Source of the DNA: Bacteroidia bacterium
Lineage (GTDB): Bacteria > Bacteroidota > Bacteroidia > Bacteroidales > VadinHA17
Assembly: GCA_026391215.1 (NCBI GenBank)
Contig: JAPLDX010000056.1
Span: 32,001-96,000 of the forward strand
Direction of reading: 5' to 3'
DNA length: 64,000 bases
Below the pieces are notes generated by a model. That model worked only from the letters and a program-made list of their open reading frames with translations, was not told where the DNA came from and did no database searches. The position numbers and the translations under genes are program-made. Below, piece after piece: positions 1-64,000 of the stretch; within the stretch, counting starts at the first letter, position 1, and each line of letters begins with the position of its first letter.

Positions 1-277
1 AATAATTTCACCTATAGATGGCATTGGTCCGTCGGACCTGAAGATTGACTCTCTTGAGGAAAAAGTAAAAGCCGGGGGAATAAAGGAAATAATACTCGCT
101 CTTAGCGCAACAATGGAAGGCGATACGACTAATTATTATCTTTACAGGAAACTATGCAATTATGATTCACTGATCACGACCCTGGCCCGGGGTGTTGCAG
201 TCGGAGATGAGCTTGAATATACTGATGAGATAACACTTGGAAGGGCAATAAATAACCGAAATCCCTATCAGCAATGA
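1..277 (+). CDS. recR: Recombination mediator RecR, C-terminal TOPRIM part (5' truncated by window)
   Basis: Not in ORF track. Frame 2 translated by hand: [13 protein letters not shown]...[15 protein letters not shown]...[24 protein letters not shown]..., TGA at 275-277 overlapping next ATG (ATGA). Confidence 0.95.
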
Positions 278-1488
278 TGACATCCGTAAATAAATTTCTC
301 TCAAATTCAGGAAAGAGCATGAAACGCTCTGTCATAAGAGAAATCCTTAAAAACCTTCAAAATCCTGAAATGATCTCTTTTGCGGGTGGGCTTCCTGCTC
401 CTGAGACATTCCCTGTAGAGGAACTGAAGGAAATAACACTCGAGGTTCTGGAAAAAGATGGGGCAAGCGCACTGCAGTACGGGACTACTGAAGGTGATAC
501 GCTCCTCCGTAAAATGCTGGTCGAAAAGCACAAAAGAGACGGATTGGATTTAAGTATTGATAATATTATCATAACCACAGGATCGCAGCAAGCCCTGGAT
601 CTTATTGGAAGAATATTTGTTGACAGTGGTGATTATGTTCTATGCGGACTTCCTTCATACCTGGGCGGCCTGAATGCTTTTTCTGTATATGGGGCAATGC
701 TGAAAGGCATATCACTTGATGAGAAAGGCATGAAACCGGATGAACTTGAGAATACTATCATAAACCTGAAGGAGCTTGGCAAAAAGATCAAATTCTTATA
801 TATCATACCTGATTTTCAGAATCCTGCGGGGATCACAATTCCGGAAGAAAGAAGGGTGAAAATAATTGAAATAGCAGAAAAGTATGACATCCTGATAGTT
901 GAAGATAGCCCTTACCGTGATATACGTTTCAGCGGTGAGTCTCAGCCATTAATGTACAAGCTGGATAAAACAGGAAGAGTAATAACTTTATGTACCTTCT
1001 CTAAGATTTTTGCCCCGGGATTCAGGGTAGGATGGATAGTAGGACATCCTGAAATACTCGACAAAATAGTAATGGCAAAACAAACGGCCGACCTCTGCAC
1101 ATCTGCATTTGTTCAAAAGGTCATTGCCCGTTATCTTGAAAAAGGGTTGCTGGAAAAAAACCTCAGCAAGACAATTGCTCTTTACAGTGAAAGACGCAAT
1201 CACATGATAAAATGCTTCAGAAAATATATGCCCGCCGGTGTGTCATGGACAGAACCGGAAGGCGGTTTGTTCCTGTTCGTGACCCTGCCTCAGGGAATTG
1301 ATACTGAAAGAGTCTTCAAGAAGGCCATAGAGAAAAATGTTGCTTTTGTATCAGGATCAACATTTTTTTGCAATGATTCAGGGCATAATACCATGCGCAT
1401 GAACTTTTCATATTCTAAACCTGAAGTAATTGATGAAGGGATTAAACGTCTTGCATTGGTGATTGAAGAAGAAATAACCGGCAGATAA
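274..1488 (+). CDS. PLP-dependent aminotransferase, class I/II (LysN/ARO8-like, no HTH)
   Basis: [32 protein letters not shown] and [14 protein letters not shown] (PLP lysine) motifs. Confidence 0.92.
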
Positions 1489-1493
1489 TATCC

Positions 1494-3137
1494 ATGGAAC
1501 TCTCAATCATCATTGTCAGCTACAATGTAAGGCATTTCCTTGAACAATGTCTTCTTTCAGTCCGGAAAGCATCAGAGAATATTGACTCTGAGATATTTGT
1601 CGTTGATAATAACTCAACAGACGGTTCATGCTCAATGGTAAGCAGCGAATTCCGTGAAGTAAGGCTGATAATGAACCATGAAAACAGAGGATTTGCCGCT
1701 GCAAATAACCAGGCATTAAAGATAGCAGCAGGCAGGTTTCTCCTGATCCTCAACCCTGATACCATAGTAGAAGGGGACACTTTCAGAAAATGCATCGATT
1801 TCATGGATAGCCACACGGATGCCGGGATTGTCGGAGTAAGGATGATAGATGGGAAAGGCCGATTCCTTCCTGAATCAAAAAGAGGAATACCCACACCTGA
1901 AACAGCTTTCTTCAAGTTAATGGGATTTTCAAAACTGTTCCCCAAATCGGAGCGGTTTAACAGGTACTATCTCGGGCATCTTGACAATACGAAAACATCG
2001 AAGGCTGATATAATTTCAGGCGCTTTTATGTTTCTCCGTCGGGAGGCATTCCTCAAAACAGGTCTGCTGGATGAAGAATTCTTTATGCATGGTGAAGATA
2101 TAGATTACTCCTACAGGGTTTTGCAGCAAGGATACTGTAATTATTATTTCCCCGGGACAAATATCCTGCATTACAAGGGAGAAAGTACGAAAAAGGAGGA
2201 TCTTAATGTCTTTATTGCCCTCCATAAGGCCATGATAATATTTGTCAAGAAGCACTTAAGCGACGGGAAATTTAAAAAATACATCTTCCCTATAAAGATT
2301 GCAATAATATTAAGGGCAGGATTATCATTATTAAGAAGATTCATGAGAAGGGCTTTCCTCCCTATCTCGGATGTCATCCTGATCTACCTTTTTTACCGGA
2401 TTATAGCCTCATTCTGGGGAACATATAAATTCGGAGCAGGATATATTTTCCCTGCTATACTCCCGGAAATTATTGTACCAGCTTATACAATTATCATTCT
2501 CCTTTCAATCGCATTATTATCAGGGTACAAAATTCCGTCCAAGACAGAAAATGCAGCAACGGGAATACTGACAGGAACTATGCTAATTCTTGTCATCTAT
2601 GCCCTCCTCCCTTTAAGCCTGATGTTCTCAAGGGCAATAATCATTTTTGGAGGACTGGCTTCACTTCTTATTATACCTTTATGGAGACTGCTTACTTCAC
2701 TTATCTTTCCTGGCATTGCCGATAATCCATTTTCAAAAGCCAGAAGAACTATTGTTGTCGCCGAAAGTGAAGAATATTCAAGGGTAATGAATCTGCTCTC
2801 ATCAACAGGAATCAAAAACAAAATTGCCGGAAGAGTCAGCCTTGATAATGATGATATGAAGGAGGAAGTGCTGGGGTATGTTGAACAACTGCGAGAAGTA
2901 ATAAGGATCAACAAGATCAAGGAAGTGATATTCACTACGAACAAAATGACTGCAGCTCAGATAATTGATTCCATGCATCTTATATCAGATCTTAATGTTA
3001 CTATCCGTATCGCCTCAGTAGGTGAAAAATACATTTTCGGGAGCAGGTACGTTAATCCTGAAAATGATCTGATCTCATTAAGCCGTCCGGTCCTTAGAAA
3101 AAGAATATGGACCTGGTTCAGGAATCTGTATAAATAA
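1494..3137 (+). CDS. Glycosyltransferase family 2 with membrane segments and C-terminal Rossmann-like domain
   Basis: LSIIIVSYN, VVDNNSTDGS, NRGFAAANN, LNPDT, FFMHGEDID; several hydrophobic helices in the C-terminal half. Confidence 0.9.
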   Translation: MELSIIIVSYNVRHFLEQCLLSVRKASENIDSEIFVVDNNSTDGSCSMVSSEFREVRLIMNHENRGFAAANNQALKIAAGRFLLILNPDTIVEGDTFRKCIDFMDSHTDAGIVGVRMIDGKGRFLPESKRGIPTPETAFFKLMGFSKLFPKSERFNRYYLGHLDNTKTSKADIISGAFMFLRREAFLKTGLLDEEFFMHGEDIDYSYRVLQQGYCNYYFPGTNILHYKGESTKKEDLNVFIALHKAMIIFVKKHLSDGKFKKYIFPIKIAIILRAGLSLLRRFMRRAFLPISDVILIYLFYRIIASFWGTYKFGAGYIFPAILPEIIVPAYTIIILLSIALLSGYKIPSKTENAATGILTGTMLILVIYALLPLSLMFSRAIIIFGGLASLLIIPLWRLLTSLIFPGIADNPFSKARRTIVVAESEEYSRVMNLLSSTGIKNKIAGRVSLDNDDMKEEVLGYVEQLREVIRINKIKEVIFTTNKMTAAQIIDSMHLISDLNVTIRIASVGEKYIFGSRYVNPENDLISLSRPVLRKRIWTWFRNLYK

Positions 3138-3165
3138 TTGATTCAGATTCCTTCCGACAATTCAT

Positions 3166-3173
3166 TATCTTTG
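3166..3173 (+). promoter_or_regulatory. Bacteroidota sigma-70 -7 element (TATCTTTG)
   Basis: Exact TAnnTTTG match in an intergenic region. Confidence 0.5.
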
Positions 3174-3202
3174 CCCGGTTTAGAAGAATCCTTTTACAAC
3201 TT

Positions 3203-3235
3203 AAAAAAGGACAATAACAATTTGTCCTTTTTTTT
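3203..3235. terminator. Bidirectional-type intrinsic terminator
   Basis: AAAAAAGGACAA-taacaat-TTGTCCTTTTTTTT hairpin with A and T tracts. Confidence 0.75.
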
Positions 3236-3359
3236 AATATTTCTGCTATATTAGCATCGTTAATTATTGAAGTATAAAGACATAAAACCTCCTTCCGGCA
3301 TTTTGCAGGAATGTGAACGTGAAGAAGTGAGGTAGTCATATGATTTATATCTGCATAAA

Positions 3360-6218
3360 ATGATCAAAAGGCTGATTCTGTTAACATTGCTTCTAACTTT
3401 GGCTTCTAACAACTTTTTGTTTCCCCAGGCGAAAGGCGAAATAAAAATAATGTATTATGAAGCCGAAAGCTATATCCTTTTTGAAGATTATAAAGAAGCT
3501 TTACCGTTTTATCAGTCACTTCTGAAATTCTTTCCGACCAATGCAAGTTATAAATACCGGCTCGGACAGTGCTATTTAAACGTACCAGGGGAAAAAGATA
3601 AAGCAATAGGTTTTCTTGAAGATGCAGTAAAGAACATCAATCCGGATTACAAGCAAGGAAAACTCAAGGAAACAGGCGCACCATATGATGCCCTGTATTA
3701 CCTGGCCAATGCATACAGAATTAATAATCAGCTCGATAAGGCTATTGAAACTTACAAGCTTTTCAAAGAGAATCTTGATACCAAAATTTACAATCCGGAT
3801 ATTGTTGACGAACAGATTCAGTCTTGCCTCAATGCTAAAGAGCTGATGAGCATGCCTCTTTTTTTAAAGGAACAAAATCTTGGCAGCAATATAAACGGAG
3901 ACAACTCTGAATTCAATCCCGTTATCTCCGATGATGAGAGAATAATAGTATATTCAAAAAGCGAGGCATTTTACGATGCCGTACTCTATTCTACAAGAAG
4001 TAACGGAGAATGGAGCGGGCCGATAAATCTTAATGAAGCGCTTTCAGTTGATCAGGATCTCTATCCTACTTCCATATCAGCAGATGGCAAGACACTTTAC
4101 CTTTACAGTTCAGAGGGTTATGACGGTATAATATACTCATCATCTTACGAAAATGGAGCCTGGAGCACGCTGACAAAGTTAAATGACAATATCAACACGA
4201 AGTACTGGGAGTCGCATGCAACAATTTCACACGATAATAAAAAGCTCTATTTCACCAGTAACCGGAAAAGTTCACTTGGAGAACTTGATATTTATGTTTC
4301 ATTCAGGGATAGTACAGGAGACTGGGGCCCTGCGGTTAACCTGGGACCTGTGATAAATACCCGGTATCATGAGGAGACTCCCTTCCTCAGCAATGATGAT
4401 AAAACCCTGTATTTCAGTTCCAGGGGCCATTTCAATATGGGAGGATATGACATTTTCTATTCAACACTGCTTGAAAACGGGGAATGGTCGGTACCTCTGA
4501 ATTTAGGTTATCCGCTTAATTCAACCGATGACGATGTTTTCTTCAATCCAATAAATGAAGGTTATGAAGGCTATACTGCCAAATACTCTCCTGATGGCTT
4601 CGGTCACCAGGATATTTACAGGATGGAGATATTCTCTGACGAACATCCGAGAAAATTCACTGTCAGAGGGGTCGTCACGATCGCGGACCTTCTTCACAAT
4701 ATGAATGACAGGATTAAAATAACCGCCCTGAACACAAAAAAAACCGATCAGGTTGTTATTGTCTATTCAAATCCGGAAACTGGCGAATATGAATTACAGC
4801 TTCCCCATGGCAACTATGATTTAACCTATGAGGGTCCGTATGGCACTAAAGTCCAGAAAAATATTGATCTGGCACTGACTCATCCGTCCGACAGCTTTTT
4901 GCTCCCCGGGACAATATTGCCGAGAACAGATTTCATAGCGGATCTGTCTGTTGAAAGTGAAAATGTTATTTCTGTAGCTAAGGGAGATACTATCACATTC
5001 CCTGTGAAAGCTGAACCGGGTTCAATGCTTGTTGTGGAACATTGGGCAGGTGATTCCCTGCTTTACACTGAACAGTTTCCAATGACCGATTCGGCTTTTT
5101 ACTATAAAATGGTACCGCAGCCCGGGGAAAACAAGGTTACCTTTAAAGTTACAGACAGGTTCAGTAATACTACAACCGCTGATGTTCTCATAACCAGAAA
5201 ACCGGATGAGCCCATGCAGCAGGTTATACGTCCCGAGTATAACAGGGTCATTTCTGAAAAGCAGATTGCCGCGCTGACGGAAGTGCAGATGAATCGTGCC
5301 GGGGATAAGCTGAGAGAGATTATTGCAGGATCCGAAATTCATAAGAACCAGTTCGGTAAAATTGATGACCAGATCTCATACATCAAGGCGGAAGCAATAA
5401 AGAAAGGCATCAGTGCTGAAGAGGTAGACCGGCTTGCTCTGGAAGTAGCCTTAAAGGATAATATACTTTCACAGGCTGCAGTTGATTACCTGGCTGCAAA
5501 TACAGACGGTGAGCTGAAAAAGATCCTGAGTGAAATTGATATTTATGATCTGAATTTGAAGACCTGGAATGATCTGCAGAAATATATTGCAGAAAAAACC
5601 AGCGGAAAAATAAGCCCCGATACTCTTGATAAAATTGTAGCTGCTGTTCTTGCCGGACCAGATGTCACAATTTCATCCGGGAAAGATAAAATACTGGCGC
5701 TTAGCGAGAGTTCTGAGTACGGTGAAATATTTAGACAGGCTGTCGCAGCCACCGGGGAAAAAGGCATCAGGGACGGAGGAAAATGGATGCAATCTGTTTA
5801 TAATGAATCCATTAAACTGGGATTGACAGATAAGGAATTTGCAAAGATGATTGCATTAATAAGCTCCCTGCCGGGTACTGATGCTGAACAATTCCGCAGG
5901 GATCTTGCAGCTAATGCTGAAGAGCCTTTCCTGTCCTGGTTGAATTCCCTGGATCTGGAAAAAGAGGGAATAAAGACACCTGAGGATCTCATTTTGTTCA
6001 TCCTGAAGAATAAAAATAAGGTTGTCCCTGAAGAATTAATCTTCCGAGCCCTGGTAAATCTGATAGATCAGAAGGATATCCCCGCTGAAACAATTAAATC
6101 AGGCATTGAAGCTGAAAAAGAATGCAAATGGTGGATATTGTGGCTGATCCTTGGCGCTGGTGCTGCTTTCTTCCTAATCTGGTACTGGAGACGGAGAAAA
6201 GAAAGGAAGAGTGACTGA
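3360..6218 (+). CDS. TPR + PD40 beta-propeller protein with beta-sandwich, helical region and C-terminal membrane anchor
   Basis: Signal peptide; TPR (YRLGQCYL, YYLANAY); PD40 repeats (LYFTSNR..LDIYV, NLGPVINT, LYFSSRGH..GGYDIF); ends WWILWLILGAGAAFFLIWYWRRRKERKSD. Confidence 0.85.
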   Translation: MIKRLILLTLLLTLASNNFLFPQAKGEIKIMYYEAESYILFEDYKEALPFYQSLLKFFPTNASYKYRLGQCYLNVPGEKDKAIGFLEDAVKNINPDYKQGKLKETGAPYDALYYLANAYRINNQLDKAIETYKLFKENLDTKIYNPDIVDEQIQSCLNAKELMSMPLFLKEQNLGSNINGDNSEFNPVISDDERIIVYSKSEAFYDAVLYSTRSNGEWSGPINLNEALSVDQDLYPTSISADGKTLYLYSSEGYDGIIYSSSYENGAWSTLTKLNDNINTKYWESHATISHDNKKLYFTSNRKSSLGELDIYVSFRDSTGDWGPAVNLGPVINTRYHEETPFLSNDDKTLYFSSRGHFNMGGYDIFYSTLLENGEWSVPLNLGYPLNSTDDDVFFNPINEGYEGYTAKYSPDGFGHQDIYRMEIFSDEHPRKFTVRGVVTIADLLHNMNDRIKITALNTKKTDQVVIVYSNPETGEYELQLPHGNYDLTYEGPYGTKVQKNIDLALTHPSDSFLLPGTILPRTDFIADLSVESENVISVAKGDTITFPVKAEPGSMLVVEHWAGDSLLYTEQFPMTDSAFYYKMVPQPGENKVTFKVTDRFSNTTTADVLITRKPDEPMQQVIRPEYNRVISEKQIAALTEVQMNRAGDKLREIIAGSEIHKNQFGKIDDQISYIKAEAIKKGISAEEVDRLALEVALKDNILSQAAVDYLAANTDGELKKILSEIDIYDLNLKTWNDLQKYIAEKTSGKISPDTLDKIVAAVLAGPDVTISSGKDKILALSESSEYGEIFRQAVAATGEKGIRDGGKWMQSVYNESIKLGLTDKEFAKMIALISSLPGTDAEQFRRDLAANAEEPFLSWLNSLDLEKEGIKTPEDLILFILKNKNKVVPEELIFRALVNLIDQKDIPAETIKSGIEAEKECKWWILWLILGAGAAFFLIWYWRRRKERKSD

Positions 6219-6269
6219 TCTTTTTATCTTCCCGAATTTTTTATAAATTTGTTGGCAAAACCAATAGTC

Positions 6270-7544
6270 ATGGGCAAAAGGATTGTCACTCTCCTGGCTG
6301 CAATTGTTTTTGCATTTTCTCTTTACGCACAGGAACTCAAAACTTTCCAAAAATCTTTTATTGAAGCTGAGTATTTTTTTATACAGGAAGATTATTCCGA
6401 TGCACTCTCATATTACCTGCAGCTTTATGAAAAGATGCCGCAAAATGCAAATATTGCATACCGCATAGGCATATGTTACCTGAATATTCCAGGGGAAAAA
6501 AACCTTTCAATTGACTATCTTGAGGCTGCAGCGAAAAATATGTCAGCAAAGCACAGAGAGGGGACAATCAAGCAAAAAGCTGCACCATTTGATGCATTAT
6601 ATGACCTGGCTTCAGCTTACAAGATCAACTATCAGTTTGATAAAGCAAAAGAAATTTTTACAAGGTATCTGGGTACTCTGCTTCCTGACGACCGGGAAAA
6701 CATTGATTTTGTAAACTCCCAGATCAAATCATGCGATATGGCAAAAGAGATTATTGCCAGTCCTGTAATCTATACCGAGGAGAACATGGGGGAAAATTTC
6801 AATGACGATAAATCAAATTTCAATCCTGTAATTTCTGCTGACGGAAAGTCATTCGCCTTTATGGTATCAATGAAGTTCTATGATGCAATTATGCTGTCAA
6901 AATCTGAAAATGGCAGATGGAGCATCCCCGTAAATATTACACCTGAGCTTCAGTCTGACGGTGATATGTATATCTCCTGCCTTTCTCCTAACGGAAAAAC
7001 TTTATTTCTTTCAAAGGATGATAATTTCAACAGCGACATATACACCTGTACATTTGATGGAGTCAGGTGGGGAGTGAGTGTAAGACTAAATAAAAACATA
7101 AATACAAGGTACTGGGAATCACATGGTTTTGTTTCAGAAGACGGGGAACAGCTGATCTTTGCTTCTGATCGTCCCGGTGGATTCGGGGGGCTTGACCTTT
7201 ATATTTCGAAAAAAGTAAATGGTGACTGGGGGCCGCCCGTTAATCTTGGTCCTCAAATCAATACACCATTCAATGAGGACCGCCCTTTTCTCATCAATAA
7301 GGGGAACACACTTTTCTTCAGCTCCCAGGGTCACAGGAATATTGGAGGATATGATCTTTTCAGGTCTGATCTTCAGTCAGATGACCTCTGGAGCATTCCT
7401 GAAAATCTTGGGTACCCTTTCAACACACCCGACGACAATATATTCTTCATGCCTGTCGGGAATGGTAAATCAGGCTATTATTCAGTTTATAAGGAATCAG
7501 AAGGTATGGGGAAAGAGGATATCTACATAGTCACTTTTCAATAA
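6270..7544 (+). CDS. TPR + PD40 beta-propeller protein (no C-terminal extension)
   Basis: Start moved to ATG 6270 (signal peptide MGKR...LYA-Q); FASDRPGGFGGLDLY, NLGPQINT, FSSQGHRNIGGYDLF. Confidence 0.87.
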   Translation: MGKRIVTLLAAIVFAFSLYAQELKTFQKSFIEAEYFFIQEDYSDALSYYLQLYEKMPQNANIAYRIGICYLNIPGEKNLSIDYLEAAAKNMSAKHREGTIKQKAAPFDALYDLASAYKINYQFDKAKEIFTRYLGTLLPDDRENIDFVNSQIKSCDMAKEIIASPVIYTEENMGENFNDDKSNFNPVISADGKSFAFMVSMKFYDAIMLSKSENGRWSIPVNITPELQSDGDMYISCLSPNGKTLFLSKDDNFNSDIYTCTFDGVRWGVSVRLNKNINTRYWESHGFVSEDGEQLIFASDRPGGFGGLDLYISKKVNGDWGPPVNLGPQINTPFNEDRPFLINKGNTLFFSSQGHRNIGGYDLFRSDLQSDDLWSIPENLGYPFNTPDDNIFFMPVGNGKSGYYSVYKESEGMGKEDIYIVTFQ

Positions 7545-7583
7545 ATAAGCTGGAATGCCTGTTTATTCATTCTTAAAATGTTA

Positions 7584-7591
7584 TATATTTG
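7584..7591 (+). promoter_or_regulatory. Bacteroidota -7 promoter element (TATATTTG) inside the PD40 cluster
   Basis: Exact TAnnTTTG match just upstream of ATG 7597. Confidence 0.4.
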
Positions 7592-7596
7592 TTATA

Positions 7597-9537
7597 ATGT
7601 ATAATTTCAGAGTTAAAACATACCGCCTTACGACCCAGCTGTTGACTCTGGTTATTTTTTCCGTTGCTGCTTCGGCTCAGTCGACAAAGGAGATGAAAGA
7701 GATTTTTGCCCAAGCTGAATCATATTACCTTTATGAAGAATATGAACTTGCGAATCAGCTGTATATTCTGTTGGAAAATCCTGAAAATCTTAATATTACT
7801 TATAAAATTGGTACATGCTACCTTAGTATCCCTGACGAAAAGGAGAAGGCGATACCATACCTTGAGGCAGCAGTGAAGAATGCAACATATGATGCAAAAT
7901 CCGGATCATTCAAAGAAAAGAGGGCTCCCCTTGATACATATTTCTTCCTGGCTAAAGCCTATCTTATCAATAATGAGCTGGAAAAGGGACTTAATACCCT
8001 TCAAAACTTCAGAAGCCTGGCAAAAGAGACTGAAGGAAAAGGGGGTATGGAAAACCTGGATTTTGTTGATCAGCAGATACAGGCATGCAAGATTGCCATG
8101 GGTTTTAAGGAAAACCCTGTAGCAATAAGCAAGAAAACCCTTGGGACTGATTTCAGCCAGGGATCAATGAATGAAAATCCTGCTGTCAGCTTCGATGGTA
8201 ATACAATAGTCTATACGGAACGCAGGGGACTGGTAAATGTCATACTGTTCTCAAAGAAGATTCGGGGCATCTGGCAGACTCCTTTTGAGATCACAGATCA
8301 GCTCAATGCAAGTGAAGATTGTTCTTCCTGCTCCCTTAATATGGACGGGACAGAACTTTACTTATACAAGAATGATAATTTTGATGGCAATATCTATACT
8401 TCAAAATATATAAATGATCAGTGGACTCCTATTGTAAAACTGAATAAGAACATCAACACAAAATTCTATGAATCCCATGCCTCGGTTTCTGCTGATGGAA
8501 GCAAACTTTACTTTACCAGTAACAGGGAAGGAGGTAAGGGAGGACTGGACATATATGTCTCGGAAAGAGATGCCTCAGGGGACTGGGGTCTGCCTGTCAA
8601 CCTGGGCCCAACAGTAAACACAGTTTACAATGAGGATACTCCATTCATAATCCAGGATGATTCCGTTCTCTATTTTTGTTCAGAAGGGCATAATTCAATG
8701 GGTGGATATGATAATTTCAAGAGCAGGAAGATCGGTACAGAATGGGAAAAACCACAGAACCTTGGATACCCTGTTAATACAACAGACGACAATAAGTTTT
8801 TCCAGCCTTCCAACAATGGGATGAACGCATTCTATTCAATGAAGACAGATTACAAAAAGAGAGAGATCTTTTACCTCGGAATAGGTGGACCTGATGTTAA
8901 CCAGATATATGAAATAACCGGGAAGGTCATCCTGAATGATACGGTTATGGCTGCAGACAAAAACTATAATATTCATATCCTCAACAGAATACCAGGAGAT
9001 ACTCTTTATAAAACATCCCCCAATAAAAACACCGGGTCATACAGGATAAATGTTGCACCAGGTGATTTTAAAGTTGTTTATTCAGGCGACGGGTATTTTT
9101 CAACATCAATTGATACAACTATTGTACGTGATAATCCGGAACTTGTTGTTAATATCGATGTTACACTGATAAGAGATTCCTCTCTGATCGAGCCGGTCAT
9201 TTATGAAAAAATCAATCTTAACGAAATACCTGTAGTAGCTGCAATTGACTCCAGCATCCTTATAAAGAACATGCATGTGAATGACGTAGGCGATACAGGT
9301 ATTAAGGATTCAGATATATTGTATTATACTGTACAGGTGATGGCTCTGTATAAGCCTATGGATGTCAGCTATTTTAAACGTATTTCTGACATGAAGGTGA
9401 TGTACAATGAAGCCGACAGGTTCTACAGATACACAACAGGTAACTTTGCAACCCGCGAAGAAGCAGCTGCATGGAGACTGGAACTGATAAGGAAGGGATA
9501 TCCAAACGAGATCTTTATCAAAAAAGTATCAAAATAA
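7597..9537 (+). CDS. TPR + PD40 + beta-sandwich + SPOR-like domain protein
   Basis: Start uncertain (7555 or 7597). Signal peptide ending ASA-Q; PD40 repeats; C-terminal YYTVQV...YRYTTGNF.TREEA...GY SPOR-like motif. Confidence 0.83.
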   Translation: MYNFRVKTYRLTTQLLTLVIFSVAASAQSTKEMKEIFAQAESYYLYEEYELANQLYILLENPENLNITYKIGTCYLSIPDEKEKAIPYLEAAVKNATYDAKSGSFKEKRAPLDTYFFLAKAYLINNELEKGLNTLQNFRSLAKETEGKGGMENLDFVDQQIQACKIAMGFKENPVAISKKTLGTDFSQGSMNENPAVSFDGNTIVYTERRGLVNVILFSKKIRGIWQTPFEITDQLNASEDCSSCSLNMDGTELYLYKNDNFDGNIYTSKYINDQWTPIVKLNKNINTKFYESHASVSADGSKLYFTSNREGGKGGLDIYVSERDASGDWGLPVNLGPTVNTVYNEDTPFIIQDDSVLYFCSEGHNSMGGYDNFKSRKIGTEWEKPQNLGYPVNTTDDNKFFQPSNNGMNAFYSMKTDYKKREIFYLGIGGPDVNQIYEITGKVILNDTVMAADKNYNIHILNRIPGDTLYKTSPNKNTGSYRINVAPGDFKVVYSGDGYFSTSIDTTIVRDNPELVVNIDVTLIRDSSLIEPVIYEKINLNEIPVVAAIDSSILIKNMHVNDVGDTGIKDSDILYYTVQVMALYKPMDVSYFKRISDMKVMYNEADRFYRYTTGNFATREEAAAWRLELIRKGYPNEIFIKKVSK

Positions 9538-12047
9538 TGAACCATCTTATCAGAACAATCCTATTTCTGACTTTCTTAATTAACTTTTTTTCTCCTCTCC
9601 TGCCACAGGAACCTGATAAGAAAGATTTTATCAGGACAGTCCAGGATGCTGATATCTATTATTATTATGATGAGGACTATGAAAAAGCGGCAAGCTTATA
9701 TGAGCCGCTTTTGAAATCAAATCCTGAAAACTGCAATATTGCTGGCAAGCTCGGGATATGCTATCTTAACATGGATGGTAAAAAAAAGGAGGCACTCAGG
9801 CTCCTTAGAATAGCTTCTGCAAATGTTGTGACAAATGACAAGGAATACGTTGAGTATGGAGAGAAAGCTCCCATGGATACTTACCTTTATCTTGCAATAG
9901 CGTATCATGTAAACGACAGCCTTGAAAAAGCCATCTCTCTTTACAATGATGTTAAGAATAGGCTTGGCGATCAGGATGTTTTCAGGGTCGATTTTATTGA
10001 CAATCAGATAAGGGATTGCAGGTATGCAATAGAAATGAAAAAGAAACCCCTTACTATTGTTTCCGAACTGCTGGTACCATGGCTGAAGGATTACCCCGGA
10101 GCTTGCAATCCGGTAATTTCAAAGAATGACTCTGTCTTTATTTTTACCCAGAAAAGAGAAGGCAGTACCCGCATCTTATGCTCTTATTATAATGACGGAT
10201 GGAAAAATCCGGTTGACATTACCCGGCAGCTTGGCGGGTATGACAGATTTTATTCAAATTCAATTACGGGCAACGGGAAAATCCTGGTATTGTACCTGGA
10301 TGACGGAGGAGATGGAAATCTTTACTTAAGTGAAAGAAAAGACAGTACCTGGACGAAAATAAAGAGCCCTGGTAAAAACATTAATTCAATCTACTGGGAA
10401 ACGCACGGCTTTATAACTCCTGACGGGAATATTTTATACTTTTCAAGCAACAGGCCGGGAGGAATGGGTGAACTGGATATATGGGTCTCGGAAAGGAATG
10501 AAGACGGAACCTGGAAGAACCCTGTTAATTGCGGTGATGTAATCAATACAGCATTTAATGAGGATACCCCATTTTTTGATCCCGCCACCAATGCTTTAAT
10601 ATACAGCTCTTCAGGGCACATCAGCATGGGAGGGTATGATGTTTTCAGATCTATCTCCAGGAATTCAGGATGGACAAATCCGGTCGGAATGCCCTTCGCT
10701 TATAATACCACCGGGGAGAATACATTTTTCATCCTTAATAATAATGCCCCTGGATTTATTGCCAGTCTTTATGATGACAAAATAGAATCAAGGAATATCT
10801 ATGCGATTGTTGCAATTGACCCTGCAGACGAGATTACAACAACTGAAGGAGTAATTACCCTTCAGGACGGTATGAATGTTGATCCTGCAAAAACGTCAAT
10901 TAGACTGACTGAGGCAAAAAAAGGCTCACTGGTCAAGACAGTTAATGTTAATGGTGATGGAAAGTTCCGATTTGATATTACACCTGGTGATTATCAGCTT
11001 TTTGTGAGCCATACAGGTTATAAGACGGATACTATCAACCTCAATCTGCCTCTGTATTTCCTTAGCCACTACATGGCTGTGAATCCTACCCTGGTACCCG
11101 AGAAAGTATCGGCCGGCGATTTCCTTGCTATTAAAAATATACTGTTCGCCTTTGATAGCTATGAGCTTGATCCTCAAGCAATATCGGCGCTTGAAACCCT
11201 TAAATCAATACTGATAAGTTATCCTGAACTTACAATAGAGGTTGACGGTTTCACCGATGCAAAGGGAAATTCTGAATATAATATGGCACTTTCAGATAAA
11301 AGAGCACAGACAGTTATTGACTACCTGACATCAATGGCTATTCCTGCTTCCAGGTTTGTAAAAAGAGTATTCGGTGAATCAGATTTTGTTGCTGTAAATG
11401 TAAACCGTGACGGATCAGATAACCCTGAAGGAAGGAAATACAACAGGAGAGCCTCCTTCGGTATTGTCGATCCTCATACCGGAGTAGTATTACGGCAGGA
11501 TACATATACTCCTGAACATTTGAGACTTGCATCTTCAATGAAGTACAGTATTGTTCTAGAGAAAACAATTGAGAAGCTGCCTATTTCTTCGTTTAAGAAT
11601 CTGAATCTCAGTGGAATACTATTCGTAAGATCAATAGAATCAGATTCCATATCCATATATGCTCTGGGGATATTCTATAACAAACCTGATGCTATTAAGT
11701 ATCTTGGTTATATAAAGGGCATGGGATATACTGAAGCTTATATCGTTAATCAGTATAATCTTAATAATGAAACCAGATCGCTTAAAAGAGTTGCTCCCAT
11801 GGTCATGCAAACCGGAGGAAAGAGAATCTACACTGTACAGTTGAAAGCTTCTAAATTGCCCTTAAACATGGAACAGTTCAGCGCCATAAAAGATGTCAGG
11901 GAAATATTTGGAGATGATGCCTATTACAGGTATATAGTTGGCGAGTACAGCGAACTTGCAAAGGCTCAGGAAGCTGTTGTCCAGATACATGAATCCGGTT
12001 TTAAGGATGCTTTTGTCAGGGAGCTTAACGTGATGGTGACAAAATAA
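9537..12047 (+). CDS. PorE-like TPR + PD40 + beta-sandwich + OmpA peptidoglycan-binding domain, plus two SPOR-like domains
   Basis: ATG 9537 overlaps previous stop (TAATG); ILFAFD, GFTDAKG..YNMALSDKRA, GRKYNRR OmpA motifs; two C-terminal SPOR-like repeats. Confidence 0.88.
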   Translation: MNHLIRTILFLTFLINFFSPLLPQEPDKKDFIRTVQDADIYYYYDEDYEKAASLYEPLLKSNPENCNIAGKLGICYLNMDGKKKEALRLLRIASANVVTNDKEYVEYGEKAPMDTYLYLAIAYHVNDSLEKAISLYNDVKNRLGDQDVFRVDFIDNQIRDCRYAIEMKKKPLTIVSELLVPWLKDYPGACNPVISKNDSVFIFTQKREGSTRILCSYYNDGWKNPVDITRQLGGYDRFYSNSITGNGKILVLYLDDGGDGNLYLSERKDSTWTKIKSPGKNINSIYWETHGFITPDGNILYFSSNRPGGMGELDIWVSERNEDGTWKNPVNCGDVINTAFNEDTPFFDPATNALIYSSSGHISMGGYDVFRSISRNSGWTNPVGMPFAYNTTGENTFFILNNNAPGFIASLYDDKIESRNIYAIVAIDPADEITTTEGVITLQDGMNVDPAKTSIRLTEAKKGSLVKTVNVNGDGKFRFDITPGDYQLFVSHTGYKTDTINLNLPLYFLSHYMAVNPTLVPEKVSAGDFLAIKNILFAFDSYELDPQAISALETLKSILISYPELTIEVDGFTDAKGNSEYNMALSDKRAQTVIDYLTSMAIPASRFVKRVFGESDFVAVNVNRDGSDNPEGRKYNRRASFGIVDPHTGVVLRQDTYTPEHLRLASSMKYSIVLEKTIEKLPISSFKNLNLSGILFVRSIESDSISIYALGIFYNKPDAIKYLGYIKGMGYTEAYIVNQYNLNNETRSLKRVAPMVMQTGGKRIYTVQLKASKLPLNMEQFSAIKDVREIFGDDAYYRYIVGEYSELAKAQEAVVQIHESGFKDAFVRELNVMVTK

Positions 12048-12065
12048 CATAATCAGAGACTATTC

Positions 12066-12593
12066 ATGAAGCATGATAAAATAAAGCTTAGAGCCCTCGA
12101 ACCAGAAGATCTGGGATTGCTGTATGAATGGGAGAATAACAGTAAATACTGGACAATAAGCAATACAGTTACTCCATTCTCAAAATATACTCTAAAGAGA
12201 TATATGGAAAATTCTCATAAGAGTATTTATGAAACAGGTCAGCTTCGTTTGATGATAGAAATTATTTCTGAAAAGAAAACTATAGGCACTATAGATATTT
12301 TTGATTTTGACCCTTTTCATAAAAGGGCAGGTCTCGGTATCCTGATCGCTGATGAGGATCAAAGGAGAAAAGGTTATGCATCTATGGCATTAAAAATCCT
12401 CATAGAATATTGCTTTAATACCCTTCAGCTTCACCAGTTATACTGCAATATTCTGGTCAATAATTGCGAAAGCATGGACCTTTTCAGAAAACAGGGATTT
12501 GTTCAGACAGGAATTAAAAAGGAATGGATCAAAACATCAAACGGCTACCTGGATGAATGTTTTTTCCAATTGATAAATGAAAACAAATCCTAA
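12066..12593 (+). CDS. GNAT family N-acetyltransferase (RimJ/RimL/SpeG-like)
   Basis: LRALEPEDL, RAGLGI, QRRKGYA acetyl-CoA motif, N..S..LF...GF. Confidence 0.9.
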   Translation: MKHDKIKLRALEPEDLGLLYEWENNSKYWTISNTVTPFSKYTLKRYMENSHKSIYETGQLRLMIEIISEKKTIGTIDIFDFDPFHKRAGLGILIADEDQRRKGYASMALKILIEYCFNTLQLHQLYCNILVNNCESMDLFRKQGFVQTGIKKEWIKTSNGYLDECFFQLINENKS

Positions 12594-12604
12594 ATAATAA
12601 ATTA

Positions 12605-14266
12605 TTATTTAGCCTGAGCTCTTGTATCCCTATATTCTCCCTTAAAGTAGTTGATCCCGATTGCATCATACCTCTTTTTCTGAGCCTCAAATCGGGCAAG
12701 AAAATCTTCGAAATCCTTTAGCCTGTCAGGAGCCCAACCAATTTCGGCAATGGCAAACATTCTCGGGTAGGCCATGTACTCCATATAAACGGGAGTGCTC
12801 AGGTATTCCGACCACAGATTACCCTGAACTCCAAGAATATACTTTTGTTCCTCTTGAGAAAGCTCCCCCGGCATGGGATTATATGAATAGACCTTCTCAA
12901 GGGGAAGATAACCTCCTATCGCAAGGGGTTCTCCCTGAGGCTCGCACTGGTAATAATCGATATAAACATATGTAGATGGCGTCATGATCACATCATGTTT
13001 TTGTCGTGCTGCTGCAATGCCTCCCGTGGTTCCCCTCCATGACATTACAGTTGCCTCCGGGGCCAATCCTCCCTCAAGGATTTCATCCCACCCTATTATC
13101 CTGCGTCCTTTTGAAGCAACAAACTTTTCAATCCTTTGTACAAAATAGCTCTGAAGCTCACTTTCATTCTTTAATCCCTCATCCTTTATTCTTTTCTGGC
13201 AAAGAGGACATTTTTCCCAACGGGTCTTTGGACATTCGTCACCTCCGATATGAATATATTCCGATGGGAAGAGTTCAATAACTTCAGTAAGAACATCCTG
13301 CAAAAAATTGAATGTCTCCTCTTTTCCTGCACAGTACACATCATCAAAGACACCCCATCTGGTCTGGACTTCATAGGGCCCCTTTGTACAGCCCAGATTG
13401 GGATATGATGCAAGAGCTGCCATAGCATGCCCAGGCATTTCTATCTCAGGTATCACTGTAATGAATTTCGATGCAGCATATGCTATAATTTCCTTAACCT
13501 CATCCTGTGTATAAAATCCGCCGTAAGGTTTTCCGTCATAAGTAAAAGGCTTTTTACCACCATGACCGATAAGCGTCTCCTTGCGGAAAGCTCCGGTTTC
13601 AGTGAGATTGGGGTATTTCTTTATTTCGATCCTCCATCCCTGATCTTCAGTGAGATGCCAGTGAAATGTATTCATCTTGTGGAGAGCAATCATGTCGATA
13701 TACCTTTTTATATATGCTACCGGGAACATATGACGCCCAACATCAAGATGCATGCCCCTGTAACCAAATCTGGGTTCATCCTTTATTGCACAGGCGGGGA
13801 CAGAAAGGACCAATCCCTCAACTACTAATGGACTTTCAACCTCAACCGGCATCAGCTGCCTTATTGTCTGAACTGCATAAAACAGTCCGACAGCAGATTT
13901 TGCCCTGACCACAATCTTTTTAGGTGTCACTGTCAACTCATATCCTTCATCATTATTAATTGCAGAATCGAGGGTCATAAAAACCGAACCTTTTACGGGC
14001 TTGCTCCCTTCCTCAACTGACAGGTCAATTCCTGTTGGATTTCTAACAAAATCAGCCAGACAATCAGCAGCAAGCCTGGTCTCACTATCAAGAACCGAAA
14101 GGATGATTTTGCTTTTCCCGGAAAAAATAAAATCTCCGTTCATCTCAGTAATGGAAACGGGCGCCGGAATAATGGCAAGAGCTTTTCCGGTAAACGGCGC
14201 ATTTCCTGATTTGCATCCTCCGATCATTAATATAAGCCCCATAATGAAATAAAGTGTCTTTTTCAT
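12605..14266 (-). CDS. Beta-N-acetylhexosaminidase (GH20), predicted lipoprotein
   Basis: Start moved to MKKTLY (lipobox IGGC); YRGMHLDVGRH, HLTEDQGWR, HIGGDE catalytic pair, WDE. Confidence 0.93.
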   Translation of the reverse strand: MKKTLYFIMGLILMIGGCKSGNAPFTGKALAIIPAPVSITEMNGDFIFSGKSKIILSVLDSETRLAADCLADFVRNPTGIDLSVEEGSKPVKGSVFMTLDSAINNDEGYELTVTPKKIVVRAKSAVGLFYAVQTIRQLMPVEVESPLVVEGLVLSVPACAIKDEPRFGYRGMHLDVGRHMFPVAYIKRYIDMIALHKMNTFHWHLTEDQGWRIEIKKYPNLTETGAFRKETLIGHGGKKPFTYDGKPYGGFYTQDEVKEIIAYAASKFITVIPEIEMPGHAMAALASYPNLGCTKGPYEVQTRWGVFDDVYCAGKEETFNFLQDVLTEVIELFPSEYIHIGGDECPKTRWEKCPLCQKRIKDEGLKNESELQSYFVQRIEKFVASKGRRIIGWDEILEGGLAPEATVMSWRGTTGGIAAARQKHDVIMTPSTYVYIDYYQCEPQGEPLAIGGYLPLEKVYSYNPMPGELSQEEQKYILGVQGNLWSEYLSTPVYMEYMAYPRMFAIAEIGWAPDRLKDFEDFLARFEAQKKRYDAIGINYFKGEYRDTRAQAK

Positions 14267-14342
14267 GAATATCAGTTTTTGATGAATAAGTGTTTTAAAG
14301 TTAATAAACATTTTCATCATCTCCATGCCGATTGCATATCAG

Positions 14343-15359
14343 CTACTTCAGCCCTGATGCAAGAAGTCCGCACGCAGCTGAAATATCAGTTCCCCTTGAT
14401 CTTCTGATTGATGCTGATATTCCCGAGATTACCAGCTCATGCTTAAAAAATAGCATCCTGTCGTCTGAAGACGAAGAGTTATTATCATCATTTACAGGAT
14501 GATATGGCATCAGGTTGACCCTGATACCCGATCCTCCCAGAATTTTTCTTAATCCTTCCAGATGTCTGACCGTATCATTGATATCATTTATCATCACATA
14601 TGCTACGCTGAATCGCCTTTTCTTCTTCACTGTAAAATCCTTCATTATCCTTATGATCTCATGAACAGGGTATGAGGATTCAGCCGGGACAATTCTGATC
14701 CTTTCCTCTTCAAAAGGAGAATAGAGACTAATCGTAAGGTTGCATTCCGATCTGTTCAGAAATTCTTTGATCGCGGGAGTGATCCCTACTGATGAGACCG
14801 TAATATTGCGGGGGCTAAATGACATGCCCCATTCGGATGTCATTATCTTGCAGGCCTTAAGGACATTCTCAAGGTTATCCATCGGTTCCCCCATTCCCAT
14901 AAAAACAACATGGGTTACATTGCCGGCATCAGGAATACTGAGCACCTGATTTACAATATCTCCCGAAGAGAGGTTCCCATGAAAACCATATTTTGCAGTA
15001 ACACAAAAAGGGCACCCCATCCTGCAACCTGATTGTGTTGATATACAGATAGTTCTTCTCTTAACATCAGGGATCCAGACTGATTCAAATTTCTTTCCCT
15101 CAGGAGAAATGAAAAGATATTTTATTGATTTGTCAGCAGATACTTCAGATGTTGCAGGACCGTAGAATCCTGTCACAGCAATATCATCCAGGTAAACCTT
15201 GAGGCTTTTTGGTACCCCTCCTATTTGAGAAACATCAGCAATACGTTTCTTATATATGCTCGTGGCCACTTTAACAGCCTGGTTGTAATTATATCCTTCA
15301 GCTTGTACTAGCCCGTATATCTCATCAGGAGTCAGTCCGCAAAGGTTTTCTTTAATCAT
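14343..15359 (-). CDS. rlmN: Radical SAM RNA methyltransferase, RlmN family (somewhat divergent)
   Basis: TICISTQSGCRMGCPFC, FMGMGEP, C-terminal DISAACG. Confidence 0.82.
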   Translation of the reverse strand: MIKENLCGLTPDEIYGLVQAEGYNYNQAVKVATSIYKKRIADVSQIGGVPKSLKVYLDDIAVTGFYGPATSEVSADKSIKYLFISPEGKKFESVWIPDVKRRTICISTQSGCRMGCPFCVTAKYGFHGNLSSGDIVNQVLSIPDAGNVTHVVFMGMGEPMDNLENVLKACKIMTSEWGMSFSPRNITVSSVGITPAIKEFLNRSECNLTISLYSPFEEERIRIVPAESSYPVHEIIRIMKDFTVKKKRRFSVAYVMINDINDTVRHLEGLRKILGGSGIRVNLMPYHPVNDDNNSSSSDDRMLFFKHELVISGISASIRRSRGTDISAACGLLASGLK

Positions 15360-15375
15360 AATAAGTATCTGAATA

Positions 15376-15383
15376 CAAAAATA
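15376..15383 (-). promoter_or_regulatory. -7 promoter element (TATTTTTG) for the rlmN-like gene
   Basis: TAnnTTTG on the minus strand 16 nt before the start codon. Confidence 0.5.
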
Positions 15384-15449
15384 ACCCGATTATCAATATC
15401 TTAGTATCTGGTTTTATTATTTACAAGCGAAGTAATATCATCATCAGAA

Positions 15450-16529
15450 ATGCAAAGCTGGGATTCTCTTTATATATACTATCTTTCAGGAACCGGAAAC
15501 ACCCGCATCTCCTCACAATGGATTGCAGAGGAGGCTGGAAAGAGAGGTCTCAGGACAGTTGTACAGCAGATTGACCGGCTGGAGAATATTGTCATGCCGT
15601 CACCTGACGAAAAGCCTTTAATAGGTTTTGCATTCCCGACCCATGGATTTAATGCAGCTCCGATAATGCTTAAATTCATGGCAGGATTTCCTCCTCACCT
15701 TTGTAGTAAGATATTCCTCCTGAATACCCGCGGGTGCCTCAAACTCTACAAAATATTCGTACCGGGATTTAGTGGATTGGCACTTATATTACCGGCTTTC
15801 ATGCTCTGGATGAAGGGGTATAAGTGCATTGGGATCAGATCTATAGACATGCCATCCAACTGGATGCCCCTTCATCCCGGGCTCAGGGAAAAAGTTATTG
15901 AATCAATTATTCACAAGGCGGAGCCGATTATCAGAATATATGCAAATAAAATACTCTCGGGGCAAAAGGTCTGGAGAGGCCTCTACAGTCTTCCTGCTGA
16001 TCTCCTGATCAGCCCGATTTCTGTAGCATATTATATCGGAGGGAGATTCTTCCTCTCTAAGACATTCATTGCAAATAACAAATGCAATAATTGCATGATA
16101 TGCATTAAGGAGTGCCCGACAGCTTCGATAAAATTAGTAGGGAACAGGCCTTACTGGAAGCTTACCTGTGAAAGCTGCATGAGATGTCTTAATCATTGCC
16201 CGCTGAAAGCTATTGAAGCTGCTCACGGCATGGCAACTGCTTTTATGATAATCATGAGCGCAGTAAATACATGGCTGATATTATTTATGGTACAAGCCCT
16301 CAATATTGAGCCTGAAGCATGGTGGTGGAAAATACTCACGCAATTTATTTCAATAGCAGTAATGATATCAGTAGCAGCGGTCCTGTATCTGATAATGCAC
16401 TATGCAATGGGATTCAAGCCTATAAATTATCTTGTAAGGTTCACATCTCTTACAACACTGCCTTTCTGGAGAAGATATAAATTTCTCAAGAAGAGAAAGG
16501 AAAATACTACAGTACCATGTGAAAAATAA
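15450..16529 (+). CDS. EFR1-family flavodoxin-ferredoxin protein with C-terminal membrane helices
   Basis: YLSGTGNT, GFAFPTH, MPSNW; CNNCMICIKECP and CESCMRCLNHCP 4Fe-4S motifs. Confidence 0.88.
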   Translation: MQSWDSLYIYYLSGTGNTRISSQWIAEEAGKRGLRTVVQQIDRLENIVMPSPDEKPLIGFAFPTHGFNAAPIMLKFMAGFPPHLCSKIFLLNTRGCLKLYKIFVPGFSGLALILPAFMLWMKGYKCIGIRSIDMPSNWMPLHPGLREKVIESIIHKAEPIIRIYANKILSGQKVWRGLYSLPADLLISPISVAYYIGGRFFLSKTFIANNKCNNCMICIKECPTASIKLVGNRPYWKLTCESCMRCLNHCPLKAIEAAHGMATAFMIIMSAVNTWLILFMVQALNIEPEAWWWKILTQFISIAVMISVAAVLYLIMHYAMGFKPINYLVRFTSLTTLPFWRRYKFLKKRKENTTVPCEK

Positions 16530-16546
16530 TTCAAAACTTAAATAAA

Positions 16547-17788
16547 ATGAACCGGATAACAATTTTACTAATATTTTCTCTTCTTGTGATTGCCTGCGGC
16601 AGCAGGGATAAAGGAAAAATTGATAAAAACTTAAATACCATGATAACAGACAGCACAAAGCAATACGGTTATAACAGGGATTTCCTGAAGAAACATGTAA
16701 ATATTATTGAGCTGAAATCCGGCAAATCCGCAATTGTCCTGATACCTGCCTGGCAGGGAAGAGTAATGACAAGCACAGCTGAAGGCGACCATGGCTTCAG
16801 TTTCGGATGGATCAACCGCGATCTGATTGCATCAGGGAATATACAGCCTCACATCAATGCTTTTGGCGGAGAAGAGAGATTATGGCTTGGGCCTGAGGGG
16901 GGACAGTTTTCCCTGTTTTTTAAAAAAGGGACCCGGTTTGTCTACGATGACTGGCAAACCCCAGCTTATATGGATACAGATCCGTTTGAAATTATGAGCC
17001 AGACAGATTCTTCAGCATTGTTCGCCTGTTCTGTTGGAACAGAGAATTATGGCGGAACTCAGCTTAAATTCAGGATTGAAAGAAATGTCATTATTCTTTC
17101 AGCAGAAGAGATCATGAAACAAACAGGAATTGACATAACCGGGATTAATGGTGTTGCCTACAGGTCAGACAATAAAATAACAAATACAGGAGATAATGAG
17201 TGGATAAAGCAAACCGGCCTTATATCTGTCTGGATGCTTGGGATGTTTAATCCCTCGCCTGCTGTTGTGGTTGTTATCCCAAATAAACCCGGAAATGAAG
17301 AGATAATGGGACCTCTGGTCAATGATGATTATTTCGGGAAGATCTCAGCAGACCGGCTTAAGGTCTCAGAAAATCATATTTATTTCAGAGCCGACGGCAA
17401 GAGCAGGGGAAAAATAGGGCTTCCTCCGCTAAGAGCAACAGGAACTATGGGCAGCTTTGATTCCGATAACAATATTCTTACCCTGCTTATCTGCAGGATG
17501 CCTGAAGGGAAAACAGAATATGTCAATTCAGCATGGCAGATACAGGATGATCCTTATTCAGGAGATGCGCTTAACTCGTATAATGATGGCCCTCTTGAAG
17601 ATGGTTCACAGATGGGACCATTCTATGAACTGGAAACCTCCTCCCCTGCGGCAGCCCTGAAGGCAGGTGAAGAACTCACTCATGTCCAATATACTTTACA
17701 TCTGACCGGCGACAGAAGAATCCTTGACAATATATCCCAAAAGATATTAGGAGTTTCTCTGGATGAAATAGAGAATTCGTTCAATTAG
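16547..17788 (+). CDS. Conserved lipoprotein of unknown function (DUF6786-like)
   Basis: Lipobox VIAC; PAWQGRVMTS, SFGWIN, GGEERLWLGPEGGQFS, FYELETSSPA motifs recalled for this family. Confidence 0.72.
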   Translation: MNRITILLIFSLLVIACGSRDKGKIDKNLNTMITDSTKQYGYNRDFLKKHVNIIELKSGKSAIVLIPAWQGRVMTSTAEGDHGFSFGWINRDLIASGNIQPHINAFGGEERLWLGPEGGQFSLFFKKGTRFVYDDWQTPAYMDTDPFEIMSQTDSSALFACSVGTENYGGTQLKFRIERNVIILSAEEIMKQTGIDITGINGVAYRSDNKITNTGDNEWIKQTGLISVWMLGMFNPSPAVVVVIPNKPGNEEIMGPLVNDDYFGKISADRLKVSENHIYFRADGKSRGKIGLPPLRATGTMGSFDSDNNILTLLICRMPEGKTEYVNSAWQIQDDPYSGDALNSYNDGPLEDGSQMGPFYELETSSPAAALKAGEELTHVQYTLHLTGDRRILDNISQKILGVSLDEIENSFN

Positions 17789-19889
17789 GCATTAGTCCCT
17801 TGTTCTTGAGCAGCGGCTCAATAACTGGTTCACGCCCTCTGAAATTAACGTACATCTCTATAGGATCCATGATGCCGTTCTTCGCCAGGATATTTGTCCT
17901 GTAGGATTCTGCAGTAGTCTTATCGAAGATCCCCTTTTCCTTGAATGCCTCAAAAGCATCGTTATCAAGGACGGCAGCCCAGGTATAACTATAATAACCG
18001 GAATCATAACCATCCATGATATGAGTGAAATAAGTGCTCCTGTAACGTGAAATTATTTCAGGGATCAATCCGATTTTCGTGAGGTACTCCGTTTCAAACT
18101 TTTGAATATCAACAACAGCCGGGGCTTCAAGGGTATGATAAGCCATATCAAGCATTGAAGCAGCAAGAATCTCAACATTATCAAATCCCTGGTTAAAGTA
18201 ACCGCTATTCCTTATTTTCCTGACAAGAGAAGCAGGTATCACTTCACCTGTCTGATAATGCCTTGCGTAAATGTTCAACATCTCTGGCTCGGTAGCCCAG
18301 TGTTCCATCAGCTGAGACGGAAGTTCGACAAAGTCCCATGCCACGAAAGTCTGGTTGTAGGTATTTCTGTTAAACATGGCATCCAGCGCATGACCGAATT
18401 CATGAAAGAGTGTTGAGACTTCTTCCAGGCTCAGAAGAGATGGTGCATCTCCGCTTTCAGGAGTAAAATTGAAGACTGTCGTTGCAATCGGAGTTATAGT
18501 TTTGCCATCGAGGATATGATGGGTGCGGTATGTTATGCACCAGGCTCCCTGCCGTTTGCTATCTCTCGGGAAGAAATCCATATACAGCACTCCTATATGG
18601 GAGCCGTCAGCATCCTTAACCTCAAAAGCCTGTGCATCAGGATGAGGTAATGGACAATCTGTCAAAGGATTAAAGACAATCCCGAAAAGCTTGTTGGCGC
18701 AGGTAAAAACACCTTCACGCACATTCTCAAGCTTAAAGTAAGGCCTTAACTCAGCATCATTAAGATTATATTTCTGTTTTCTTAGCTTCTCTGCATAGTA
18801 CCACCAGTCTGAAGGTTCGAGCTTGAAATTGCCTCCCTCCTTGTCAATGATTCTCTGCATCTCCTTCAACTCATTTTTTGCAACAGGGACAGCTTTTTCC
18901 CAGAGGTTATTAAGAAGACTATATACATTCTCAGGTACTTTGGCCATTCTTGGTTCGAGTACTGTATGGGAATGCGTTTTATATCCAAGGACCTTTGCCC
19001 TCTCTGCTCTAAGCCTCACAATGTCTGAAAGCAGCTTATTGTTATCAAATTCGTTCCCGTTATTGCATCGGGTTATGTATGCGCTGTACAATTTTTGACG
19101 AAGCTCCCTTATATCTGAATAAGTCAGAAAAGGGAAAATGCTTGGCCGTTGAGTTGTGAAAACAAATAATCCTTCGCTTCCTTCTGCTTTTGCTACTTCT
19201 GCAGCTGCAGACATTACTGATTCTGGTAATCCTGAAAGACCATTACTGTCAACACGAAACCTGATGTTGTTCGTTTCATCCAGGACATTCTGACTGTATT
19301 TTACTGTAAGCACAGAGAGCTCCTGATTAATCTTTTTCAGAGTATCCTGGTCCTGTTTGTTAAGATTTGCCCCATTCCTTACAAATCCTTTATAAAGATT
19401 TTCGAGGATGTACTTCTGTTCTGAATCCAGGTTATATTTTGCCTGATTATCATATACATATTTTACTTTCCTGAAGAGATCAGGATTAAGTCTTATCTCA
19501 TCATTGTAAGCAGATAATTTCGGAGAAATATCAACCTCAATGCTTTGCAGGGAATCACTGGTATTTGCATTAGCCTGACCATAAAATACCTGTGATACAG
19601 TTGTAAGGAGTTCACCGGTTTTATCCAGGGCTTCAATTGTATTTGAGAATGTCGGTTCTTCCTTATTGTTTATGATTTTTTCAATCTCTATTCTTCCTTC
19701 TGTCATCCCTTTTTCAAAAGCCGGTATATAATGCCTGGCCATTATTCTTTCAAAGGGCGGAATATTATAAGGAGTATTGAACTCGCTGAAGAACGGGTTG
19801 GTTTTATCAACCTCAGGTTCATTTTTACATGAAGATATTGCCATTACAAATAAAGCTGTGATAATGAATAATTTAACAAATTTTTTCAC
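17781..19889 (-). CDS. dcp: M3 family metallopeptidase (peptidyl-dipeptidase Dcp-like), lipoprotein
   Basis: GTG start, lipobox ISSC; TLFHEFGHAL, DFVELPSQLMEHW, GYYSYTWA, FRGREP. Confidence 0.9.
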   Translation of the reverse strand: MKKFVKLFIITALFVMAISSCKNEPEVDKTNPFFSEFNTPYNIPPFERIMARHYIPAFEKGMTEGRIEIEKIINNKEEPTFSNTIEALDKTGELLTTVSQVFYGQANANTSDSLQSIEVDISPKLSAYNDEIRLNPDLFRKVKYVYDNQAKYNLDSEQKYILENLYKGFVRNGANLNKQDQDTLKKINQELSVLTVKYSQNVLDETNNIRFRVDSNGLSGLPESVMSAAAEVAKAEGSEGLFVFTTQRPSIFPFLTYSDIRELRQKLYSAYITRCNNGNEFDNNKLLSDIVRLRAERAKVLGYKTHSHTVLEPRMAKVPENVYSLLNNLWEKAVPVAKNELKEMQRIIDKEGGNFKLEPSDWWYYAEKLRKQKYNLNDAELRPYFKLENVREGVFTCANKLFGIVFNPLTDCPLPHPDAQAFEVKDADGSHIGVLYMDFFPRDSKRQGAWCITYRTHHILDGKTITPIATTVFNFTPESGDAPSLLSLEEVSTLFHEFGHALDAMFNRNTYNQTFVAWDFVELPSQLMEHWATEPEMLNIYARHYQTGEVIPASLVRKIRNSGYFNQGFDNVEILAASMLDMAYHTLEAPAVVDIQKFETEYLTKIGLIPEIISRYRSTYFTHIMDGYDSGYYSYTWAAVLDNDAFEAFKEKGIFDKTTAESYRTNILAKNGIMDPIEMYVNFRGREPVIEPLLKNKGLMPN

Positions 19890-20028
19890 GGTAAATGATT
19901 TTCGTTTAGAAATGGGGAAGTTGATTTTTCTACTAAGGTAGAATTTTCTCTATAAATTTCTGTAAGCAAAAAAGAAATTTAGTATATTAGCATGTGCTAC
20001 ATTTTTAAAGGAATAAATATTTACTTAA

Positions 20029-20811
20029 ATGAAAAAATCGCTGCTGTTATCATTTACAGTTGTGTTATCCTTTTTATTATCACTCAGTTTTAATATTGAG
20101 GGTCAGACTGTAGTATTCTCAGAAAATTTCTCAGGTTTCTCCAACGGTACACATGCTTCTCAATCTTCGTATGATTATTCGGGTGTTCTTGACACAAAAA
20201 CCCAGCTGCCCGGATGGACAGGATATAAGGTCTATTCAGCGGGCGGAGAGATCAAGCTGGGTACTTCAGATGTACCCGGATGGATTGAGACTCCGTCAAT
20301 TGATTTGTCGGGATATGAAGGAGATGTTTTCATTGAATTTGATATTTCAAGATGGCCGGATGATGCTGCAATTGTACAGGTTTCACTTAACGGCTTTCCG
20401 CTTGGTAATACAATTGCTCCTGCCGATGAATTCCAGACTGTAGAAATACTGCTTACTGAGGAAATCACTTCAGCAAAGATAAAATTTGAATCTCTCGCGA
20501 AAAGGTTCTTCCTTGATAATGTCCGGGTTGTTGCTCAGAATGCCACATCTGCCGGCAATAATTATAAATTTGAATCCCGGATAAAAGTGTACCCGAACCC
20601 TGCCGGTGATTTAATCAATATCGACAATTTGAATGGAATAAGCAGGTTAGAGATTATTAACTTAAACGGAAGAGTAATGGAAGCGATTGACCTTTCAGAT
20701 ACAGAAAAGGTTGATCTGGCTTTGAACGACTTTCCGCCGGGCATTTATTTAATAAGATTTTTCACCGGCAGGAGTTCTTTTACAACAAGGTTTGTAAAAT
20801 ATAAAAAGTAA
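20029..20811 (+). CDS. Small T9SS cargo protein (type A C-terminal domain)
   Basis: Signal peptide ending in Gln; KVYPNPA...GIYLIR...RFVK CTD. Confidence 0.85.
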   Translation: MKKSLLLSFTVVLSFLLSLSFNIEGQTVVFSENFSGFSNGTHASQSSYDYSGVLDTKTQLPGWTGYKVYSAGGEIKLGTSDVPGWIETPSIDLSGYEGDVFIEFDISRWPDDAAIVQVSLNGFPLGNTIAPADEFQTVEILLTEEITSAKIKFESLAKRFFLDNVRVVAQNATSAGNNYKFESRIKVYPNPAGDLINIDNLNGISRLEIINLNGRVMEAIDLSDTEKVDLALNDFPPGIYLIRFFTGRSSFTTRFVKYKK

Positions 20812-20882
20812 TTGGGGAGAAAACAATCTCTTTTTTTCTGCAGACCGTAATTCTTTAAAGAAAATTGCCCAAATTTGCGCAG

Positions 20883-20920
20883 GTCCGTCTTCGTCCCGAG
20901 GACTCGGGGCTTCGGTGGAT
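20883..20920. repeat. REP-like palindrome in the tRNA leader
   Basis: GTCCGTC-TTCG-TCCCGAG-ga-CTCGGGG-CTTC-GGTGGAT nested hairpin. Confidence 0.5.
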
Positions 20921-20924
20921 AAAT

Positions 20925-21013
20925 GGAGAGATGGCAGAGCGGTCGAATGCGGCGGTCTCGAAAACCGTTGTCCTGCTTACGCGGGACCGGGGGTTCGAAT
21001 CCCCCTCTCTCCG
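20925..21013 (+). tRNA. trnS: tRNA-Ser(CGA)
   Basis: GGAGAGA/TCTCTCC acceptor stem with G discriminator; anticodon arm GCGGT-CT-CGA-AA-ACCGT; long variable arm; GGTTCGAATCC T-arm; CCA not encoded. Confidence 0.97.
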
Positions 21014-21186
21014 CAAAACTTTAATGAACCCCGCGAACGCGGGGTTGTTTATTTGACCGAAGCCCCATTAAAAGCTTGCTTTTATAAGGGGCTGAAGGGA
21101 AAATAAATAGACTCGTAAGGGTTCATTAAAACTTTGCTGGTATCCACCAGGGGATCACACCTGAACGGAGTGAGGGTGTAATCCCC
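21013..21186 (+). ncRNA. tRNA-Ser-linked multi-stem structured element, copy A
   Basis: Homologous to 49772-49940 (-) with compensatory changes in three stems; whether it acts as RNA or DNA is unknown. Confidence 0.65.
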
Positions 21187-21197
21187 TTTTTATATTA

Positions 21198-21283
21198 CGC
21201 CCCTTCAGGGCTAACAATCATTTATTAGCCTCCTGCCACCGGCGGTTGCCGGTGGTTATTCAAATTATGCCCTTTCAGGGCTT
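21198..21283. repeat. REP-like doublet GCCC(C/T)TTCAGGGCT flanking a GC hairpin
   Basis: GCCCCTTCAGGGCT and GCCCTTTCAGGGCT in direct orientation around CCACCGGC-ggtt-GCCGGTGG. Confidence 0.65.
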
Positions 21284-21425
21284 ATTGTATTTTGGTTTTG
21301 CCAGCCTTCTCCATAGGATCGTGAGCCCCGGATGGTACCTCTTTTTTCAACATTTTATCAGAGTGGCTCCTTAGTTTAGAATAGCTTGTTATCTTCGTAA
21401 ATTAATGTAATAAATAATCTAAAGC

Positions 21426-22658
21426 ATGGGACTCAGAGGCCGGCTTATCATAATGAACTTCCTCCAGTTCTTTATCTGGGGATCGTGGTTGCTAACCATC
21501 GGGGCATATTGGTTTCAGAACAAAAACTGGTCAGGAACCGATTTCGGAGCTATCTTTTCAACAATGGGACTGGCTTCACTCTTCATGCCGGCCATTGCCG
21601 GGATCATTGCCGACAGGTGGGTCAATGCCGAAAGGGTGTATGGCATCTTTCACATTGCAGGTGCCGTCCTGCTTACACTAATTCCGTCCATCACTAATCC
21701 TGACACCTTTTTCTGGATTCTGCTGCTTACGATGATGTTCTACATGCCCACCCTGGCTCTGGCTATCACGGTGGCATACAGCTCTATGAAAAAGAGTGGT
21801 ATGGATATAATAAAGGATTACCCGCCGGTGAGGGTCTGGGGTACGATCGGCTTCATAGTGGCGCTGTGGGTGGTAAGCCTGCTGGGCTTTGAAACCTCAC
21901 CCTTGCAGTTCTATGTTGCGGCTGCCGCCTCTCTCCTGCTTGGTCTCTATGCCTTTACCCTCCCAAAGTGTCCGCCACTGGGCAGGGGACACAAGAAGAA
22001 ACTGGCAGAAGAGCTGGGTCTCAATGCCTTCAGACTTTTCAAAAGTTCCAAAATGGCCATCTTTTTCATCTTCGCCATGCTCCTGGGCGGTGCTCTGCAG
22101 CTGACCAACGCCTACGGCGACACTTTTCTGCACGATTTTGCAGACATACCGGAGTATAAAGACCTTCTTGCCGTAAGGTATCCAGCCATAATAATGTCAG
22201 TCTCACAGATCTCCGAAACCCTCTTCATTCTTACCATTCCCTTTTTCCTGAAAAAATTCGGGATAAAGAAGGTGATGCTGATGAGCATGGTGGCTTGGAT
22301 TCTCCGTTTCGGCCTGTTCGGATTCGGAAATCCCGCCGAAGGGCTCTGGCTGATCATCCTCTCATGCATCATTTACGGTATGGCCTTTGATTTCTTCAAT
22401 ATCTCGGGTTCCCTCTTCGTTGAGACCCAGTGTACTCCTGACATACGTGCCAGCGGCCAGGGCCTGTTCATGATGATGACTAACGGCTTCGGTGCTTTCC
22501 TTGGCAGCAGGATAAGCGGGATCGTGATTGACAAATACTTTACCCTGGGAGGCGGCGTATTCGACTGGAAGGGGATCTGGTTCACCTTTGCGGGTTATGC
22601 CCTGGTGGTGGTAATCCTCTTCGTCATACTCTTCAGGCATAAGCATGTTCAGAAGTAA
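21426..22658 (+). CDS. nupG: Nucleoside:H+ symporter (NHS family MFS)
   Basis: MNFLQFFIWGSW, GIIADRW, YPPVRVWGTIGF, SQISE, YGMAFDFFNISG, RASGQG. Confidence 0.92.
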   Translation: MGLRGRLIIMNFLQFFIWGSWLLTIGAYWFQNKNWSGTDFGAIFSTMGLASLFMPAIAGIIADRWVNAERVYGIFHIAGAVLLTLIPSITNPDTFFWILLLTMMFYMPTLALAITVAYSSMKKSGMDIIKDYPPVRVWGTIGFIVALWVVSLLGFETSPLQFYVAAAASLLLGLYAFTLPKCPPLGRGHKKKLAEELGLNAFRLFKSSKMAIFFIFAMLLGGALQLTNAYGDTFLHDFADIPEYKDLLAVRYPAIIMSVSQISETLFILTIPFFLKKFGIKKVMLMSMVAWILRFGLFGFGNPAEGLWLIILSCIIYGMAFDFFNISGSLFVETQCTPDIRASGQGLFMMMTNGFGAFLGSRISGIVIDKYFTLGGGVFDWKGIWFTFAGYALVVVILFVILFRHKHVQK

Positions 22659-23449
22659 ACAGCTACCTGCCCTTGTTCAGGGAGAGCCCTGTAGATGATC
22701 TTTGCGTCGGTGCGGGGGATCCGTAGTTTAATAAATGGCTGATAATCAGGTACCCTGAAAGTAACAACTCTTAAGAATGTATTCCCGGCATTGATCAGCC
22801 TGTACCGCAGGTTAAATATGAAAAGACGTATCCCGTCACCAGACCGTAATTTTCCTTCCTGATAGATAAAAAGTCTCGTTCCGTTATCCATTTCCAAAAT
22901 GTAGTTCACCGGTTCATAATCGGCAGTATCGGGAATAATATCAGGTTTGAATTCAGAAGTATCTTTAGGAGCCATCCTGATCATGAGCGGTTCCTTCTCA
23001 ATGGAAGCTATACTCTTACTGATCGTAAATGGATTGGAAAGCATTGACAGAATGACATAATCGTTTTTTGCGCTTAACATCCTGCTGACTTTCATCTTCT
23101 TTATATCTGCTTTATGGACAACCACACCGTTTATCTCAAGGTTTACAGTACTATCAGGCATGTCGATAGTAAGGTAAATTGAATCGGACTCAGCCATTGC
23201 AACTTTTGACTGAAGGAATGATTTCTCCTTTAATAATGACAGATATGTTGAATCAGTAAATATCCTTTCGTCGACAGGTTTCTTTTCATCCTGCCTGAAC
23301 CCGTATATGTTTTTTAATTCTTTATATTTTTTTGCCGGGGCCAGCAATGTCATGATCGAATAATAAATCAGGAAACACAGTACGATGACTATCCATACAA
23401 TTATTTTGTATTTCCTGTCTGCAGATGTATATTCTTTTTCTGTTTCCAT
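22649..23449 (-). CDS. Membrane-anchored YkuD-like protein lacking the catalytic His/Cys
   Basis: N-terminal TM; IYLTID..DSTVNLEING start and LRIPRTDAKIIYRALPEQGQVAVY end align by eye with the neighbouring L,D-transpeptidase; no IHG or HGC motif. Confidence 0.65.
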   Translation of the reverse strand: METEKEYTSADRKYKIIVWIVIVLCFLIYYSIMTLLAPAKKYKELKNIYGFRQDEKKPVDERIFTDSTYLSLLKEKSFLQSKVAMAESDSIYLTIDMPDSTVNLEINGVVVHKADIKKMKVSRMLSAKNDYVILSMLSNPFTISKSIASIEKEPLMIRMAPKDTSEFKPDIIPDTADYEPVNYILEMDNGTRLFIYQEGKLRSGDGIRLFIFNLRYRLINAGNTFLRVVTFRVPDYQPFIKLRIPRTDAKIIYRALPEQGQVAVYF

Positions 23450-23466
23450 ATCGGTTCTTATCCGGA

Positions 23467-24279
23467 TCAGAATATGTATACTTTAGATCCTATGCTGAGG
23501 GTATTAAAAATAACCTTCAGATCTTCATCATTAAGACGGACACAACCATGAGTTACGGGCATGCCCAGAAACCTTTTGTAAATGGTTCCGTGGATCAGGT
23601 AACCATCACCCAGGGCGAGCGCATATTCTCCAAGCACTCCGTATTCATACCTCGAATAGTGGTCCTGAGGAGGTATTGGCAGTCCTTCCTCAACAAATGC
23701 CCAGTCAGGTTTCTTCCAGTAAGGATTTGTAGTTTTCCCCTGTATCCAGAATCTTCCCTTTGGAGTCTTAAATGTCCAGCTTCTTCCTTCCTCTGTTTTT
23801 AGCAATTTATAACTGCCTGTGCTGCAATGGCCTTCTCTCACAAGCTTCTTATTCCTGTAAAGACAAAAGAGGTTATCAGTTGTGTTGATCACAAGGTATG
23901 ATTGACCCGATGTATAGCTGTTATATTTTCTTGAAAGACGCTGAACATCTCTCTTTATCTGAGCTATCTGTTTCTTATAAACTGCGTCCTTCTTCAGTTC
24001 ATCTGAATTTTCAATGACAATTTTTACCACCCGGGGAATCTCTTGTATTGCCGGAATTGCATTGATAAAAAAGGCAAACAGTGAAGCTATGATTAATAAG
24101 ATAAGGAGCCCCATTGATAATGGCCGCAGAACTCTTATAACCTTTTCATTATCAAGTATTCTCTGGTAAAATGAATTGCCGGTGCCTTTTATCTCTTCTG
24201 TGGCATCAGGATCATTTTCAGCCGGTGTCTTTTCTATGCCGGGAAGTAATCCGTTATCAGGTATGAATTCATCTTCCAT
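23467..24279 (-). CDS. L,D-transpeptidase, ErfK/YbiS/YcfS-like YkuD family, with TM anchor and coiled coil
   Basis: YLVINT, CSTG, TPKGRF, PYWKKPDW, LGEYAL, YLIHGT, VTHGCVRL. Confidence 0.92.
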   Translation of the reverse strand: MEDEFIPDNGLLPGIEKTPAENDPDATEEIKGTGNSFYQRILDNEKVIRVLRPLSMGLLILLIIASLFAFFINAIPAIQEIPRVVKIVIENSDELKKDAVYKKQIAQIKRDVQRLSRKYNSYTSGQSYLVINTTDNLFCLYRNKKLVREGHCSTGSYKLLKTEEGRSWTFKTPKGRFWIQGKTTNPYWKKPDWAFVEEGLPIPPQDHYSRYEYGVLGEYALALGDGYLIHGTIYKRFLGMPVTHGCVRLNDEDLKVIFNTLSIGSKVYIF

Positions 24280-24289
24280 CAGTGCAGAT

Positions 24290-25349
24290 TTATCTGTTCA
24301 GGACATGCCTGAGGCTGTACATAGATCCAACAATTGTTACAGGAGTTCCCTCCCTCACATACTTGAATATACTATCCATTTCCCTGTCTTTCAGAGCGAT
24401 GCATCCCGCAGTCCAGTCTGCGCCTCTTCCGCCGTTTCCATGAATTTCTATCATATCCCCTATCCTGGCTGAGCGTGATATACTGCCGCTTTCTATGGCA
24501 TGATTGAATTCCAATGTATCCTCCTCATTCGGGTAGTTAATCAGAAGCGCCTTATAATACTTGGTACTGTCACTTTCAAATTTCCTGGATATTTTATACA
24601 TGCCCTCAGGCCGCAGTGAATTCGGTAATTTTTGTTCCGTCAAGATAAACAAAAAATTTATGTGAAAATTTGTCGACGATGATCGAGTAATCATGACTTT
24701 CTCTCGATAAGGCTAAAGTGCTGTCAATCCATATTTTCCATTGAGGATATGATCTGAAATAACTCTTCAGGTTTTCATCAGCATATTGATAAGAAGATCC
24801 CAGGAGAGACTTTGAATCTGATATCTTGCTCTCTGCCTGGAGGTAATTGCCTTCCCTATAAGCTAATTCCGCTTCCCTCATCAGCATTTTTCCCAATGAT
24901 ATCTTATTACGTACTTCGATTGTCAGGGGATATGTCGGGAAGATCTTATTGATCTTTGCCATAAGGTCGTTAATGTCTTTCAACTCCTGTTCCAGGCGGA
25001 CCCTGAGGCTTGAAGTATTGTATACTGAGATTTCAGAAGCTTCTTTTGCTTTATTTGAGGATAATTCAGCCAGGGCGAGTATTTTGCTGTAATTTCTTTT
25101 ATAGATGAACTTTGTGTTTTCGCGCCTCCAGTTGGCCATTGCAGAATCGTAACAATTCATGGTTTCTTTGAACAGTTCCTCTGAGTAGATATCAGCTTTG
25201 TTTTTGCGGGCCAGGGAAATAGCTTCACGTGCCTCCTTCATTTCTTTTGCGGGAGGAGGAGGAACAGGATAAAAGAAAAGGAAAACCATCAGGGTTATGA
25301 AAACTGCAATTGCAGAAATTATAAGAATATGCCACCAGGGTTTTCCCAT
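24290..25349 (-). pseudogene. TM + helical (DUF4398-like) + YafK/DpaA-like YkuD enzyme, split by an out-of-frame internal deletion near 24606-24613
   Basis: ORF 24606-25349 ends IIVDK..FVYLDG....FTA*; another frame resumes at PEGMY..YYKALLINYPN..D..GDMIEIHG..WTAGCIAL. The LG...GxK...GD..T segment normally before PEG is absent. Could be an assembly error. Confidence 0.75.
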
Positions 25350-25370
25350 TAAAAGTGATTTTAGTTACCC

Positions 25371-25399
25371 AAAAAAAACCCCGGGGATAAACCCGGGGA
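25371..25399 (-). terminator. Intrinsic terminator directly after the lipoprotein gene, inside the operon
   Basis: Minus strand CCCCGGG-tttatc-CCCGGGG followed by T8. Confidence 0.85.
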
Positions 25400-25429
25400 T
25401 ATTTCTTATTTCATGAAATTGATGACAGA

Positions 25430-26026
25430 TTAGAATCTGATCCTTGCTTTTGTTAAAGCTTCCTTGATTTCAGCGTTCAAACCGTCAGCTTTTTCTTTAG
25501 CAGCTTTGATCTTGTTAAGTGCATCCATGAAAGCACCCTTGTCATATGCGCCCTGAGCTTCAGCAACTGCAGCGTCGACATTTGACAGGTCAGCTTTGAT
25601 CTGCTCAATAACAGCAGCACCTTCTTTACCTCTCGGGAGTTTGAGAACGAGCTTGCCGTTTTCAGTAACAACATTCTTTATGTCGTTCAGAAGAGTTTCA
25701 GCTTCTTTCTTAATTTCATCTTTCTTGGCGGCTACTTTACCGGCGACCTCATTTGCCAGTGTTGTAACAGCAGCTAATTTTTCTTTTTCAGCTGCCATGC
25801 CTTTAAATAATTTTCCTTCTTTGGCTTCAATTGCAGCCATAACAGCGTTCAGTGAATCCTGTACTGCTGCGAATTCAGCAGGTAAATAAACATTAGCTTC
25901 TGCTACCTTAGCAGCCTCAATAGCAGCATTGGTTGCATCAATTTCAACTTGCGGTTTTTTTCCGCAACTGGAAAGAACAGCAACCATTGCGATAGCTGCC
26001 AGTCCCATTAAAATTTTACTTTTCAT
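25430..26026 (-). CDS. Ala/Lys/Glu-rich helical lipoprotein (DUF4398-like)
   Basis: Lipobox LSSC; PQVEIDATNAAIEAAKVAEANVYLPAEF motif; amphipathic helices throughout. Confidence 0.85.
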   Translation of the reverse strand: MKSKILMGLAAIAMVAVLSSCGKKPQVEIDATNAAIEAAKVAEANVYLPAEFAAVQDSLNAVMAAIEAKEGKLFKGMAAEKEKLAAVTTLANEVAGKVAAKKDEIKKEAETLLNDIKNVVTENGKLVLKLPRGKEGAAVIEQIKADLSNVDAAVAEAQGAYDKGAFMDALNKIKAAKEKADGLNAEIKEALTKARIRF

Positions 26027-26213
26027 TTCTAGATTTTTTAATACTTTGTTTATTTAAAACTTCCGATTTGTTTAAAATTAATCGTTTTAGTTTAAATTTT
26101 TACGGTGCGAAGATACTATAATTTAGTGATATAGCAATGGAAAAATGAATAATATTTTTTCATTTATCAACAGGCCTGTTCAAATAATCACATGCAATAT
26201 ATCTCAAGTTATA

Positions 26214-28454
26214 CTAATCAATAATAGAAAATTCCGTTTTTTTATTATCGGTAGAGTTTGTTCCGATAAAGAGTTCAAAGTCACCCGGATCATAGCTGTA
26301 ACTCATATCCTGATGATAATACGACAGATCTTTCGGGTATATCGTAAAAGATATACTGGCTGTTTCCCCTTTCCTTATCAGGACCTTCATAAAACCCTTC
26401 AGCTCCTTAACAGGTCTTGTCACATCGCCGATAAGGTCCCTGATATAAAGCTGCACAATTTCTTCTCCATCCCTGTCGCCGGTATTTTTCACCTCAACAG
26501 AAGCGATAATCTGTTCAGTTCCCCCGAATGATTGCTTGTTAAGCTTTATATCCGAGTAACTGAATGTTGTATAACTCAATCCGTAGCCAAAAGGATAGAG
26601 CGGAGTATTGGGACTGTCAAGATAATTTGATTTGAACTTCTCATAAGGATTTTCCCGATTTATAGGCCTTCCCGTATTCTTTGAATTATAGAATATTGGA
26701 ATTTGCCCGACATTCAGTGGGAATGTCATGGTGATCTTCCCTGAAGGATTCACGTCTCCGAACAGGACATCAGCAATTCCGTTTCCGGCCTCAGTGCCAC
26801 CAAACCATGTTTCAAGTATTGCCGGAGCCATTTTATCGAGTTTGGGAATTGCAAGAGGCCTCCCATTAAACAGGACTACGGCAACAGGTTTACCTGTCCT
26901 GATTATAGCCTCAGCCAGCTCCATCTGCACTCCTGGCAGGGAGATATCTGTACGGCTGGCAGCCTCGCCGCTCATCATGAAATTCTCTCCAAGGGCGAGG
27001 ATAATGAAATCAGCTTTTTTCGCTGTCGAAACTGCCTGGTTGATCCCGCTCAGGTCGTTATCATTCACATTGCATCCTTTTGCTGTTAATAAATTAACAG
27101 TACTTCCTACCTTGTTCTTAATTCCTTCAACCAGGGTGACAGCTTTATCAAACTGCCCTGCCCCAAACCAGAACCCGAGCATATCCATCTTTGAATCTGC
27201 AAGCGGACCGATCACAGCGATGGTCCTGGCTGACTTCGGAACGGGAAGCGTATTATTATTCTTAAGAAGTACGCATGATTTTGCCACAAATTCCCTGGCA
27301 AACGAGCGGTGCTCAGGAGTCATTATCTCCTCAGCTTCCCTCTTTTTATCACAGTATTTGTACGGATCATCGAATAATCCCAGTTTGTACTTTGCTACAA
27401 GGATCCTGCGAACCGCATTATCAAGTGTCTCTTCACTCACTTTCCCTGATTTCACCAGATCGGTAAGTTGTGTCAGAAATGCGCTTCCCTGCATATCCAT
27501 ATCAACTCCTGCATTCATTGCAAGCTCTGATGCTTGCGAAAGATCCGAAGCGACGCCATGAGGGATCAGCTCATTAAGCGAGCTATAGTCGGTTACGATA
27601 AAACCATCAAATTTCCAGTCATCGCGAAGCAGGTCGGTCAGCAGCCATCTGTTTGACGTTGCCGGAACTCCTGCAATTTCATTGAATGAAGTCATTACAG
27701 AACCGACACCTGCATCCACAGCTGCCTGATATGGAGGGAGATACCATTCATAGAGAGATCTCTCCGACATATCCACCACATGGTAGTCTCTTCCTCCCTG
27801 GGGCGCTCCGTAGGCTGCAAAGTGTTTCACACATGCAAGAACGGTATTATTATCTGACAATGAAGATCCCTGGAAACCTCGTACCCTGGCAGCTGATATC
27901 AGCGATCCCAGGAAGGTATCCTCACCTGCTCCTTCCATCACCCTTCCCCATCTTGGATCACGTGCAATATCTACCATAGGAGCAAATACCCAGTTGAGAC
28001 CCTCAGCCGTGGCTTCAATGGCTGCGATACGCTCTGATTTTTCGATCATTGCAGTATCCCATGATGCTGCCTGTCCAAGGTTTATCGGAAAGATTGTCCT
28101 GTGACCATGAATAACGTCATATCCAAAGATCAGAGGAATATGCAGGCGGGTTTCTTCAACGGCTATTTTCTGAAGATTCCTTACAAAATCCACAGTATAG
28201 GCATTAAAGACAGCGCCGACCTTTCCCTGCCTGATAAGATCAATATAATCATTCCTCATGGTCGGCCCGGTCAGTGACATGTCGCTTGTAAAAAGCGACA
28301 CCTGTCCTATCTTTTCATCGAGAGTCATAAGTTTGATAATGGAATCTGCCTTCTTGTTATAAAGAGATGCAACATCTCCCGGCTTTGTCTTGCAGCTACT
28401 CGCAAACATAATTGTTACAAGAAGGAGGACAATAGGTAATCGTCTGTTTTTCAT
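26214..28454 (-). CDS. bglX: Beta-glucosidase BglX (GH3), lipoprotein
   Basis: Lipobox ASSC; GYDVIHG, RDPRWGR, KHFAAYG, VTDY nucleophile, SGEA acid/base, PLYPFGYGLSYT, FN3-like end. Confidence 0.93.
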   Translation of the reverse strand: MKNRRLPIVLLLVTIMFASSCKTKPGDVASLYNKKADSIIKLMTLDEKIGQVSLFTSDMSLTGPTMRNDYIDLIRQGKVGAVFNAYTVDFVRNLQKIAVEETRLHIPLIFGYDVIHGHRTIFPINLGQAASWDTAMIEKSERIAAIEATAEGLNWVFAPMVDIARDPRWGRVMEGAGEDTFLGSLISAARVRGFQGSSLSDNNTVLACVKHFAAYGAPQGGRDYHVVDMSERSLYEWYLPPYQAAVDAGVGSVMTSFNEIAGVPATSNRWLLTDLLRDDWKFDGFIVTDYSSLNELIPHGVASDLSQASELAMNAGVDMDMQGSAFLTQLTDLVKSGKVSEETLDNAVRRILVAKYKLGLFDDPYKYCDKKREAEEIMTPEHRSFAREFVAKSCVLLKNNNTLPVPKSARTIAVIGPLADSKMDMLGFWFGAGQFDKAVTLVEGIKNKVGSTVNLLTAKGCNVNDNDLSGINQAVSTAKKADFIILALGENFMMSGEAASRTDISLPGVQMELAEAIIRTGKPVAVVLFNGRPLAIPKLDKMAPAILETWFGGTEAGNGIADVLFGDVNPSGKITMTFPLNVGQIPIFYNSKNTGRPINRENPYEKFKSNYLDSPNTPLYPFGYGLSYTTFSYSDIKLNKQSFGGTEQIIASVEVKNTGDRDGEEIVQLYIRDLIGDVTRPVKELKGFMKVLIRKGETASISFTIYPKDLSYYHQDMSYSYDPGDFELFIGTNSTDNKKTEFSIID

Positions 28455-28458
28455 GGGT

Positions 28459-30207
28459 TTATTGTTTAATTATTGAACTTCTCTCACCAATACCGTTTTC
28501 ATTAATCGCCTCAATGGCAAAATAATATAGTTTTTCCTTATCCATAGTTTTCAGCCAGTATTCATTTGCATTGTATACCATTATACAGTTATACAGCTTG
28601 TCAGGGGTAATACCTATGTAAATATTGTATGCATAGGCATTATCAACTCTGTTCCACTTTATCCATGCGCTTCGTTTGTCTTTCTCGGTCCTCAGCACTG
28701 TAAATCCTGTAACAGATGAAGGCGCCTGGCCTGTTCCTTGGCCAAAGACTCTGAATCCGCTGATGCTGAATTTACCTGTGGGCATATGCAGATTTTCCAG
28801 TTTGAGGTATCTCGTCTGAACAGGCCTGGGCAATTCAACATAGTCATGAGGTACATCTGCCATGTTTTTGCTTTTGTCAACCAGAATATTCCACTTTTTA
28901 CCGTCCTTTGATTCAAGTATCCTGTACTGATGATATACTTCGGTTGATTTTCCGAGAAATTCAGCATCCTGGTCCGCATAGTTGATCTGGATTGCCATTA
29001 CTGTTGATATTGTGCCAAGATCAGACTGCATCCATTCGCCGGGATTACCCGTTTCAGCGCTCCAGTATGTTTTAATATCCTCATCTACTGCAAAGTTGGA
29101 ATAATAACTTCCATATGTGGATGATACCATGACAGGTTTGTTGAAATTAAGCAGCATCCAGCCGGTGAAACGGCTCTTAAGATGATCTTCTGTTCCGTCA
29201 GGCAGGTACGTCGGATAATCCCCGAATGCCTGGTTGCAGAACATTATACCGTCTTGATCAAAACCGGCCGGCCAGATGCCAATCCTCCGCTCAAAATTAT
29301 TCTTTACTGAAATTGCTATTGTTGATACATGCCAGTAGTTCTTCCAGTTATCCTGGAATGTCGCACCATGCCCTGCCCCTCTGGCAAATCCGCCGGGCTT
29401 ATAGCTGAAAGGCATCGATTGAGGAGAAAAATATCCCAAGGGATCATCGCCAACCACAACTCCGTCGGCATACCCGCTGAATTCAGTTCCGGGAGCACCG
29501 TATTGCAGGTAATATCTGCCGTTATGTTTTGTCATCCAGGCGCCTTCAATGAATGGATCAAGAAAAGTATCATCATAGTTCTCACCGAAACGCTGCCATC
29601 CATAGCGCCATGGCTCAAGCATGTACATCTCTTTTCTTGTACCGGCAGGCTGTAATGTCTTCCTGTTCAGTTCAATGCCATAAACAGGGTATTTGTTGCT
29701 GCTTCCGTTGTACATGTATAATTTCCCATTATCGTCAGTGAAAAATGCAGGATCCCAACCACCGATTTCGAAAGAATCTATCAGTGGCTTCCAGATATTG
29801 TTTTTCGGATCCGTGCTCATCCAGATTGAAAAAGTCCTGGTATAGGTTGATCCAAAGACCAGCATCGTATCGCTTATTATCCCAACAGCCGGAGCGCACA
29901 GCTCGTCATAGCTGTTGTTCCATGGCCGCAAAAATCTTCTGGAAATATATTTCCATTTAAGCAAATCGCTGCTCCACCAGTATCCCCACTGATTTGTCGA
30001 AAAGAGATAATAATCACCTTTATAATTTACGATAACCGGATCAGCTGTAGCCCTGTGTTTGCCAGCCGCTGTGTAATCCGGAATAGGTGTATATCCATAG
30101 TCAATATTGACTGGGTTGCAATACGTAGTCTGCTTCTGGGCAAAAAGCGGACCTGACAGGCTCAAAAATATTGAAACCGACAGAATTGAATATTTTATAT
30201 TTCTCAT
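28459..30207 (-). CDS. GH43 glycoside hydrolase with discoidin (F5/8 type C) and FN3 domains
   Basis: ADP, WDP, IEG catalytic motifs; GAGHG; AVDEDIKTYWSA..GEWMQSDLG discoidin; C-terminal FN3. Confidence 0.9.
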   Translation of the reverse strand: MRNIKYSILSVSIFLSLSGPLFAQKQTTYCNPVNIDYGYTPIPDYTAAGKHRATADPVIVNYKGDYYLFSTNQWGYWWSSDLLKWKYISRRFLRPWNNSYDELCAPAVGIISDTMLVFGSTYTRTFSIWMSTDPKNNIWKPLIDSFEIGGWDPAFFTDDNGKLYMYNGSSNKYPVYGIELNRKTLQPAGTRKEMYMLEPWRYGWQRFGENYDDTFLDPFIEGAWMTKHNGRYYLQYGAPGTEFSGYADGVVVGDDPLGYFSPQSMPFSYKPGGFARGAGHGATFQDNWKNYWHVSTIAISVKNNFERRIGIWPAGFDQDGIMFCNQAFGDYPTYLPDGTEDHLKSRFTGWMLLNFNKPVMVSSTYGSYYSNFAVDEDIKTYWSAETGNPGEWMQSDLGTISTVMAIQINYADQDAEFLGKSTEVYHQYRILESKDGKKWNILVDKSKNMADVPHDYVELPRPVQTRYLKLENLHMPTGKFSISGFRVFGQGTGQAPSSVTGFTVLRTEKDKRSAWIKWNRVDNAYAYNIYIGITPDKLYNCIMVYNANEYWLKTMDKEKLYYFAIEAINENGIGERSSIIKQ

Positions 30208-30364
30208 TATCAAAATTATAGAAGAATTATTTTTTCGATTTTCTTAAAGGTAAAAAATAGTCAACTGATTAATGCTATTGCCTGTGAAAGCACGACTTTC
30301 AACAATGATCTATATGTTATAAGAAAAGGGCAGTGAAAGTAAGGGAGAAAGGATATTAATTATC

Positions 30365-31252
30365 TTATTTCAGGAAATACCTTAGTCCCAGACTTAAACC
30401 AATTGCCTGAACACTGGCTCCCGAGCTTCCTTCCAGAAGACTGTTCATTTCATCGGCTTTTGAGGATATCATGAAGTTTGGATCCGGACCAGAAGATAAA
30501 ATATTTGAAAGCGCCCTGTTATAATGGCCGCCAATAAGAACCTGCATTTTTTTACTTAAAGAAACAAAGACACTGCCTGAAGCATTAACTGAAAGGCTGA
30601 AAGGTTTCAGCTCCAAATCACCTGTTGCAGTAGTAGGTACATTGCTTGGGAAATAAACCGGTATATCTGAAAGGGTCACATTGTATGTTGCATAATATCC
30701 GGAATAAGAAAATTTTCCGCTTCCATCATAACTTTTAACCAGAGGTATATCAAACCCAATCCCTCCCTGCAGGCAAAAACCAATTTTACCCTCAGCAGGA
30801 AATCGTAGTGATAAGCCCACCGGAATATGAATGTAACCGATCTTATTGTTTTCAACGATTGAAGATCCATTGATGGTCATTACATAAGATTCGTTTTCGG
30901 AATCTTTTGTAGAATAATTATCAGACCATGAAACAAGAGACAGTTGCGACGAGAAGCCGCTATATCCGATTCCAAAGCTTATTCCGGCTGCCCTGGAAAA
31001 GAAATAATCCAGATCCAGAGCCCCATGCAATGATTTTCCGCCACTGGTGCTTAACTCTGATAAGCCAGCTATTTCTCCTGATGAGACTTTGGTCATCGAT
31101 GGATTCAGGTAAATGGTCATACATAGCTTATTCATCTGTCCTCCCGCACGCTTTCTTGATTCGGTACCTTGCGGGAACAATGCTGTATTAAGCGCGGTCA
31201 GCAAGAAGAACAACAGGAAAAAATACTTGCTATTTGATGCTATATTCTTCAT
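30365..31252 (-). CDS. Outer-membrane beta-barrel protein (PorT/OMP_b-brl_2-like)
   Basis: Start moved to MKNIASN (22 nt after the giant gene); signal peptide; YIHIPV strand motif; C-terminal GLSLGLRYF beta-signal. Confidence 0.8.
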   Translation of the reverse strand: MKNIASNSKYFFLLFFLLTALNTALFPQGTESRKRAGGQMNKLCMTIYLNPSMTKVSSGEIAGLSELSTSGGKSLHGALDLDYFFSRAAGISFGIGYSGFSSQLSLVSWSDNYSTKDSENESYVMTINGSSIVENNKIGYIHIPVGLSLRFPAEGKIGFCLQGGIGFDIPLVKSYDGSGKFSYSGYYATYNVTLSDIPVYFPSNVPTTATGDLELKPFSLSVNASGSVFVSLSKKMQVLIGGHYNRALSNILSSGPDPNFMISSKADEMNSLLEGSSGASVQAIGLSLGLRYFLK

Positions 31253-31274
31253 ATTATAATAATTGCTTAAGTAA

Positions 31275-34200
31275 CTATTTAATAACAACAATTTTTGAAG
31301 TGCTGAATAGTTCATTATTGACCAGGACTTCAATTGTATACGTCCCGCTTTGCAGCCCGGGCAGAGCAATTTCGCTATCAAGCTTAAAGTCCAGCTTCTC
31401 GGTCTGAAGTTCAATAACTTTGACCCCGGTCGAATTGTAAAATCTTATCAATGTTCTTCCGTAATCATCGCCGCTGATGCTCAAAGTTATATTCTTACTG
31501 GCCGGATTCGGATATACATATGCCGACTTTGTTCCTGTAATATTAATTGCAGCTGAAGGATTCTGACATCCGTTTTTATCAGTTGCCCAAACATAATAAC
31601 TTCCCGGCGATTTGGCAGTCACATAATATTGCTTTGTTGCGCCGGAAATTGCAATTCCTCCCTTAAACCACTGCCAGCTTGTCAATGAATCACCGACGTT
31701 ATAGCAGATAAGCACATTGTTCCATTTTGCCTTTATTTTAGGAACAACACCTTTTTTCACTTTTGCTGAAACTTCACTGCTGTAAGAACTGGCCATACCC
31801 ACTGTATTCACGGCTGTTACACGGAAATAATAAGTGACTCCGGGTGTTAATCCTGAAATTGTTTTGGCAACACTTGAGATTGTGGACGTGGAGTCAATTT
31901 TTGTAGTTGGACTGGCGGATGTTCCTCCAAAAATAATGTACCGGAGGAAATTCGCATCTGTGATTGCTGTCCAGCTCAGAGTAACCAGGTTATTGCATGA
32001 AGAAGCTGTAAGGCCGGCCGGTGTTGCCGGCGGATTCATCAGTGTTGTAACAGTAATTGTACCCGAATTCAAGCTTGCCCCATAACTATTGGATGCGCGG
32101 ACCCTGTAGTAATAAACAGTGTTCGCTGTAAGTCCGGTCACACTATAGCTGGTTACATTTCCCACATATATGTTGCTAAAGCCAGGGAGGAATGATGAAA
32201 ATGTATTGCTTGTCGAAACATCCAGCTCATAACTGTTGGCATTGGGTGAGCTGTTCCAGTTTGCAGTGAAGCTTGTCTGTACAACACTGGTTGCATCAGT
32301 TGCTACCGGTGCTGCAGGAATGCCAAGGGTAATGGTTTTAATCACGTTTGAATAGACGATGCTTGTTCCTCCTGCATTATATGCACGGAGCCTGTAATAG
32401 TAGATAGAGCCGGAAGTAAGTCCCGAGACATTTGCGCTTGTAATATTACCCACATCCTTACTATTGTAGCCTGTTACAATCGTTGTGAAAGTTGAGTCGG
32501 TTGCGATATCCAGCTTGTATCCTGTTGCCCCTGTTGAGGCTGACCAGTGAGAAGTGAAGCTGGTCTCAGCAATATTGGTTGCTGCACTGGCCACAGGAGC
32601 TGCCAGAAGGTTGAACTGTCCTTCAGCAGCCCATGCACCTCCGGCATAAGCCTGGTCAATTGCCTGCACGCTCCAGTAATATTTCCCCGGAGCCAGGTTG
32701 GTGATAGTGTATCCGTTACTCCTGAGTTCCGCGTTACCTATTGCCGGAATTCTACGGAATCCTGTGCTCACTGAGGCCATCGGACCAACGATACTGCTCC
32801 CTCCCGCTGCAGTTCCAATGCGGATGTTATATGTAAGTGTATTCTGCGGCGTTTTGCTGTCTGTTGCCTTGTTCCAGGTAAAGCTGACCTTGTTCACGCT
32901 GAGTGCAGATGCAAGCAGATTTGTCGGGGCAGATGGCACTGTATTTGCAACAATACTGTTGTTTTTGTATACTTTGGATGTATAAGATCCAGCTAATAAA
33001 ATGTCCAGATCGCCATCATTATCATAATCGCCCCAGGTTACAGAACCATAGTTTATTCCGGTTAAACCTGCATTTATGTCGGTAAAGACTCCTGCATCAT
33101 TCTTATAGATCTTTGAATAACCGGAACCTGTCAACAGAATGTCCAGGTCGCCGTCATTGTCATAATCGCCCCAGGTTACAGAACCATAGTTTATTCCGGT
33201 TAGACCTGCATTTATATCGGTAAAGATTCCTGCATCATTTTTATAGATCTTTGAATAACCACTTCCGGTCAACAGGATATCAAGGTCGCCATCATTATCA
33301 TAATCGCCCCATGCGACTGAACTGTTACTTACTCCGGCTAAACCAGCATTGATATTGGTAAAAACTCCTGTATCATTCCTGTAAATTCTTGAATCACTGT
33401 TGCCTGTTAACAGAATATCCAGGTCACCATCATTGTCATAATCCCCCCATGCAACTGAACTGGCGTTTACTCCGGTTAAACCGGCAGTGATATCGGTAAA
33501 AACTCCTGCATCATTCCTGTAGATTTTTGAAACGGAATTTGATCCGTCATAACCTGTTAATAAGATATCCAGATCGCCATCATTATCATAATCGCCCAAG
33601 GCAACTGAACCATCATATACTCCGGCTAAACCGGCATTTTTATCTGTGAAAACTCCCGCATCATTTTGGTATATATTTGATACATAAAACCAACCAGAGT
33701 TATAATATTCACCAGTCAACAGTATATCCAGATCGCCGTCGTTATCATAGTCGCCCCAGGCAACAGAACTTCTGTATACTCCTTTTAAGCCGGCAATGAT
33801 ATCCGTGAAAACTCCTGCATCGTTCCGATATATTTTTGAGATATAATTTGATCCGTCATCCCCTGTTAATAATATATCCAGATCACCATCGCTGTCATAA
33901 TCACCCCAGGCTACTGAGCCTCTATAAATTCCCGTTAAATTTAACCCAGTTTGTTCAGTAAAGGCAGGAACACTTATTTTCACTTCATTGGTAGCATATT
34001 CAATCGCATTTTTTGTCGACACACATACCACATAGTAAGTCCCGTATGAAGAAAAACCAGGCGTATATGTTGTCCCTGTGGCCCCTGTAATTGTTTGGTC
34101 ATAAGGGCCGCCGCTCACAGTTGAATATTTCCACTGTCTCGATGTTGGAGTGCTTGATTCGGTCACTGTCAGTACAGTACCGTTCTGATTGATCAGCAGG

Positions 34201-37200
34201 GATTGATCAGTAACGGGACTTATTGAATTTGAATAAGAAACAATGAATGAGCCTTCGGCAGCAAAAGCTGATCCTGCAAAATTATTGTCTATCGCCTGTA
34301 CGCTCCAGTAATAGGTGCCTGCCGTGAGGCTTTTTATCGTCCAGGAATTGGCTTGAGCGGCCCCTCTCTGAACTATTCTCCTGTATCCTCCAGGCAGTGC
34401 TGCCATAGGAGACTTCCTGTTCACTGAGCCTGCAATGGTTCCAATATAAACATTATATGTGAGCCCGCTCTGTGCGGTTTTTGTGTCAGTTGATTTATTC
34501 CAGCTCAATGTTACTTTGTTTGCTCCAAGGCTTGCCTGCAGGTTCGTGGGCGCTGCAGGAACAGTATTTGCGGCAGATGTGTTATTCTTGTATACTTTCG
34601 TTACACTACCTGTAGAAATTAAATAACCTGTAAGTAATACATCAAGATCTCCGTCATTGTCATAATCACCAAGGGTAACAGAAGAGTTATATACTGTTGC
34701 CAGTGAGTATCCTGTCAAAGTATTCGTAATATCAATTGTTGTATCACCGTCATTACGGTAAAACTTAGTAATATAAGAATCTAAGTTATCGTCCCAGCCG
34801 TTCAAAATAATATCCAGGTCCCCATCATTATCAAGGTCACCCCAGGCTGCAGTGCTCTCATAAATCCCGATCAATCCAGCATTCATATCTGTAAAGACAC
34901 CTGCATTATTCCTATAGATTTTTGATATGCCGCCTCCGGTAAGCAGGATATCGAGGTCACCATCGCTGTCATAATCTCCCCAGACCGCAGAACAATTGGT
35001 CACACCTGTCAAACCGGCATTGATATTGGTGAAAATGCCATTGTCATTCCGATAAACCAGTGAATTCCAGCTGCCAACTAACAGGATATCCAGGTCGCCA
35101 TCATTATCATAATCACCCCAGGCTGCAACTGAACCGCCGCCTGTTCCGGCTAAACCTCCATTGATATCTGTGAAAATTCCGGCATCGTTCCTGTAGATTC
35201 TCGAAATATCAGTTGATCCGTCATAGCCTGTTAATAAAATATCCAGGTCACCGTCATTATCATAATCGCCCCAGACAGCTGAACCATCCCAGATTCCGGT
35301 TAAACCTGCAGCTATATCTGTGAAAGTGCCGGCATCGTTCCTGTAGATTCTTGAAATGCCATTTGATCCTACATAACCCGTCAATAAAATATCCAGGTCA
35401 CCGTCGTTATCATAATCACCCCATGCAGCAGAGCTCCTGTATACTCCGGTTAAACCGGCACTAATATCATTATAAACGCCAAGATCATTCCTGTAGATTT
35501 TTGATATCGCTCCTGAGCCTGAGTTTCCTGTAAGTAATATATCCAGGTCTCCGTCGTTATCATAATCAGCATACGCGACCGAACCTAAATCCACCCCGGT
35601 CAAAGCGATACCTGTTTGTTCTGCAAAGGCAGGAACACTTATTTTCACCTCATTGGAAGCATATTCAATCGCATTCTTTATTGAAGCACAAACCACATAG
35701 TAGGTCCCGAATGCCGCAAAATTAGGTGTGTAGGTCGTTCCTGTGGCCCCTGAAATTGACTGATCATAAGGACCTCCGCTAACAGTCGAATATTTCCACT
35801 GCCGCGATGTCGGTGTGCTTGACTCAGTGACTGTCAGTACAGTGCCGTTCTGATTTACTCCTAAAACCTGGTCGGCTACCGGAGCAATAGAATTCGAGAA
35901 GGCAACCGTAAATGTCCCTTCAGTTGCAAAGGCTGATCCCGCAAAATTATTGTCTATTGCCTGTACGCTCCAGTAATAAGTGCCTGCGGAGAGCCTGTTA
36001 ATAGTCCAGGAATTGGTTTGAGTAGCCCCGCTCCGGACAATTCTCCTGTATCCGTCAGGCAGAGCTGCCATTGGAGATTTTTTGTTTACTGTGCCTGCAG
36101 TAGTTCCTATATAAAGATTATAAGTGAGCCCGTTCTGCGCAGTTTTTGTGTCTGTTGATTTGTTCCAGGAGAGCGTAACCTTGTTCGCTCCAAGACTTGC
36201 CTGAAGATTCGTGGGTGCTGCCGGAACGGTATTTGCCGGTGATGTGTTATTCTTGTATACCTTTGAAACACGTCCGTAAGAGCTTAAATAACCGGCCAGC
36301 AAAACATCCAGATCCCCGTCGTTGTCATAATCGCCAAGGGCCACAGAAGAGTTGTATACTGCTGCCAGTGAGTATCCTGTTAAAGTATTTGTGATATCAA
36401 TGATTGTGTCAGTGGCATTACGGTAAAACTTAGTAATATAAGAACTTAATGTATTGTTATAGCCGTTTAATATAATATCAAGGTCTCCGTCATTATCAAG
36501 GTCGCCCCAGACCGCAGTGCTCTCACTTACCCCGGTCAGGCCAGCATTGATTTCGGTGAAAATCCCTGCATTGTTGTTATAGACTTTTGATATGCCGCTT
36601 CCGGTAATCAGGATATCGAGGTCTCCATCGCTGTCATAATCGCCCCATGCAGCAGAACCATCCGAGATCCCGGTTAAATCGGCAGTAATATCTGTGAAAA
36701 TTCCTGCATCATTCCTATAGATTTTTGAAACGGAAATTGACCCGTTATAACCTGCTAATAAGATATCCAGGTCTCCATCATTATCATAATCACCCAATGC
36801 TACCGAACTTGAGCTGACTCCGGTTAAACCGGCATTGATATCTGTAAAAGTGCCTGCATCGTTCCTGTAAATCTTTGAAATATAATAGTCACCAGAATTC
36901 CAATAGTAACCTGTCAATAATATATCCAGGTCTCCATCATTATCATAGTCACCCCATGCGGCAGAACTCTCTACAACTCCTATCAAACCTGCGTTAATAT
37001 CATTATAAACGCCTAGATCATTCCTGTAAACCCTTGATAAAAAGTCCGAATTCGAGTATCCGGTCAGCAAAATATCCAGGTCACCGTCACTGTCATAATC
37101 ACCCCATACTACCGAACAATCATCTAATCCTGGTAAAGTGATCCCTGTCTGTTCTGCAAAGGCAGGAACACTTATTTTCACCTCATTGGAAGCATATTCA

Positions 37201-40200
37201 ATCGCATTCTTTATTGAAGCACAAACTACATAGTAGGTCCCGAATGCTGCAAAATTAGGCGTATAGGTTGTCGCTGTGGCCCCTGAAATTGTCTGATCAT
37301 AAGGACCTCCGCTTATTGTTGAATACTTCCACTGCCTCGATGTCGGTGTGCTTGACTCGGTGACTGTCAGTACAGTGCCGTTCTGATTTACTCCTAAAAC
37401 CTGATCGGCTACCGGAGCAATGGAATTCGAGAAGGCAACTGTAAATGAGCCTTCAGTTGCAAAGGTTGATCCCGCAAAATTGTTGTCTAGCGCCTGTACA
37501 CTCCAGTAATATGTACCAGCTGTAAGCTTTTTTATTGTCCAGGAATTGGTTTGAGTACCTCTCTGAACGATTCTCCGATATCCTCCGGGCAGGGCTGCCA
37601 TGGGAGATTTTTTGTTCACCGAGCCTGCAGTGGTTCCTATATATACATTATAGGTGAGAGCATTCTGCGTGGTTTTTGTATCGGTCGATTTGTTCCAGCT
37701 TAATGTTACTTTGTTTGCTCCAAGACTTGCCTGGAGATTTGTGGGTGCTGTCGGAACGGTATTCGCCGGTGATGTGTTATTCTTGTACACCTTTGAAACA
37801 CGCCCGGAAGAGCTTAGGTAACCGGCCAGTAAAACATCCAGATCCCCGTCATTGTCATAATCTCCCAGGGCCACAGAAGATGAGTACACTGCTGCGAGGG
37901 AGTATCCTGTCAGGGCATTAGTGATATCAATAGTCGTGTCTGTGTCATTACGGTAGATTTTTGCTATATAAGAACCTAAGATGTCGTCCCAACCGTTTAA
38001 AATAATATCAAGATCACCGTCATTATCAAGGTCACCCCAGACAGAACTGCCATTATATATCCCTGGCAAATCTGCATTGATTTCGGTGAAAACGCCTGCG
38101 TTGTTTTTATAGATTTTTGATATTCCACCTCCGGTAATCAGGATATCTAGGTCACCATCGCTGTCATAATCTCCCCAGGCAGCAGAGCCACCTGATATTC
38201 CCTGTAAACCTGCATTAATATCAGAAAAAATGCCATTGTCATTCCTGTATATTATTGAATTCCAGCTGCCCGTTAACAGGATATCCAGGTCGCTGTCATT
38301 GTCATAATCACCCCATACAACAGAACTGCCGCTGACTCCGGATAAACCTGCATTGATATCTGTGAAAACTCCTGCATCGTTCCTGTAGATTTTTGAAACA
38401 GAATTTGATCCGTCATAACCCGTTAATAAAATATCCAGGTCACCATCATTATCATAATCACCCCAGGCTACTGAACCTTCATAAACTCCGGTCAAACCTG
38501 CATTAATATCTGTAAAAGTGCCTGCATCGTTCCTGTAAATCTTCGATATATAATTCAAGCCAGAGCTATAGTATCCACCTGTCAATAATAAATCCAGGTC
38601 GCCATCATTATCGTAATCACCCCATGCAGCAGCACTCCATTCAACTCCTGTTAAACCTGCGTTAATATCATTATAAACGCCGAGATCATTCCTGTAAATC
38701 CTGGAAATATATCCCGAATTCGAGTATCCTGTCAGTAAAATATCCAGGTCGCCATCGTAATCATAATCACCCCATACTACCGAACAATTATCTACACCTG
38801 TTAAAGCGATCCCTTTCTGTTCTGCAAAGGCAGAAACACTTATTTTCACCTCATTGGTCGCATAATCAATCGCATTTTTTGACGATACACAAACCACATA
38901 GTAGGTACCGAATGCAGAGAAATTAGGCGTATAGGTTGTTGCTGTGGCTCCTGAAATTGACTGATCATAAGGGCCTCCGCTTACTGTCGAATACTTCCAC
39001 TGCCTCGATGTCGGTGTGCTTGACTCAGTAACTGTCAGTAAAGCGCCGTTCTGATTTATTCCTAAAACCTGATCTGCCTCAGGAGCAATGGAATTTGTGA
39101 AGGCAATCGTAAATGAGCCTTCAGTTGCAAAGGCTGATCCTGAAAAATTGTTGTCTATCGCCTGTACGCTCCAGTAATATGTGGCTGCTGTAAGCTTTTT
39201 TATTGCCCATGAATTGTTTTGAGTACCTCTTTGGACTATTCTCCTGTATCCTCCGGGAAGGGCTGCCATTGGGGATTTTTTGTTCACCGAGCCTGCAGTT
39301 GTTCCTATATATACATTATAGGTGAGTCCGTCCTGTGCGGTTTTTGAGTCTGTTGATTTGGTCCAGCTTAATGTCACCTTGTTCGATCCAAGACTTGCCT
39401 GGAGATTCGATGGAACCGCTGGAACAACATTTGCGGTCAGAGAATTATTTTTATAGATCTTCGAAATATAACCTGAAGAGCCACTACCGGTCAGTATTAT
39501 GTCAAGATCGCCGTCGTTATCATAATCGCCCCAGGCTGCTGAGCTGTTAGAAGCTCCTTCAATCGGTTCCTCAATATCAGTAAAAACACCGCTGTCATTC
39601 CGGAATATTTTGGAATAACCGGCACCTGTCAGCAGAATATCCAGGTCACCATCATTATCATAGTCGCCCCAGGTTGCAGAACCATAGTTTATTTCAGCTA
39701 AACCTGCATCTATTCCGGTGAAGACTCCTGCATTGTTGTTATAGATCTTTGATACGCCGCTTCCGGTAAGCAGGATATCGAGGTCACCATCGCTATCATA
39801 ATCTCCCCAGGCAGCAGAACCACCGTATGTTCCTTCCAACCCTGCATTAATATCGGTGAAAATGCCATTGTCGTTCCGGTATATTTTTGAATTCCAGCCG
39901 CCTACTAACAGGATATCCAGGTCACCATCGTTATCATAATCGCCCCATGTAACAGAACCATAACTGACTCCGGTTAAACCAGCATTGATATCGGTAAAAA
40001 CGCCTGCATCGTTCCTGTAAACCTTTGAAATAATATGCCATTCAGTGTCATAATATTCACCAGTTAATAATATATCCAGATCACCGTCGTTGTCATAATC
40101 GCCCCAGGCTACTGAACTGCCGTTAACTCCGGTCAAACCTGCACTGATATCCGTGAAAACACCTGCATCGTTCCTGTATATTATTGAAACATAATTTGAT

Positions 40201-43200
40201 CCGCTATGGCCTGATAATAAAATATCCAGGTCGCCATCATTATCATAGTCGCCCCATGCGACAGAACTCCTGTACACTCCTGTTAAGCCAACACTGTCAT
40301 CCGTGAAAACACCTGCATCGTTCCGGTATATTTTTGAGCTGTAACCTGATCCGTTATCACCAGCCAATAAAATATCCAGATCACCGTCGCTGTCATAATC
40401 ACCCCAGGCTACAGAGCCTCTATTAATTCCCGTTAAACTTATCCCTGAGGGTTCAACAAAGGCAGGAACACTTATTTTCACTTCATTGGTCGTATATTCA
40501 ATTGCACTTTTTGTAGCCACACATACTACATAGTAATTCCCAAATACTGAAAAATTAGGCGTGTAGGTTGTCCCTGTGGCCCCTGCAATTGTCTGATTAT
40601 AGGGACCGCCGCTCACAGTGGAATATTTCCATTGTCTCGATGCAGGGGTGCTTGATTCAGTCACTGTAAGTACAGAGCCGTTTTGATTTAGCTTCAATAT
40701 CTGAGCCGTATCAGGAGAAATGGAATTCGAGAAGACAACAGTAAATGAGCCCTCAGTTGCAAAAGCCGATCCTGCAAAATTATGGTCTATTGCCTGTACA
40801 CTCCAGTAATATGTTCCTGCTGCAAGCTTTTTTGGCATCCAATTATTTCCCTGGATCAATCCTCTCTGGACAATTCTCCTGTATCCACCTGGCAGGGCTG
40901 CCATGGGAGATTTTTTGTTAATTGTTCCGGCAGCAGCGCCAATATAAAGATTATACGAAAGACCATCCTGGGGTGTTTGTATATCTGTTGTTTTGCTCCA
41001 CGAAAGTGTTACTCCGCTTCCTGTAACATTTGCAGCCAGGCCTGAAGGCTTAACAGGAGCGGTATTCAGTACAGAATTATTGTTTTTGTATATTTTTGAT
41101 ACAGGCCCTTCACCTGAGGTACCTGTTAGTAAAATATCCAGATCACCATCGTTATCGTAATCACCCCAGGCCGATGAACCTGTCTGAACCTTTTCTAAAT
41201 ACGAAAAAACCTCTGTAAAGACGTTATTGTTGTTCTGTATGATTTTAGATATTAATCCGTCGTAGGTAGTACCGGTCACTAAAAAATCCAGGTCGCCGTC
41301 GTTGTCATAATCGCCCCAGTCTACTGAACCCTGATAAAAGTTAGGTAAGGAGTAATCTATTGAAGAAAAAGCCCCGGCATTATTGTTGAATATTCTCAAA
41401 TTATAAACAGTTGACCATAAAACATCGAGATCACCGTCATTATCATAATCGCCCCAGGCAACTGAAGCGGCTGGATTGTTGTAGAATCCCGGATTAATAC
41501 CGGTAAAAGAACCATTATCGTTCCTGTATATTCGTGAAAATCCATTAATTGCATCATTGTAACCAGCAAGCAAGATGTCAAGGTCGCCGTCATTATCATA
41601 ATCGCCCCAGTCAACTGAACTTTCCCTTGCCCCGATCAGGCCGGCATTAATATCTGTAAAAATCCCCGCATCATTCCTGTATATTTGTGAGATACATAAG
41701 TTACTGGCATTATAGCCGGTCAACAGAATATCGAGGTCGCCGTCATTATCATAATCAGCCCATGCAACTGAGCCAATGTGCACTCCAGGTAAATAAACAC
41801 TGATATTCTTAGTGAATGTACTATCGCCATTATTGTCCCAGATTTCAGAAACCGGACCAGCGTCTGAATAACCAGTTAATAAAATATCCAGGTACCCGTC
41901 ATTATTATAATCACCCCATGCCACTGAACTTTCATCGACCCCTGGCATTAAAGTTCCTGCCAGCTCTGTAAATTTATTGCTGCCACCGTTCTTATAGATC
42001 TTGGAAACCCTGATGCCGGAACCTGTCCTGCCCGTCAATAAAATATCCTGATCCCCATCATTATCATAATCACCCCAGGCAACAGAACTATTATAGACAC
42101 CTGTTAAGCTTATCCCTGTCTGTTCAATAAAGTTTGTAACAATTATTTTTACCTGGTTGCTGGTATATGCCGTTCCACCAAATATCGATTCACATACAAT
42201 ATAATAAATGCCATCGGCCGGGAAGGATGTAATACATGTGGTTCCGGTAGCACCTGCAATCGCCTGAGTGTATGGGCCACCGCTTACGGTTGAGTATTTC
42301 CACTGGCGCGAAGTGGGAGTGCTTGATTCCGTCACAGTTAATGTCGCGCAGTTTTGATTTTTTAATATAGCCTGTTCACCAGTCGGAATAATTGAATTTG
42401 AAAAGGGAATCGTAAAAGTGCCTTCAGCAGCAAAAGCTGAACCGGCAAAACCGTAGTCGATAGCCTGTACACTCCAGTAGTACGTGGCTGCCGGCAATTT
42501 CTTCACGAAATATGTATTGGACTGAATATTTCCCCTCCGGACTATTTTTCTGTATCCGCCCGGTACAACTGCCATTGGTGAACATTTGTTCACTGTACCA
42601 GTAGCGGTGCCTATATAGATGTTGTACGAGAGACCGTCCTGCGATGTTTGAGTATCAGTTGATTTGCTCCATGTAAGAGTTGCTTTGCCACCCGTTACAC
42701 TTGAACCAAGCCCTGAAGGTGATGCAGGAAAGGTATTTGCAACAGCACTGTTATTTTTATAGATCTTCGAATAACCACTGCCGGTCAGTAAAATATCAAG
42801 GTCGTTATCCTTGTCATAATCCCCCCATGCAACGGAGCTGTAAGAAACACCGGTTAATCCTGCGCTGATATCGGTAAAAGTACCTGCATTGTTGTTGTAA
42901 ACCTTAGAAATATCAGCAGAACCGGAATATCCTGTAAGCAGAATATCCAGGTCGCCGTCGTTATCATAATCACCCCAGGCAGCAGAGCTATATCGTACTC
43001 CGGTTAAACCTGCATTAATATCCGTGAATGTGCCGCTGCTGTTATTGTATATCCTTGCATTATATCCGGAATCCCAGTTATACCCTGCCAACAGAATATC
43101 GAGATCGCCATCTTCATCATAATCGCCCCATGAAGCAGAACTGTAGGTTACACCCTCTAATCCGGCATTAATATCAGTGAAAATGCCACTGTCATTACGG

Positions 43201-43844
43201 TATATTTTTGCAATCGGGCCATCCATAAAAGAATAACCAGTCAGAAGAATATCCAGGTCACCGTCATTATCATAATCACCCCATGCTACTGAACTGTTAT
43301 CAACTCCTGTTAAACCGGCCTCAATATCAGTAAAGATACCATTGTCGTTGCGATAAACCATTGATATATAAGTACCCTGAAGGCTGCCAGTAAGCAATAT
43401 ATCAAGGTCCCCATCATTGTCGTAATCTCCCCATGCAACTGAACCGTAATTGACTCCAGCTAACCCCGCATTTATATCGGCAAACGTTCCGGCATCGTTC
43501 CTGTAAATTTTCGAAGTGTTGCTTCCTGTCAGTAAAATATCCAGGTCGCCGTCATTATCATAATCACCCCATGCTGCAGAACTGAAAGAAACTCCTGTTA
43601 AGCCGGGAGCTGCTATAGCGCTGAAGGCTCCTGCTGTATTCTGGTAGATTAAAGCATTCCCGCTTCCCGTCAAAAGAATATCAGGATCCCCATCATTGTC
43701 ATAATCGCCCCAGGCCACTGAGCCTCTTGAGATCCCTGTTAATATAATTGGCTGCTCGGTAAATGCCTGGCTGAAAAGATCAGGCGCCGCAAGGCAAAAC
43801 AATAATAATCCCAGACAGGTGAATCGGAGTAAAGGAGTTCTCAT
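31275..43844 (-). CDS. Giant T9SS-secreted FG-GAP/VCBS-repeat protein (7 propeller modules with FN3 and Ig-like spacers), putative adhesin
   Basis: Signal peptide ending in Gln; 48 hand-counted (W/L/Y)(G/A)DxDxDGDxD repeats; YYWSVQA FN3 units; YVYPNPA...GTYTIEV...KIVVIK type A CTD. Confidence 0.92.
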   Translation of the reverse strand: MRTPLLRFTCLGLLLFCLAAPDLFSQAFTEQPIILTGISRGSVAWGDYDNDGDPDILLTGSGNALIYQNTAGAFSAIAAPGLTGVSFSSAAWGDYDNDGDLDILLTGSNTSKIYRNDAGTFADINAGLAGVNYGSVAWGDYDNDGDLDILLTGSLQGTYISMVYRNDNGIFTDIEAGLTGVDNSSVAWGDYDNDGDLDILLTGYSFMDGPIAKIYRNDSGIFTDINAGLEGVTYSSASWGDYDEDGDLDILLAGYNWDSGYNARIYNNSSGTFTDINAGLTGVRYSSAAWGDYDNDGDLDILLTGYSGSADISKVYNNNAGTFTDISAGLTGVSYSSVAWGDYDKDNDLDILLTGSGYSKIYKNNSAVANTFPASPSGLGSSVTGGKATLTWSKSTDTQTSQDGLSYNIYIGTATGTVNKCSPMAVVPGGYRKIVRRGNIQSNTYFVKKLPAATYYWSVQAIDYGFAGSAFAAEGTFTIPFSNSIIPTGEQAILKNQNCATLTVTESSTPTSRQWKYSTVSGGPYTQAIAGATGTTCITSFPADGIYYIVCESIFGGTAYTSNQVKIIVTNFIEQTGISLTGVYNSSVAWGDYDNDGDQDILLTGRTGSGIRVSKIYKNGGSNKFTELAGTLMPGVDESSVAWGDYNNDGYLDILLTGYSDAGPVSEIWDNNGDSTFTKNISVYLPGVHIGSVAWADYDNDGDLDILLTGYNASNLCISQIYRNDAGIFTDINAGLIGARESSVDWGDYDNDGDLDILLAGYNDAINGFSRIYRNDNGSFTGINPGFYNNPAASVAWGDYDNDGDLDVLWSTVYNLRIFNNNAGAFSSIDYSLPNFYQGSVDWGDYDNDGDLDFLVTGTTYDGLISKIIQNNNNVFTEVFSYLEKVQTGSSAWGDYDNDGDLDILLTGTSGEGPVSKIYKNNNSVLNTAPVKPSGLAANVTGSGVTLSWSKTTDIQTPQDGLSYNLYIGAAAGTINKKSPMAALPGGYRRIVQRGLIQGNNWMPKKLAAGTYYWSVQAIDHNFAGSAFATEGSFTVVFSNSISPDTAQILKLNQNGSVLTVTESSTPASRQWKYSTVSGGPYNQTIAGATGTTYTPNFSVFGNYYVVCVATKSAIEYTTNEVKISVPAFVEPSGISLTGINRGSVAWGDYDSDGDLDILLAGDNGSGYSSKIYRNDAGVFTDDSVGLTGVYRSSVAWGDYDNDGDLDILLSGHSGSNYVSIIYRNDAGVFTDISAGLTGVNGSSVAWGDYDNDGDLDILLTGEYYDTEWHIISKVYRNDAGVFTDINAGLTGVSYGSVTWGDYDNDGDLDILLVGGWNSKIYRNDNGIFTDINAGLEGTYGGSAAWGDYDSDGDLDILLTGSGVSKIYNNNAGVFTGIDAGLAEINYGSATWGDYDNDGDLDILLTGAGYSKIFRNDSGVFTDIEEPIEGASNSSAAWGDYDNDGDLDIILTGSGSSGYISKIYKNNSLTANVVPAVPSNLQASLGSNKVTLSWTKSTDSKTAQDGLTYNVYIGTTAGSVNKKSPMAALPGGYRRIVQRGTQNNSWAIKKLTAATYYWSVQAIDNNFSGSAFATEGSFTIAFTNSIAPEADQVLGINQNGALLTVTESSTPTSRQWKYSTVSGGPYDQSISGATATTYTPNFSAFGTYYVVCVSSKNAIDYATNEVKISVSAFAEQKGIALTGVDNCSVVWGDYDYDGDLDILLTGYSNSGYISRIYRNDLGVYNDINAGLTGVEWSAAAWGDYDNDGDLDLLLTGGYYSSGLNYISKIYRNDAGTFTDINAGLTGVYEGSVAWGDYDNDGDLDILLTGYDGSNSVSKIYRNDAGVFTDINAGLSGVSGSSVVWGDYDNDSDLDILLTGSWNSIIYRNDNGIFSDINAGLQGISGGSAAWGDYDSDGDLDILITGGGISKIYKNNAGVFTEINADLPGIYNGSSVWGDLDNDGDLDIILNGWDDILGSYIAKIYRNDTDTTIDITNALTGYSLAAVYSSSVALGDYDNDGDLDVLLAGYLSSSGRVSKVYKNNTSPANTVPTAPTNLQASLGANKVTLSWNKSTDTKTTQNALTYNVYIGTTAGSVNKKSPMAALPGGYRRIVQRGTQTNSWTIKKLTAGTYYWSVQALDNNFAGSTFATEGSFTVAFSNSIAPVADQVLGVNQNGTVLTVTESSTPTSRQWKYSTISGGPYDQTISGATATTYTPNFAAFGTYYVVCASIKNAIEYASNEVKISVPAFAEQTGITLPGLDDCSVVWGDYDSDGDLDILLTGYSNSDFLSRVYRNDLGVYNDINAGLIGVVESSAAWGDYDNDGDLDILLTGYYWNSGDYYISKIYRNDAGTFTDINAGLTGVSSSSVALGDYDNDGDLDILLAGYNGSISVSKIYRNDAGIFTDITADLTGISDGSAAWGDYDSDGDLDILITGSGISKVYNNNAGIFTEINAGLTGVSESTAVWGDLDNDGDLDIILNGYNNTLSSYITKFYRNATDTIIDITNTLTGYSLAAVYNSSVALGDYDNDGDLDVLLAGYLSSYGRVSKVYKNNTSPANTVPAAPTNLQASLGANKVTLSWNKSTDTKTAQNGLTYNLYIGTTAGTVNKKSPMAALPDGYRRIVRSGATQTNSWTINRLSAGTYYWSVQAIDNNFAGSAFATEGTFTVAFSNSIAPVADQVLGVNQNGTVLTVTESSTPTSRQWKYSTVSGGPYDQSISGATGTTYTPNFAAFGTYYVVCASIKNAIEYASNEVKISVPAFAEQTGIALTGVDLGSVAYADYDNDGDLDILLTGNSGSGAISKIYRNDLGVYNDISAGLTGVYRSSAAWGDYDNDGDLDILLTGYVGSNGISRIYRNDAGTFTDIAAGLTGIWDGSAVWGDYDNDGDLDILLTGYDGSTDISRIYRNDAGIFTDINGGLAGTGGGSVAAWGDYDNDGDLDILLVGSWNSLVYRNDNGIFTNINAGLTGVTNCSAVWGDYDSDGDLDILLTGGGISKIYRNNAGVFTDMNAGLIGIYESTAAWGDLDNDGDLDIILNGWDDNLDSYITKFYRNDGDTTIDITNTLTGYSLATVYNSSVTLGDYDNDGDLDVLLTGYLISTGSVTKVYKNNTSAANTVPAAPTNLQASLGANKVTLSWNKSTDTKTAQSGLTYNVYIGTIAGSVNRKSPMAALPGGYRRIVQRGAAQANSWTIKSLTAGTYYWSVQAIDNNFAGSAFAAEGSFIVSYSNSISPVTDQSLLINQNGTVLTVTESSTPTSRQWKYSTVSGGPYDQTITGATGTTYTPGFSSYGTYYVVCVSTKNAIEYATNEVKISVPAFTEQTGLNLTGIYRGSVAWGDYDSDGDLDILLTGDDGSNYISKIYRNDAGVFTDIIAGLKGVYRSSVAWGDYDNDGDLDILLTGEYYNSGWFYVSNIYQNDAGVFTDKNAGLAGVYDGSVALGDYDNDGDLDILLTGYDGSNSVSKIYRNDAGVFTDITAGLTGVNASSVAWGDYDNDGDLDILLTGNSDSRIYRNDTGVFTNINAGLAGVSNSSVAWGDYDNDGDLDILLTGSGYSKIYKNDAGIFTDINAGLTGINYGSVTWGDYDNDGDLDILLTGSGYSKIYKNDAGVFTDINAGLTGINYGSVTWGDYDNDGDLDILLAGSYTSKVYKNNSIVANTVPSAPTNLLASALSVNKVSFTWNKATDSKTPQNTLTYNIRIGTAAGGSSIVGPMASVSTGFRRIPAIGNAELRSNGYTITNLAPGKYYWSVQAIDQAYAGGAWAAEGQFNLLAAPVASAATNIAETSFTSHWSASTGATGYKLDIATDSTFTTIVTGYNSKDVGNITSANVSGLTSGSIYYYRLRAYNAGGTSIVYSNVIKTITLGIPAAPVATDATSVVQTSFTANWNSSPNANSYELDVSTSNTFSSFLPGFSNIYVGNVTSYSVTGLTANTVYYYRVRASNSYGASLNSGTITVTTLMNPPATPAGLTASSCNNLVTLSWTAITDANFLRYIIFGGTSASPTTKIDSTSTISSVAKTISGLTPGVTYYFRVTAVNTVGMASSYSSEVSAKVKKGVVPKIKAKWNNVLICYNVGDSLTSWQWFKGGIAISGATKQYYVTAKSPGSYYVWATDKNGCQNPSAAINITGTKSAYVYPNPASKNITLSISGDDYGRTLIRFYNSTGVKVIELQTEKLDFKLDSEIALPGLQSGTYTIEVLVNNELFSTSKIVVIK

Positions 43845-43986
43845 AACATTAGTTTTAATGTTTCAAAGAATAAGAAATCTGATGGAATTCATATTCCTGT
43901 TTTTCTTTAACAGATATATAGTTGTTTATGATTTCCGACAATTTCCAGTTACAAGAATGATTGTTACAATTCTTACAAATGATAAA

Positions 43987-46368
43987 TTACTTTAACAGAT
44001 AGAAATCTGAATTCAATTGATCCCACTCTATCGGGATCTGTGCGTTATTACTCAGTTTCTTCACCTGTACCCGGGTATTAAGGAAAACGTTATGCAGGGA
44101 CTGAGGAACAACCATTTGCTTGACCAGTTCCTCGGTAAACAAACCATTGTCCCCTTTACCATCGGCTGCAGTTGCTCCTTCGGAGGTGGCAAAAGCGATT
44201 ATCGTACCGCTTGTATTAGTAACCTGCCTGAAACCGGCATCCCCGGTACCTCTGGCCCAGTTGGCGTAGGGATTATTCCTGCATGCGTCCAGGATAACAA
44301 TGTTGGCGTTATCCGGGTAGCGCTCGAATTCATCCACTACAAAGTTGACTGAAATGGCTTCAAATTTACAGTCGGTTGGCTTTTCCAGAAAGGCATCGGT
44401 CGGGATCAGATAGTTCTTGCCATCTACCTGGTTCCCATGTCCTGCATAGTAAAATAACGCAACATTGTAATTTGGCAATTTTTCAGTGAATTCCCTTATT
44501 GCAGCCTCCATTTCAGCTTTTGTTGCATTGAGCCGTTTTATGACATCAAATCCCAGCTGTTTTAACGTGCCCTCCATTAAATTGGCATCGTTCACCGGAT
44601 TCTTCAGCGGAGAGCCAAGTTTATACTGGGAATTACCGAAAACAAGGGCCAGCCGTTTCTCTGTCATGGCTGCTTCGTATTTTATCACCCGCTGCTCTGA
44701 TCTCTTGGTGCCTGCAATATTTGTGGCGCTGATATAAATACTGTTATCTCCTTTTTTCAGCAGAGCCGAAGACTGCCAGGTATAAACAGAATTATCCGAA
44801 CCTGATGGTTGAAAGATATTGTCTTCAGTTTGTGTCTCTCCATTAACAATAAGTTTTATAGATTTCAGATCGGTAGGAGACTTAATTGATGCTTCAATGG
44901 TAAGATTTTCAGTATTGACCTTAATGTTAGACGACTCCGGGTTTGACCAGGTAATAACCGGTGCAACAGCGAAAGGATTTGAAAAATACCGCGGATCTGA
45001 TTTGGTGGCTCCTTCCGCATTGGTTGCCACAAAATAAACGTTATTTTCTCCAGGTCCAAAATTTAGATTTTTCTCTATCTGGAACGTTCCTGTTTCACCA
45101 GGTTTCTGAGTTATTTCAGCCTCCCCTTTTGAAATACCATTCAGGTACAGCAGAACCGATTTCAGCCCTGAGCCTGATTTTACAGTTGCTTTGACAGTTG
45201 CATTAAATGATTCAAGAGTTGTATTGAGACCGGATGGACTTGTCCATGTTATAACAGGTGCTACGGATGAGGCAGGCACAGCATTACCCCGGTCTCCATC
45301 CGTTTGAGGAGCAGCCTGGTTTGCTGCGACAGTTGTAGTCGGAACTGGAGCAGGAACCGTAAAATACCGTTTTTCGGATGTTGAGGAACCTCCCTGATTG
45401 GCTGCTTCCAGATGAATATTGTTCTCACCCAGGTCAAAATTCATTGTTTTCTCAAGTATATAAACTCCTGCCTCGGAGACTGATTGTGTTACATCAGGTA
45501 CATCATATAAAACTCCGTTGAGATATAATTTCACCGACTCCAATCCGCCTGCTGAATTGATCTTCGCTTTTATAACAGTTGAATTTGTTGATTTAAGAGT
45601 GGTAGCTGCCTTCGCCGGACTGAACCATGTGATGACAGGTGGCTGAGGTTTTACTGTCTCAGGTGCGGGATTATTCTGAGGAGCCTGAACATTCTGAGCC
45701 AGTATTGGGGCTTCTGTCTTTTTTAATTCAGTAATTTTCAAATAATCCACTGAAATCTCTGATTCGGTTCCTACATTGAAGCCGATCTGGTTCCCTTCGG
45801 GTTTAATGGAAACGAACTGTCCAACAAGCGATTCATTCGCAAAAATAAAATATACTCCATTCACACATCTGACAGTCAGCTTATTGTAATCCCTGGTAAT
45901 CAGGAAATTTCCAATTCCTGTGAATACTTTTTCAACTTTCTTCTTTTTGGAAGGCGAATCTTTCAGGATTTCCAATGCATTATTGTCAGAAAGTTCAACA
46001 CGGTAATGATCATATTTATCAGTCATGCCAAAGATCAGTGCTCCTGTTCCCTTTACTATTTTAATTACAGTCTCAATTTCAAAGTCAGAACCGTCTGGCA
46101 TGTAAACTGCTTTAAGAGGTGAAATACCTGTTGAATACAGATAATTCTTGCACGTGATATTATAGTAGCCTGATTCTATCTTACCGCTTACCCACAGGTT
46201 ATCAGTTATCCATTCATGTGAGTTGTTGTCAAAACCATCTGAAAAAAGTTCGGTTTTGGAACTGGCATCATATGCAAGATAGCTCTGCTGTGCCAACAAA
46301 GAATTAATCTGAAAAAACATAAGGCAGATCAGCAGGGAAAGACTTTTTAAAGCTATTAACTTTTTCAT
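43987..46368 (-). CDS. Exported caspase-family (peptidase C14) protein: lectin-like beta-sandwich + 3 Ig-like repeats + C14 domain
   Basis: Signal peptide ending LLA-Q; RLALVFGNSQY, LKNPVNDA, FYYAGHG (His), ILDACR (Cys), NGLFT. Confidence 0.9.
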   Translation of the reverse strand: MKKLIALKSLSLLICLMFFQINSLLAQQSYLAYDASSKTELFSDGFDNNSHEWITDNLWVSGKIESGYYNITCKNYLYSTGISPLKAVYMPDGSDFEIETVIKIVKGTGALIFGMTDKYDHYRVELSDNNALEILKDSPSKKKKVEKVFTGIGNFLITRDYNKLTVRCVNGVYFIFANESLVGQFVSIKPEGNQIGFNVGTESEISVDYLKITELKKTEAPILAQNVQAPQNNPAPETVKPQPPVITWFSPAKAATTLKSTNSTVIKAKINSAGGLESVKLYLNGVLYDVPDVTQSVSEAGVYILEKTMNFDLGENNIHLEAANQGGSSTSEKRYFTVPAPVPTTTVAANQAAPQTDGDRGNAVPASSVAPVITWTSPSGLNTTLESFNATVKATVKSGSGLKSVLLYLNGISKGEAEITQKPGETGTFQIEKNLNFGPGENNVYFVATNAEGATKSDPRYFSNPFAVAPVITWSNPESSNIKVNTENLTIEASIKSPTDLKSIKLIVNGETQTEDNIFQPSGSDNSVYTWQSSALLKKGDNSIYISATNIAGTKRSEQRVIKYEAAMTEKRLALVFGNSQYKLGSPLKNPVNDANLMEGTLKQLGFDVIKRLNATKAEMEAAIREFTEKLPNYNVALFYYAGHGNQVDGKNYLIPTDAFLEKPTDCKFEAISVNFVVDEFERYPDNANIVILDACRNNPYANWARGTGDAGFRQVTNTSGTIIAFATSEGATAADGKGDNGLFTEELVKQMVVPQSLHNVFLNTRVQVKKLSNNAQIPIEWDQLNSDFYLLK

Positions 46369-46455
46369 ATGTCAACGTATTTTAAAATCCCACTAACTAA
46401 ATGAATGTTCTTTTACAGATTTAAACTATTACTATTACACATTACTAAAACTATG

Positions 46456-46527
46456 AAAGATAAGTATTTTTCCGGCATTTTTAATATAAATTGTCCAGAT
46501 TTTGACCAACAAAGGATTTCTGGATAT
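46456..46527 (-). promoter_or_regulatory. Upstream region shared by both caspase genes, copy 1
   Basis: Aligns with 49392-49463; contains a -7-like TATCTTTC and TGTTGGTCAAAATCTGGACAA (minus strand). Confidence 0.6.
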
Positions 46528-46583
46528 GACCTATAAGGGAGCTGACGATAAAGTCCTTTCATACAGATTGTTTTAAAGATAAA

Positions 46584-49364
46584 CTACTTCTTGAAATAGA
46601 AATGACCTACCAGCCTGTTGTCTTCAGTCGGGACCTGGGTGTTATTGCTCAGCTTCTTTACCTGCATCCGGGTATTCATGAAAACATCATTTATCGATTG
46701 CGTTATCATCAGCTGCTTGACAAGCTCCTGGGTATACAATCCGTTTGCCCCTTTTCCGTCAGCTGCCGTAGCTCCGATTGATGTTGCATACGCAACAACT
46801 GTTCCGCTTGTAAAATTCATCGCTCTGAATCCCATTTCTCCTCCTCTTGTCCAGCTGGCATACGGGTTGTCCCTGCATGCATCAAGTATGACAATATTCG
46901 TGTTGTCAGGATAGCTTTCAAACTCTTCAACGATAAAATTCACGTCTATCGCTTCATACTTGCAGTCGCTTGGTTTTTCAAGCTTTGCATCAACAGGGAT
47001 AAGGTAGTTCTTGCCTTCAACCTGGTTTCCGTGACCGGCATAATAAAAGAGAGCAACATTGTAATCGGGCAGCTTTTCATTGAATTCCCTGATCGCATCC
47101 GTCATCTGGTTCTTCGTTGCATCAAGTCTTTTGATCACTTCAAATCCGAGTTCCTTTAGTGTACCCTCCATCAGGTTAGCATCATTTGCCGGATTAGGCA
47201 AAGAAGACTTTCCGCTATAGTTAGAATTTCCAAATACAAGCGCCAGACGTTTTTCAGGTACCTCAGGTGAGAGCTTTATCGTACGCTTTTCTGATGTAGT
47301 GCTTCCGGCAGTATTTGTGGCAACCAGGAAGATGCTGTTGTCGCCCTCTTTGAGAATGACAGTTCCCTGCCATATGAAATTACAGTCATTACCGGTCGAG
47401 GATGCTTGAAAGGCTTTTCCTTCACTTAAAATACTCCCGTTTACCAGAAGCTTTACTGAACTAAGTTCAGAAGGAGAATTAATGCATGCGCTTATGTCAA
47501 AGCTCTCAGTATTTACCTGTGTATTCGTTGAAGCCGGATTTGACCATGCTATTACAGGAACCACAGCAGACGGATTTGTGAAATAACGTATTTCAGATTT
47601 TGTTGCACCCTGGCTGTTGGCGGCCACCAGGTATATCTGATTCTCACCCGGACCAAAGTTCATATTCTTCTGAACCACAAAAGTTGAAGGATCATCAGGA
47701 GAAGGTTTGATGTCCGCTTCTCCCTTTGATACACCATTGAGGTATAAAAGCACGGAGGTCAGACCTTCACTGGATTTAATGCTTGCCTTTACATTGGCAT
47801 TGTATGCATCGAGAGTGGTATGAGAACCTGATGGGCTGGTCCAGGTAATTAATGGTGCAGCAGGCTGTGATACAGCTGGTTGAGGAACTGCCTTTTCCTG
47901 AACAACCGGTGGTACGTTTACCGGAGCTGCAGTCGTTGTTTTTGGTGCTGTCTGGACTGCAGACTGGCTTAGCACGAGGCTTGAAGGCGGACAAATAAAA
48001 CTCCTTATTTCCGATCTGGCTGTGCCTCCCGAATTCTTAGCCTCTATGTAAATATTATTCTCAACCTGCCTGAAATTAACTGTTTTTTCAATTGCGTAGC
48101 TGCCAGGTTCATTTTGAACAGGTTTTATTTCAGATGCTTCCAGTGCAACGCCATTGAGATACAGCACTACTGAAGCAAGATCAGAAGACGATTTAATTGT
48201 CGCCTTGATATTTGCTGAAGGTGTCCTGAGAGTCGTACTCTTAACTGTCGGAACAGCCCATGAAATTGAAGCTAAAGGGAATAAACTCGTTATCGTGGCA
48301 TTATATTCTTCCAGTGAAGCTTCTACAGTAAAATATCTTTTTTCTGAAGTTGTTGATCCAAGATTGTTAGTGGCAACCAGATAAATATTGTTCTCTCCCG
48401 GCTCAAAATTCATGGTCTTACTAACATCGAAAGTTCCGACTTCTGTCTCTGAAGGATTCATTTCAGGTTCGCCGTACTGCACATCATTTAGAAATAATAA
48501 TACAGAGTTTATTCCTGAGGCAGATTTAACTTTAGCACTTATATTGGTCTTTGTCGATTTAATCGTTGAATTCAGTGACGATGGAGCAGCCCAACTGATA
48601 ACCGGTGCACCTGTCATTGAGAGGACAGCTGCATTTACAGTTCTATCATAACTCTCAACAGTGAAATATCTCTTTTCCGACACTGTAGTGCCATCTTTAT
48701 TCGTGGCTATCAGGTGTATGTTATTTTCCCCTGATTCAAAACTCACAGTTTTACTGATGTTAAATGTTAATGGCTCAGTATAGGAAGGCGACATTTCGGG
48801 TTCTCCGTATAGAATATCGTTCAGATACAGCACCACTGAACTGAGACCGGAACCGGACCTTATTTTTGCTTCGATATTTGCTTTAGGGGAGCTGAGAGTT
48901 GTCCTGATCTTCAGAGGATCGGTCCACTGTATCAATATTCCGTCTGGCAGAAATACAGCTGTTGAATCGCCGGGTTTAAAAGTGATTGATACTGTGAAAT
49001 ATCGTTTTTCGGAAATTGTCGTTCCATCGTTGTTCGCTGCCACAAAATAGACAGTGTTATCCCCTGGTTCAAAATTTACGGATTTGCTCAGGATAAAAGT
49101 TCCCGGTTCTGTTTCCGATGGTTGCATTTCGGGCTCTCCGTAGGGAACATCATTGATGTATAATACAGCAGAGTTTATCCCTGAAGAGGTTTTAACAGAT
49201 GCCCGTATATTGGTTTTTGCTGTTTTGAGAATGTTGTACTCTTTAGCCGGACTTATCCATGTTATTTTTGGTGGATCAGCTGCAAAAACATTTCCTGAAG
49301 AGATCAGAAAATAAGTCATAACTGACAGCAGGAAAATATTCTTATTAAAAATGTTTCTATTCAT
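46584..49364 (-). CDS. Exported caspase-family (peptidase C14) protein: 6 Ig-like repeats + C14 domain
   Basis: Signal peptide ending VFA; six I(T/S/Q/A)W..P...L.(L/I/V)N(G/D)...N.(I/V)...A.N..G repeats; FYYAGHG and ILDACR dyad. Confidence 0.9.
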   Translation of the reverse strand: MNRNIFNKNIFLLSVMTYFLISSGNVFAADPPKITWISPAKEYNILKTAKTNIRASVKTSSGINSAVLYINDVPYGEPEMQPSETEPGTFILSKSVNFEPGDNTVYFVAANNDGTTISEKRYFTVSITFKPGDSTAVFLPDGILIQWTDPLKIRTTLSSPKANIEAKIRSGSGLSSVVLYLNDILYGEPEMSPSYTEPLTFNISKTVSFESGENNIHLIATNKDGTTVSEKRYFTVESYDRTVNAAVLSMTGAPVISWAAPSSLNSTIKSTKTNISAKVKSASGINSVLLFLNDVQYGEPEMNPSETEVGTFDVSKTMNFEPGENNIYLVATNNLGSTTSEKRYFTVEASLEEYNATITSLFPLASISWAVPTVKSTTLRTPSANIKATIKSSSDLASVVLYLNGVALEASEIKPVQNEPGSYAIEKTVNFRQVENNIYIEAKNSGGTARSEIRSFICPPSSLVLSQSAVQTAPKTTTAAPVNVPPVVQEKAVPQPAVSQPAAPLITWTSPSGSHTTLDAYNANVKASIKSSEGLTSVLLYLNGVSKGEADIKPSPDDPSTFVVQKNMNFGPGENQIYLVAANSQGATKSEIRYFTNPSAVVPVIAWSNPASTNTQVNTESFDISACINSPSELSSVKLLVNGSILSEGKAFQASSTGNDCNFIWQGTVILKEGDNSIFLVATNTAGSTTSEKRTIKLSPEVPEKRLALVFGNSNYSGKSSLPNPANDANLMEGTLKELGFEVIKRLDATKNQMTDAIREFNEKLPDYNVALFYYAGHGNQVEGKNYLIPVDAKLEKPSDCKYEAIDVNFIVEEFESYPDNTNIVILDACRDNPYASWTRGGEMGFRAMNFTSGTVVAYATSIGATAADGKGANGLYTQELVKQLMITQSINDVFMNTRMQVKKLSNNTQVPTEDNRLVGHFYFKK

Positions 49365-49391
49365 TTTTGATTTAATAACATCATAATCAGT

Positions 49392-49463
49392 AAAGTTATG
49401 TAAAAATTCCCGGTTTTTTTATATCATTTTCCAAATTTTGACAAACAGGCATTTTAAGGATAT
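49392..49463 (-). promoter_or_regulatory. Upstream region shared by both caspase genes, copy 2
   Basis: Aligns with 46456-46527; -7-like TAACTTTA and TGTTTGTCAAAATTTGGAAAA (minus strand). Confidence 0.6.
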
Positions 49464-49500
49464 AATGAATTACTATCAGGAGACAAACGTTTTAACAGGT

Positions 49501-49619
49501 GAGAGGGGGTTACTCCCTCACTTCGTTTGGGCATGATCCCCTGCGAGTAACCAGCAAAGCCAAAATAAACCCTTACGGGTTATTGTCTATTTTACTTTCA
49601 GCCCCTTCAGAAAGCAAGC
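49501..49619 (-). repeat. tRNA-Ser-linked element, copy C (5'-truncated)
   Basis: 49554-49619 matches 49813-49878 at 65 of 66 nt; ends in GGGGATC...AACCCCCTCTC, resembling a tRNA 3' end. Confidence 0.85.
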
Positions 49620-49656
49620 ATAAGTGATTATTGTATATAATTGTATAACTGCAAAT

Positions 49657-49760
49657 TACACCCCCTCCTTACGAAGTAGAGGGCTGAGCGTGAAGAAATA
49701 GCCCGGTGGGCTATTTTAGTGAAGAGCCGGTTTGCAGCGGAGGGGGCTGGGGGGTGGGTA
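49657..49760. repeat. Composite GC-rich REP-like palindromic element
   Basis: AAATAGCCC-ggt-GGGCTATTT hairpin (49696-49716) nested between CCCCCTCC and GGAGGGGG arms. Confidence 0.55.
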
Positions 49761-49771
49761 CATATGATTTC

Positions 49772-50026
<255 letters not shown>

Positions 50027-50051
50027 AATATTCCTATTATGCTGAGAGCGA

Positions 50052-50059
50052 CAAAAATA
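50052..50059 (-). promoter_or_regulatory. -7 promoter element (TATTTTTG) of tRNA-Ser(GCT)
   Basis: TAnnTTTG on the minus strand 25 nt upstream of the tRNA. Confidence 0.6.
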
Positions 50060-50094
50060 GATAATCGCGTATTAAGTGCAAAATAAATATCAAC

Positions 50095-52377
50095 TTATTT
50101 CAGCCCTTTGAACGTATCAATGACCTGTCTGAAATTCTCCAGTGTCTCCTCATCAAAATCAGTTAACTTGATCACTCCCGATTTGACTTCCGCCAGGAAT
50201 TTTGAGAACATGAAATTACGCGGCATATCCTTTTCAGATACGTACTCAGAGTTGGCAATTGTTATCCCTTGCCTGTTCTTTAAAATAAAATTCTTGAAAT
50301 CAAGAGTCGATAAAAGATCCTCCGCATTATAAAATGTTCCAGGTATGCTTATTATCATGTTGCGTCCGCTGTTGTCAGTTTTAAATACTGTCTCCTTTAA
50401 AACTTCTCTCATTTTATTCTCCTGCTCATTTTCAAAAAGAAGGACAGCAAAATCGAGTCCCCATCCCATGAGGATATTGCATAACAGCGGTATGGAAGAG
50501 ACATTTGTGGAAGGAATTACACTGATCTTCCCCCTGAATCCGGTAAGAATGATAATTGCGTTCAGTATATAAAATGATCCGGTATCGTTAACGATCAGAT
50601 TGAATTTCTTTGATGAGAATCCTTCACTGGCTGCCGGATTGCCGAGTATGCTCTGCAATGGAGAAAGAGTATCAGGGGAGGCTGCGGAAAGCTGAAAAGG
50701 ATCAAGTATACGGGTAGCGCTCCTGAGACTGTCAAGGTCATCCCTCTGTGCAGCCAGCACCCGGTGAAGCTTATTGATCTCTACAAGATGAGGAGAATGA
50801 GTAGTATAGATAACCTGGATCGTGTCCTTTATATCCTCGAATACCTTTAGTACATCCTCCTGTGCCCTGGCATGGAGACTCACGCCCGGTTCATCCACAA
50901 GCAGCACCATCTGCTTGTTTATATTTGCCGCTGCCTTAAGCTCCATATAGAACGATAAAAACCATCGTACTCCACGGCTCCTCTGCTTTGGATAGAGCCT
51001 CTCCCCTTCATCCTTGATCCAGAATTCGAGATATGGTTTGCCCGCTTTGTCCCCGTAAGCAGCGCTGTAATGATCCAGCTCAAACTGAATGTGTATCTTG
51101 TTATTGCGTCCTATTGATTGCTGCCAGAAGTCCTGGAAATTGCGGGTAAGCGTATTATTCAAATTCTCAATTTTCTGTTTCAGGATACGGCTGGAAGGCT
51201 GCTGGAAAAAGGAATAGTCAAGCTGTGCTATGGAGAGAAAATTACGGGCAGCTTTATAACCTTCAACCTGGTCATTGCCTGTGATTATATCCTCCATATC
51301 GATCCTGTTGGGCAAAAGGCTTCCGAAATCTTCAAACAATTCGAAAACCGGACAATACTCAAAATATTTTCTGCCAAGTATCTCGCTGTTATACTGCGAT
51401 TTATAAGACTGTATTATTTCATTGACCTTTTTTTCCGCTTCTTCCTCTGTGCTCCCTGCCATAATATAACCTGACAAAGCTATGTGTCTGTCGAGCTCAG
51501 CTTTTTTAAGATCCCTTTCACTCCTTGTTTTCCTGTAATCATTAAGGGTGCTTCTCCATTCCTGGTCGTCCTCATCATCAACAGGTCTCATTAGCAGTGT
51601 CATCTTCTGATGCCTCTCCTCAAGCTTGACTGATAATTCTGCCAGATGGTTATCAAGCATTATGAATTTGTCAAATAATTTATGCCAGGTTTCGCCGGCT
51701 TTTTTCATGGATTGTTTTCCAAGGAGATCAGCAGATATTTGCTCCTTCTTTCTTCTTATCTCTGCCAGTTGATTCTTTAAATCCGCAGTCAGACCGTCCG
51801 TCACAGAATCTGATTCAGCTGTTTTCTTCCCAAACCACAAGAAGCCTTTCGACTTGCTTTCATGAGGCTGTATCTTTGATTTTATTTCTGATTCCTGAGC
51901 TGCAAGTCCGGTAAGTTTCTTTTCGTTTTCGCTGATAATGCTTAACTCCTGTTCAAGCTTGACAGTGACATCTCCAAGATAGATCCTCCATGCATCCTCA
52001 AGGGAATCAAGATACTGGCTTATCTCCCCGCTGACAATGATGACCGAGGACAGATCGGCGATCCATACCCTGGTAAGCTCAATATGGGTAAGCCCCGAGA
52101 GAAGCTCCTTAAGCTCTGTCCCTGGATTATCAGTAACCTTCAGAAGCCACCCCTCAGGAATGCTGAACCGGCAGCTGACTTCCGGGAGCGAGAGGTCGCT
52201 GCGCAGAATATCCTCAGAAATTATCCCGGTATAAAACACTTTCATTGCTTCAAGAACGGATGTTTTTCCCGATTCATTCTGCCCAATAAGACAGGTAATA
52301 TTATCGGGTGACAGCGATTGCCATCCAGTATCGACTATTGAACGGAAATTCCTGATCCTGAAAGCTGTAAGCTTCAT
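50095..52377 (-). CDS. OLD/AAA_15-type ABC ATPase with coiled-coil insert and degenerate TOPRIM-like C-terminus
   Basis: IRNFRSI, Walker A GQNESGKTS, signature RSRG, Walker B LLVDEP, SLH, H-loop TTHSP. Confidence 0.82.
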   Translation of the reverse strand: MKLTAFRIRNFRSIVDTGWQSLSPDNITCLIGQNESGKTSVLEAMKVFYTGIISEDILRSDLSLPEVSCRFSIPEGWLLKVTDNPGTELKELLSGLTHIELTRVWIADLSSVIIVSGEISQYLDSLEDAWRIYLGDVTVKLEQELSIISENEKKLTGLAAQESEIKSKIQPHESKSKGFLWFGKKTAESDSVTDGLTADLKNQLAEIRRKKEQISADLLGKQSMKKAGETWHKLFDKFIMLDNHLAELSVKLEERHQKMTLLMRPVDDEDDQEWRSTLNDYRKTRSERDLKKAELDRHIALSGYIMAGSTEEEAEKKVNEIIQSYKSQYNSEILGRKYFEYCPVFELFEDFGSLLPNRIDMEDIITGNDQVEGYKAARNFLSIAQLDYSFFQQPSSRILKQKIENLNNTLTRNFQDFWQQSIGRNNKIHIQFELDHYSAAYGDKAGKPYLEFWIKDEGERLYPKQRSRGVRWFLSFYMELKAAANINKQMVLLVDEPGVSLHARAQEDVLKVFEDIKDTIQVIYTTHSPHLVEINKLHRVLAAQRDDLDSLRSATRILDPFQLSAASPDTLSPLQSILGNPAASEGFSSKKFNLIVNDTGSFYILNAIIILTGFRGKISVIPSTNVSSIPLLCNILMGWGLDFAVLLFENEQENKMREVLKETVFKTDNSGRNMIISIPGTFYNAEDLLSTLDFKNFILKNRQGITIANSEYVSEKDMPRNFMFSKFLAEVKSGVIKLTDFDEETLENFRQVIDTFKGLK

Positions 52378-52391
52378 AGTTACTAAAACAG

Positions 52392-53219
52392 TTATATTTG
52401 AAAGCCAAAAATCAGAACGTCATCAATCTGCTGGGTGTTTCCCTTCCAATCATTAAATGTGCTCCTTAGGATATCTCTCTGCTGCGCCATAGAATGTCCT
52501 GCCATTGATATTATCACCCTTTTTAAATGCTTGTGTTTGAATTTCTTATCGGTAATTTCGCCGAACTGGTCCGCAAATCCGTCAGAGAAGAGGTAAAATG
52601 AATCTCCATGTTCAGTGTCTATAATCACATTTGTAAAGGGTTGTTCTGCCAGCGGTGCCAGGCCGATTGTCATTTTGTCGGCTTTAAATTCATCCAGTTC
52701 GCCGTTCCTCATTCTTATAAGTGGCCTGTTTGCGCCAGAATACTGGAATTTACCGGTCCTGTAGTCAATAATGCATAATCCGATATCAATGCTGTCCTTA
52801 GTTACTGCCCTCTCTCCTGTCTGATGCAGGGCTTTCATCACCTTTTCCCTCATCAGGTTCAGAATCCTGTTCGCTTTGGGATCGCTCTTTGACTGGACTA
52901 TCTCGTTAAGGAAGCTGATCCCAAGGATGCTGAGAAGGGCACCAGGCACCCCATGACCTGTGCAATCCCCGGCAGCGACAAACAAATGCTGACGATTACT
53001 GAATGTATAATAGAAATCTCCACTGACAATATCACGCGGCAGAAAAAGAACAAAATAATCTTTAAAGAGCCCCTTAAGTGATTCGGGATCAGGCATTAAA
53101 GCTTTTTGAATAATTCCTGCATACCGGAGGCTTGCCATATGATCATCCATCCCCTGGTTTTGAATCAGGGAAATAATATCTGAATTATGCTGAGCCTTGA
53201 CAGTCATCACATTACCCAA
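52392..53219 (-). CDS. Stand-alone SpoIIE/RsbU-type PP2C Ser/Thr phosphatase
   Basis: IQKALMP, PRDIVSGDFY, GDCTGHGVPGA, SDGFADQFG, QIDD; no sensor domain. Confidence 0.92.
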   Translation of the reverse strand: MGNVMTVKAQHNSDIISLIQNQGMDDHMASLRYAGIIQKALMPDPESLKGLFKDYFVLFLPRDIVSGDFYYTFSNRQHLFVAAGDCTGHGVPGALLSILGISFLNEIVQSKSDPKANRILNLMREKVMKALHQTGERAVTKDSIDIGLCIIDYRTGKFQYSGANRPLIRMRNGELDEFKADKMTIGLAPLAEQPFTNVIIDTEHGDSFYLFSDGFADQFGEITDKKFKHKHLKRVIISMAGHSMAQQRDILRSTFNDWKGNTQQIDDVLIFGFQI

Positions 53220-53231
53220 TAAGGCAAGAAT

Positions 53232-54692
53232 TTAAAGATACATTAATTTATTTTGCCCCGCAACAGGATGAAGGCCATTTACCTTTTCCTTGTTTCCCAG
53301 GAGGACTATATTTTCGACATGATGAGTCTGGGGAAACATATCCACCGGCTGTACACGGTTGACATTGAATTTTTCAGAAAGCAGCAATATGTCACGCGCC
53401 TGGGTCGATGGATTACAACTTATATAAACGATTTTCTGAGGCGCTGCTGTAAGGATTTTTTTCACCACATCCTCATGCATTCCGACCCTCGGCGGATCAG
53501 TTATTATTACATCCGGATACCCGCATTTCTCCATGAACTCTTCAGACAGGATATCTTTTATATCCCCTGCATAGAATTCCGTATTTCTGATATTGTTCAT
53601 GGATGAATTTGCCATCGCGTCCCTGACCACCTCTTCAATATATTCAATACCAATCACTTTACCAGCTTTTGATGCTATGAAATTTGCAATTGTGCCTGTC
53701 CCCGTATAAAGGTCATATACAATCTCCTTCCCGGTCAATCCTGCCATTTCTGATGCAACACTGTATAATTTAAGCGCTTGTCTGGTGTTAGTCTGATAAA
53801 ACGACTTTGGACCTATTCTGAACTTCAATCCGTTCATCTCCTCAACAAGATGGTCTTCACCTTTATACAGTACCGGATTCTGATCAGCAAGAGAATCATT
53901 CTTCTTTGAATTGATCACATAAAAGAGAGATCTTATCTGAGGAAATTCTGTCGCCAGGTGATCAAGAAGAGCCTCTCTCCTCTCAGGTTCATCATGGAAA
54001 AAAACTACAATGACCATTACCTTACCGTCCATCGAATTGCGTATGACCAGGTTCCTGAGAAAACCTGACTGCTGGCGGAGATTAAAAAAGCGGTAACAGT
54101 TTTTATGAGCAAACTTCCTTACTGCATCACGTATAGCGTTTGATGGCTCAGGTTGAAGATGACACTCCCTGATATCCAGCACTTTATCAAATAATCCCGG
54201 AATATGAAATCCCAGTGCATCCTCTTTTTCATAATCATGATCCGAGCTTACCTCCTCCTTTGTCAGCCATCGCTTGTCGGAAAAAGTGTATTCCAGCTTA
54301 TTCCTGTAATTATACTCTTCCGAAGATCCGATAATCGGACTAATTTCCGGCAATTCCACTTTGCCGATACGCGTAAGGTTATCCACAACCTGTTTTTCCT
54401 TATAATGCAGCTGAAGATGATACGGGAGGTGCTGCCATTTGCATCCTCCGCAGACTCCGAAATGTCTGCAGAGTGGTTTTATCCTGTCAGCAGAATAATT
54501 ATGGAACCGGACAACTCTTCCTTCCAGGTATTTCTTTCTTTTCCTGACGACTTTGATATCAACAACATCTCCCGGGACCAGCATCGGTACGAACACCACC
54601 TGGTTATTTACCCTGGCCAGCGAATTTCCTTCCGATCCAATATCGGTTATTGTGACTTTCTCAAGCAGGGGCAGCTCTTTCTTCCTTCCCAT
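53232..54692 (-). CDS. rlmD: 23S rRNA (uracil-1939-C5) methyltransferase
   Basis: TRAM N-terminus, CRHFGVCGGCKWQ, YRNKLEY, SFYQTN, DLYTGTG, DPPR, YISCNP, DMFPQTHHVE. Confidence 0.95.
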   Translation of the reverse strand: MGRKKELPLLEKVTITDIGSEGNSLARVNNQVVFVPMLVPGDVVDIKVVRKRKKYLEGRVVRFHNYSADRIKPLCRHFGVCGGCKWQHLPYHLQLHYKEKQVVDNLTRIGKVELPEISPIIGSSEEYNYRNKLEYTFSDKRWLTKEEVSSDHDYEKEDALGFHIPGLFDKVLDIRECHLQPEPSNAIRDAVRKFAHKNCYRFFNLRQQSGFLRNLVIRNSMDGKVMVIVVFFHDEPERREALLDHLATEFPQIRSLFYVINSKKNDSLADQNPVLYKGEDHLVEEMNGLKFRIGPKSFYQTNTRQALKLYSVASEMAGLTGKEIVYDLYTGTGTIANFIASKAGKVIGIEYIEEVVRDAMANSSMNNIRNTEFYAGDIKDILSEEFMEKCGYPDVIITDPPRVGMHEDVVKKILTAAPQKIVYISCNPSTQARDILLLSEKFNVNRVQPVDMFPQTHHVENIVLLGNKEKVNGLHPVAGQNKLMYL

Positions 54693-54722
54693 TTTCGTTT
54701 TATTAATCAGATCAGGGAGGAA

Positions 54723-55955
54723 TTACTGATCTCTGAGGTTAATAATAAACATAAGCCCCTTAATCATGCATGGTAAGGTTGCATCACCGTGATCCAGTCC
54801 TGGAAATGTGACTTTTGTGCACATATCCGAAGATGTACCTGCACTGATCATAGCATCATACATTGAGTGCGTTGCAGTCACATTGACGTCAGCATCATCT
54901 TCTCCATGAACAAATAATATCGGCTTATCCGAATTCCATGCAGCCACACTGTTGCTTATAAGAGATTCACGTACAGATGAGTACGCTGGAGAGGAAGCGA
55001 ATCCGGAAATAAAATCTGCTTTGAATAATTCGGGTATTGATGTTGAAAGCTGGCTATTGATCTGACCTCCGGTAAGTGACCCGGTGTATAAAGTACTCAG
55101 CCTGGAAGCATAAGGTTCATTCAGAATATCTGAAACAGCATTTGTGAACTGGTCATAGTGAGAATAAGCATTGATTATATAACCCAGATAATATGGCACA
55201 GGGTAATATGTTGTATCTGTAAGTCCCTGAAGCAGTTTATAAATGTCGTAAGGACCTGCACCGCATACGCTGCCACGAAGATCAAAATCATCATTATAAT
55301 CCAGCTCCAGTGCTTTATGAATAGCCAATGTAGCCCATCCTCCCTGCGAGTATCCCAGAAGGTAATATTCATTTCTGGTCGTGATTCCCGTATACTCAAG
55401 TTCACAGCTTTCATCAAGAGCATAAAGCATATCAACTACAGACCTGATCGTTGGCTCAGCAATAAGGTAAGGATGAGGTATTTGCTTTGATCTGCCGAAT
55501 CCGGGATAATCAGGGATGACAACTATAAATCCCATGGAAGCTATATACTCAATCAGCTGGTAAGATGGATTAACAACATATTCGCTCGGAGCATACGCAT
55601 TGAATGTATTTGTCCCGTTTTGGAAGCTCACCACAGGGTATTCACCCGGGGTTACAGGAACGCAAACCAGGCCCGAGGCTTCAATTTCCTCACCGAAAAC
55701 TTCCGTTCTGTAGACCATTTTATAGACATTTACATCGCTTTCAATGAATTGTTTCATATCCTCCAGCTCCGGATATGCCTGAACACCGCTATTCAGCATA
55801 TTATTTATCGATGTTGTTGTGTATGTTACTGCAAGCTCCTTTGAGATAAAATAATCATAATCAGGTCCATCGTCACTCTTCCTGCAGGAGTTAACAATTA
55901 CTAAAAATGCAGAAGAAAATAGTAAAAGCTTTAAAATATGCTTATTGGTTTTCAT
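54723..55955 (-). CDS. Alpha/beta hydrolase (secretory lipase-like) lipoprotein
   Basis: Start moved to MKTNK (lipobox VNSC); ASGLV, PDYPGFG, HPYL, GYSQGG nucleophile elbow, HGEDD, DH. Confidence 0.88.
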   Translation of the reverse strand: MKTNKHILKLLLFSSAFLVIVNSCRKSDDGPDYDYFISKELAVTYTTTSINNMLNSGVQAYPELEDMKQFIESDVNVYKMVYRTEVFGEEIEASGLVCVPVTPGEYPVVSFQNGTNTFNAYAPSEYVVNPSYQLIEYIASMGFIVVIPDYPGFGRSKQIPHPYLIAEPTIRSVVDMLYALDESCELEYTGITTRNEYYLLGYSQGGWATLAIHKALELDYNDDFDLRGSVCGAGPYDIYKLLQGLTDTTYYPVPYYLGYIINAYSHYDQFTNAVSDILNEPYASRLSTLYTGSLTGGQINSQLSTSIPELFKADFISGFASSPAYSSVRESLISNSVAAWNSDKPILFVHGEDDADVNVTATHSMYDAMISAGTSSDMCTKVTFPGLDHGDATLPCMIKGLMFIINLRDQ

Positions 55956-56030
55956 TTTTATATTATTCATCCGGCAGCAAAGATAATTCTTCCCGGTGAA
56001 CCTTCTGTTCAAAGGGTGGTATACTTTTTC

Positions 56031-56038
56031 TATATTTG
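56031..56038 (+). promoter_or_regulatory. -7 promoter element (TATATTTG) of the ABC-F operon
   Basis: Exact TAnnTTTG 16 nt before ATG 56055. Confidence 0.6.
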
Positions 56039-56054
56039 CGTCAGTTTTAATAAT

Positions 56055-57998
56055 ATGGTTTCGGTTCAGAATCTCACGGTATCATTTGGAAGCTTTGATC
56101 TGCTGACTAATATTTCATTCCTTATCAATGATCAGGATCGAATAGGGCTTGCCGGCAAGAACGGATCAGGAAAATCAACACTCCTCAACGTGATAGCCGG
56201 ACATCAGAGTCCGACATCTGGAATGGTTGATATGTCAAAGGATGTGACTATCGGATATCTGCCGCAGCAGATGAAGGTGGATGACACCACTACAGTGATG
56301 AATGAGGTTCTTACTTCATTCGCCGAGATCAGAGGACTTTCCGGAGAGATTGAACAGTGCACCGCCGAAATATCATCAAGGGACGACTACGAATCTGTGG
56401 AATACCTTAATCTTTGTGATCATCTTACAGTCATTGATGAAAGATTCAGAATGCTGGGGGGGAACAATTACCTGGCCGAGGCAGAAAAGACTCTTGCAGG
56501 ATTGGGATTTGAGCGCAGTGACTTTGACAGGCCTACCCTGGAGATGAGCGGAGGCTGGAGGATGAGGATTGAGCTTGCAAAAGTTCTTCTCAGAAAACCA
56601 TCCCTGTTTCTGCTTGATGAGCCTACAAATCATCTTGATATTGAATCAATTCAATGGCTTGAAACATTTCTTGCAGGTTACCCTGGGGCAGTGGTTCTTG
56701 TATCACACGACAGGGCATTCCTGGACAATGTCACCGCACGGACGATTGAGATATCCCTTGGCAATATATATGATTACAAAGCATCCTGGTCTAAGTATAT
56801 TGAGCTAAGAAAAGAAAGAAGGGAACAACAGCTGGCTGCATACAGGAATCAGAAAAAGATGATTGAGGATACCGAGAAATTCATTGAGCGTTTCCGTTAT
56901 AAGGCAACAAAAGCTGTTCAGGTTCAATCAAAGATCAAACAGCTGAACAAGGTGGACCGTCTAGAGGTCGATGATGAAGACAACAGTGCAATGAACCTGA
57001 GGTTCCCGCCATCTCCCCGTTCGGGGACCACAGTGGTCGAAGCAGAAGTCCTTTCCAAAAGCTTCGGCTCTCTTAATGTTCTGAAGAAAATCGATTTCAA
57101 GATTCACAGGGGAGAGAAGGTCGCCTTTGTAGGCAGAAATGGCGAAGGCAAAACGACATTTTCAAAAATAATAATCGGAGAACATGATTATGAAGGCTCC
57201 CTGAAGATAGGTCATAATGTCAGCATAGGATATTTTGCCCAGAACCAGGACGAGCTGCTTGACGGATCCAGAACAGTTCTCCAGACCATAGATGATGTTG
57301 CCAAGGGAGAGATAAGGACAAAGATCCGTGATATGCTCGGAGCTTTTTTATTCCGTGGTGATGATATTGATAAGAAGGTCAGGGTGCTGTCAGGTGGGGA
57401 GAGGTCAAGACTTGCCCTTGTCAGGCTTCTGCTCGAGCCTCACAATCTCCTTGTGCTTGATGAGCCGACAAATCATCTCGATATGCGGTCAAAAGATATC
57501 CTTAAACAAGCACTGATAAAATACGATGGCACACTAATTGTGGTTTCGCATGACAGGGATTTTCTGAACGGAATCACAAGCAAAGTTTTCGAGTTCAGAA
57601 ATAATAAGATAAAGGAAAATACAGGAAGCATTTATGATTTTCTGCGTAAAAAGAAGATTGACAACCTGAGGGAAATTGAAAGAAAAGATGCCAGGAAGAG
57701 TGAGTCCCGGAATGAAGCGACATCAGTCAATAAACAAAAATACCTGGACAAGAAGGAATATGACCGAAACCTCAGAAAATTGAGAAGAAGACTTGAAGAA
57801 TCAGAAAAAGAGATTGAAAGGATTGAAGGTGATATTTCTGAACTCGACAAGATAATGGGCTTGCCTGATAAACCCGCCTCAGAAATGCAGGAATTTTACA
57901 GCAGGTACCAGGAGCTTAAGGAGGAGCATAATGAAGAAATGAACAGGTGGGCACAATATACGCATGAGGTTGAAGTTTTCTTACAAAACAATGGTTGA
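56055..57998 (+). CDS. ABC-F family ATP-binding protein (ribosome-associated, YheS/Uup-like)
   Basis: Two ABC domains (GKNGSGKS, SGGW, LDEPTNHLD; GRNGEGKT, LSGGE), no TM, C-terminal coiled coil; start moved to MVSVQ. Confidence 0.93.
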   Translation: MVSVQNLTVSFGSFDLLTNISFLINDQDRIGLAGKNGSGKSTLLNVIAGHQSPTSGMVDMSKDVTIGYLPQQMKVDDTTTVMNEVLTSFAEIRGLSGEIEQCTAEISSRDDYESVEYLNLCDHLTVIDERFRMLGGNNYLAEAEKTLAGLGFERSDFDRPTLEMSGGWRMRIELAKVLLRKPSLFLLDEPTNHLDIESIQWLETFLAGYPGAVVLVSHDRAFLDNVTARTIEISLGNIYDYKASWSKYIELRKERREQQLAAYRNQKKMIEDTEKFIERFRYKATKAVQVQSKIKQLNKVDRLEVDDEDNSAMNLRFPPSPRSGTTVVEAEVLSKSFGSLNVLKKIDFKIHRGEKVAFVGRNGEGKTTFSKIIIGEHDYEGSLKIGHNVSIGYFAQNQDELLDGSRTVLQTIDDVAKGEIRTKIRDMLGAFLFRGDDIDKKVRVLSGGERSRLALVRLLLEPHNLLVLDEPTNHLDMRSKDILKQALIKYDGTLIVVSHDRDFLNGITSKVFEFRNNKIKENTGSIYDFLRKKKIDNLREIERKDARKSESRNEATSVNKQKYLDKKEYDRNLRKLRRRLEESEKEIERIEGDISELDKIMGLPDKPASEMQEFYSRYQELKEEHNEEMNRWAQYTHEVEVFLQNNG

Positions 57999-58780
57999 AA
58001 ATGGAACTGCAGCAGCTGGAAAAAGAATATGGCGTGCACGTATATGAAACAGGACCGGACGGAAGGGCAAGTCTGTGGTCACTGTTCAATTATATGCAGG
58101 ATAGTGCTTCAGAGCATGCAGTAAAACTGGGATTTGGAAGAGATGATCTCATGAAAAAGAACCATTTCTGGGTCCTTTCAAGGATGTTCGCGGTTTTTCA
58201 CGAACTGCCTTTCTGGAACGATACCATTATTGTAAAAACATGGCCGTGCGGTACCGACAAGTTTTTCGCAATGAGAAATTATGAGATTAAATTCCCTGGT
58301 GGCAGGGATATTGCTTACGGTTCATCATCATGGCTCATAATCGACCGCACAACTAAGAAAATTCAGAGACCTGACGATACGCTTACACGATATAATTCAG
58401 AATATCAATTAATTAAGCCACCTTTAAGAAGCGCAGTAAAACTTGCTGGAGCATCTAAAAATGGTAGCGTGACAGTAGCCTCAAAAGTAAAGATCAGCGA
58501 TCTCGATATAAACCTTCATACGAATAATGCAAATTATTTCAAATGGGTTACAGACAGCTATGACCTGAATTTCATTCTGACCCATTCACCGCAATCGGCA
58601 GAAATAAATTATCTTGCCGAGTCAATGCATGATGAAGATTTCATTATCAGAACATCAAAAGATGAAGATGACAAAAATATTTTCAACCATTCGGTCTTCA
58701 GGATCAGTGACAACAGGGAACTGTGCAGGTTAAGGATTGAATGGATGGAAGAGAGCAAGAAAAATGAAAATCTGATATGA
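57995..58780 (+). CDS. Acyl-ACP thioesterase (double hotdog, FatA/B-like)
   Basis: MQDSASEHA, WVLSR, VKTWP, SDLDINLHTNNANY, EINY. Confidence 0.9.
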   Translation: MKMELQQLEKEYGVHVYETGPDGRASLWSLFNYMQDSASEHAVKLGFGRDDLMKKNHFWVLSRMFAVFHELPFWNDTIIVKTWPCGTDKFFAMRNYEIKFPGGRDIAYGSSSWLIIDRTTKKIQRPDDTLTRYNSEYQLIKPPLRSAVKLAGASKNGSVTVASKVKISDLDINLHTNNANYFKWVTDSYDLNFILTHSPQSAEINYLAESMHDEDFIIRTSKDEDDKNIFNHSVFRISDNRELCRLRIEWMEESKKNENLI

Positions 58781-60123
58781 ACCCTGACAGAGTATATTTC
58801 CGGAGGATCATGCGTCTGATACCGGCACTTTTCATGCTGCCTGCAATATTTATATCATGCTCAACCGTAAGACAGGCCGCCGTTGATTCCAAGGATCTTT
58901 CTTACCTGTATAATCCTACAAAAAGTTCACTGAATCCGCGTTACAGTGTAACAAATGAATCCGAAAATGAAACCAGGCTGGCTGTAAAGTTCTTTGGTCA
59001 CGAGCTCTATTTTTCAGAAGCAAATCCTCAAGGTGTTCCGATGGCTTCATTGCTTATTACAGTGAAGCTTTTCAGAACTACCCCGCAAAGGATGCTTGCT
59101 GACACTGCTGTTTATAATCTGAGCATTCTCAAGGAGGAGAACAGGCAGGAATATACTTACAGGATCCCCCTTAAAGTACAGCAGGGAGAAGAATACCTGG
59201 CCGAGGTGAAAATCCTTGACAAGGTCAGGCTACAGGTGATCCAGTCATTTATCAATTTCAATACTCTGTCAATTTTCAACAGGTACAATTTCAGGGAACG
59301 GGGACATTTCGGGAAAAATGAAATATTCAATCCTGTCCTCAGGGTTAATGAGTATGTCAACCTGGTTTACCTCAGGGGATACATTGATTCATTGTATATT
59401 TCCTATTATAAACCATATAGTGACATCCCGTATCCCCCATCGATGCTGCTTCCTGAAAAAACAATTGATTACGGACCTGATACCACAATAGCTATCCCTT
59501 ACTCAGATACGATTCCAATGATGTTCCCGCGGCAAGGCATTTATCTGATTAGCACCGGAAGGGACATAAATGAAGGATTTACCTTCCTGAACCTGGGATC
59601 AACTTTCCCTTCAATGACCACACCGGATGTGATGATGGGACCCCTTGCTTATCTTATCAGCGAAAATGAGCTTAATGCCTTACGGGATGCACCCCGGCCT
59701 AAAGTTGCTTTAGATGAATTCTGGATCAAATGCGGCGGTAATGTTGATAAAGCGCGCGAACTTATACGTATCTATTACACACGGGTTCTTTATTCCAATC
59801 AGTATTTCACATCGTATACGGAGGGGTGGCGCACCGACAGGGGCATGATTTATATTATTTATGGACCACCTGATAAGGTTTATAAATCCACAGAAGGTGA
59901 AAGCTGGGGTTACCGTAAGCCGGTAATAAAATCCTCCTGGGGGACCAGGTACAGGGTTAAGGATGAGTATCTCTTTTTCAATTTCAAGAAGAAGCAAAAT
60001 ATTTTTACTGATAACGAATACTATTTAAGCAGGAGTGAAACTCTTGTCACTTTATGGGAACAGGCCATAGCCAGCTGGAAGAAAGGTATTGTTTTCCGTC
60101 TTGATAATCCTGAGGAATTTTAA
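58777..60123 (+). CDS. GWxTD domain-containing lipoprotein
   Basis: Lipobox FISC; FW...YYTRV..SN..F....EGWRTDRGMIYIIYGPP. Confidence 0.9.
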   Translation: MNPDRVYFRRIMRLIPALFMLPAIFISCSTVRQAAVDSKDLSYLYNPTKSSLNPRYSVTNESENETRLAVKFFGHELYFSEANPQGVPMASLLITVKLFRTTPQRMLADTAVYNLSILKEENRQEYTYRIPLKVQQGEEYLAEVKILDKVRLQVIQSFINFNTLSIFNRYNFRERGHFGKNEIFNPVLRVNEYVNLVYLRGYIDSLYISYYKPYSDIPYPPSMLLPEKTIDYGPDTTIAIPYSDTIPMMFPRQGIYLISTGRDINEGFTFLNLGSTFPSMTTPDVMMGPLAYLISENELNALRDAPRPKVALDEFWIKCGGNVDKARELIRIYYTRVLYSNQYFTSYTEGWRTDRGMIYIIYGPPDKVYKSTEGESWGYRKPVIKSSWGTRYRVKDEYLFFNFKKKQNIFTDNEYYLSRSETLVTLWEQAIASWKKGIVFRLDNPEEF

Positions 60124-60126
60124 AAC

Positions 60127-60867
60127 ATGCTGAAAGAATCAGATTGTATTTTTGGTTTAAGACCTGTCATTGAAGCGATTAAGGCGGGGAAGCAGATCGA
60201 TCGCCTTCTTATCAGGCAGGGTCTCCAGGGCTCCCTCTACCATGAGCTGATGACAGAGGTTAAAAAATTTGATATCAACTATCAGATCGTACCGCTCGAA
60301 AGAATTGAGCTGGTGACCAGGAAGAATCACCAGGGTGTTCTGGCCTGGCTCTCGGTTATTGAATACCAGCATATTGCCAATCTCCTTCCAATGATCTTTG
60401 AAAAGGGTGAAGATCCGCTGATAATTGCTCTCGATGGCGTTTCTGACGTAAGAAATTTCGGAGCGATAGTACGGACGGCAGAATGCCTGGGAGCGCATGC
60501 AATAGTCATCCCGGAAAAGGGATCGGCAAGGATTACAGCTGATGCGGTAAAGACATCTGCAGGAGCTCTTCATACTTTTCCTGTTTGCAGGGAAAGATCC
60601 ATTGTCAGATCAATAAGTTTCCTTAAAGACTCAGGACTTAAGATAATATGCGGCGCGGAGAAATCAGGGGAAACGGCTTCAGAAACAGATCTGAAAGGAC
60701 CAATGGTGCTGATAATGGGCTCCGAGGATAAAGGAATAAGCCGTGAGCTGACTGCCCTGGCAGATCAGACAATAAAAATTCCGATGAAAGGGACCATTAG
60801 TTCACTTAATGTTTCAGTTGCTGCCGGTATCCTTCTTTATGAGATACTAAGGCAACGAAATACCTGA
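60127..60867 (+). CDS. rlmB: 23S rRNA (guanosine-2251-2'-O) methyltransferase (SPOUT)
   Basis: IFGLRPVIEAI, NHQGV, LDGVSDVRNFGAIVR, GSEDKG, IPMKG..SLNVSVA. Confidence 0.93.
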   Translation: MLKESDCIFGLRPVIEAIKAGKQIDRLLIRQGLQGSLYHELMTEVKKFDINYQIVPLERIELVTRKNHQGVLAWLSVIEYQHIANLLPMIFEKGEDPLIIALDGVSDVRNFGAIVRTAECLGAHAIVIPEKGSARITADAVKTSAGALHTFPVCRERSIVRSISFLKDSGLKIICGAEKSGETASETDLKGPMVLIMGSEDKGISRELTALADQTIKIPMKGTISSLNVSVAAGILLYEILRQRNT

Positions 60868-60868
60868 A

Positions 60869-62086
60869 TCAGGAAATAATACCCATTATCCTTTCATCAA
60901 GCATCTTCTGATCTGAAGTGAAAGATGCAAGTCCTGCAAGAGTCAGTAAGGTATCAGGTGCAACCCTGTCTTCCTTAATCATTTTTTCCCATCTCGAATA
61001 TTTAGGGATCTTGCCATCTGAGGCAAGAAATGACTTTTCCTCCTTGTTCAATAACGGGAACATATCTTCGCAACCCTCCTCATGTGCAATCCGGATCAGT
61101 TCAGGTCCGGTTGCCGGTACCTTTGAGGCAAGCCTTTCTGCAAGGTTCAGAACTTTGTCATCAACAATCCAGAATTTGTCCAGATGTGCTCCCTTTCCGG
61201 AAACCGACATATCAATTTTATAATTCTTATGCATTCGTGAGGCGAATTTACCTGTCAGTGATTTATGACCTGCTGATGCCACTTTTGGCGGCATGGTGAA
61301 AACATCCGTTCCTGCGAGCATATCAAGCTGGTTGTAGTTCCGCAAACTGGCAGCAATCAGCTTTGTTTGCCATGGATTTTTTGCCGAAAGTCCGGTAACC
61401 CAATTCTGTGAGGCAATAACCGCCATTTCTCCTGCTCCTGAACCATCACCAAGCTTGTTATCGCTGATAAATGCACCGATTCTCCCCAGAAAAACATTAA
61501 CATAATCGGGACGGGCAACTCTGGTAACAAGAACATCTTGTCTTGCGCTGAAATCAAGTGTGAAGTTAATCCTGACGCCGGCATCCTTCAGCCGTCGCGC
61601 ACCAATCAGGCCTTCAGCTGTATAGGGGACCTTTACAATGAATTGTTCCGGACAGATCTCATGAAGTCTCTTCCCGTAGTATTCAATTGCCTTGATATCA
61701 TGTGCAGTATCAGTATGCAGTTCCACGCTTACCATCCCTCCAAATCTTGAGGCGAGCCTTAGTCCATGGCGGGCATTCAGAATGAATGCAATCTCTTTTA
61801 CTTTTTCTTCAACAGGCAGCTCCCTTACCAGACTTTTTGCTTCGAAGATAAAAACATCATAGATCCCTTTTTGTATCTCATTGTTAAGCAGACTGTTATT
61901 TGTTGTCAGGGCACTCATTTCAGCTGTCCAGTTTGCCTCAGCCTCCTCCATATCGCCGGTGTCAAGCCAGAGTTCTGTTCCAGCATTTCTGAGTGATTCC
62001 CAGAACCTGTCAGGTTTGCCTGTAACATGTTTTTCGTTCAGATTTTTCCAGAGGAAATCGCTTATTCTTGTATTGAGATCTGCCAT
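60869..62086 (-). CDS. Transaldolase family protein (atypical, C-terminally extended)
   Basis: WLDTGD, TTNNSLL, VSVE, IVKVP (Schiff-base Lys), NFTL.FS, FLGRI, IAASLR, TMPP. Confidence 0.85.
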   Translation of the reverse strand: MADLNTRISDFLWKNLNEKHVTGKPDRFWESLRNAGTELWLDTGDMEEAEANWTAEMSALTTNNSLLNNEIQKGIYDVFIFEAKSLVRELPVEEKVKEIAFILNARHGLRLASRFGGMVSVELHTDTAHDIKAIEYYGKRLHEICPEQFIVKVPYTAEGLIGARRLKDAGVRINFTLDFSARQDVLVTRVARPDYVNVFLGRIGAFISDNKLGDGSGAGEMAVIASQNWVTGLSAKNPWQTKLIAASLRNYNQLDMLAGTDVFTMPPKVASAGHKSLTGKFASRMHKNYKIDMSVSGKGAHLDKFWIVDDKVLNLAERLASKVPATGPELIRIAHEEGCEDMFPLLNKEEKSFLASDGKIPKYSRWEKMIKEDRVAPDTLLTLAGLASFTSDQKMLDERIMGIIS

Positions 62087-62140
62087 ATATTATGTTTTAA
62101 TTAGTATCATTTATCGTGCAAAATAAATTCAAAATCGCTT

Positions 62141-62228
62141 GAAAATCAATTTATTTACCCCAGCCCCAAGGGGCGTAAATTGATTTTCTTCGCTCCCCTA
62201 TGGGGTCGGGGTCAACGAAGAAAATCAA
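62141..62228. repeat. Overlapping inverted repeats in a divergent intergenic region
   Basis: Two perfect 13-bp stems sharing one arm, plus an ACCCCAGCCCCA/TGGGGTCGGGGT stem. Confidence 0.6.
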
Positions 62229-62355
62229 AGAAGCTATATTATCTTTCCTGATCATTTTTTTGTTTTAAAACAATTTGTCGCAAAAGTATACAAATTATTG
62301 ATCCGTTCATTGATAAATGTTAGCTTTACACTTCTGAAACCTAAATCCTTCTGCC

Positions 62356-63633
62356 ATGAGAACTTTCATTGTTTTGTTTTTTTCTTTGTTATCAGCCTTG
62401 CTGATAGGACAACAGATAAACTTTAACGATTATTTTACAGATAAAGTCCTGCGCTTTGACTTCATGCTGGCAGGCAATAGTGAAAAAACGGCTGTATATC
62501 CCGTCGGGATGAAGGAAGAACCCTTCTTCGGAGGATCAAAGACGCAGCTGAGAGATCCATTTGGCTACGGGAACTTCAAATATGAGCTTTATGATGCAGA
62601 AAAAAATATTGTCATTTATTCCCGTGGTTTTTGCTCACTTTACCAGGAGTGGCAGACAACCGCTGAAGCAAAGAGAATGGAAAGAAGCTTTTACGAGGTG
62701 GCAACAATGCCCTTCCCAAAAGGCAAATCAGTTTTTGTCCTCAGCATCCGGCAGCGAAACGGGACCTTTTCGAAGCTGTACGAAACAGAAATTGATCCTT
62801 CAGATTATTTCATAAGGAAGGAAAAACCTGTAAATGCCGCATTTACAGAGATATATACAGGAGGAGATCCGGCCACCTCTGTTGACCTGGCATTTATAGC
62901 TGAAGGTTACAAAGCAGAAGAAATGGCTAAATTCAGGAATGACGTAAAAAAGATGGCCGACTCTCTCTTTACTGAACCTGCCTTCAGTAAATACAGGGAT
63001 AAGTTCAATATATGGGCTGTGGAGGCTGTATCGGATGATTCCGGGACTGATATACCGGGAGAGAAAAGTTATGTAAGCACTGCGCTTAATTCAAGTTTTT
63101 ATACATTTGATATCGATCGCTATCTAACAACGCAGGACATCAAATCAGTTAACGATTATGCTGCTGTTGTGCCTCATGACAACATTATTGTGCTTATTAA
63201 CAGTTCAAAATACGGAGGCGGCGGTGTTTATAACTACTACAGCGGCACCACAGTTGACCATCCGTTGTCGCCTGTTGTCTTTGTTCATGAATTTGGTCAC
63301 GGATTCGCGGGACTGGCAGATGAATATTATTCATCAGAGGTGGCTTACGAAGAGTTTTATCCTCTTAATGTCGAACCATGGGAACCCAATATTACGACAA
63401 TGGTTGATTTTGAAGCTAAATGGAAAAAGATGATTCCCAAAGATATACCAACCCCTACTCCTCCTGAGGACAAATTCAGCAATGTCACCGGGTTGTTTGA
63501 AGGAGGCGGCTATTCAGCTAAAGGCATTTATCGCCCTGAGATGGATTGCAGGATGAAAAGTAACTCTCCTAAAGGATACTGTTCAGTTTGCCGCGAAGCG
63601 ACAAAAGAAATGATTGAATTCTATATCAAATAA
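62356..63633 (+). CDS. Peptidase M64 family (IgA peptidase-like) metalloprotease
   Basis: Signal peptide; FIAEGY, YGGGG, HEFGHGFAGLADEY, FEGG, YRP...CRM......YC.VC. Confidence 0.92.
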   Translation: MRTFIVLFFSLLSALLIGQQINFNDYFTDKVLRFDFMLAGNSEKTAVYPVGMKEEPFFGGSKTQLRDPFGYGNFKYELYDAEKNIVIYSRGFCSLYQEWQTTAEAKRMERSFYEVATMPFPKGKSVFVLSIRQRNGTFSKLYETEIDPSDYFIRKEKPVNAAFTEIYTGGDPATSVDLAFIAEGYKAEEMAKFRNDVKKMADSLFTEPAFSKYRDKFNIWAVEAVSDDSGTDIPGEKSYVSTALNSSFYTFDIDRYLTTQDIKSVNDYAAVVPHDNIIVLINSSKYGGGGVYNYYSGTTVDHPLSPVVFVHEFGHGFAGLADEYYSSEVAYEEFYPLNVEPWEPNITTMVDFEAKWKKMIPKDIPTPTPPEDKFSNVTGLFEGGGYSAKGIYRPEMDCRMKSNSPKGYCSVCREATKEMIEFYIK

Positions 63634-64000
63634 TCAGACAAGAAATTCCCTGGGAACATTTCTCAATCTTGAAACATCTTCAATTCTTTCTTTTATATTG
63701 AATCCGGCTGTGCATTTTACACTGCAGTTCAGGCAGTTACTGCATGAATCAGCGGGGAGACCTGCTTCCATAAGAGTATGCTGTGCATGTTTAAAATTCC
63801 TGTAACCATATGCATACATATAGCTCCGCATTACGGTTGGAATTTCCAGATTATAAGGGCATTGCGGAATGCATTGACGGCATTGGTGACAATATAAACC
63901 ATTTTCAGAATCCAGGCTGGCAAGACTGAGATCTTTCAGCTCCTGATCTGTCATCTTAAGATTTTTGATCATCGCAAGATTCTTCTGCAATTCTTCCATT
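63634..64000 (-). CDS. C-terminal Fe-S region of an aldo/keto reductase family protein (5' truncated)
   Basis: YCHQCRQCIPQCP..LEIP..MR.YMY..GY and CSNCLNCSVKC. Confidence 0.75.
   Translation of the reverse strand, partial: MEELQKNLAMIKNLKMTDQELKDLSLASLDSENGLYCHQCRQCIPQCPYNLEIPTVMRSYMYAYGYRNFKHAQHTLMEAGLPADSCSNCLNCSVKCTAGFNIKERIEDVSRLRNVPREFLV

Follow-up and report, generated by a model that had tools for sequence, protein, structure and literature searches.

Quasi-palindromic units at the 3' ends of Bacteroidia tRNA genes and their possible origin as att-like DNA insertions

Among the described systems closest to the units reported here, cis-mobilizable elements accrete in tandem, integron attC sites and the attP site of phage CTX act as folded substrates, and ERIC and Correia sequences count among the other short palindromic intergenic repeats. 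In the phylum of our source genome, the 3' end of tRNA-Ser is a proven integrase target, that of IntN2 of NBU2 according to the account in PMC8816746. Template switching during replication makes quasi-palindromes more perfect, as stated in PMC7202029.

The window, which is the whole 64,000-nucleotide stretch of Bacteroidia DNA analysed here, holds two tRNA genes, both tRNA-Ser by ARAGORN and Rfam, and behind each lies a structured unit that is real and belongs to a widespread, apparently undescribed family. Rfam 15 returned only tRNA matches, with nothing over 21014-21186 or 49772-49939 either at the gathering score or at E values up to 10, so that the match to a described family for which the initial annotation had allowed did not occur; among titles and abstract openings, the literature contained no description of such units that we could find. 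Judging from sequence, we give a probability of about 0.5 to the reading that the family consists of small (about 120-190 bp), gene-less, quasi-palindromic DNA units that sit at Bacteroidia tRNA 3' ends as att-like insertions. Mobile or duplicating DNA is the likelier account of them, ahead of a working RNA.

Anatomy of the units in the window

One unit (copy A) follows tRNA-Ser(CGA), a second (copy B) follows tRNA-Ser(GCT), and half of a third (copy C) lies beyond copy B. The discriminator G of tRNA-Ser(CGA), at 21013, is at the same time base 1 of the closing stem of copy A. The features, in window positions, are as follows.

20925-21013, + strand: tRNA-Ser(CGA) (ARAGORN; Rfam tRNA, 58.6 bits)
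21013-21029, + strand: copy A, 5' strand of the closing stem P1, which is the tRNA trailer (sequence, fold; P1 pairs covarying, 12/15)
21029-21054, + strand: copy A, P2, a GC-rich hairpin followed by a T-rich run (sequence, fold; putative terminator-like role)
21047-21109, + strand: copy A, P3, in which the T-run pairs with an A-run, then a conserved core hairpin (sequence, fold)
21112-21121, + strand: copy A, P4, a small hairpin with a GTAA loop (sequence, fold)
21121-21137, + strand: copy A, 3' strand of P1, the anti-trailer (sequence, fold, covariation)
21138-21149, + strand: copy A, linker of 12 nt (sequence)
21150-21186, + strand: copy A, pseudo-T-arm hairpin (GGGGATCA...TAATCCCC), then a T-run (sequence, fold; the hairpin type recurs across Bacteroidia)
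21187-21330, + strand: repeat modules 3' of copy A, two CCCTTCAGGGC-type boxes around a GC hairpin (sequence)
49940-50026, - strand: tRNA-Ser(GCT) (ARAGORN, Rfam)
49813-49940, - strand: copy B, full P1-P4 unit (sequence, fold; covariance model, 121.4 bits)
49772-49812, - strand: copy B, linker and pseudo-T-arm hairpin (sequence, fold)
49620-49771, - strand: spacer between copies B and C, with one end of a separate palindromic repeat (ATGTACCCACCCC..., CCCTCT/AGAGGG-type hairpin; genome count)
49554-49619, - strand: copy C, right half only, from the apex loop through the A-run and P4 to the 3' strand of P1 (near-identical to the right half of copy B)
49497-49553, - strand: copy C, linker and pseudo-T-arm hairpin, the hairpin at 49505-49541 (by-eye comparison with copy B)

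Counted from the discriminator base, each of the two full copies comprises a four-way fold of about 125 nt and a hairpin tail of about 50 nt, and the 17-bp closing stem of copy A has its equivalent in copy B, where 49940-49924 pairs with 49829-49813. The apex of P3 in copy A reads AAAAG-CTTG-CTTTT, with AAGCTT at 21072-21077. Folded as RNA, copies A and B have energies of -77.1 and -89.5 kcal/mol (z = -7.1 and -10.9), and none of 200 shuffles was as stable. The initial annotation had described homologous trailers running from the discriminator base of both tRNA-Ser genes, and this holds, with 80% mean column identity in the alignment; so does the identical tRNA 3' stretch common to both loci, the last 32 nt up to CCGCAAA. 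All the stems that it named were found again, namely, the closing stem, the hairpin CCCCGC/GCGGGG that becomes CCCCAC/GTGGGG, the arm AAAAGC-TT-GCTTTT that becomes GAAAGC-TT-GCTTTC, and the GTAA hairpin, although the GTAA tetraloop, present in the window copies, is not kept family-wide, where GAA and GNA triloops dominate.

A DNA contig from the source freshwater-sediment metagenome matches 20988-22000 without any difference. In another DNA contig, from run X1, position 21102 is joined to 21190 with omission of 87 nt, which are the right half of copy A from the A-run to the pseudo-T-arm, a joint that is unreliable because its shorter side measures 23 nt. The contigs of one metatranscriptome (contigs only) cover the tRNA alone, one of them extending to 21031. 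Neighbouring genes of copies A and B encode a T9SS-sorted protein, a nucleoside symporter, an AAA ATPase, and a caspase-domain protein, with no mobility genes among these window neighbours. The CCCTTCAGGGC-type module that follows copy A is also found 3' of two units of the genus outside the source genome, behind tRNA-Ser(CGA) and tRNA-Ser(GGA) (L007 and L026).

Copy C, listed at first as a further copy, is indeed related but amounts to the right half of a unit only (49505-49619, - strand); its left border falls exactly in the apex loop, and by eye a decayed repeat of the tRNA 3' end follows its hairpin at about 49497-49511 (- strand). The separate palindromic repeat in the spacer occurs at 49 places in the source genome, versus 0.8 expected. 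Its layout is ATGTAC[C/T]CACCCC followed by a CCCCCTCTCT...AGAGAGGGGG-type hairpin, and it often stands in convergent pairs, 120-180 nt apart, that resemble two MITE ends.

Across the family, the order of parts is trailer, P2, P3 (apex GAAAG-CTTG-CTTTC), A-run, P4 (GNA or GNRA loop), anti-trailer, C-rich linker, and pseudo-T-arm. The last of these repeats the T-stem of the host tRNA, and a mini-hairpin replaces the central part of the T-loop; it reads GGGATCA...TAATCCC: T-stem, ATC, mini-hairpin (often CC-GAA-GG or GC-GAA-GC), AAT, and 3' T-stem strand. The stem varies with the host tRNA (Ser, Val, Asp, Gln, Leu, and Arg), and a mismatch of C opposite A within it is conserved.

Distribution across tRNA genes and genomes

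In the source genome, 39 tRNA genes were called, of which four are tRNA-Ser. On a different contig, BLAST located a third full copy, which follows tRNA-Ser(GGA), and a covariance model (R1) built from 16 copies of the genus added diverged units behind tRNA-Ser(TGA) and tRNA-Asp. All four tRNA-Ser genes and the tRNA-Asp gene are followed by a unit (about five units, every one behind a tRNA gene); the tRNA-His gene is followed by the left half of a unit only, and a second, partial unit behind tRNA-Ser(TGA) keeps only the right part. A loose regular expression for the pseudo-T hairpin matched this genome 248 times, seven of the matches lying beside the four tRNA-Ser genes; the others look like chance, and three that were checked lie within coding sequence. 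The plain tRNA terminators of the source genome are long, perfect A-tract/hairpin/T-tract palindromes, e.g., that of tRNA-Pro(TGG) (C59:5822-5950), and the closing stem of a unit behind tRNA-Pro in another locus (L031) is of the same sequence type.

Building a covariance model and searching Bacteroidota genomes with it, as the initial annotation had proposed, recovered the unit well beyond the window. The model matched 134/151 genomes in the genus sample, 143/151 in the family sample (all 20 of 20 genera), 16/149 from other families of the order, and 21/150 in the class sample, nearly always directly 3' of a tRNA gene; laxer filters brought out significant copies in three of five re-searched "non-carriers" of the genus. 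The claim of two tRNA-Ser loci was thus correct and too narrow, the actual scope taking in all four tRNA-Ser genes and tRNA-Asp in this genome, other tRNAs, and the class Bacteroidia. Within the family, units occupy syntenic tRNA loci, and 40 of 40 further copies fetched directly follow tRNA-Ser; outside the family, other orders included, units of the same build stand behind Ser, Arg, Val, Asp, Met, and His genes. Of 13 class-level loci, nine have a tRNA called adjacent to the unit, and the other four have a tRNA 3' end at its border. One genus genome, G065 (92% complete), has four tRNA-Ser genes with plain trailers, and no unit was found in it.

A public genome collection contains at least 121 stretches with one exact 19-nt word of the tail hairpin; by record titles, among the matches listed, they belong to Bacteroidales, Flavobacteriales, Chitinophagales, Cytophagales, and Sphingobacteriia, and the carriers include Arenibacter palladensis DSM 17539, Compostibacter hankyongensis JCM 17664, Rasiella sp. 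SM2506, and Flavobacterium isolates. We fetched 80 of these loci, and 56 have a same-strand tRNA upstream at a median distance of 139 nt (Ser 31, Pro 9, Leu 7, Arg 4, Cys 3, Gln 1, and Tyr 1). When genomes were drawn evenly over the phylum, 2/401 contained this exact pseudo-T word, a count that understates the family because the source genome itself uses other loop variants. Phage and plasmid collections matched only the tRNA 3' end (query positions 2-41), with the exception of one plasmid row (query 4-70) that reaches about 40 nt into the trailer at 77.6% identity. Prevotella sp. oral taxon 299 and Persicobacter psychrovividus show plain flanks at their tRNA-Ser loci.

Upstream of tRNA-Ser(GCT) stands an AAA_15/AAA_21 ATPase gene, both in the window (50095-52377, - strand) and in at least nine other genus genomes, and an asparaginase gene stands upstream of tRNA-Ser(GGA) in at least 11 genus genomes. 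Since the downstream genes differ between genomes, the 3' flank of these two tRNA genes is a synteny break point.

Covariation, repeated tRNA ends, and competing readings

The covariation first seen between two copies is strong in a larger alignment. With 16 genus copies aligned by MAFFT, and with 500 shuffles and slid pairings as controls, pairing holds in 94.7% of cells and 29 of 48 pairs have changed on both sides, a number reached by none of the 500 shuffles and compared with 4-11 in the slid controls. Of the 15 pairs of P1, 12 have changed on both sides and none on one side only (wobble), and 97.1% of cells are paired.

Such covariation speaks for a functional structured RNA, a reading that we consider rather unlikely. 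The trailer of a read-through precursor would fold into a four-way junction whose closing helix joins the trailer to an antisense segment, and the product could serve as a stem for processing (a substrate of the RNase III type) or be a stable trailer RNA bearing conserved CUUG and GAA loops. The very stable folds of copies A and B point the same way, as does the presence of units at syntenic loci in nearly all family genomes together with conservation across the class; the syntenic placement (143/151 genomes) also fits a conserved host function. The orientation of the units relative to the tRNA is fixed, and their asymmetric loop words (CTTG; CC-GAA-GG) are kept across orders of the class, the apex loop being CTTG in 69 of 138 distinct copies and the flipped CAAG in three; fixed orientation and conserved loops speak for some strand-specific constraint. 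The loops themselves do not decide between RNA and DNA, for in DNA the GAA mini-hairpins of the d(GCGAAGC) type have exceptional stability, and in RNA CUUG forms a stable tetraloop.

The style of the covariation in P1 is unusual for an RNA. The stem lacks wobble intermediates, and over the 138 copies it contains 1852 Watson-Crick, 29 G:U, and 20 A:C cells, so that G:U is hardly commoner than A:C (p = 0.25). Elsewhere, G:U exceeds A:C about 2:1 (P2, 22:10; P3, 108:60; P4, 10:2), ratios that are soft, given related copies and an alignment fitted to the model. This excess is what selection at the RNA level would give, and it weighs to that extent against an insertion; the model fit and strand-biased deamination can also produce it. 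The order of parts is a further difficulty for a working RNA, in that the terminator-like P2 and its T-run lie upstream of the 3' half that must pair, and terminated transcripts could form neither P1 nor P3. A functional RNA would also sit awkwardly with the absence of any Rfam family and with the lack of the element in G065, which for an insertion indicates that the unit is dispensable in the genus, and it leaves unexplained the repeated tRNA ends, the tandem right halves, the enclosed gene, and the joints at the apex described below.

At 11/71 tRNA loci, an exact repeat of the tRNA 3' end (at least 13 nt) comes directly after the pseudo-T hairpin; a twelfth match, left out of this count, is a real second tRNA. 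Across Bacteroidia, repeats of at least 12 nt are present in 13/56 tRNA-linked loci. The flanking repeats comprise 13-55 nt of the tRNA end and begin at AATCC of the T-loop, placing the break in the T-loop before AATCC, and the host tRNAs at these loci are still called by ARAGORN. The junction word TAATCCCCCTCTCTCCGC was found in 33/212 genus genomes at 51 places (reversed control, 0), and in 24 of 30 fetched loci it lies 3' of tRNA-Ser, roughly 35-260 nt away and mostly at 150-180 nt. Each unit is thus flanked by two tRNA 3' ends, an intact one on its left and, on its right, a copy that has been displaced.

Units also stack. Genome G279 carries three near-identical full units with a period of 168 nt, a tRNA-Val locus carries three stacked units, L211 has five right-half units, and L091 has two different, unrelated units in series; older downstream units are mostly reduced to their right part, as are copy C and the partial unit behind tRNA-Ser(TGA) of the source genome. 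What is left begins either at the apex or at P4, in the latter case with the 3' strand of P1, linker, and pseudo-T-arm. The apex of the core is a recurrent site of rearrangement joints, seen in copy C, in L011 and L021, and behind tRNA-His of the source genome: copy C and L011 start at the apex, and in L021 and behind tRNA-His the separate palindromic repeat adjoins it. In G090, the left and right arms of one unit and two junction repeats of the tRNA-Ser 3' end, 2.86 kb apart, flank a metE gene, and in G140 a transposase gene lies between a unit and a junction repeat, as follows.

L294 (G090:C5:39300-43400), 903-3164, - strand: metE (cobalamin-independent methionine synthase), 753 aa, Meth_synt_1 and Meth_synt_2 domains
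L040 (G140), 2047-3084, + strand: IS5-like transposase (DUF772) between the unit and a junction repeat about 1.6 kb further on

Unit sequences do not track their tRNA locus. Pairs from different genomes that share an anticodon (n = 619) have an identity of 0.52, and those with unlike anticodons (n = 1775) have one of 0.48; within genomes, some pairs reach 0.89-0.96. Short tandem repeats come right after some units (L015, L142, L145, L069, and L306), with periods of 7-12 nt, e.g., GTCCTGA, or made of pseudo-T pieces.

A left arm, an inverted right arm, and a direct repeat amount to X-X'-X, and a second alternative takes this layout literally: replication template switching between the T-arm and terminator palindromes would have produced an inverted triplication in place (X, reverse complement of X, X), trimmed later. 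We hold this to be improbable, and equally so its corollary that quasi-palindrome correction then keeps the arms paired and no mobile unit exists. In its favor, the repeat at a tRNA-Gln locus (L235) spans the tRNA 3' end, trailer, and terminator, the T-loop TTCGAA is itself palindromic, the template-switch mechanism is established (PMC7202029), and inverted triplications by replication error are described in PMC4689423. Against it, shared elements turn up behind several kinds of tRNA and in more than one order, namely, the apex words (AGCTTGCT; CACC-GAA-GGTA), the linker, and the core, which separate in-place events would not produce anew. Moreover, P4 and the reverse complement of P2 differ, also at loci with a fresh repeat (L235, L066, L067, and L069).

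That the unit is nothing but an elaborate bidirectional terminator, or that two trailers are alike by chance, strikes us as very improbable. The first hairpin met on either strand is followed by a T-run (P2 in sense, the complement of P4 in antisense), and plain tRNA terminators of the source genome are already long palindromes of A-tract, hairpin, and T-tract, but neither P1 nor the conserved core nor the pseudo-T hairpin belongs to a terminator, and no antisense terminator is needed at the window copies because the flanking genes are co-directional at both. Chance is excluded by the fold z-scores and the covariation, among other results. A retron ncRNA, a riboswitch or ribozyme, a CRISPR, and an inverton (invertible DNA switch) were dropped, as their defining parts are absent.

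An att-like insertion compared with known systems

Of the two interpretations offered in the initial annotation, a non-autonomous element aimed at the tRNA-Ser 3' sequence fits best, on the strength of the tRNA 3'-end repeats, the tandem stacks, the gene-holding unit, and the joints at the apex; a tRNA-linked noncoding RNA fits less well. Under the preferred reading of an att-like insertion, units would enter at the T-loop or 3' end of a tRNA gene by att-type, probably site-specific recombination, and each insert would bring a new tRNA 3' end, trailer, and terminator and push the old end downstream, as in attL/attR. P2 would then act as the terminator of the host tRNA. New units would enter beside the tRNA, giving tandem stacks in which older units are truncated from the left, and the fragility of the palindrome at its apex may lead to truncations and captures. 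The arms would stay complementary because the recombination substrate must fold (as hairpin or cruciform), because template switching corrects quasi-palindromes, or both; with arms kept paired at the level of DNA, the covariation would need no selection on RNA.

The tRNA-Ser 3' end also serves as an annotated phage attP (a phage collection match). The recombining enzyme would act in trans. The larger version with an integrase that the initial annotation had thought worth seeking did not turn up: a Phage_integrase domain was found in 0/104 flanking ORFs (chosen from 147 ORFs of at least 150 aa), six tyrosine recombinase matches in the source genome lie away from the units, and neither an autonomous version nor an IS with the same ends was found in 1.5-kb flanks or in phage or plasmid collections. 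A circle of about 170 bp is, moreover, very small for double-strand recombination. A more specific proposal, which we regard as unlikely, is that the units are substrates of an undescribed Bacteroidia recombination system that docks at the tRNA T-loop, with serial insertion by a trans-acting enzyme building cassette-like stacks that capture genes such as metE; the modules would perhaps move as folded single strands or minicircles, like attC or CTX attP.

If the units are insertions, many Bacteroidia tRNA genes end in a recurrent self-folding module, and the annotation of 3' flanks, terminators, and att sites changes accordingly; textbook "covariation" can then come from DNA palindromes without RNA function, and the family points to a missing enzyme that recognizes the T-loop region of tRNA genes. 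The NBU2 vectors of Bacteroides genetics dock at the tRNA-Ser 3' end, as given in PMC8816746, and resident units and pseudo-sites could thus affect such tools. If the units are RNA instead, they make up a large new class of tRNA-trailer RNAs.

Two kinds of transcript-level feature share parts of the layout. Like an intrinsic terminator, the unit has a GC hairpin (P2) and a T-rich run directly behind the tRNA, with equivalents in 138 copies, whereas the roughly 130 nt beyond P2 are not needed for termination. Like tRNA 3'-trailer sRNAs such as 3'ETS-leuZ of Escherichia coli, it starts at the tRNA 3' end and would be cotranscribed if P2 were read through; the unit trailer is far longer, structured, and placed after a terminator-like site.

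Structure kept while sequence drifts, the conserved C-opposite-A mismatch in the pseudo-T stem, and arrays with one gene between sites recall integron attC and CTX attP. Compared by eye with the attC consensus, P1 of copies A, B, and D contains no R''/R' core words, no IntI is adjacent, and the platform is a tRNA gene.

MITEs share with the unit terminal inverted repeats (the P1 arms, 15-17 bp) and a short, non-coding, self-complementary, intergenic form with several copies per genome. Unlike MITEs, the units make no short target duplication and do not disperse to unrelated sites, the repeat being 13-55 nt of tRNA end, and, unlike in MITEs and palindromic repeats generally, their terminal inverted repeats differ from copy to copy yet stay paired. 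REP and BIME sequences, as characterized in PMC3733652, are palindromes of 20-40 bp in high copy with a tagged end, as opposed to a unit of 120-190 bp present about five times per genome.

The unit comes nearest to elements that integrate at tRNA genes, such as NBU2 with IntN2 (target in PMC8816746), through insertion at the tRNA 3' part, an intact tRNA, a direct repeat on the far side, tandem accretion, and cargo. It departs from them in its size of about 120-190 bp, in having no integrase inside or adjacent, in being nearly wholly palindromic, and in its copy of the T-arm with a hairpin in the loop. Set beside its closest kinds, namely, tRNA-integrating elements, MITE and REP sequences, and attC sites, the unit is thus without at least one defining feature of each.

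What the first reader, a model, noticed from the sequence alone, without database searches (positions are those of the whole stretch)
22649..26026. Candidate Lpp-analogous outer membrane-peptidoglycan tether system: lipoprotein + detaching, attaching and dead YkuD enzymes
Seen: a tight minus-strand cluster (gaps 80, 10, 17 nt) of a Lys/Ala-rich helical lipoprotein, a YkuD enzyme with PEG.Y...L.INYPN..D...IEIHG...WTAGC motifs, a YkuD enzyme with P.W..P...LG..AL...YLIHGT...THGCVRL motifs, and a YkuD-like protein without catalytic residues. All three YkuD proteins have an N-terminal TM. Known: in E. coli, ErfK/YbiS/YcfS attach Braun lipoprotein to peptidoglycan through a Lys and YafK/DpaA removes it; the two motif sets resemble these two subfamilies. 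I know of no described Lpp equivalent in Bacteroidota. Inference: a self-contained substrate + attach + detach + scaffold module.
Basis: partly seen in the sequence, partly recalled or inferred. Interest (0 to 1): 0.82.

Follow-up and report, generated by a model that had tools for sequence, protein, structure and literature searches.

The report
Conserved lipoprotein plus L,D-transpeptidase operon
Many uncultured Bacteroidota keep together four genes for a helical lipoprotein, a cell-wall cross-linking enzyme, a related hydrolase and an inactive look-alike; the set may fasten the lipoprotein to the cell wall, but this is untested, and one of the genes is broken in this assembly.

Summary
The cluster is real, and the stated gaps of 80, 10 and 17 nt are right. 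However, the second gene is not one ORF here. A 53-nt gap shifts the frame and removes a conserved 18-residue loop. Contigs from two sister samples carry those 53 nt, so the break is an assembly error or a minor variant.

The order lipoprotein, hydrolase-type YkuD, transpeptidase-type YkuD, dead YkuD is kept in every locus with enough flank:
- 20/20 congeners
- 19/19 loci from other families
- 90/100 loci overall, the other 10 cut by contig ends
- 5/5 loci of a second, high-GC class

New points:
- The lipoprotein is a DUF4398-like paralogue of the hydrolase's own N-domain.
- A terminator hairpin follows the lipoprotein gene in 79/90 loci.
- The fourth protein has a YkuD fold (pLDDT 93, Z 6-6.7) but no conserved His or Cys.
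- The C-terminal residue is not conserved.
- Lys134 in an invariant APRGK[E/D]G loop survives in the high-GC lineages, which have lost most of their lysines.

A reversible covalent lipoprotein-peptidoglycan tether is the best single reading (about 0.35) and is unproven. The scan found this module before, on three other genomes. My literature searches found no description of it.

The parts
25430..26026 (-). Lipoprotein gene (198 aa): signal peptide, lipobox LSSC, then a helical Ala/Lys/Glu-rich DUF4398-like domain. It carries an invariant APRGK[E/D]G loop (Lys134) and a basic C-terminal tail (...TKARIRF).
   Evidence: ORF. Lipobox found in 98 of 103 unique relatives; the other 5 are cut or masked. 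hhalign to the N-domain of the hydrolase gives 91.6% probability, E 8e-7, with reciprocal HMM hits. DUF4398 matches 7/19 members, and the Atlas neighbours are named DUF4398. Lysine conservation.
25379..25398 (-). Intrinsic-terminator-like hairpin (7 G-C pairs, 6-nt loop, then T8) between the lipoprotein gene and the next gene.
   Evidence: A hairpin plus T-run lies at this place in 79/90 related loci, including 14/19 loci of other families whose stems differ in sequence. Control: 2-4 of 90 same-length coding segments match, none with a strong stem.
24606..25349 (-). First piece of the hydrolase-type YkuD gene: membrane anchor, DUF4398-like helical domain and the first strands of the YkuD domain. 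It ends at a premature TGA.
   Evidence: DUF4398 matches 14/20 intact orthologues. Hydrophobic segment at residues 8-26.
24290..24694 (-). Second piece of the same gene, in another frame: YkuD core with IEIHG...WTAGCIAL (Ala at Cys+2). Only residues from about 29 onward match relatives.
   Evidence: PF03734 E 1.7e-9. NF040599 LdtF_DpaA_YafK at 31 bits. Alignment.
24610..24611 (-). Break point. 53 nt that are present in relatives and in sister-sample contigs are missing here. This shifts the frame and removes the conserved L1 loop.
23467..24279 (-). Transpeptidase-type YkuD gene (270 aa): variable cytoplasmic head, membrane anchor, YkuD domain with HGT...THGCVRL (Arg at Cys+2).
   Evidence: PF03734 E 1.4e-21. 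Alignment A3. Nearest solved sequence 4lzh, E 5e-10. It is the only transpeptidase-type YkuD found in this genome.
22649..23449 (-). Catalytically dead YkuD-fold gene (266 aa): membrane anchor, helix, a YkuD-like beta core with a conserved xAP[K/R]DTxE loop and an inserted 25-residue helix.
   Evidence: No family hit. Model pLDDT 92.9. Foldseek top rows are all YkuD proteins. VIA Z 6.0-6.7 over residues 88-266. No conserved His or Cys. 551 cluster representatives in the library.

Best explanation
This is a co-inherited four-gene envelope module.

Components:
- A lipoprotein made in excess. Its gene comes first and is followed by a terminator hairpin.
- Three type-II membrane-anchored periplasmic YkuD-fold proteins: a hydrolase-type enzyme that carries a copy of the lipoprotein's own DUF4398-like domain, a true L,D-transpeptidase, and an inactive paralogue.

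Most likely mechanism:
- The transpeptidase forms an acyl-enzyme with a peptidoglycan tetrapeptide. It transfers the tripeptide (through the L-centre carboxyl of meso-DAP) onto a lysine side chain of the lipoprotein, fixing the lipoprotein to the wall.
- The hydrolase-type enzyme finds the lipoprotein through the shared helical domain and cleaves that bond or trims the donor peptides, which makes the link reversible.
- The dead paralogue acts as a non-catalytic partner.
- The best candidate acceptor is Lys134 in the invariant APRGK[E/D]G loop, not the C-terminal residue.

Shown here: gene content, order, co-inheritance, domain kinship, the catalytic-motif types, the dead active site, the conserved hairpin and the lysine pattern.

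Inferred: every chemical step, the membrane that holds the lipoprotein, and all protein contacts.
For: - Order and co-inheritance. All four genes lie in the same order in 20/20 congeners, in 19/19 loci of other families, in 90/100 loci L033-L132 with the other 10 cut by contig ends, and in 5/5 loci of a second class.
- Co-occurrence. In one sample of 301 genomes of the order, the lipoprotein profile hits 40 and the dead-YkuD profile hits 39, and 38 genomes have both.
- Enzyme types. GC[IV]AL in the hydrolase-type enzyme and HGC[IV]RL in the transpeptidase-type enzyme are kept in both classes. This matches the Ala/Asn versus Arg rule of PMC8263019.
- Shared domain. The lipoprotein and the hydrolase's N-domain are homologous.
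- Terminator. A hairpin follows the lipoprotein gene in 79/90 loci, against 2-4/90 control segments.
- Lysines. Lys134 is Lys in 98/98 relatives. It is also Lys in 5/5 high-GC lipoproteins whose mature Lys count has dropped from 20-23 to 3-7 while Arg rose to 10-15.
- Precedent. An internal-lysine attachment is known for Coxiella LimB (Lys21), per review PMC12729407.
- Donor peptides. Cultured Bacteroidales have DAP-type peptidoglycan (PMC6721243, passages).
Against: - No chemical evidence of any kind.
- The lipoprotein is three times the size of Lpp and has no LPP Pfam hit.
- Its conserved loops look like those of a binding domain, and the same domain is fused to an enzyme. That suits a regulatory or adaptor role equally well.
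- The C-terminal residue varies: F 37, K 34, R 23, other 4 of 98. The tail lysine Lys193 is lost in 2/5 lipoproteins of the second class.
- A second lysine, Lys102, is equally retained, so retention alone does not mark an acceptor.
- The hydrolase clade includes LD-carboxypeptidases.
- The transpeptidase is the only one found in this genome, so it may simply make 3-3 cross-links.
- All three enzymes appear inner-membrane anchored, and the lipoprotein's membrane is unknown.
- Only 39/301 genomes of the order carry the module, so it is not a general tether of the group.
Confidence: 0.35

Rival explanations
1. Peptidoglycan-editing module with non-covalent helpers. The transpeptidase makes 3-3 cross-links. 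The hydrolase-type enzyme is an LD-carboxypeptidase or endopeptidase that controls the supply of tetrapeptide donors. The lipoprotein and the dead paralogue are regulators or adaptors that bind the enzymes or the wall, in the way lipoproteins and degenerate paralogues control other wall enzymes (that comparison is recalled, not from a call).
For: The lipoprotein's domain is also fused to the hydrolase, as expected of an interaction or regulatory domain. The hydrolase's nearest solved relatives include three LD-carboxypeptidases: Bd1075, Pgp2 and Csd6. The transpeptidase is the only one in the genome. In 10/19 loci of other families an ECF sigma factor gene lies divergently upstream, which hints at an envelope-stress regulon. 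No universally conserved C-terminal lysine exists.
Against: A regulator would not obviously need to be made in excess behind a terminator. Two lysines stay Lys where most others became Arg, which is easier to explain by chemistry than by charge. Generic 3-3 cross-linking elsewhere needs no dedicated lipoprotein.
Confidence: 0.3
2. The transpeptidase attaches other envelope proteins (outer-membrane barrels through their N-termini, or an inner-membrane protein) to peptidoglycan. The lipoprotein is a helper rather than the substrate.
For: L,D-transpeptidases attach beta-barrel proteins in Coxiella and Brucella and the inner-membrane protein OutB in Dickeya (review PMC12729407, passages and table legends; listing).
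Against: No candidate substrate is co-inherited other than the lipoprotein. The conserved Lys of the dead paralogue's APKDT loop is Arg or absent in the second class, so that protein is a poor candidate.
Confidence: 0.1
3. In this particular organism the module is decaying: the hydrolase gene is a genuine pseudogene and the system is no longer complete.
For: The window sequence has the 53-nt gap and a frameshift.
Against: Near-identical contigs from sister samples X2 and X3 carry the missing segment. All 20 congeners have the gene intact. The possible source run has no contig across the site, which suggests an assembly problem there.
Confidence: 0.15

Closest known systems
Escherichia coli Lpp with LdtA/B/C (attachment) and DpaA/LdtF/YafK (detachment)
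   Same: A helical lipoprotein is found together with a transpeptidase-type YkuD (Arg after the Cys) and a hydrolase-type YkuD (Ala after the Cys). A basic C-terminal tail of the form [TA]K[AVY][RK] recalls the ATKYRK end of Lpp. E. coli lpp also lies beside an L,D-transpeptidase gene, ldtE.
   Different: There is no sequence kinship to Lpp (no PF04728 hit). The mature protein is 177 aa against 58 and is DUF4398-like. The C-terminal Lys is not conserved. The enzymes are membrane-anchored and encoded in one operon with the lipoprotein. A dead paralogue is present. The hydrolase carries a copy of the lipoprotein's domain. Scores lie far below the NCBIfam equivalog cut-offs (31 versus 365 bits; 38 versus 583 bits).
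Coxiella burnetii LimB and beta-barrel tethers; Dickeya dadantii OutB
   Same: These are proteins other than Lpp that L,D-transpeptidases fix to meso-DAP. LimB is fixed through an internal lysine (Lys21), and OutB is an inner-membrane protein (review PMC12729407).
   Different: They are unrelated proteins in Proteobacteria. No dedicated operon, fused recognition domain or pseudoenzyme is described in the passages I read.
YkuD-family hydrolases Csd6 (Helicobacter), Pgp2 (Campylobacter), Bd1075 (Bdellovibrio) and DpaA
   Same: The long L1 loop motif GdK..GD..TPeG.Y....YPN..D is shared, and the Arg after the Cys is missing (PMC10653827 passages).
   Different: Those proteins are soluble, and the three carboxypeptidases carry a C-terminal NTF2-like domain (recalled). 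This one has an N-terminal membrane anchor and a DUF4398-like domain. I could not decide whether it has the aromatic D-Ala pocket of the carboxypeptidases.
Pfam DUF4398 (PF14346)
   Same: Weak profile matches in 14/20 hydrolase orthologues (best E 5.8e-5) and in 7/19 lipoproteins (best E 1.7e-3). The Atlas neighbours are named DUF4398.
   Different: The window's own lipoprotein does not reach E 1. The family has no described function: three papers mention it in passing (listing only).

Membership tests
YkuD / L,D-transpeptidase catalytic domain (PF03734) | Profile match above the gathering score | tested here: met
   Third gene: 78 bits against a cut-off of 23.4. C-piece of the second gene: 38.9 bits. 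20/20 intact orthologues of the second gene match.
YkuD / L,D-transpeptidase catalytic domain (PF03734) | Catalytic His ... (S/T)xGC motif | tested here: met
   IHGT...THGCVRL in the third gene and IEIHG...TAGCIAL in the second, invariant in relatives.
YkuD, applied to the fourth gene | Profile match and catalytic His/Cys | tested here: not met
   No Pfam or NCBIfam hit. hhalign to the two enzymes gives 1.6-3.5% probability. No conserved His or Cys in 131 sequences. Only the fold is shared: Z 6.0-6.7, about 100 aligned residues, rmsd 3-4.5 A.
True LD-transpeptidases (LdtA-E type) | Arg two residues after the catalytic Cys | tested here: met
   GCVRL in the third gene. HGC[IV]RL in all loci of both classes that were inspected. 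The rule is taken from PMC8263019.
LdtA/B/C/E equivalogs (NCBIfam PRK10260, PRK10190, LdtE) | Score above the curated cut-off | tested here: not met
   33-38 bits against cut-offs of 480-583. Only the catalytic loop aligns.
DpaA / LdtF / YafK amidase (NF040599) | Score above the curated cut-off | tested here: not met
   31 bits against 365 for the window's C-piece. It is still the best-scoring NCBIfam family.
DpaA-like / LD-carboxypeptidase clade of YkuD | Ala or Asn instead of Arg at Cys+2, and a long L1 loop with the conserved Lys | tested here: met
   GCIAL. The L1 motif aligns with 7o21, 8ikr, 6xj6 and 4xzz. In the window's own copy the L1 loop is deleted.
DpaA amidase as opposed to LD-carboxypeptidase | Absence of the aromatic D-Ala pocket (Tyr/Trp of Csd6) | tested here: inconclusive
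   The sequence alignments to the solved proteins do not cover the pocket residues reliably (features from PMC10653827).
Braun lipoprotein Lpp (PF04728) | Profile match | tested here: not met
   LPP is not among the families listed at E up to 1.
Braun lipoprotein Lpp | C-terminal Lys as acceptor | tested here: not met
   The window protein ends in F. The last residue is K in 34/98, R in 23, F in 37 and other in 4.
Braun lipoprotein Lpp | Covalent bond to meso-DAP; outer-membrane anchoring; high abundance | not testable with these tools
   Only indirect hints: a conserved terminator after the gene, and the conserved sequence after the lipobox Cys is GK[VK]PQ with no acidic residues directly behind the Cys.
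DUF4398 (PF14346) | Profile match | tested here: inconclusive
   7/19 lipoproteins (best E 1.7e-3) and 14/20 hydrolase orthologues (best E 5.8e-5). The window's own copies are not listed.

The most novel reading that the evidence does not exclude
The module is the first covalent lipoprotein-to-peptidoglycan tether outside the Proteobacteria, and it is built differently from Lpp. An abundant DUF4398-like lipoprotein is fixed through an internal loop lysine (Lys134) by a dedicated membrane-anchored L,D-transpeptidase. It is released by a hydrolase that recognises it through a fused copy of the same domain. The process is governed by a pseudo-transpeptidase. All four parts are encoded in one operon, so the whole cycle could be transplanted and tested as a unit.
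Probability: 0.3. Interest if true: 0.85.

Novelty: new variant of a known kind. Interest (0 to 1): 0.6.

Why it matters
Covalent anchoring of envelope proteins to the cell wall by L,D-transpeptidases is known in Proteobacteria. A survey of 1,093 genomes places Lpp itself in only four gammaproteobacterial orders (bioRxiv 10.1101/2021.05.31.446380, passages). A 2025 review of these enzymes does not contain the word stem 'Bacteroid'.

A self-contained operon in Bacteroidota with a candidate substrate, an attaching enzyme, a removing enzyme and a dead paralogue would widen the known range of such tethers. It would also give a first function to a DUF4398-like domain and to a family of at least 551 clusters of pseudo-YkuD proteins. 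It names concrete residues to mutate.

If the rival reading is right, it would instead be the first case of lipoprotein or pseudoenzyme control of an L,D-transpeptidase.

Tried and rejected
- **Complex prediction** (lipoprotein with the periplasmic parts of the third and fourth proteins). No result exists.
- **RNA evidence.** No RNA holder is listed among the sequencing runs.
- **Programmed frameshift in the second gene.** Rejected: 18 conserved residues are missing, not just the frame.
- **First model of the fourth protein** from 20 close sequences. It was poor (pLDDT 62) and gave no usable fold match.
- **Foldseek on the good model.** It stays above E 1e-3 (best 3.4e-3), although every row shown is a YkuD protein.
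- **Profile-profile comparison** of the fourth protein with the enzymes. Insignificant.
- **C-terminal or tail lysine as universal acceptor.** Rejected.
- **Lys162 of the dead paralogue as acceptor.** Rejected: it is Arg or absent in the second class.
- **Solved homologue of the lipoprotein by sequence.** Nothing below E 0.4.
- **Organism names for distant relatives.** Cluster look-up gave none. One search gave a single named hit, a Breznakibacter sp. MAG.
- **Reads at the break.** Run X1 (the possible source) has no contig over the break, and the X4 pieces stop on both sides of it, so neither decides the matter.
- **Presence in other phyla,** claimed by earlier notes of this scan. Not tested.
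- **Supplements of the papers.** Not seen. Those of PMC8263019 and of the tethering preprint may list Bacteroidota DpaA-like genes.


Full report
**What is in the window.** On the minus strand lie four tightly spaced reading units.
- A 198-aa lipoprotein gene at 25430-26026.
- A 270-aa gene at 23467-24279.
- A 266-aa gene at 22649-23449.

The gaps of 80, 10 and 17 nt are as stated. The neighbours are a GH3-like gene upstream on the same strand and a convergent MFS transporter gene downstream that overlaps the last gene's end by 10 nt.

Pfam finds YkuD in the third gene (E 1.4e-21) and in the distal part of the second (E 1.7e-9). It finds nothing credible in the lipoprotein or in the fourth gene. 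Each of the three non-lipoprotein products has one strongly hydrophobic N-terminal segment, preceded by Lys or Arg. That fits type-II anchors with the bulk of the protein in the periplasm; this topology is an inference.

**The second gene is broken in this sequence.**
- It reads as two frames: 24606-25349 ending in TGA, and 24290-24694.
- In 20 of 20 genomes of the same genus the orthologue is one ORF of 369-376 aa.
- The protein alignment shows that the window lacks 18 highly conserved residues, ELGKNWVGDKRxxGDKAT.
- At the DNA level the five nearest relatives all have 53 extra bases at window position 24610/24611.
- These residues form the long L1 loop shared with DpaA, Csd6, Pgp2 and Bd1075. 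That loop lines the DAP pocket, according to PMC10653827 (passages).

Laying public contigs on the region gave three results.
- A 2,026-nt contig of run X2 (another sample of the same study, one differing letter on each side) bridges the site with '53 letters between'.
- A contig of X3 runs on at 24610 into letters whose reverse complement, by eye, matches the segment seen in the relatives.
- The possible source run X1 has no contig over 24037-25583.

So the break is most likely an assembly fault or a minority variant. A programmed frameshift is excluded because residues are missing, not only the frame.

**Conservation.** A single-protein search with the third gene found it in 23 of 24 other genomes of the genus and in none of 16 genomes of other families. 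That reflects the limited reach of a single query.

With a profile of the fourth protein, 39 of 301 genomes of the order matched, in 29 of 208 genera. With the lipoprotein profile, 40 of the same 301 matched. 38 genomes have both. The exceptions are:
- G227, which has only the fourth gene (86% complete, hit at a contig end).
- G033, which has only the lipoprotein, on a roughly 1-kb contig.
- G036, with a marginal lipoprotein hit (E 6.5e-4).

Gene order lipoprotein, hydrolase-type, transpeptidase-type, dead paralogue holds as follows.
- 20/20 congeneric loci.
- 19/19 loci from other families with enough flank.
- 90 of the 100 loci L033-L132. The other 10 all start at a contig end inside the cluster.

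A phylum-wide draw found the fourth gene in only 3 of 401 genomes. One of them, G358, belongs to another class and has 69% GC. A deeper profile found it in 10 of 151 genomes of that class, 5 of them at E 1e-23 or better. All 5 loci that I inspected there have the four genes in the same order.

Pairwise distances of the four proteins over 85 loci correlate with r between 0.78 and 0.91. This is expected of a unit inherited together; because relatives share history, it is no more than that.

**The enzymes.**

The third protein has the full transpeptidase signature, including Arg two residues after the catalytic Cys (GCVRL). Its nearest solved sequence is an L,D-transpeptidase (4lzh, E 5e-10). NCBIfam models for LdtB-like, LdtA/C-like and LdtE proteins all score 33-38 bits, far below their cut-offs. 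They therefore cannot tell a protein-attaching enzyme from a cross-linking one.

The second protein has Ala at that position (GCIAL). PMC8263019 describes this as typical of DpaA-like proteins and notes that LD-carboxypeptidases also lack the Arg (passages).
- Its nearest solved sequences are Bd1075 (7o21), 8ikr (a YkuD-domain protein), Pgp2 and Csd6 (4xzz), at E 5e-7 to 4e-5.
- Its best NCBIfam hit is LdtF_DpaA_YafK, at 31 bits against a cut-off of 365.
- I could not decide between the amidase and carboxypeptidase types.

Both motif types are kept in the second class. In this genome the two genes are the only YkuD matches above the Pfam cut-off. One further frame scores 19 bits.

**The fourth protein.** It has no family hit, and profile-profile comparison with the enzymes is insignificant. 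A library-wide profile search found 551 cluster representatives at E up to 1e-3, and 455 at E up to 1e-10.

With 130 of them added to the alignment, the AlphaFold2 model rose from pLDDT 62 to 92.9, with pTM 0.87.
- Every Foldseek row shown is a YkuD-domain protein (best E 3.4e-3, probability 1.00).
- VIA-align gives Z 6.0-6.7 with about 100 aligned residues over model residues 88-266. 70 of 996 chains reach Z 5 or more.
- A middling Z would mean little on its own. The exclusivity of the matches makes a shared fold likely.

No His or Cys is conserved. By the weak alignment the catalytic His corresponds to Gln197, and the Cys to a hydrophobic residue at 239/240.

**The lipoprotein.**
- 98 of 103 unique relatives have a lipobox; the other 5 are cut or masked. 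The sequence after the Cys is conserved as GK[VK]PQ.
- 1,455 database proteins match at E up to 1e-3. None of the 120 listed has a Pfam domain.
- It is homologous to the N-terminal helical domain of the hydrolase-type enzyme: hhalign 91.6% probability, E 8e-7 over 149 columns, and reciprocal HMM hits of E 1e-5 to 1e-11 in most loci.
- Both are distant DUF4398 relatives: 14/20 and 7/19 members, with Atlas neighbours of that name.
- It has no solved homologue by sequence.

It is therefore not a short coiled coil like Lpp. It is a discrete domain that also occurs fused to one of the enzymes.

**Lysines.**
- The last residue is F in 37, K in 34, R in 23 and other in 4 of 98.
- A Lys lies within the last 7 residues in all 98.
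- Lys134 and Lys193 are invariant in these 98.
- The tail resembles the ATKYRK end of E. coli Lpp, but only as a short basic motif.

In the high-GC class the mature lipoproteins have only 3-7 Lys, against 20-23 in Bacteroidales, and 10-15 Arg. Lys193 is lost in 2 of 5. Lys134, in an invariant APRGK[E/D]G loop, and Lys102 remain Lys in 5 of 5. Where most lysines became arginine, retained lysines suggest a need for the amine itself. This moves the best candidate acceptor away from the C-terminus. It does not prove attachment.

**Expression signal.** Between the lipoprotein gene and the next gene lies a hairpin of seven G-C pairs followed by eight T (25398-25379).
- By one fixed rule such a hairpin occurs at this place in 79 of 90 loci. 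Two of these have only 5-pair stems.
- It occurs in 14 of 19 loci of other families, with quite different stem sequences.
- Same-length segments inside the four coding regions match in 2-4 of 90, none with a strong stem.
- G358 has a GC-rich inverted repeat followed by TTTT that fails the scanning rule.

The likely meaning is that the lipoprotein is made in excess over the enzymes. This is an inference.

**Context elsewhere.** In 10 of 19 loci of other families an ECF-type sigma factor gene (Sigma70_r2 plus r4_2) and a small gene of no known family lie divergently upstream. They are not in this window.

**Reading.** The module certainly acts on peptidoglycan stem peptides at the third residue. 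That follows from the two enzyme types and from the DAP-type wall of cultured Bacteroidales (PMC6721243, passages).

In favour of a reversible covalent tether:
- The strict co-inheritance of the lipoprotein with the enzymes.
- The terminator architecture.
- The pairing of a transpeptidase with a DpaA-clade hydrolase.
- The hydrolase's copy of the lipoprotein's domain, which could serve to recognise the lipoprotein.
- The retained lysines.

In favour of a non-covalent regulator or adaptor:
- The domain-like nature of the lipoprotein.
- The variable C-terminus.
- The carboxypeptidase relatives of the hydrolase.
- The fact that this is the genome's only transpeptidase.

I put the covalent tether at 0.35, the non-covalent editing module at 0.30, and other substrates at 0.10. 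Nothing here tests chemistry, location or contacts. The complex prediction could not be run.

**Literature.** I searched for LD-transpeptidase with Bacteroidetes and covalent attachment (208 papers, 20 listed). I also searched YkuD with Bacteroides (1 paper, unrelated), DUF4398 (3 passing mentions) and Braun with Porphyromonas (49 papers, 12 listed). None showed a described Bacteroidota equivalent in titles or abstracts.
- The 2025 review PMC12729407 has no occurrence of 'Bacteroid'.
- PMC8263019 notes DpaA-like sequences in Bacteroidetes without further study (passage).
- Supplements were not available.

**Earlier notes of this scan.** Three earlier notes describe the same module on other genomes, with the same closest-known system. 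I saw them after forming my reading. They agree with it. One states that the C-terminal lysine is not conserved, which I confirm.

Noticed in passing
L037, L039-L042, L044-L046, L048, L050 (upstream of the lipoprotein gene): In 10 of 19 loci from other families an ECF-type sigma factor gene (Sigma70_r2 + r4_2) lies divergently next to the module, followed by a roughly 135-170-aa ORF with no Pfam hit. This hints at envelope-stress control. It is absent from this window, where a GH3-like gene sits upstream.
   Followed up: partly
L013 (G022), about 5028-5825 and 5856-7087: The fourth gene and the neighbouring MFS gene are each split over several frames in this relative. This looks like an indel-rich assembly rather than decay of the module.
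   Followed up: no
L023 and L025, C-terminus of the lipoprotein: Two congeners extend the lipoprotein's tail with a run of AAKP repeats ending in PKK(K), a flexible lysine-rich appendix.
   Followed up: no
G000:C24:55518-55703 (outside the window): A third, weak YkuD-like frame (19 bits, below the cut-off, 162-aa open frame) is the only other YkuD signal in this genome.
   Followed up: no
G033:C409:412-999: A genome of another family gives a lipoprotein hit that scores higher than the window's own (E 2.6e-104), on a contig of about 1 kb and without the fourth gene. This may be a stray contig from a member of the window's genus.
   Followed up: no
window 20029-20811 (+): A 260-aa secreted protein carries a type IX secretion C-terminal sorting domain (PF18962, E 4e-11).
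   Followed up: partly
window 28459-30213 (-): A GH43 plus F5/8 type C (discoidin) glycoside hydrolase lies next to the GH3-like gene at 26214-28454. This is a small glycan-degrading pair unrelated to the module.
   Followed up: partly
window 22649-22658: The convergent MFS transporter gene (21426-22658, +) overlaps the end of the fourth gene by 10 nt.
   Followed up: no
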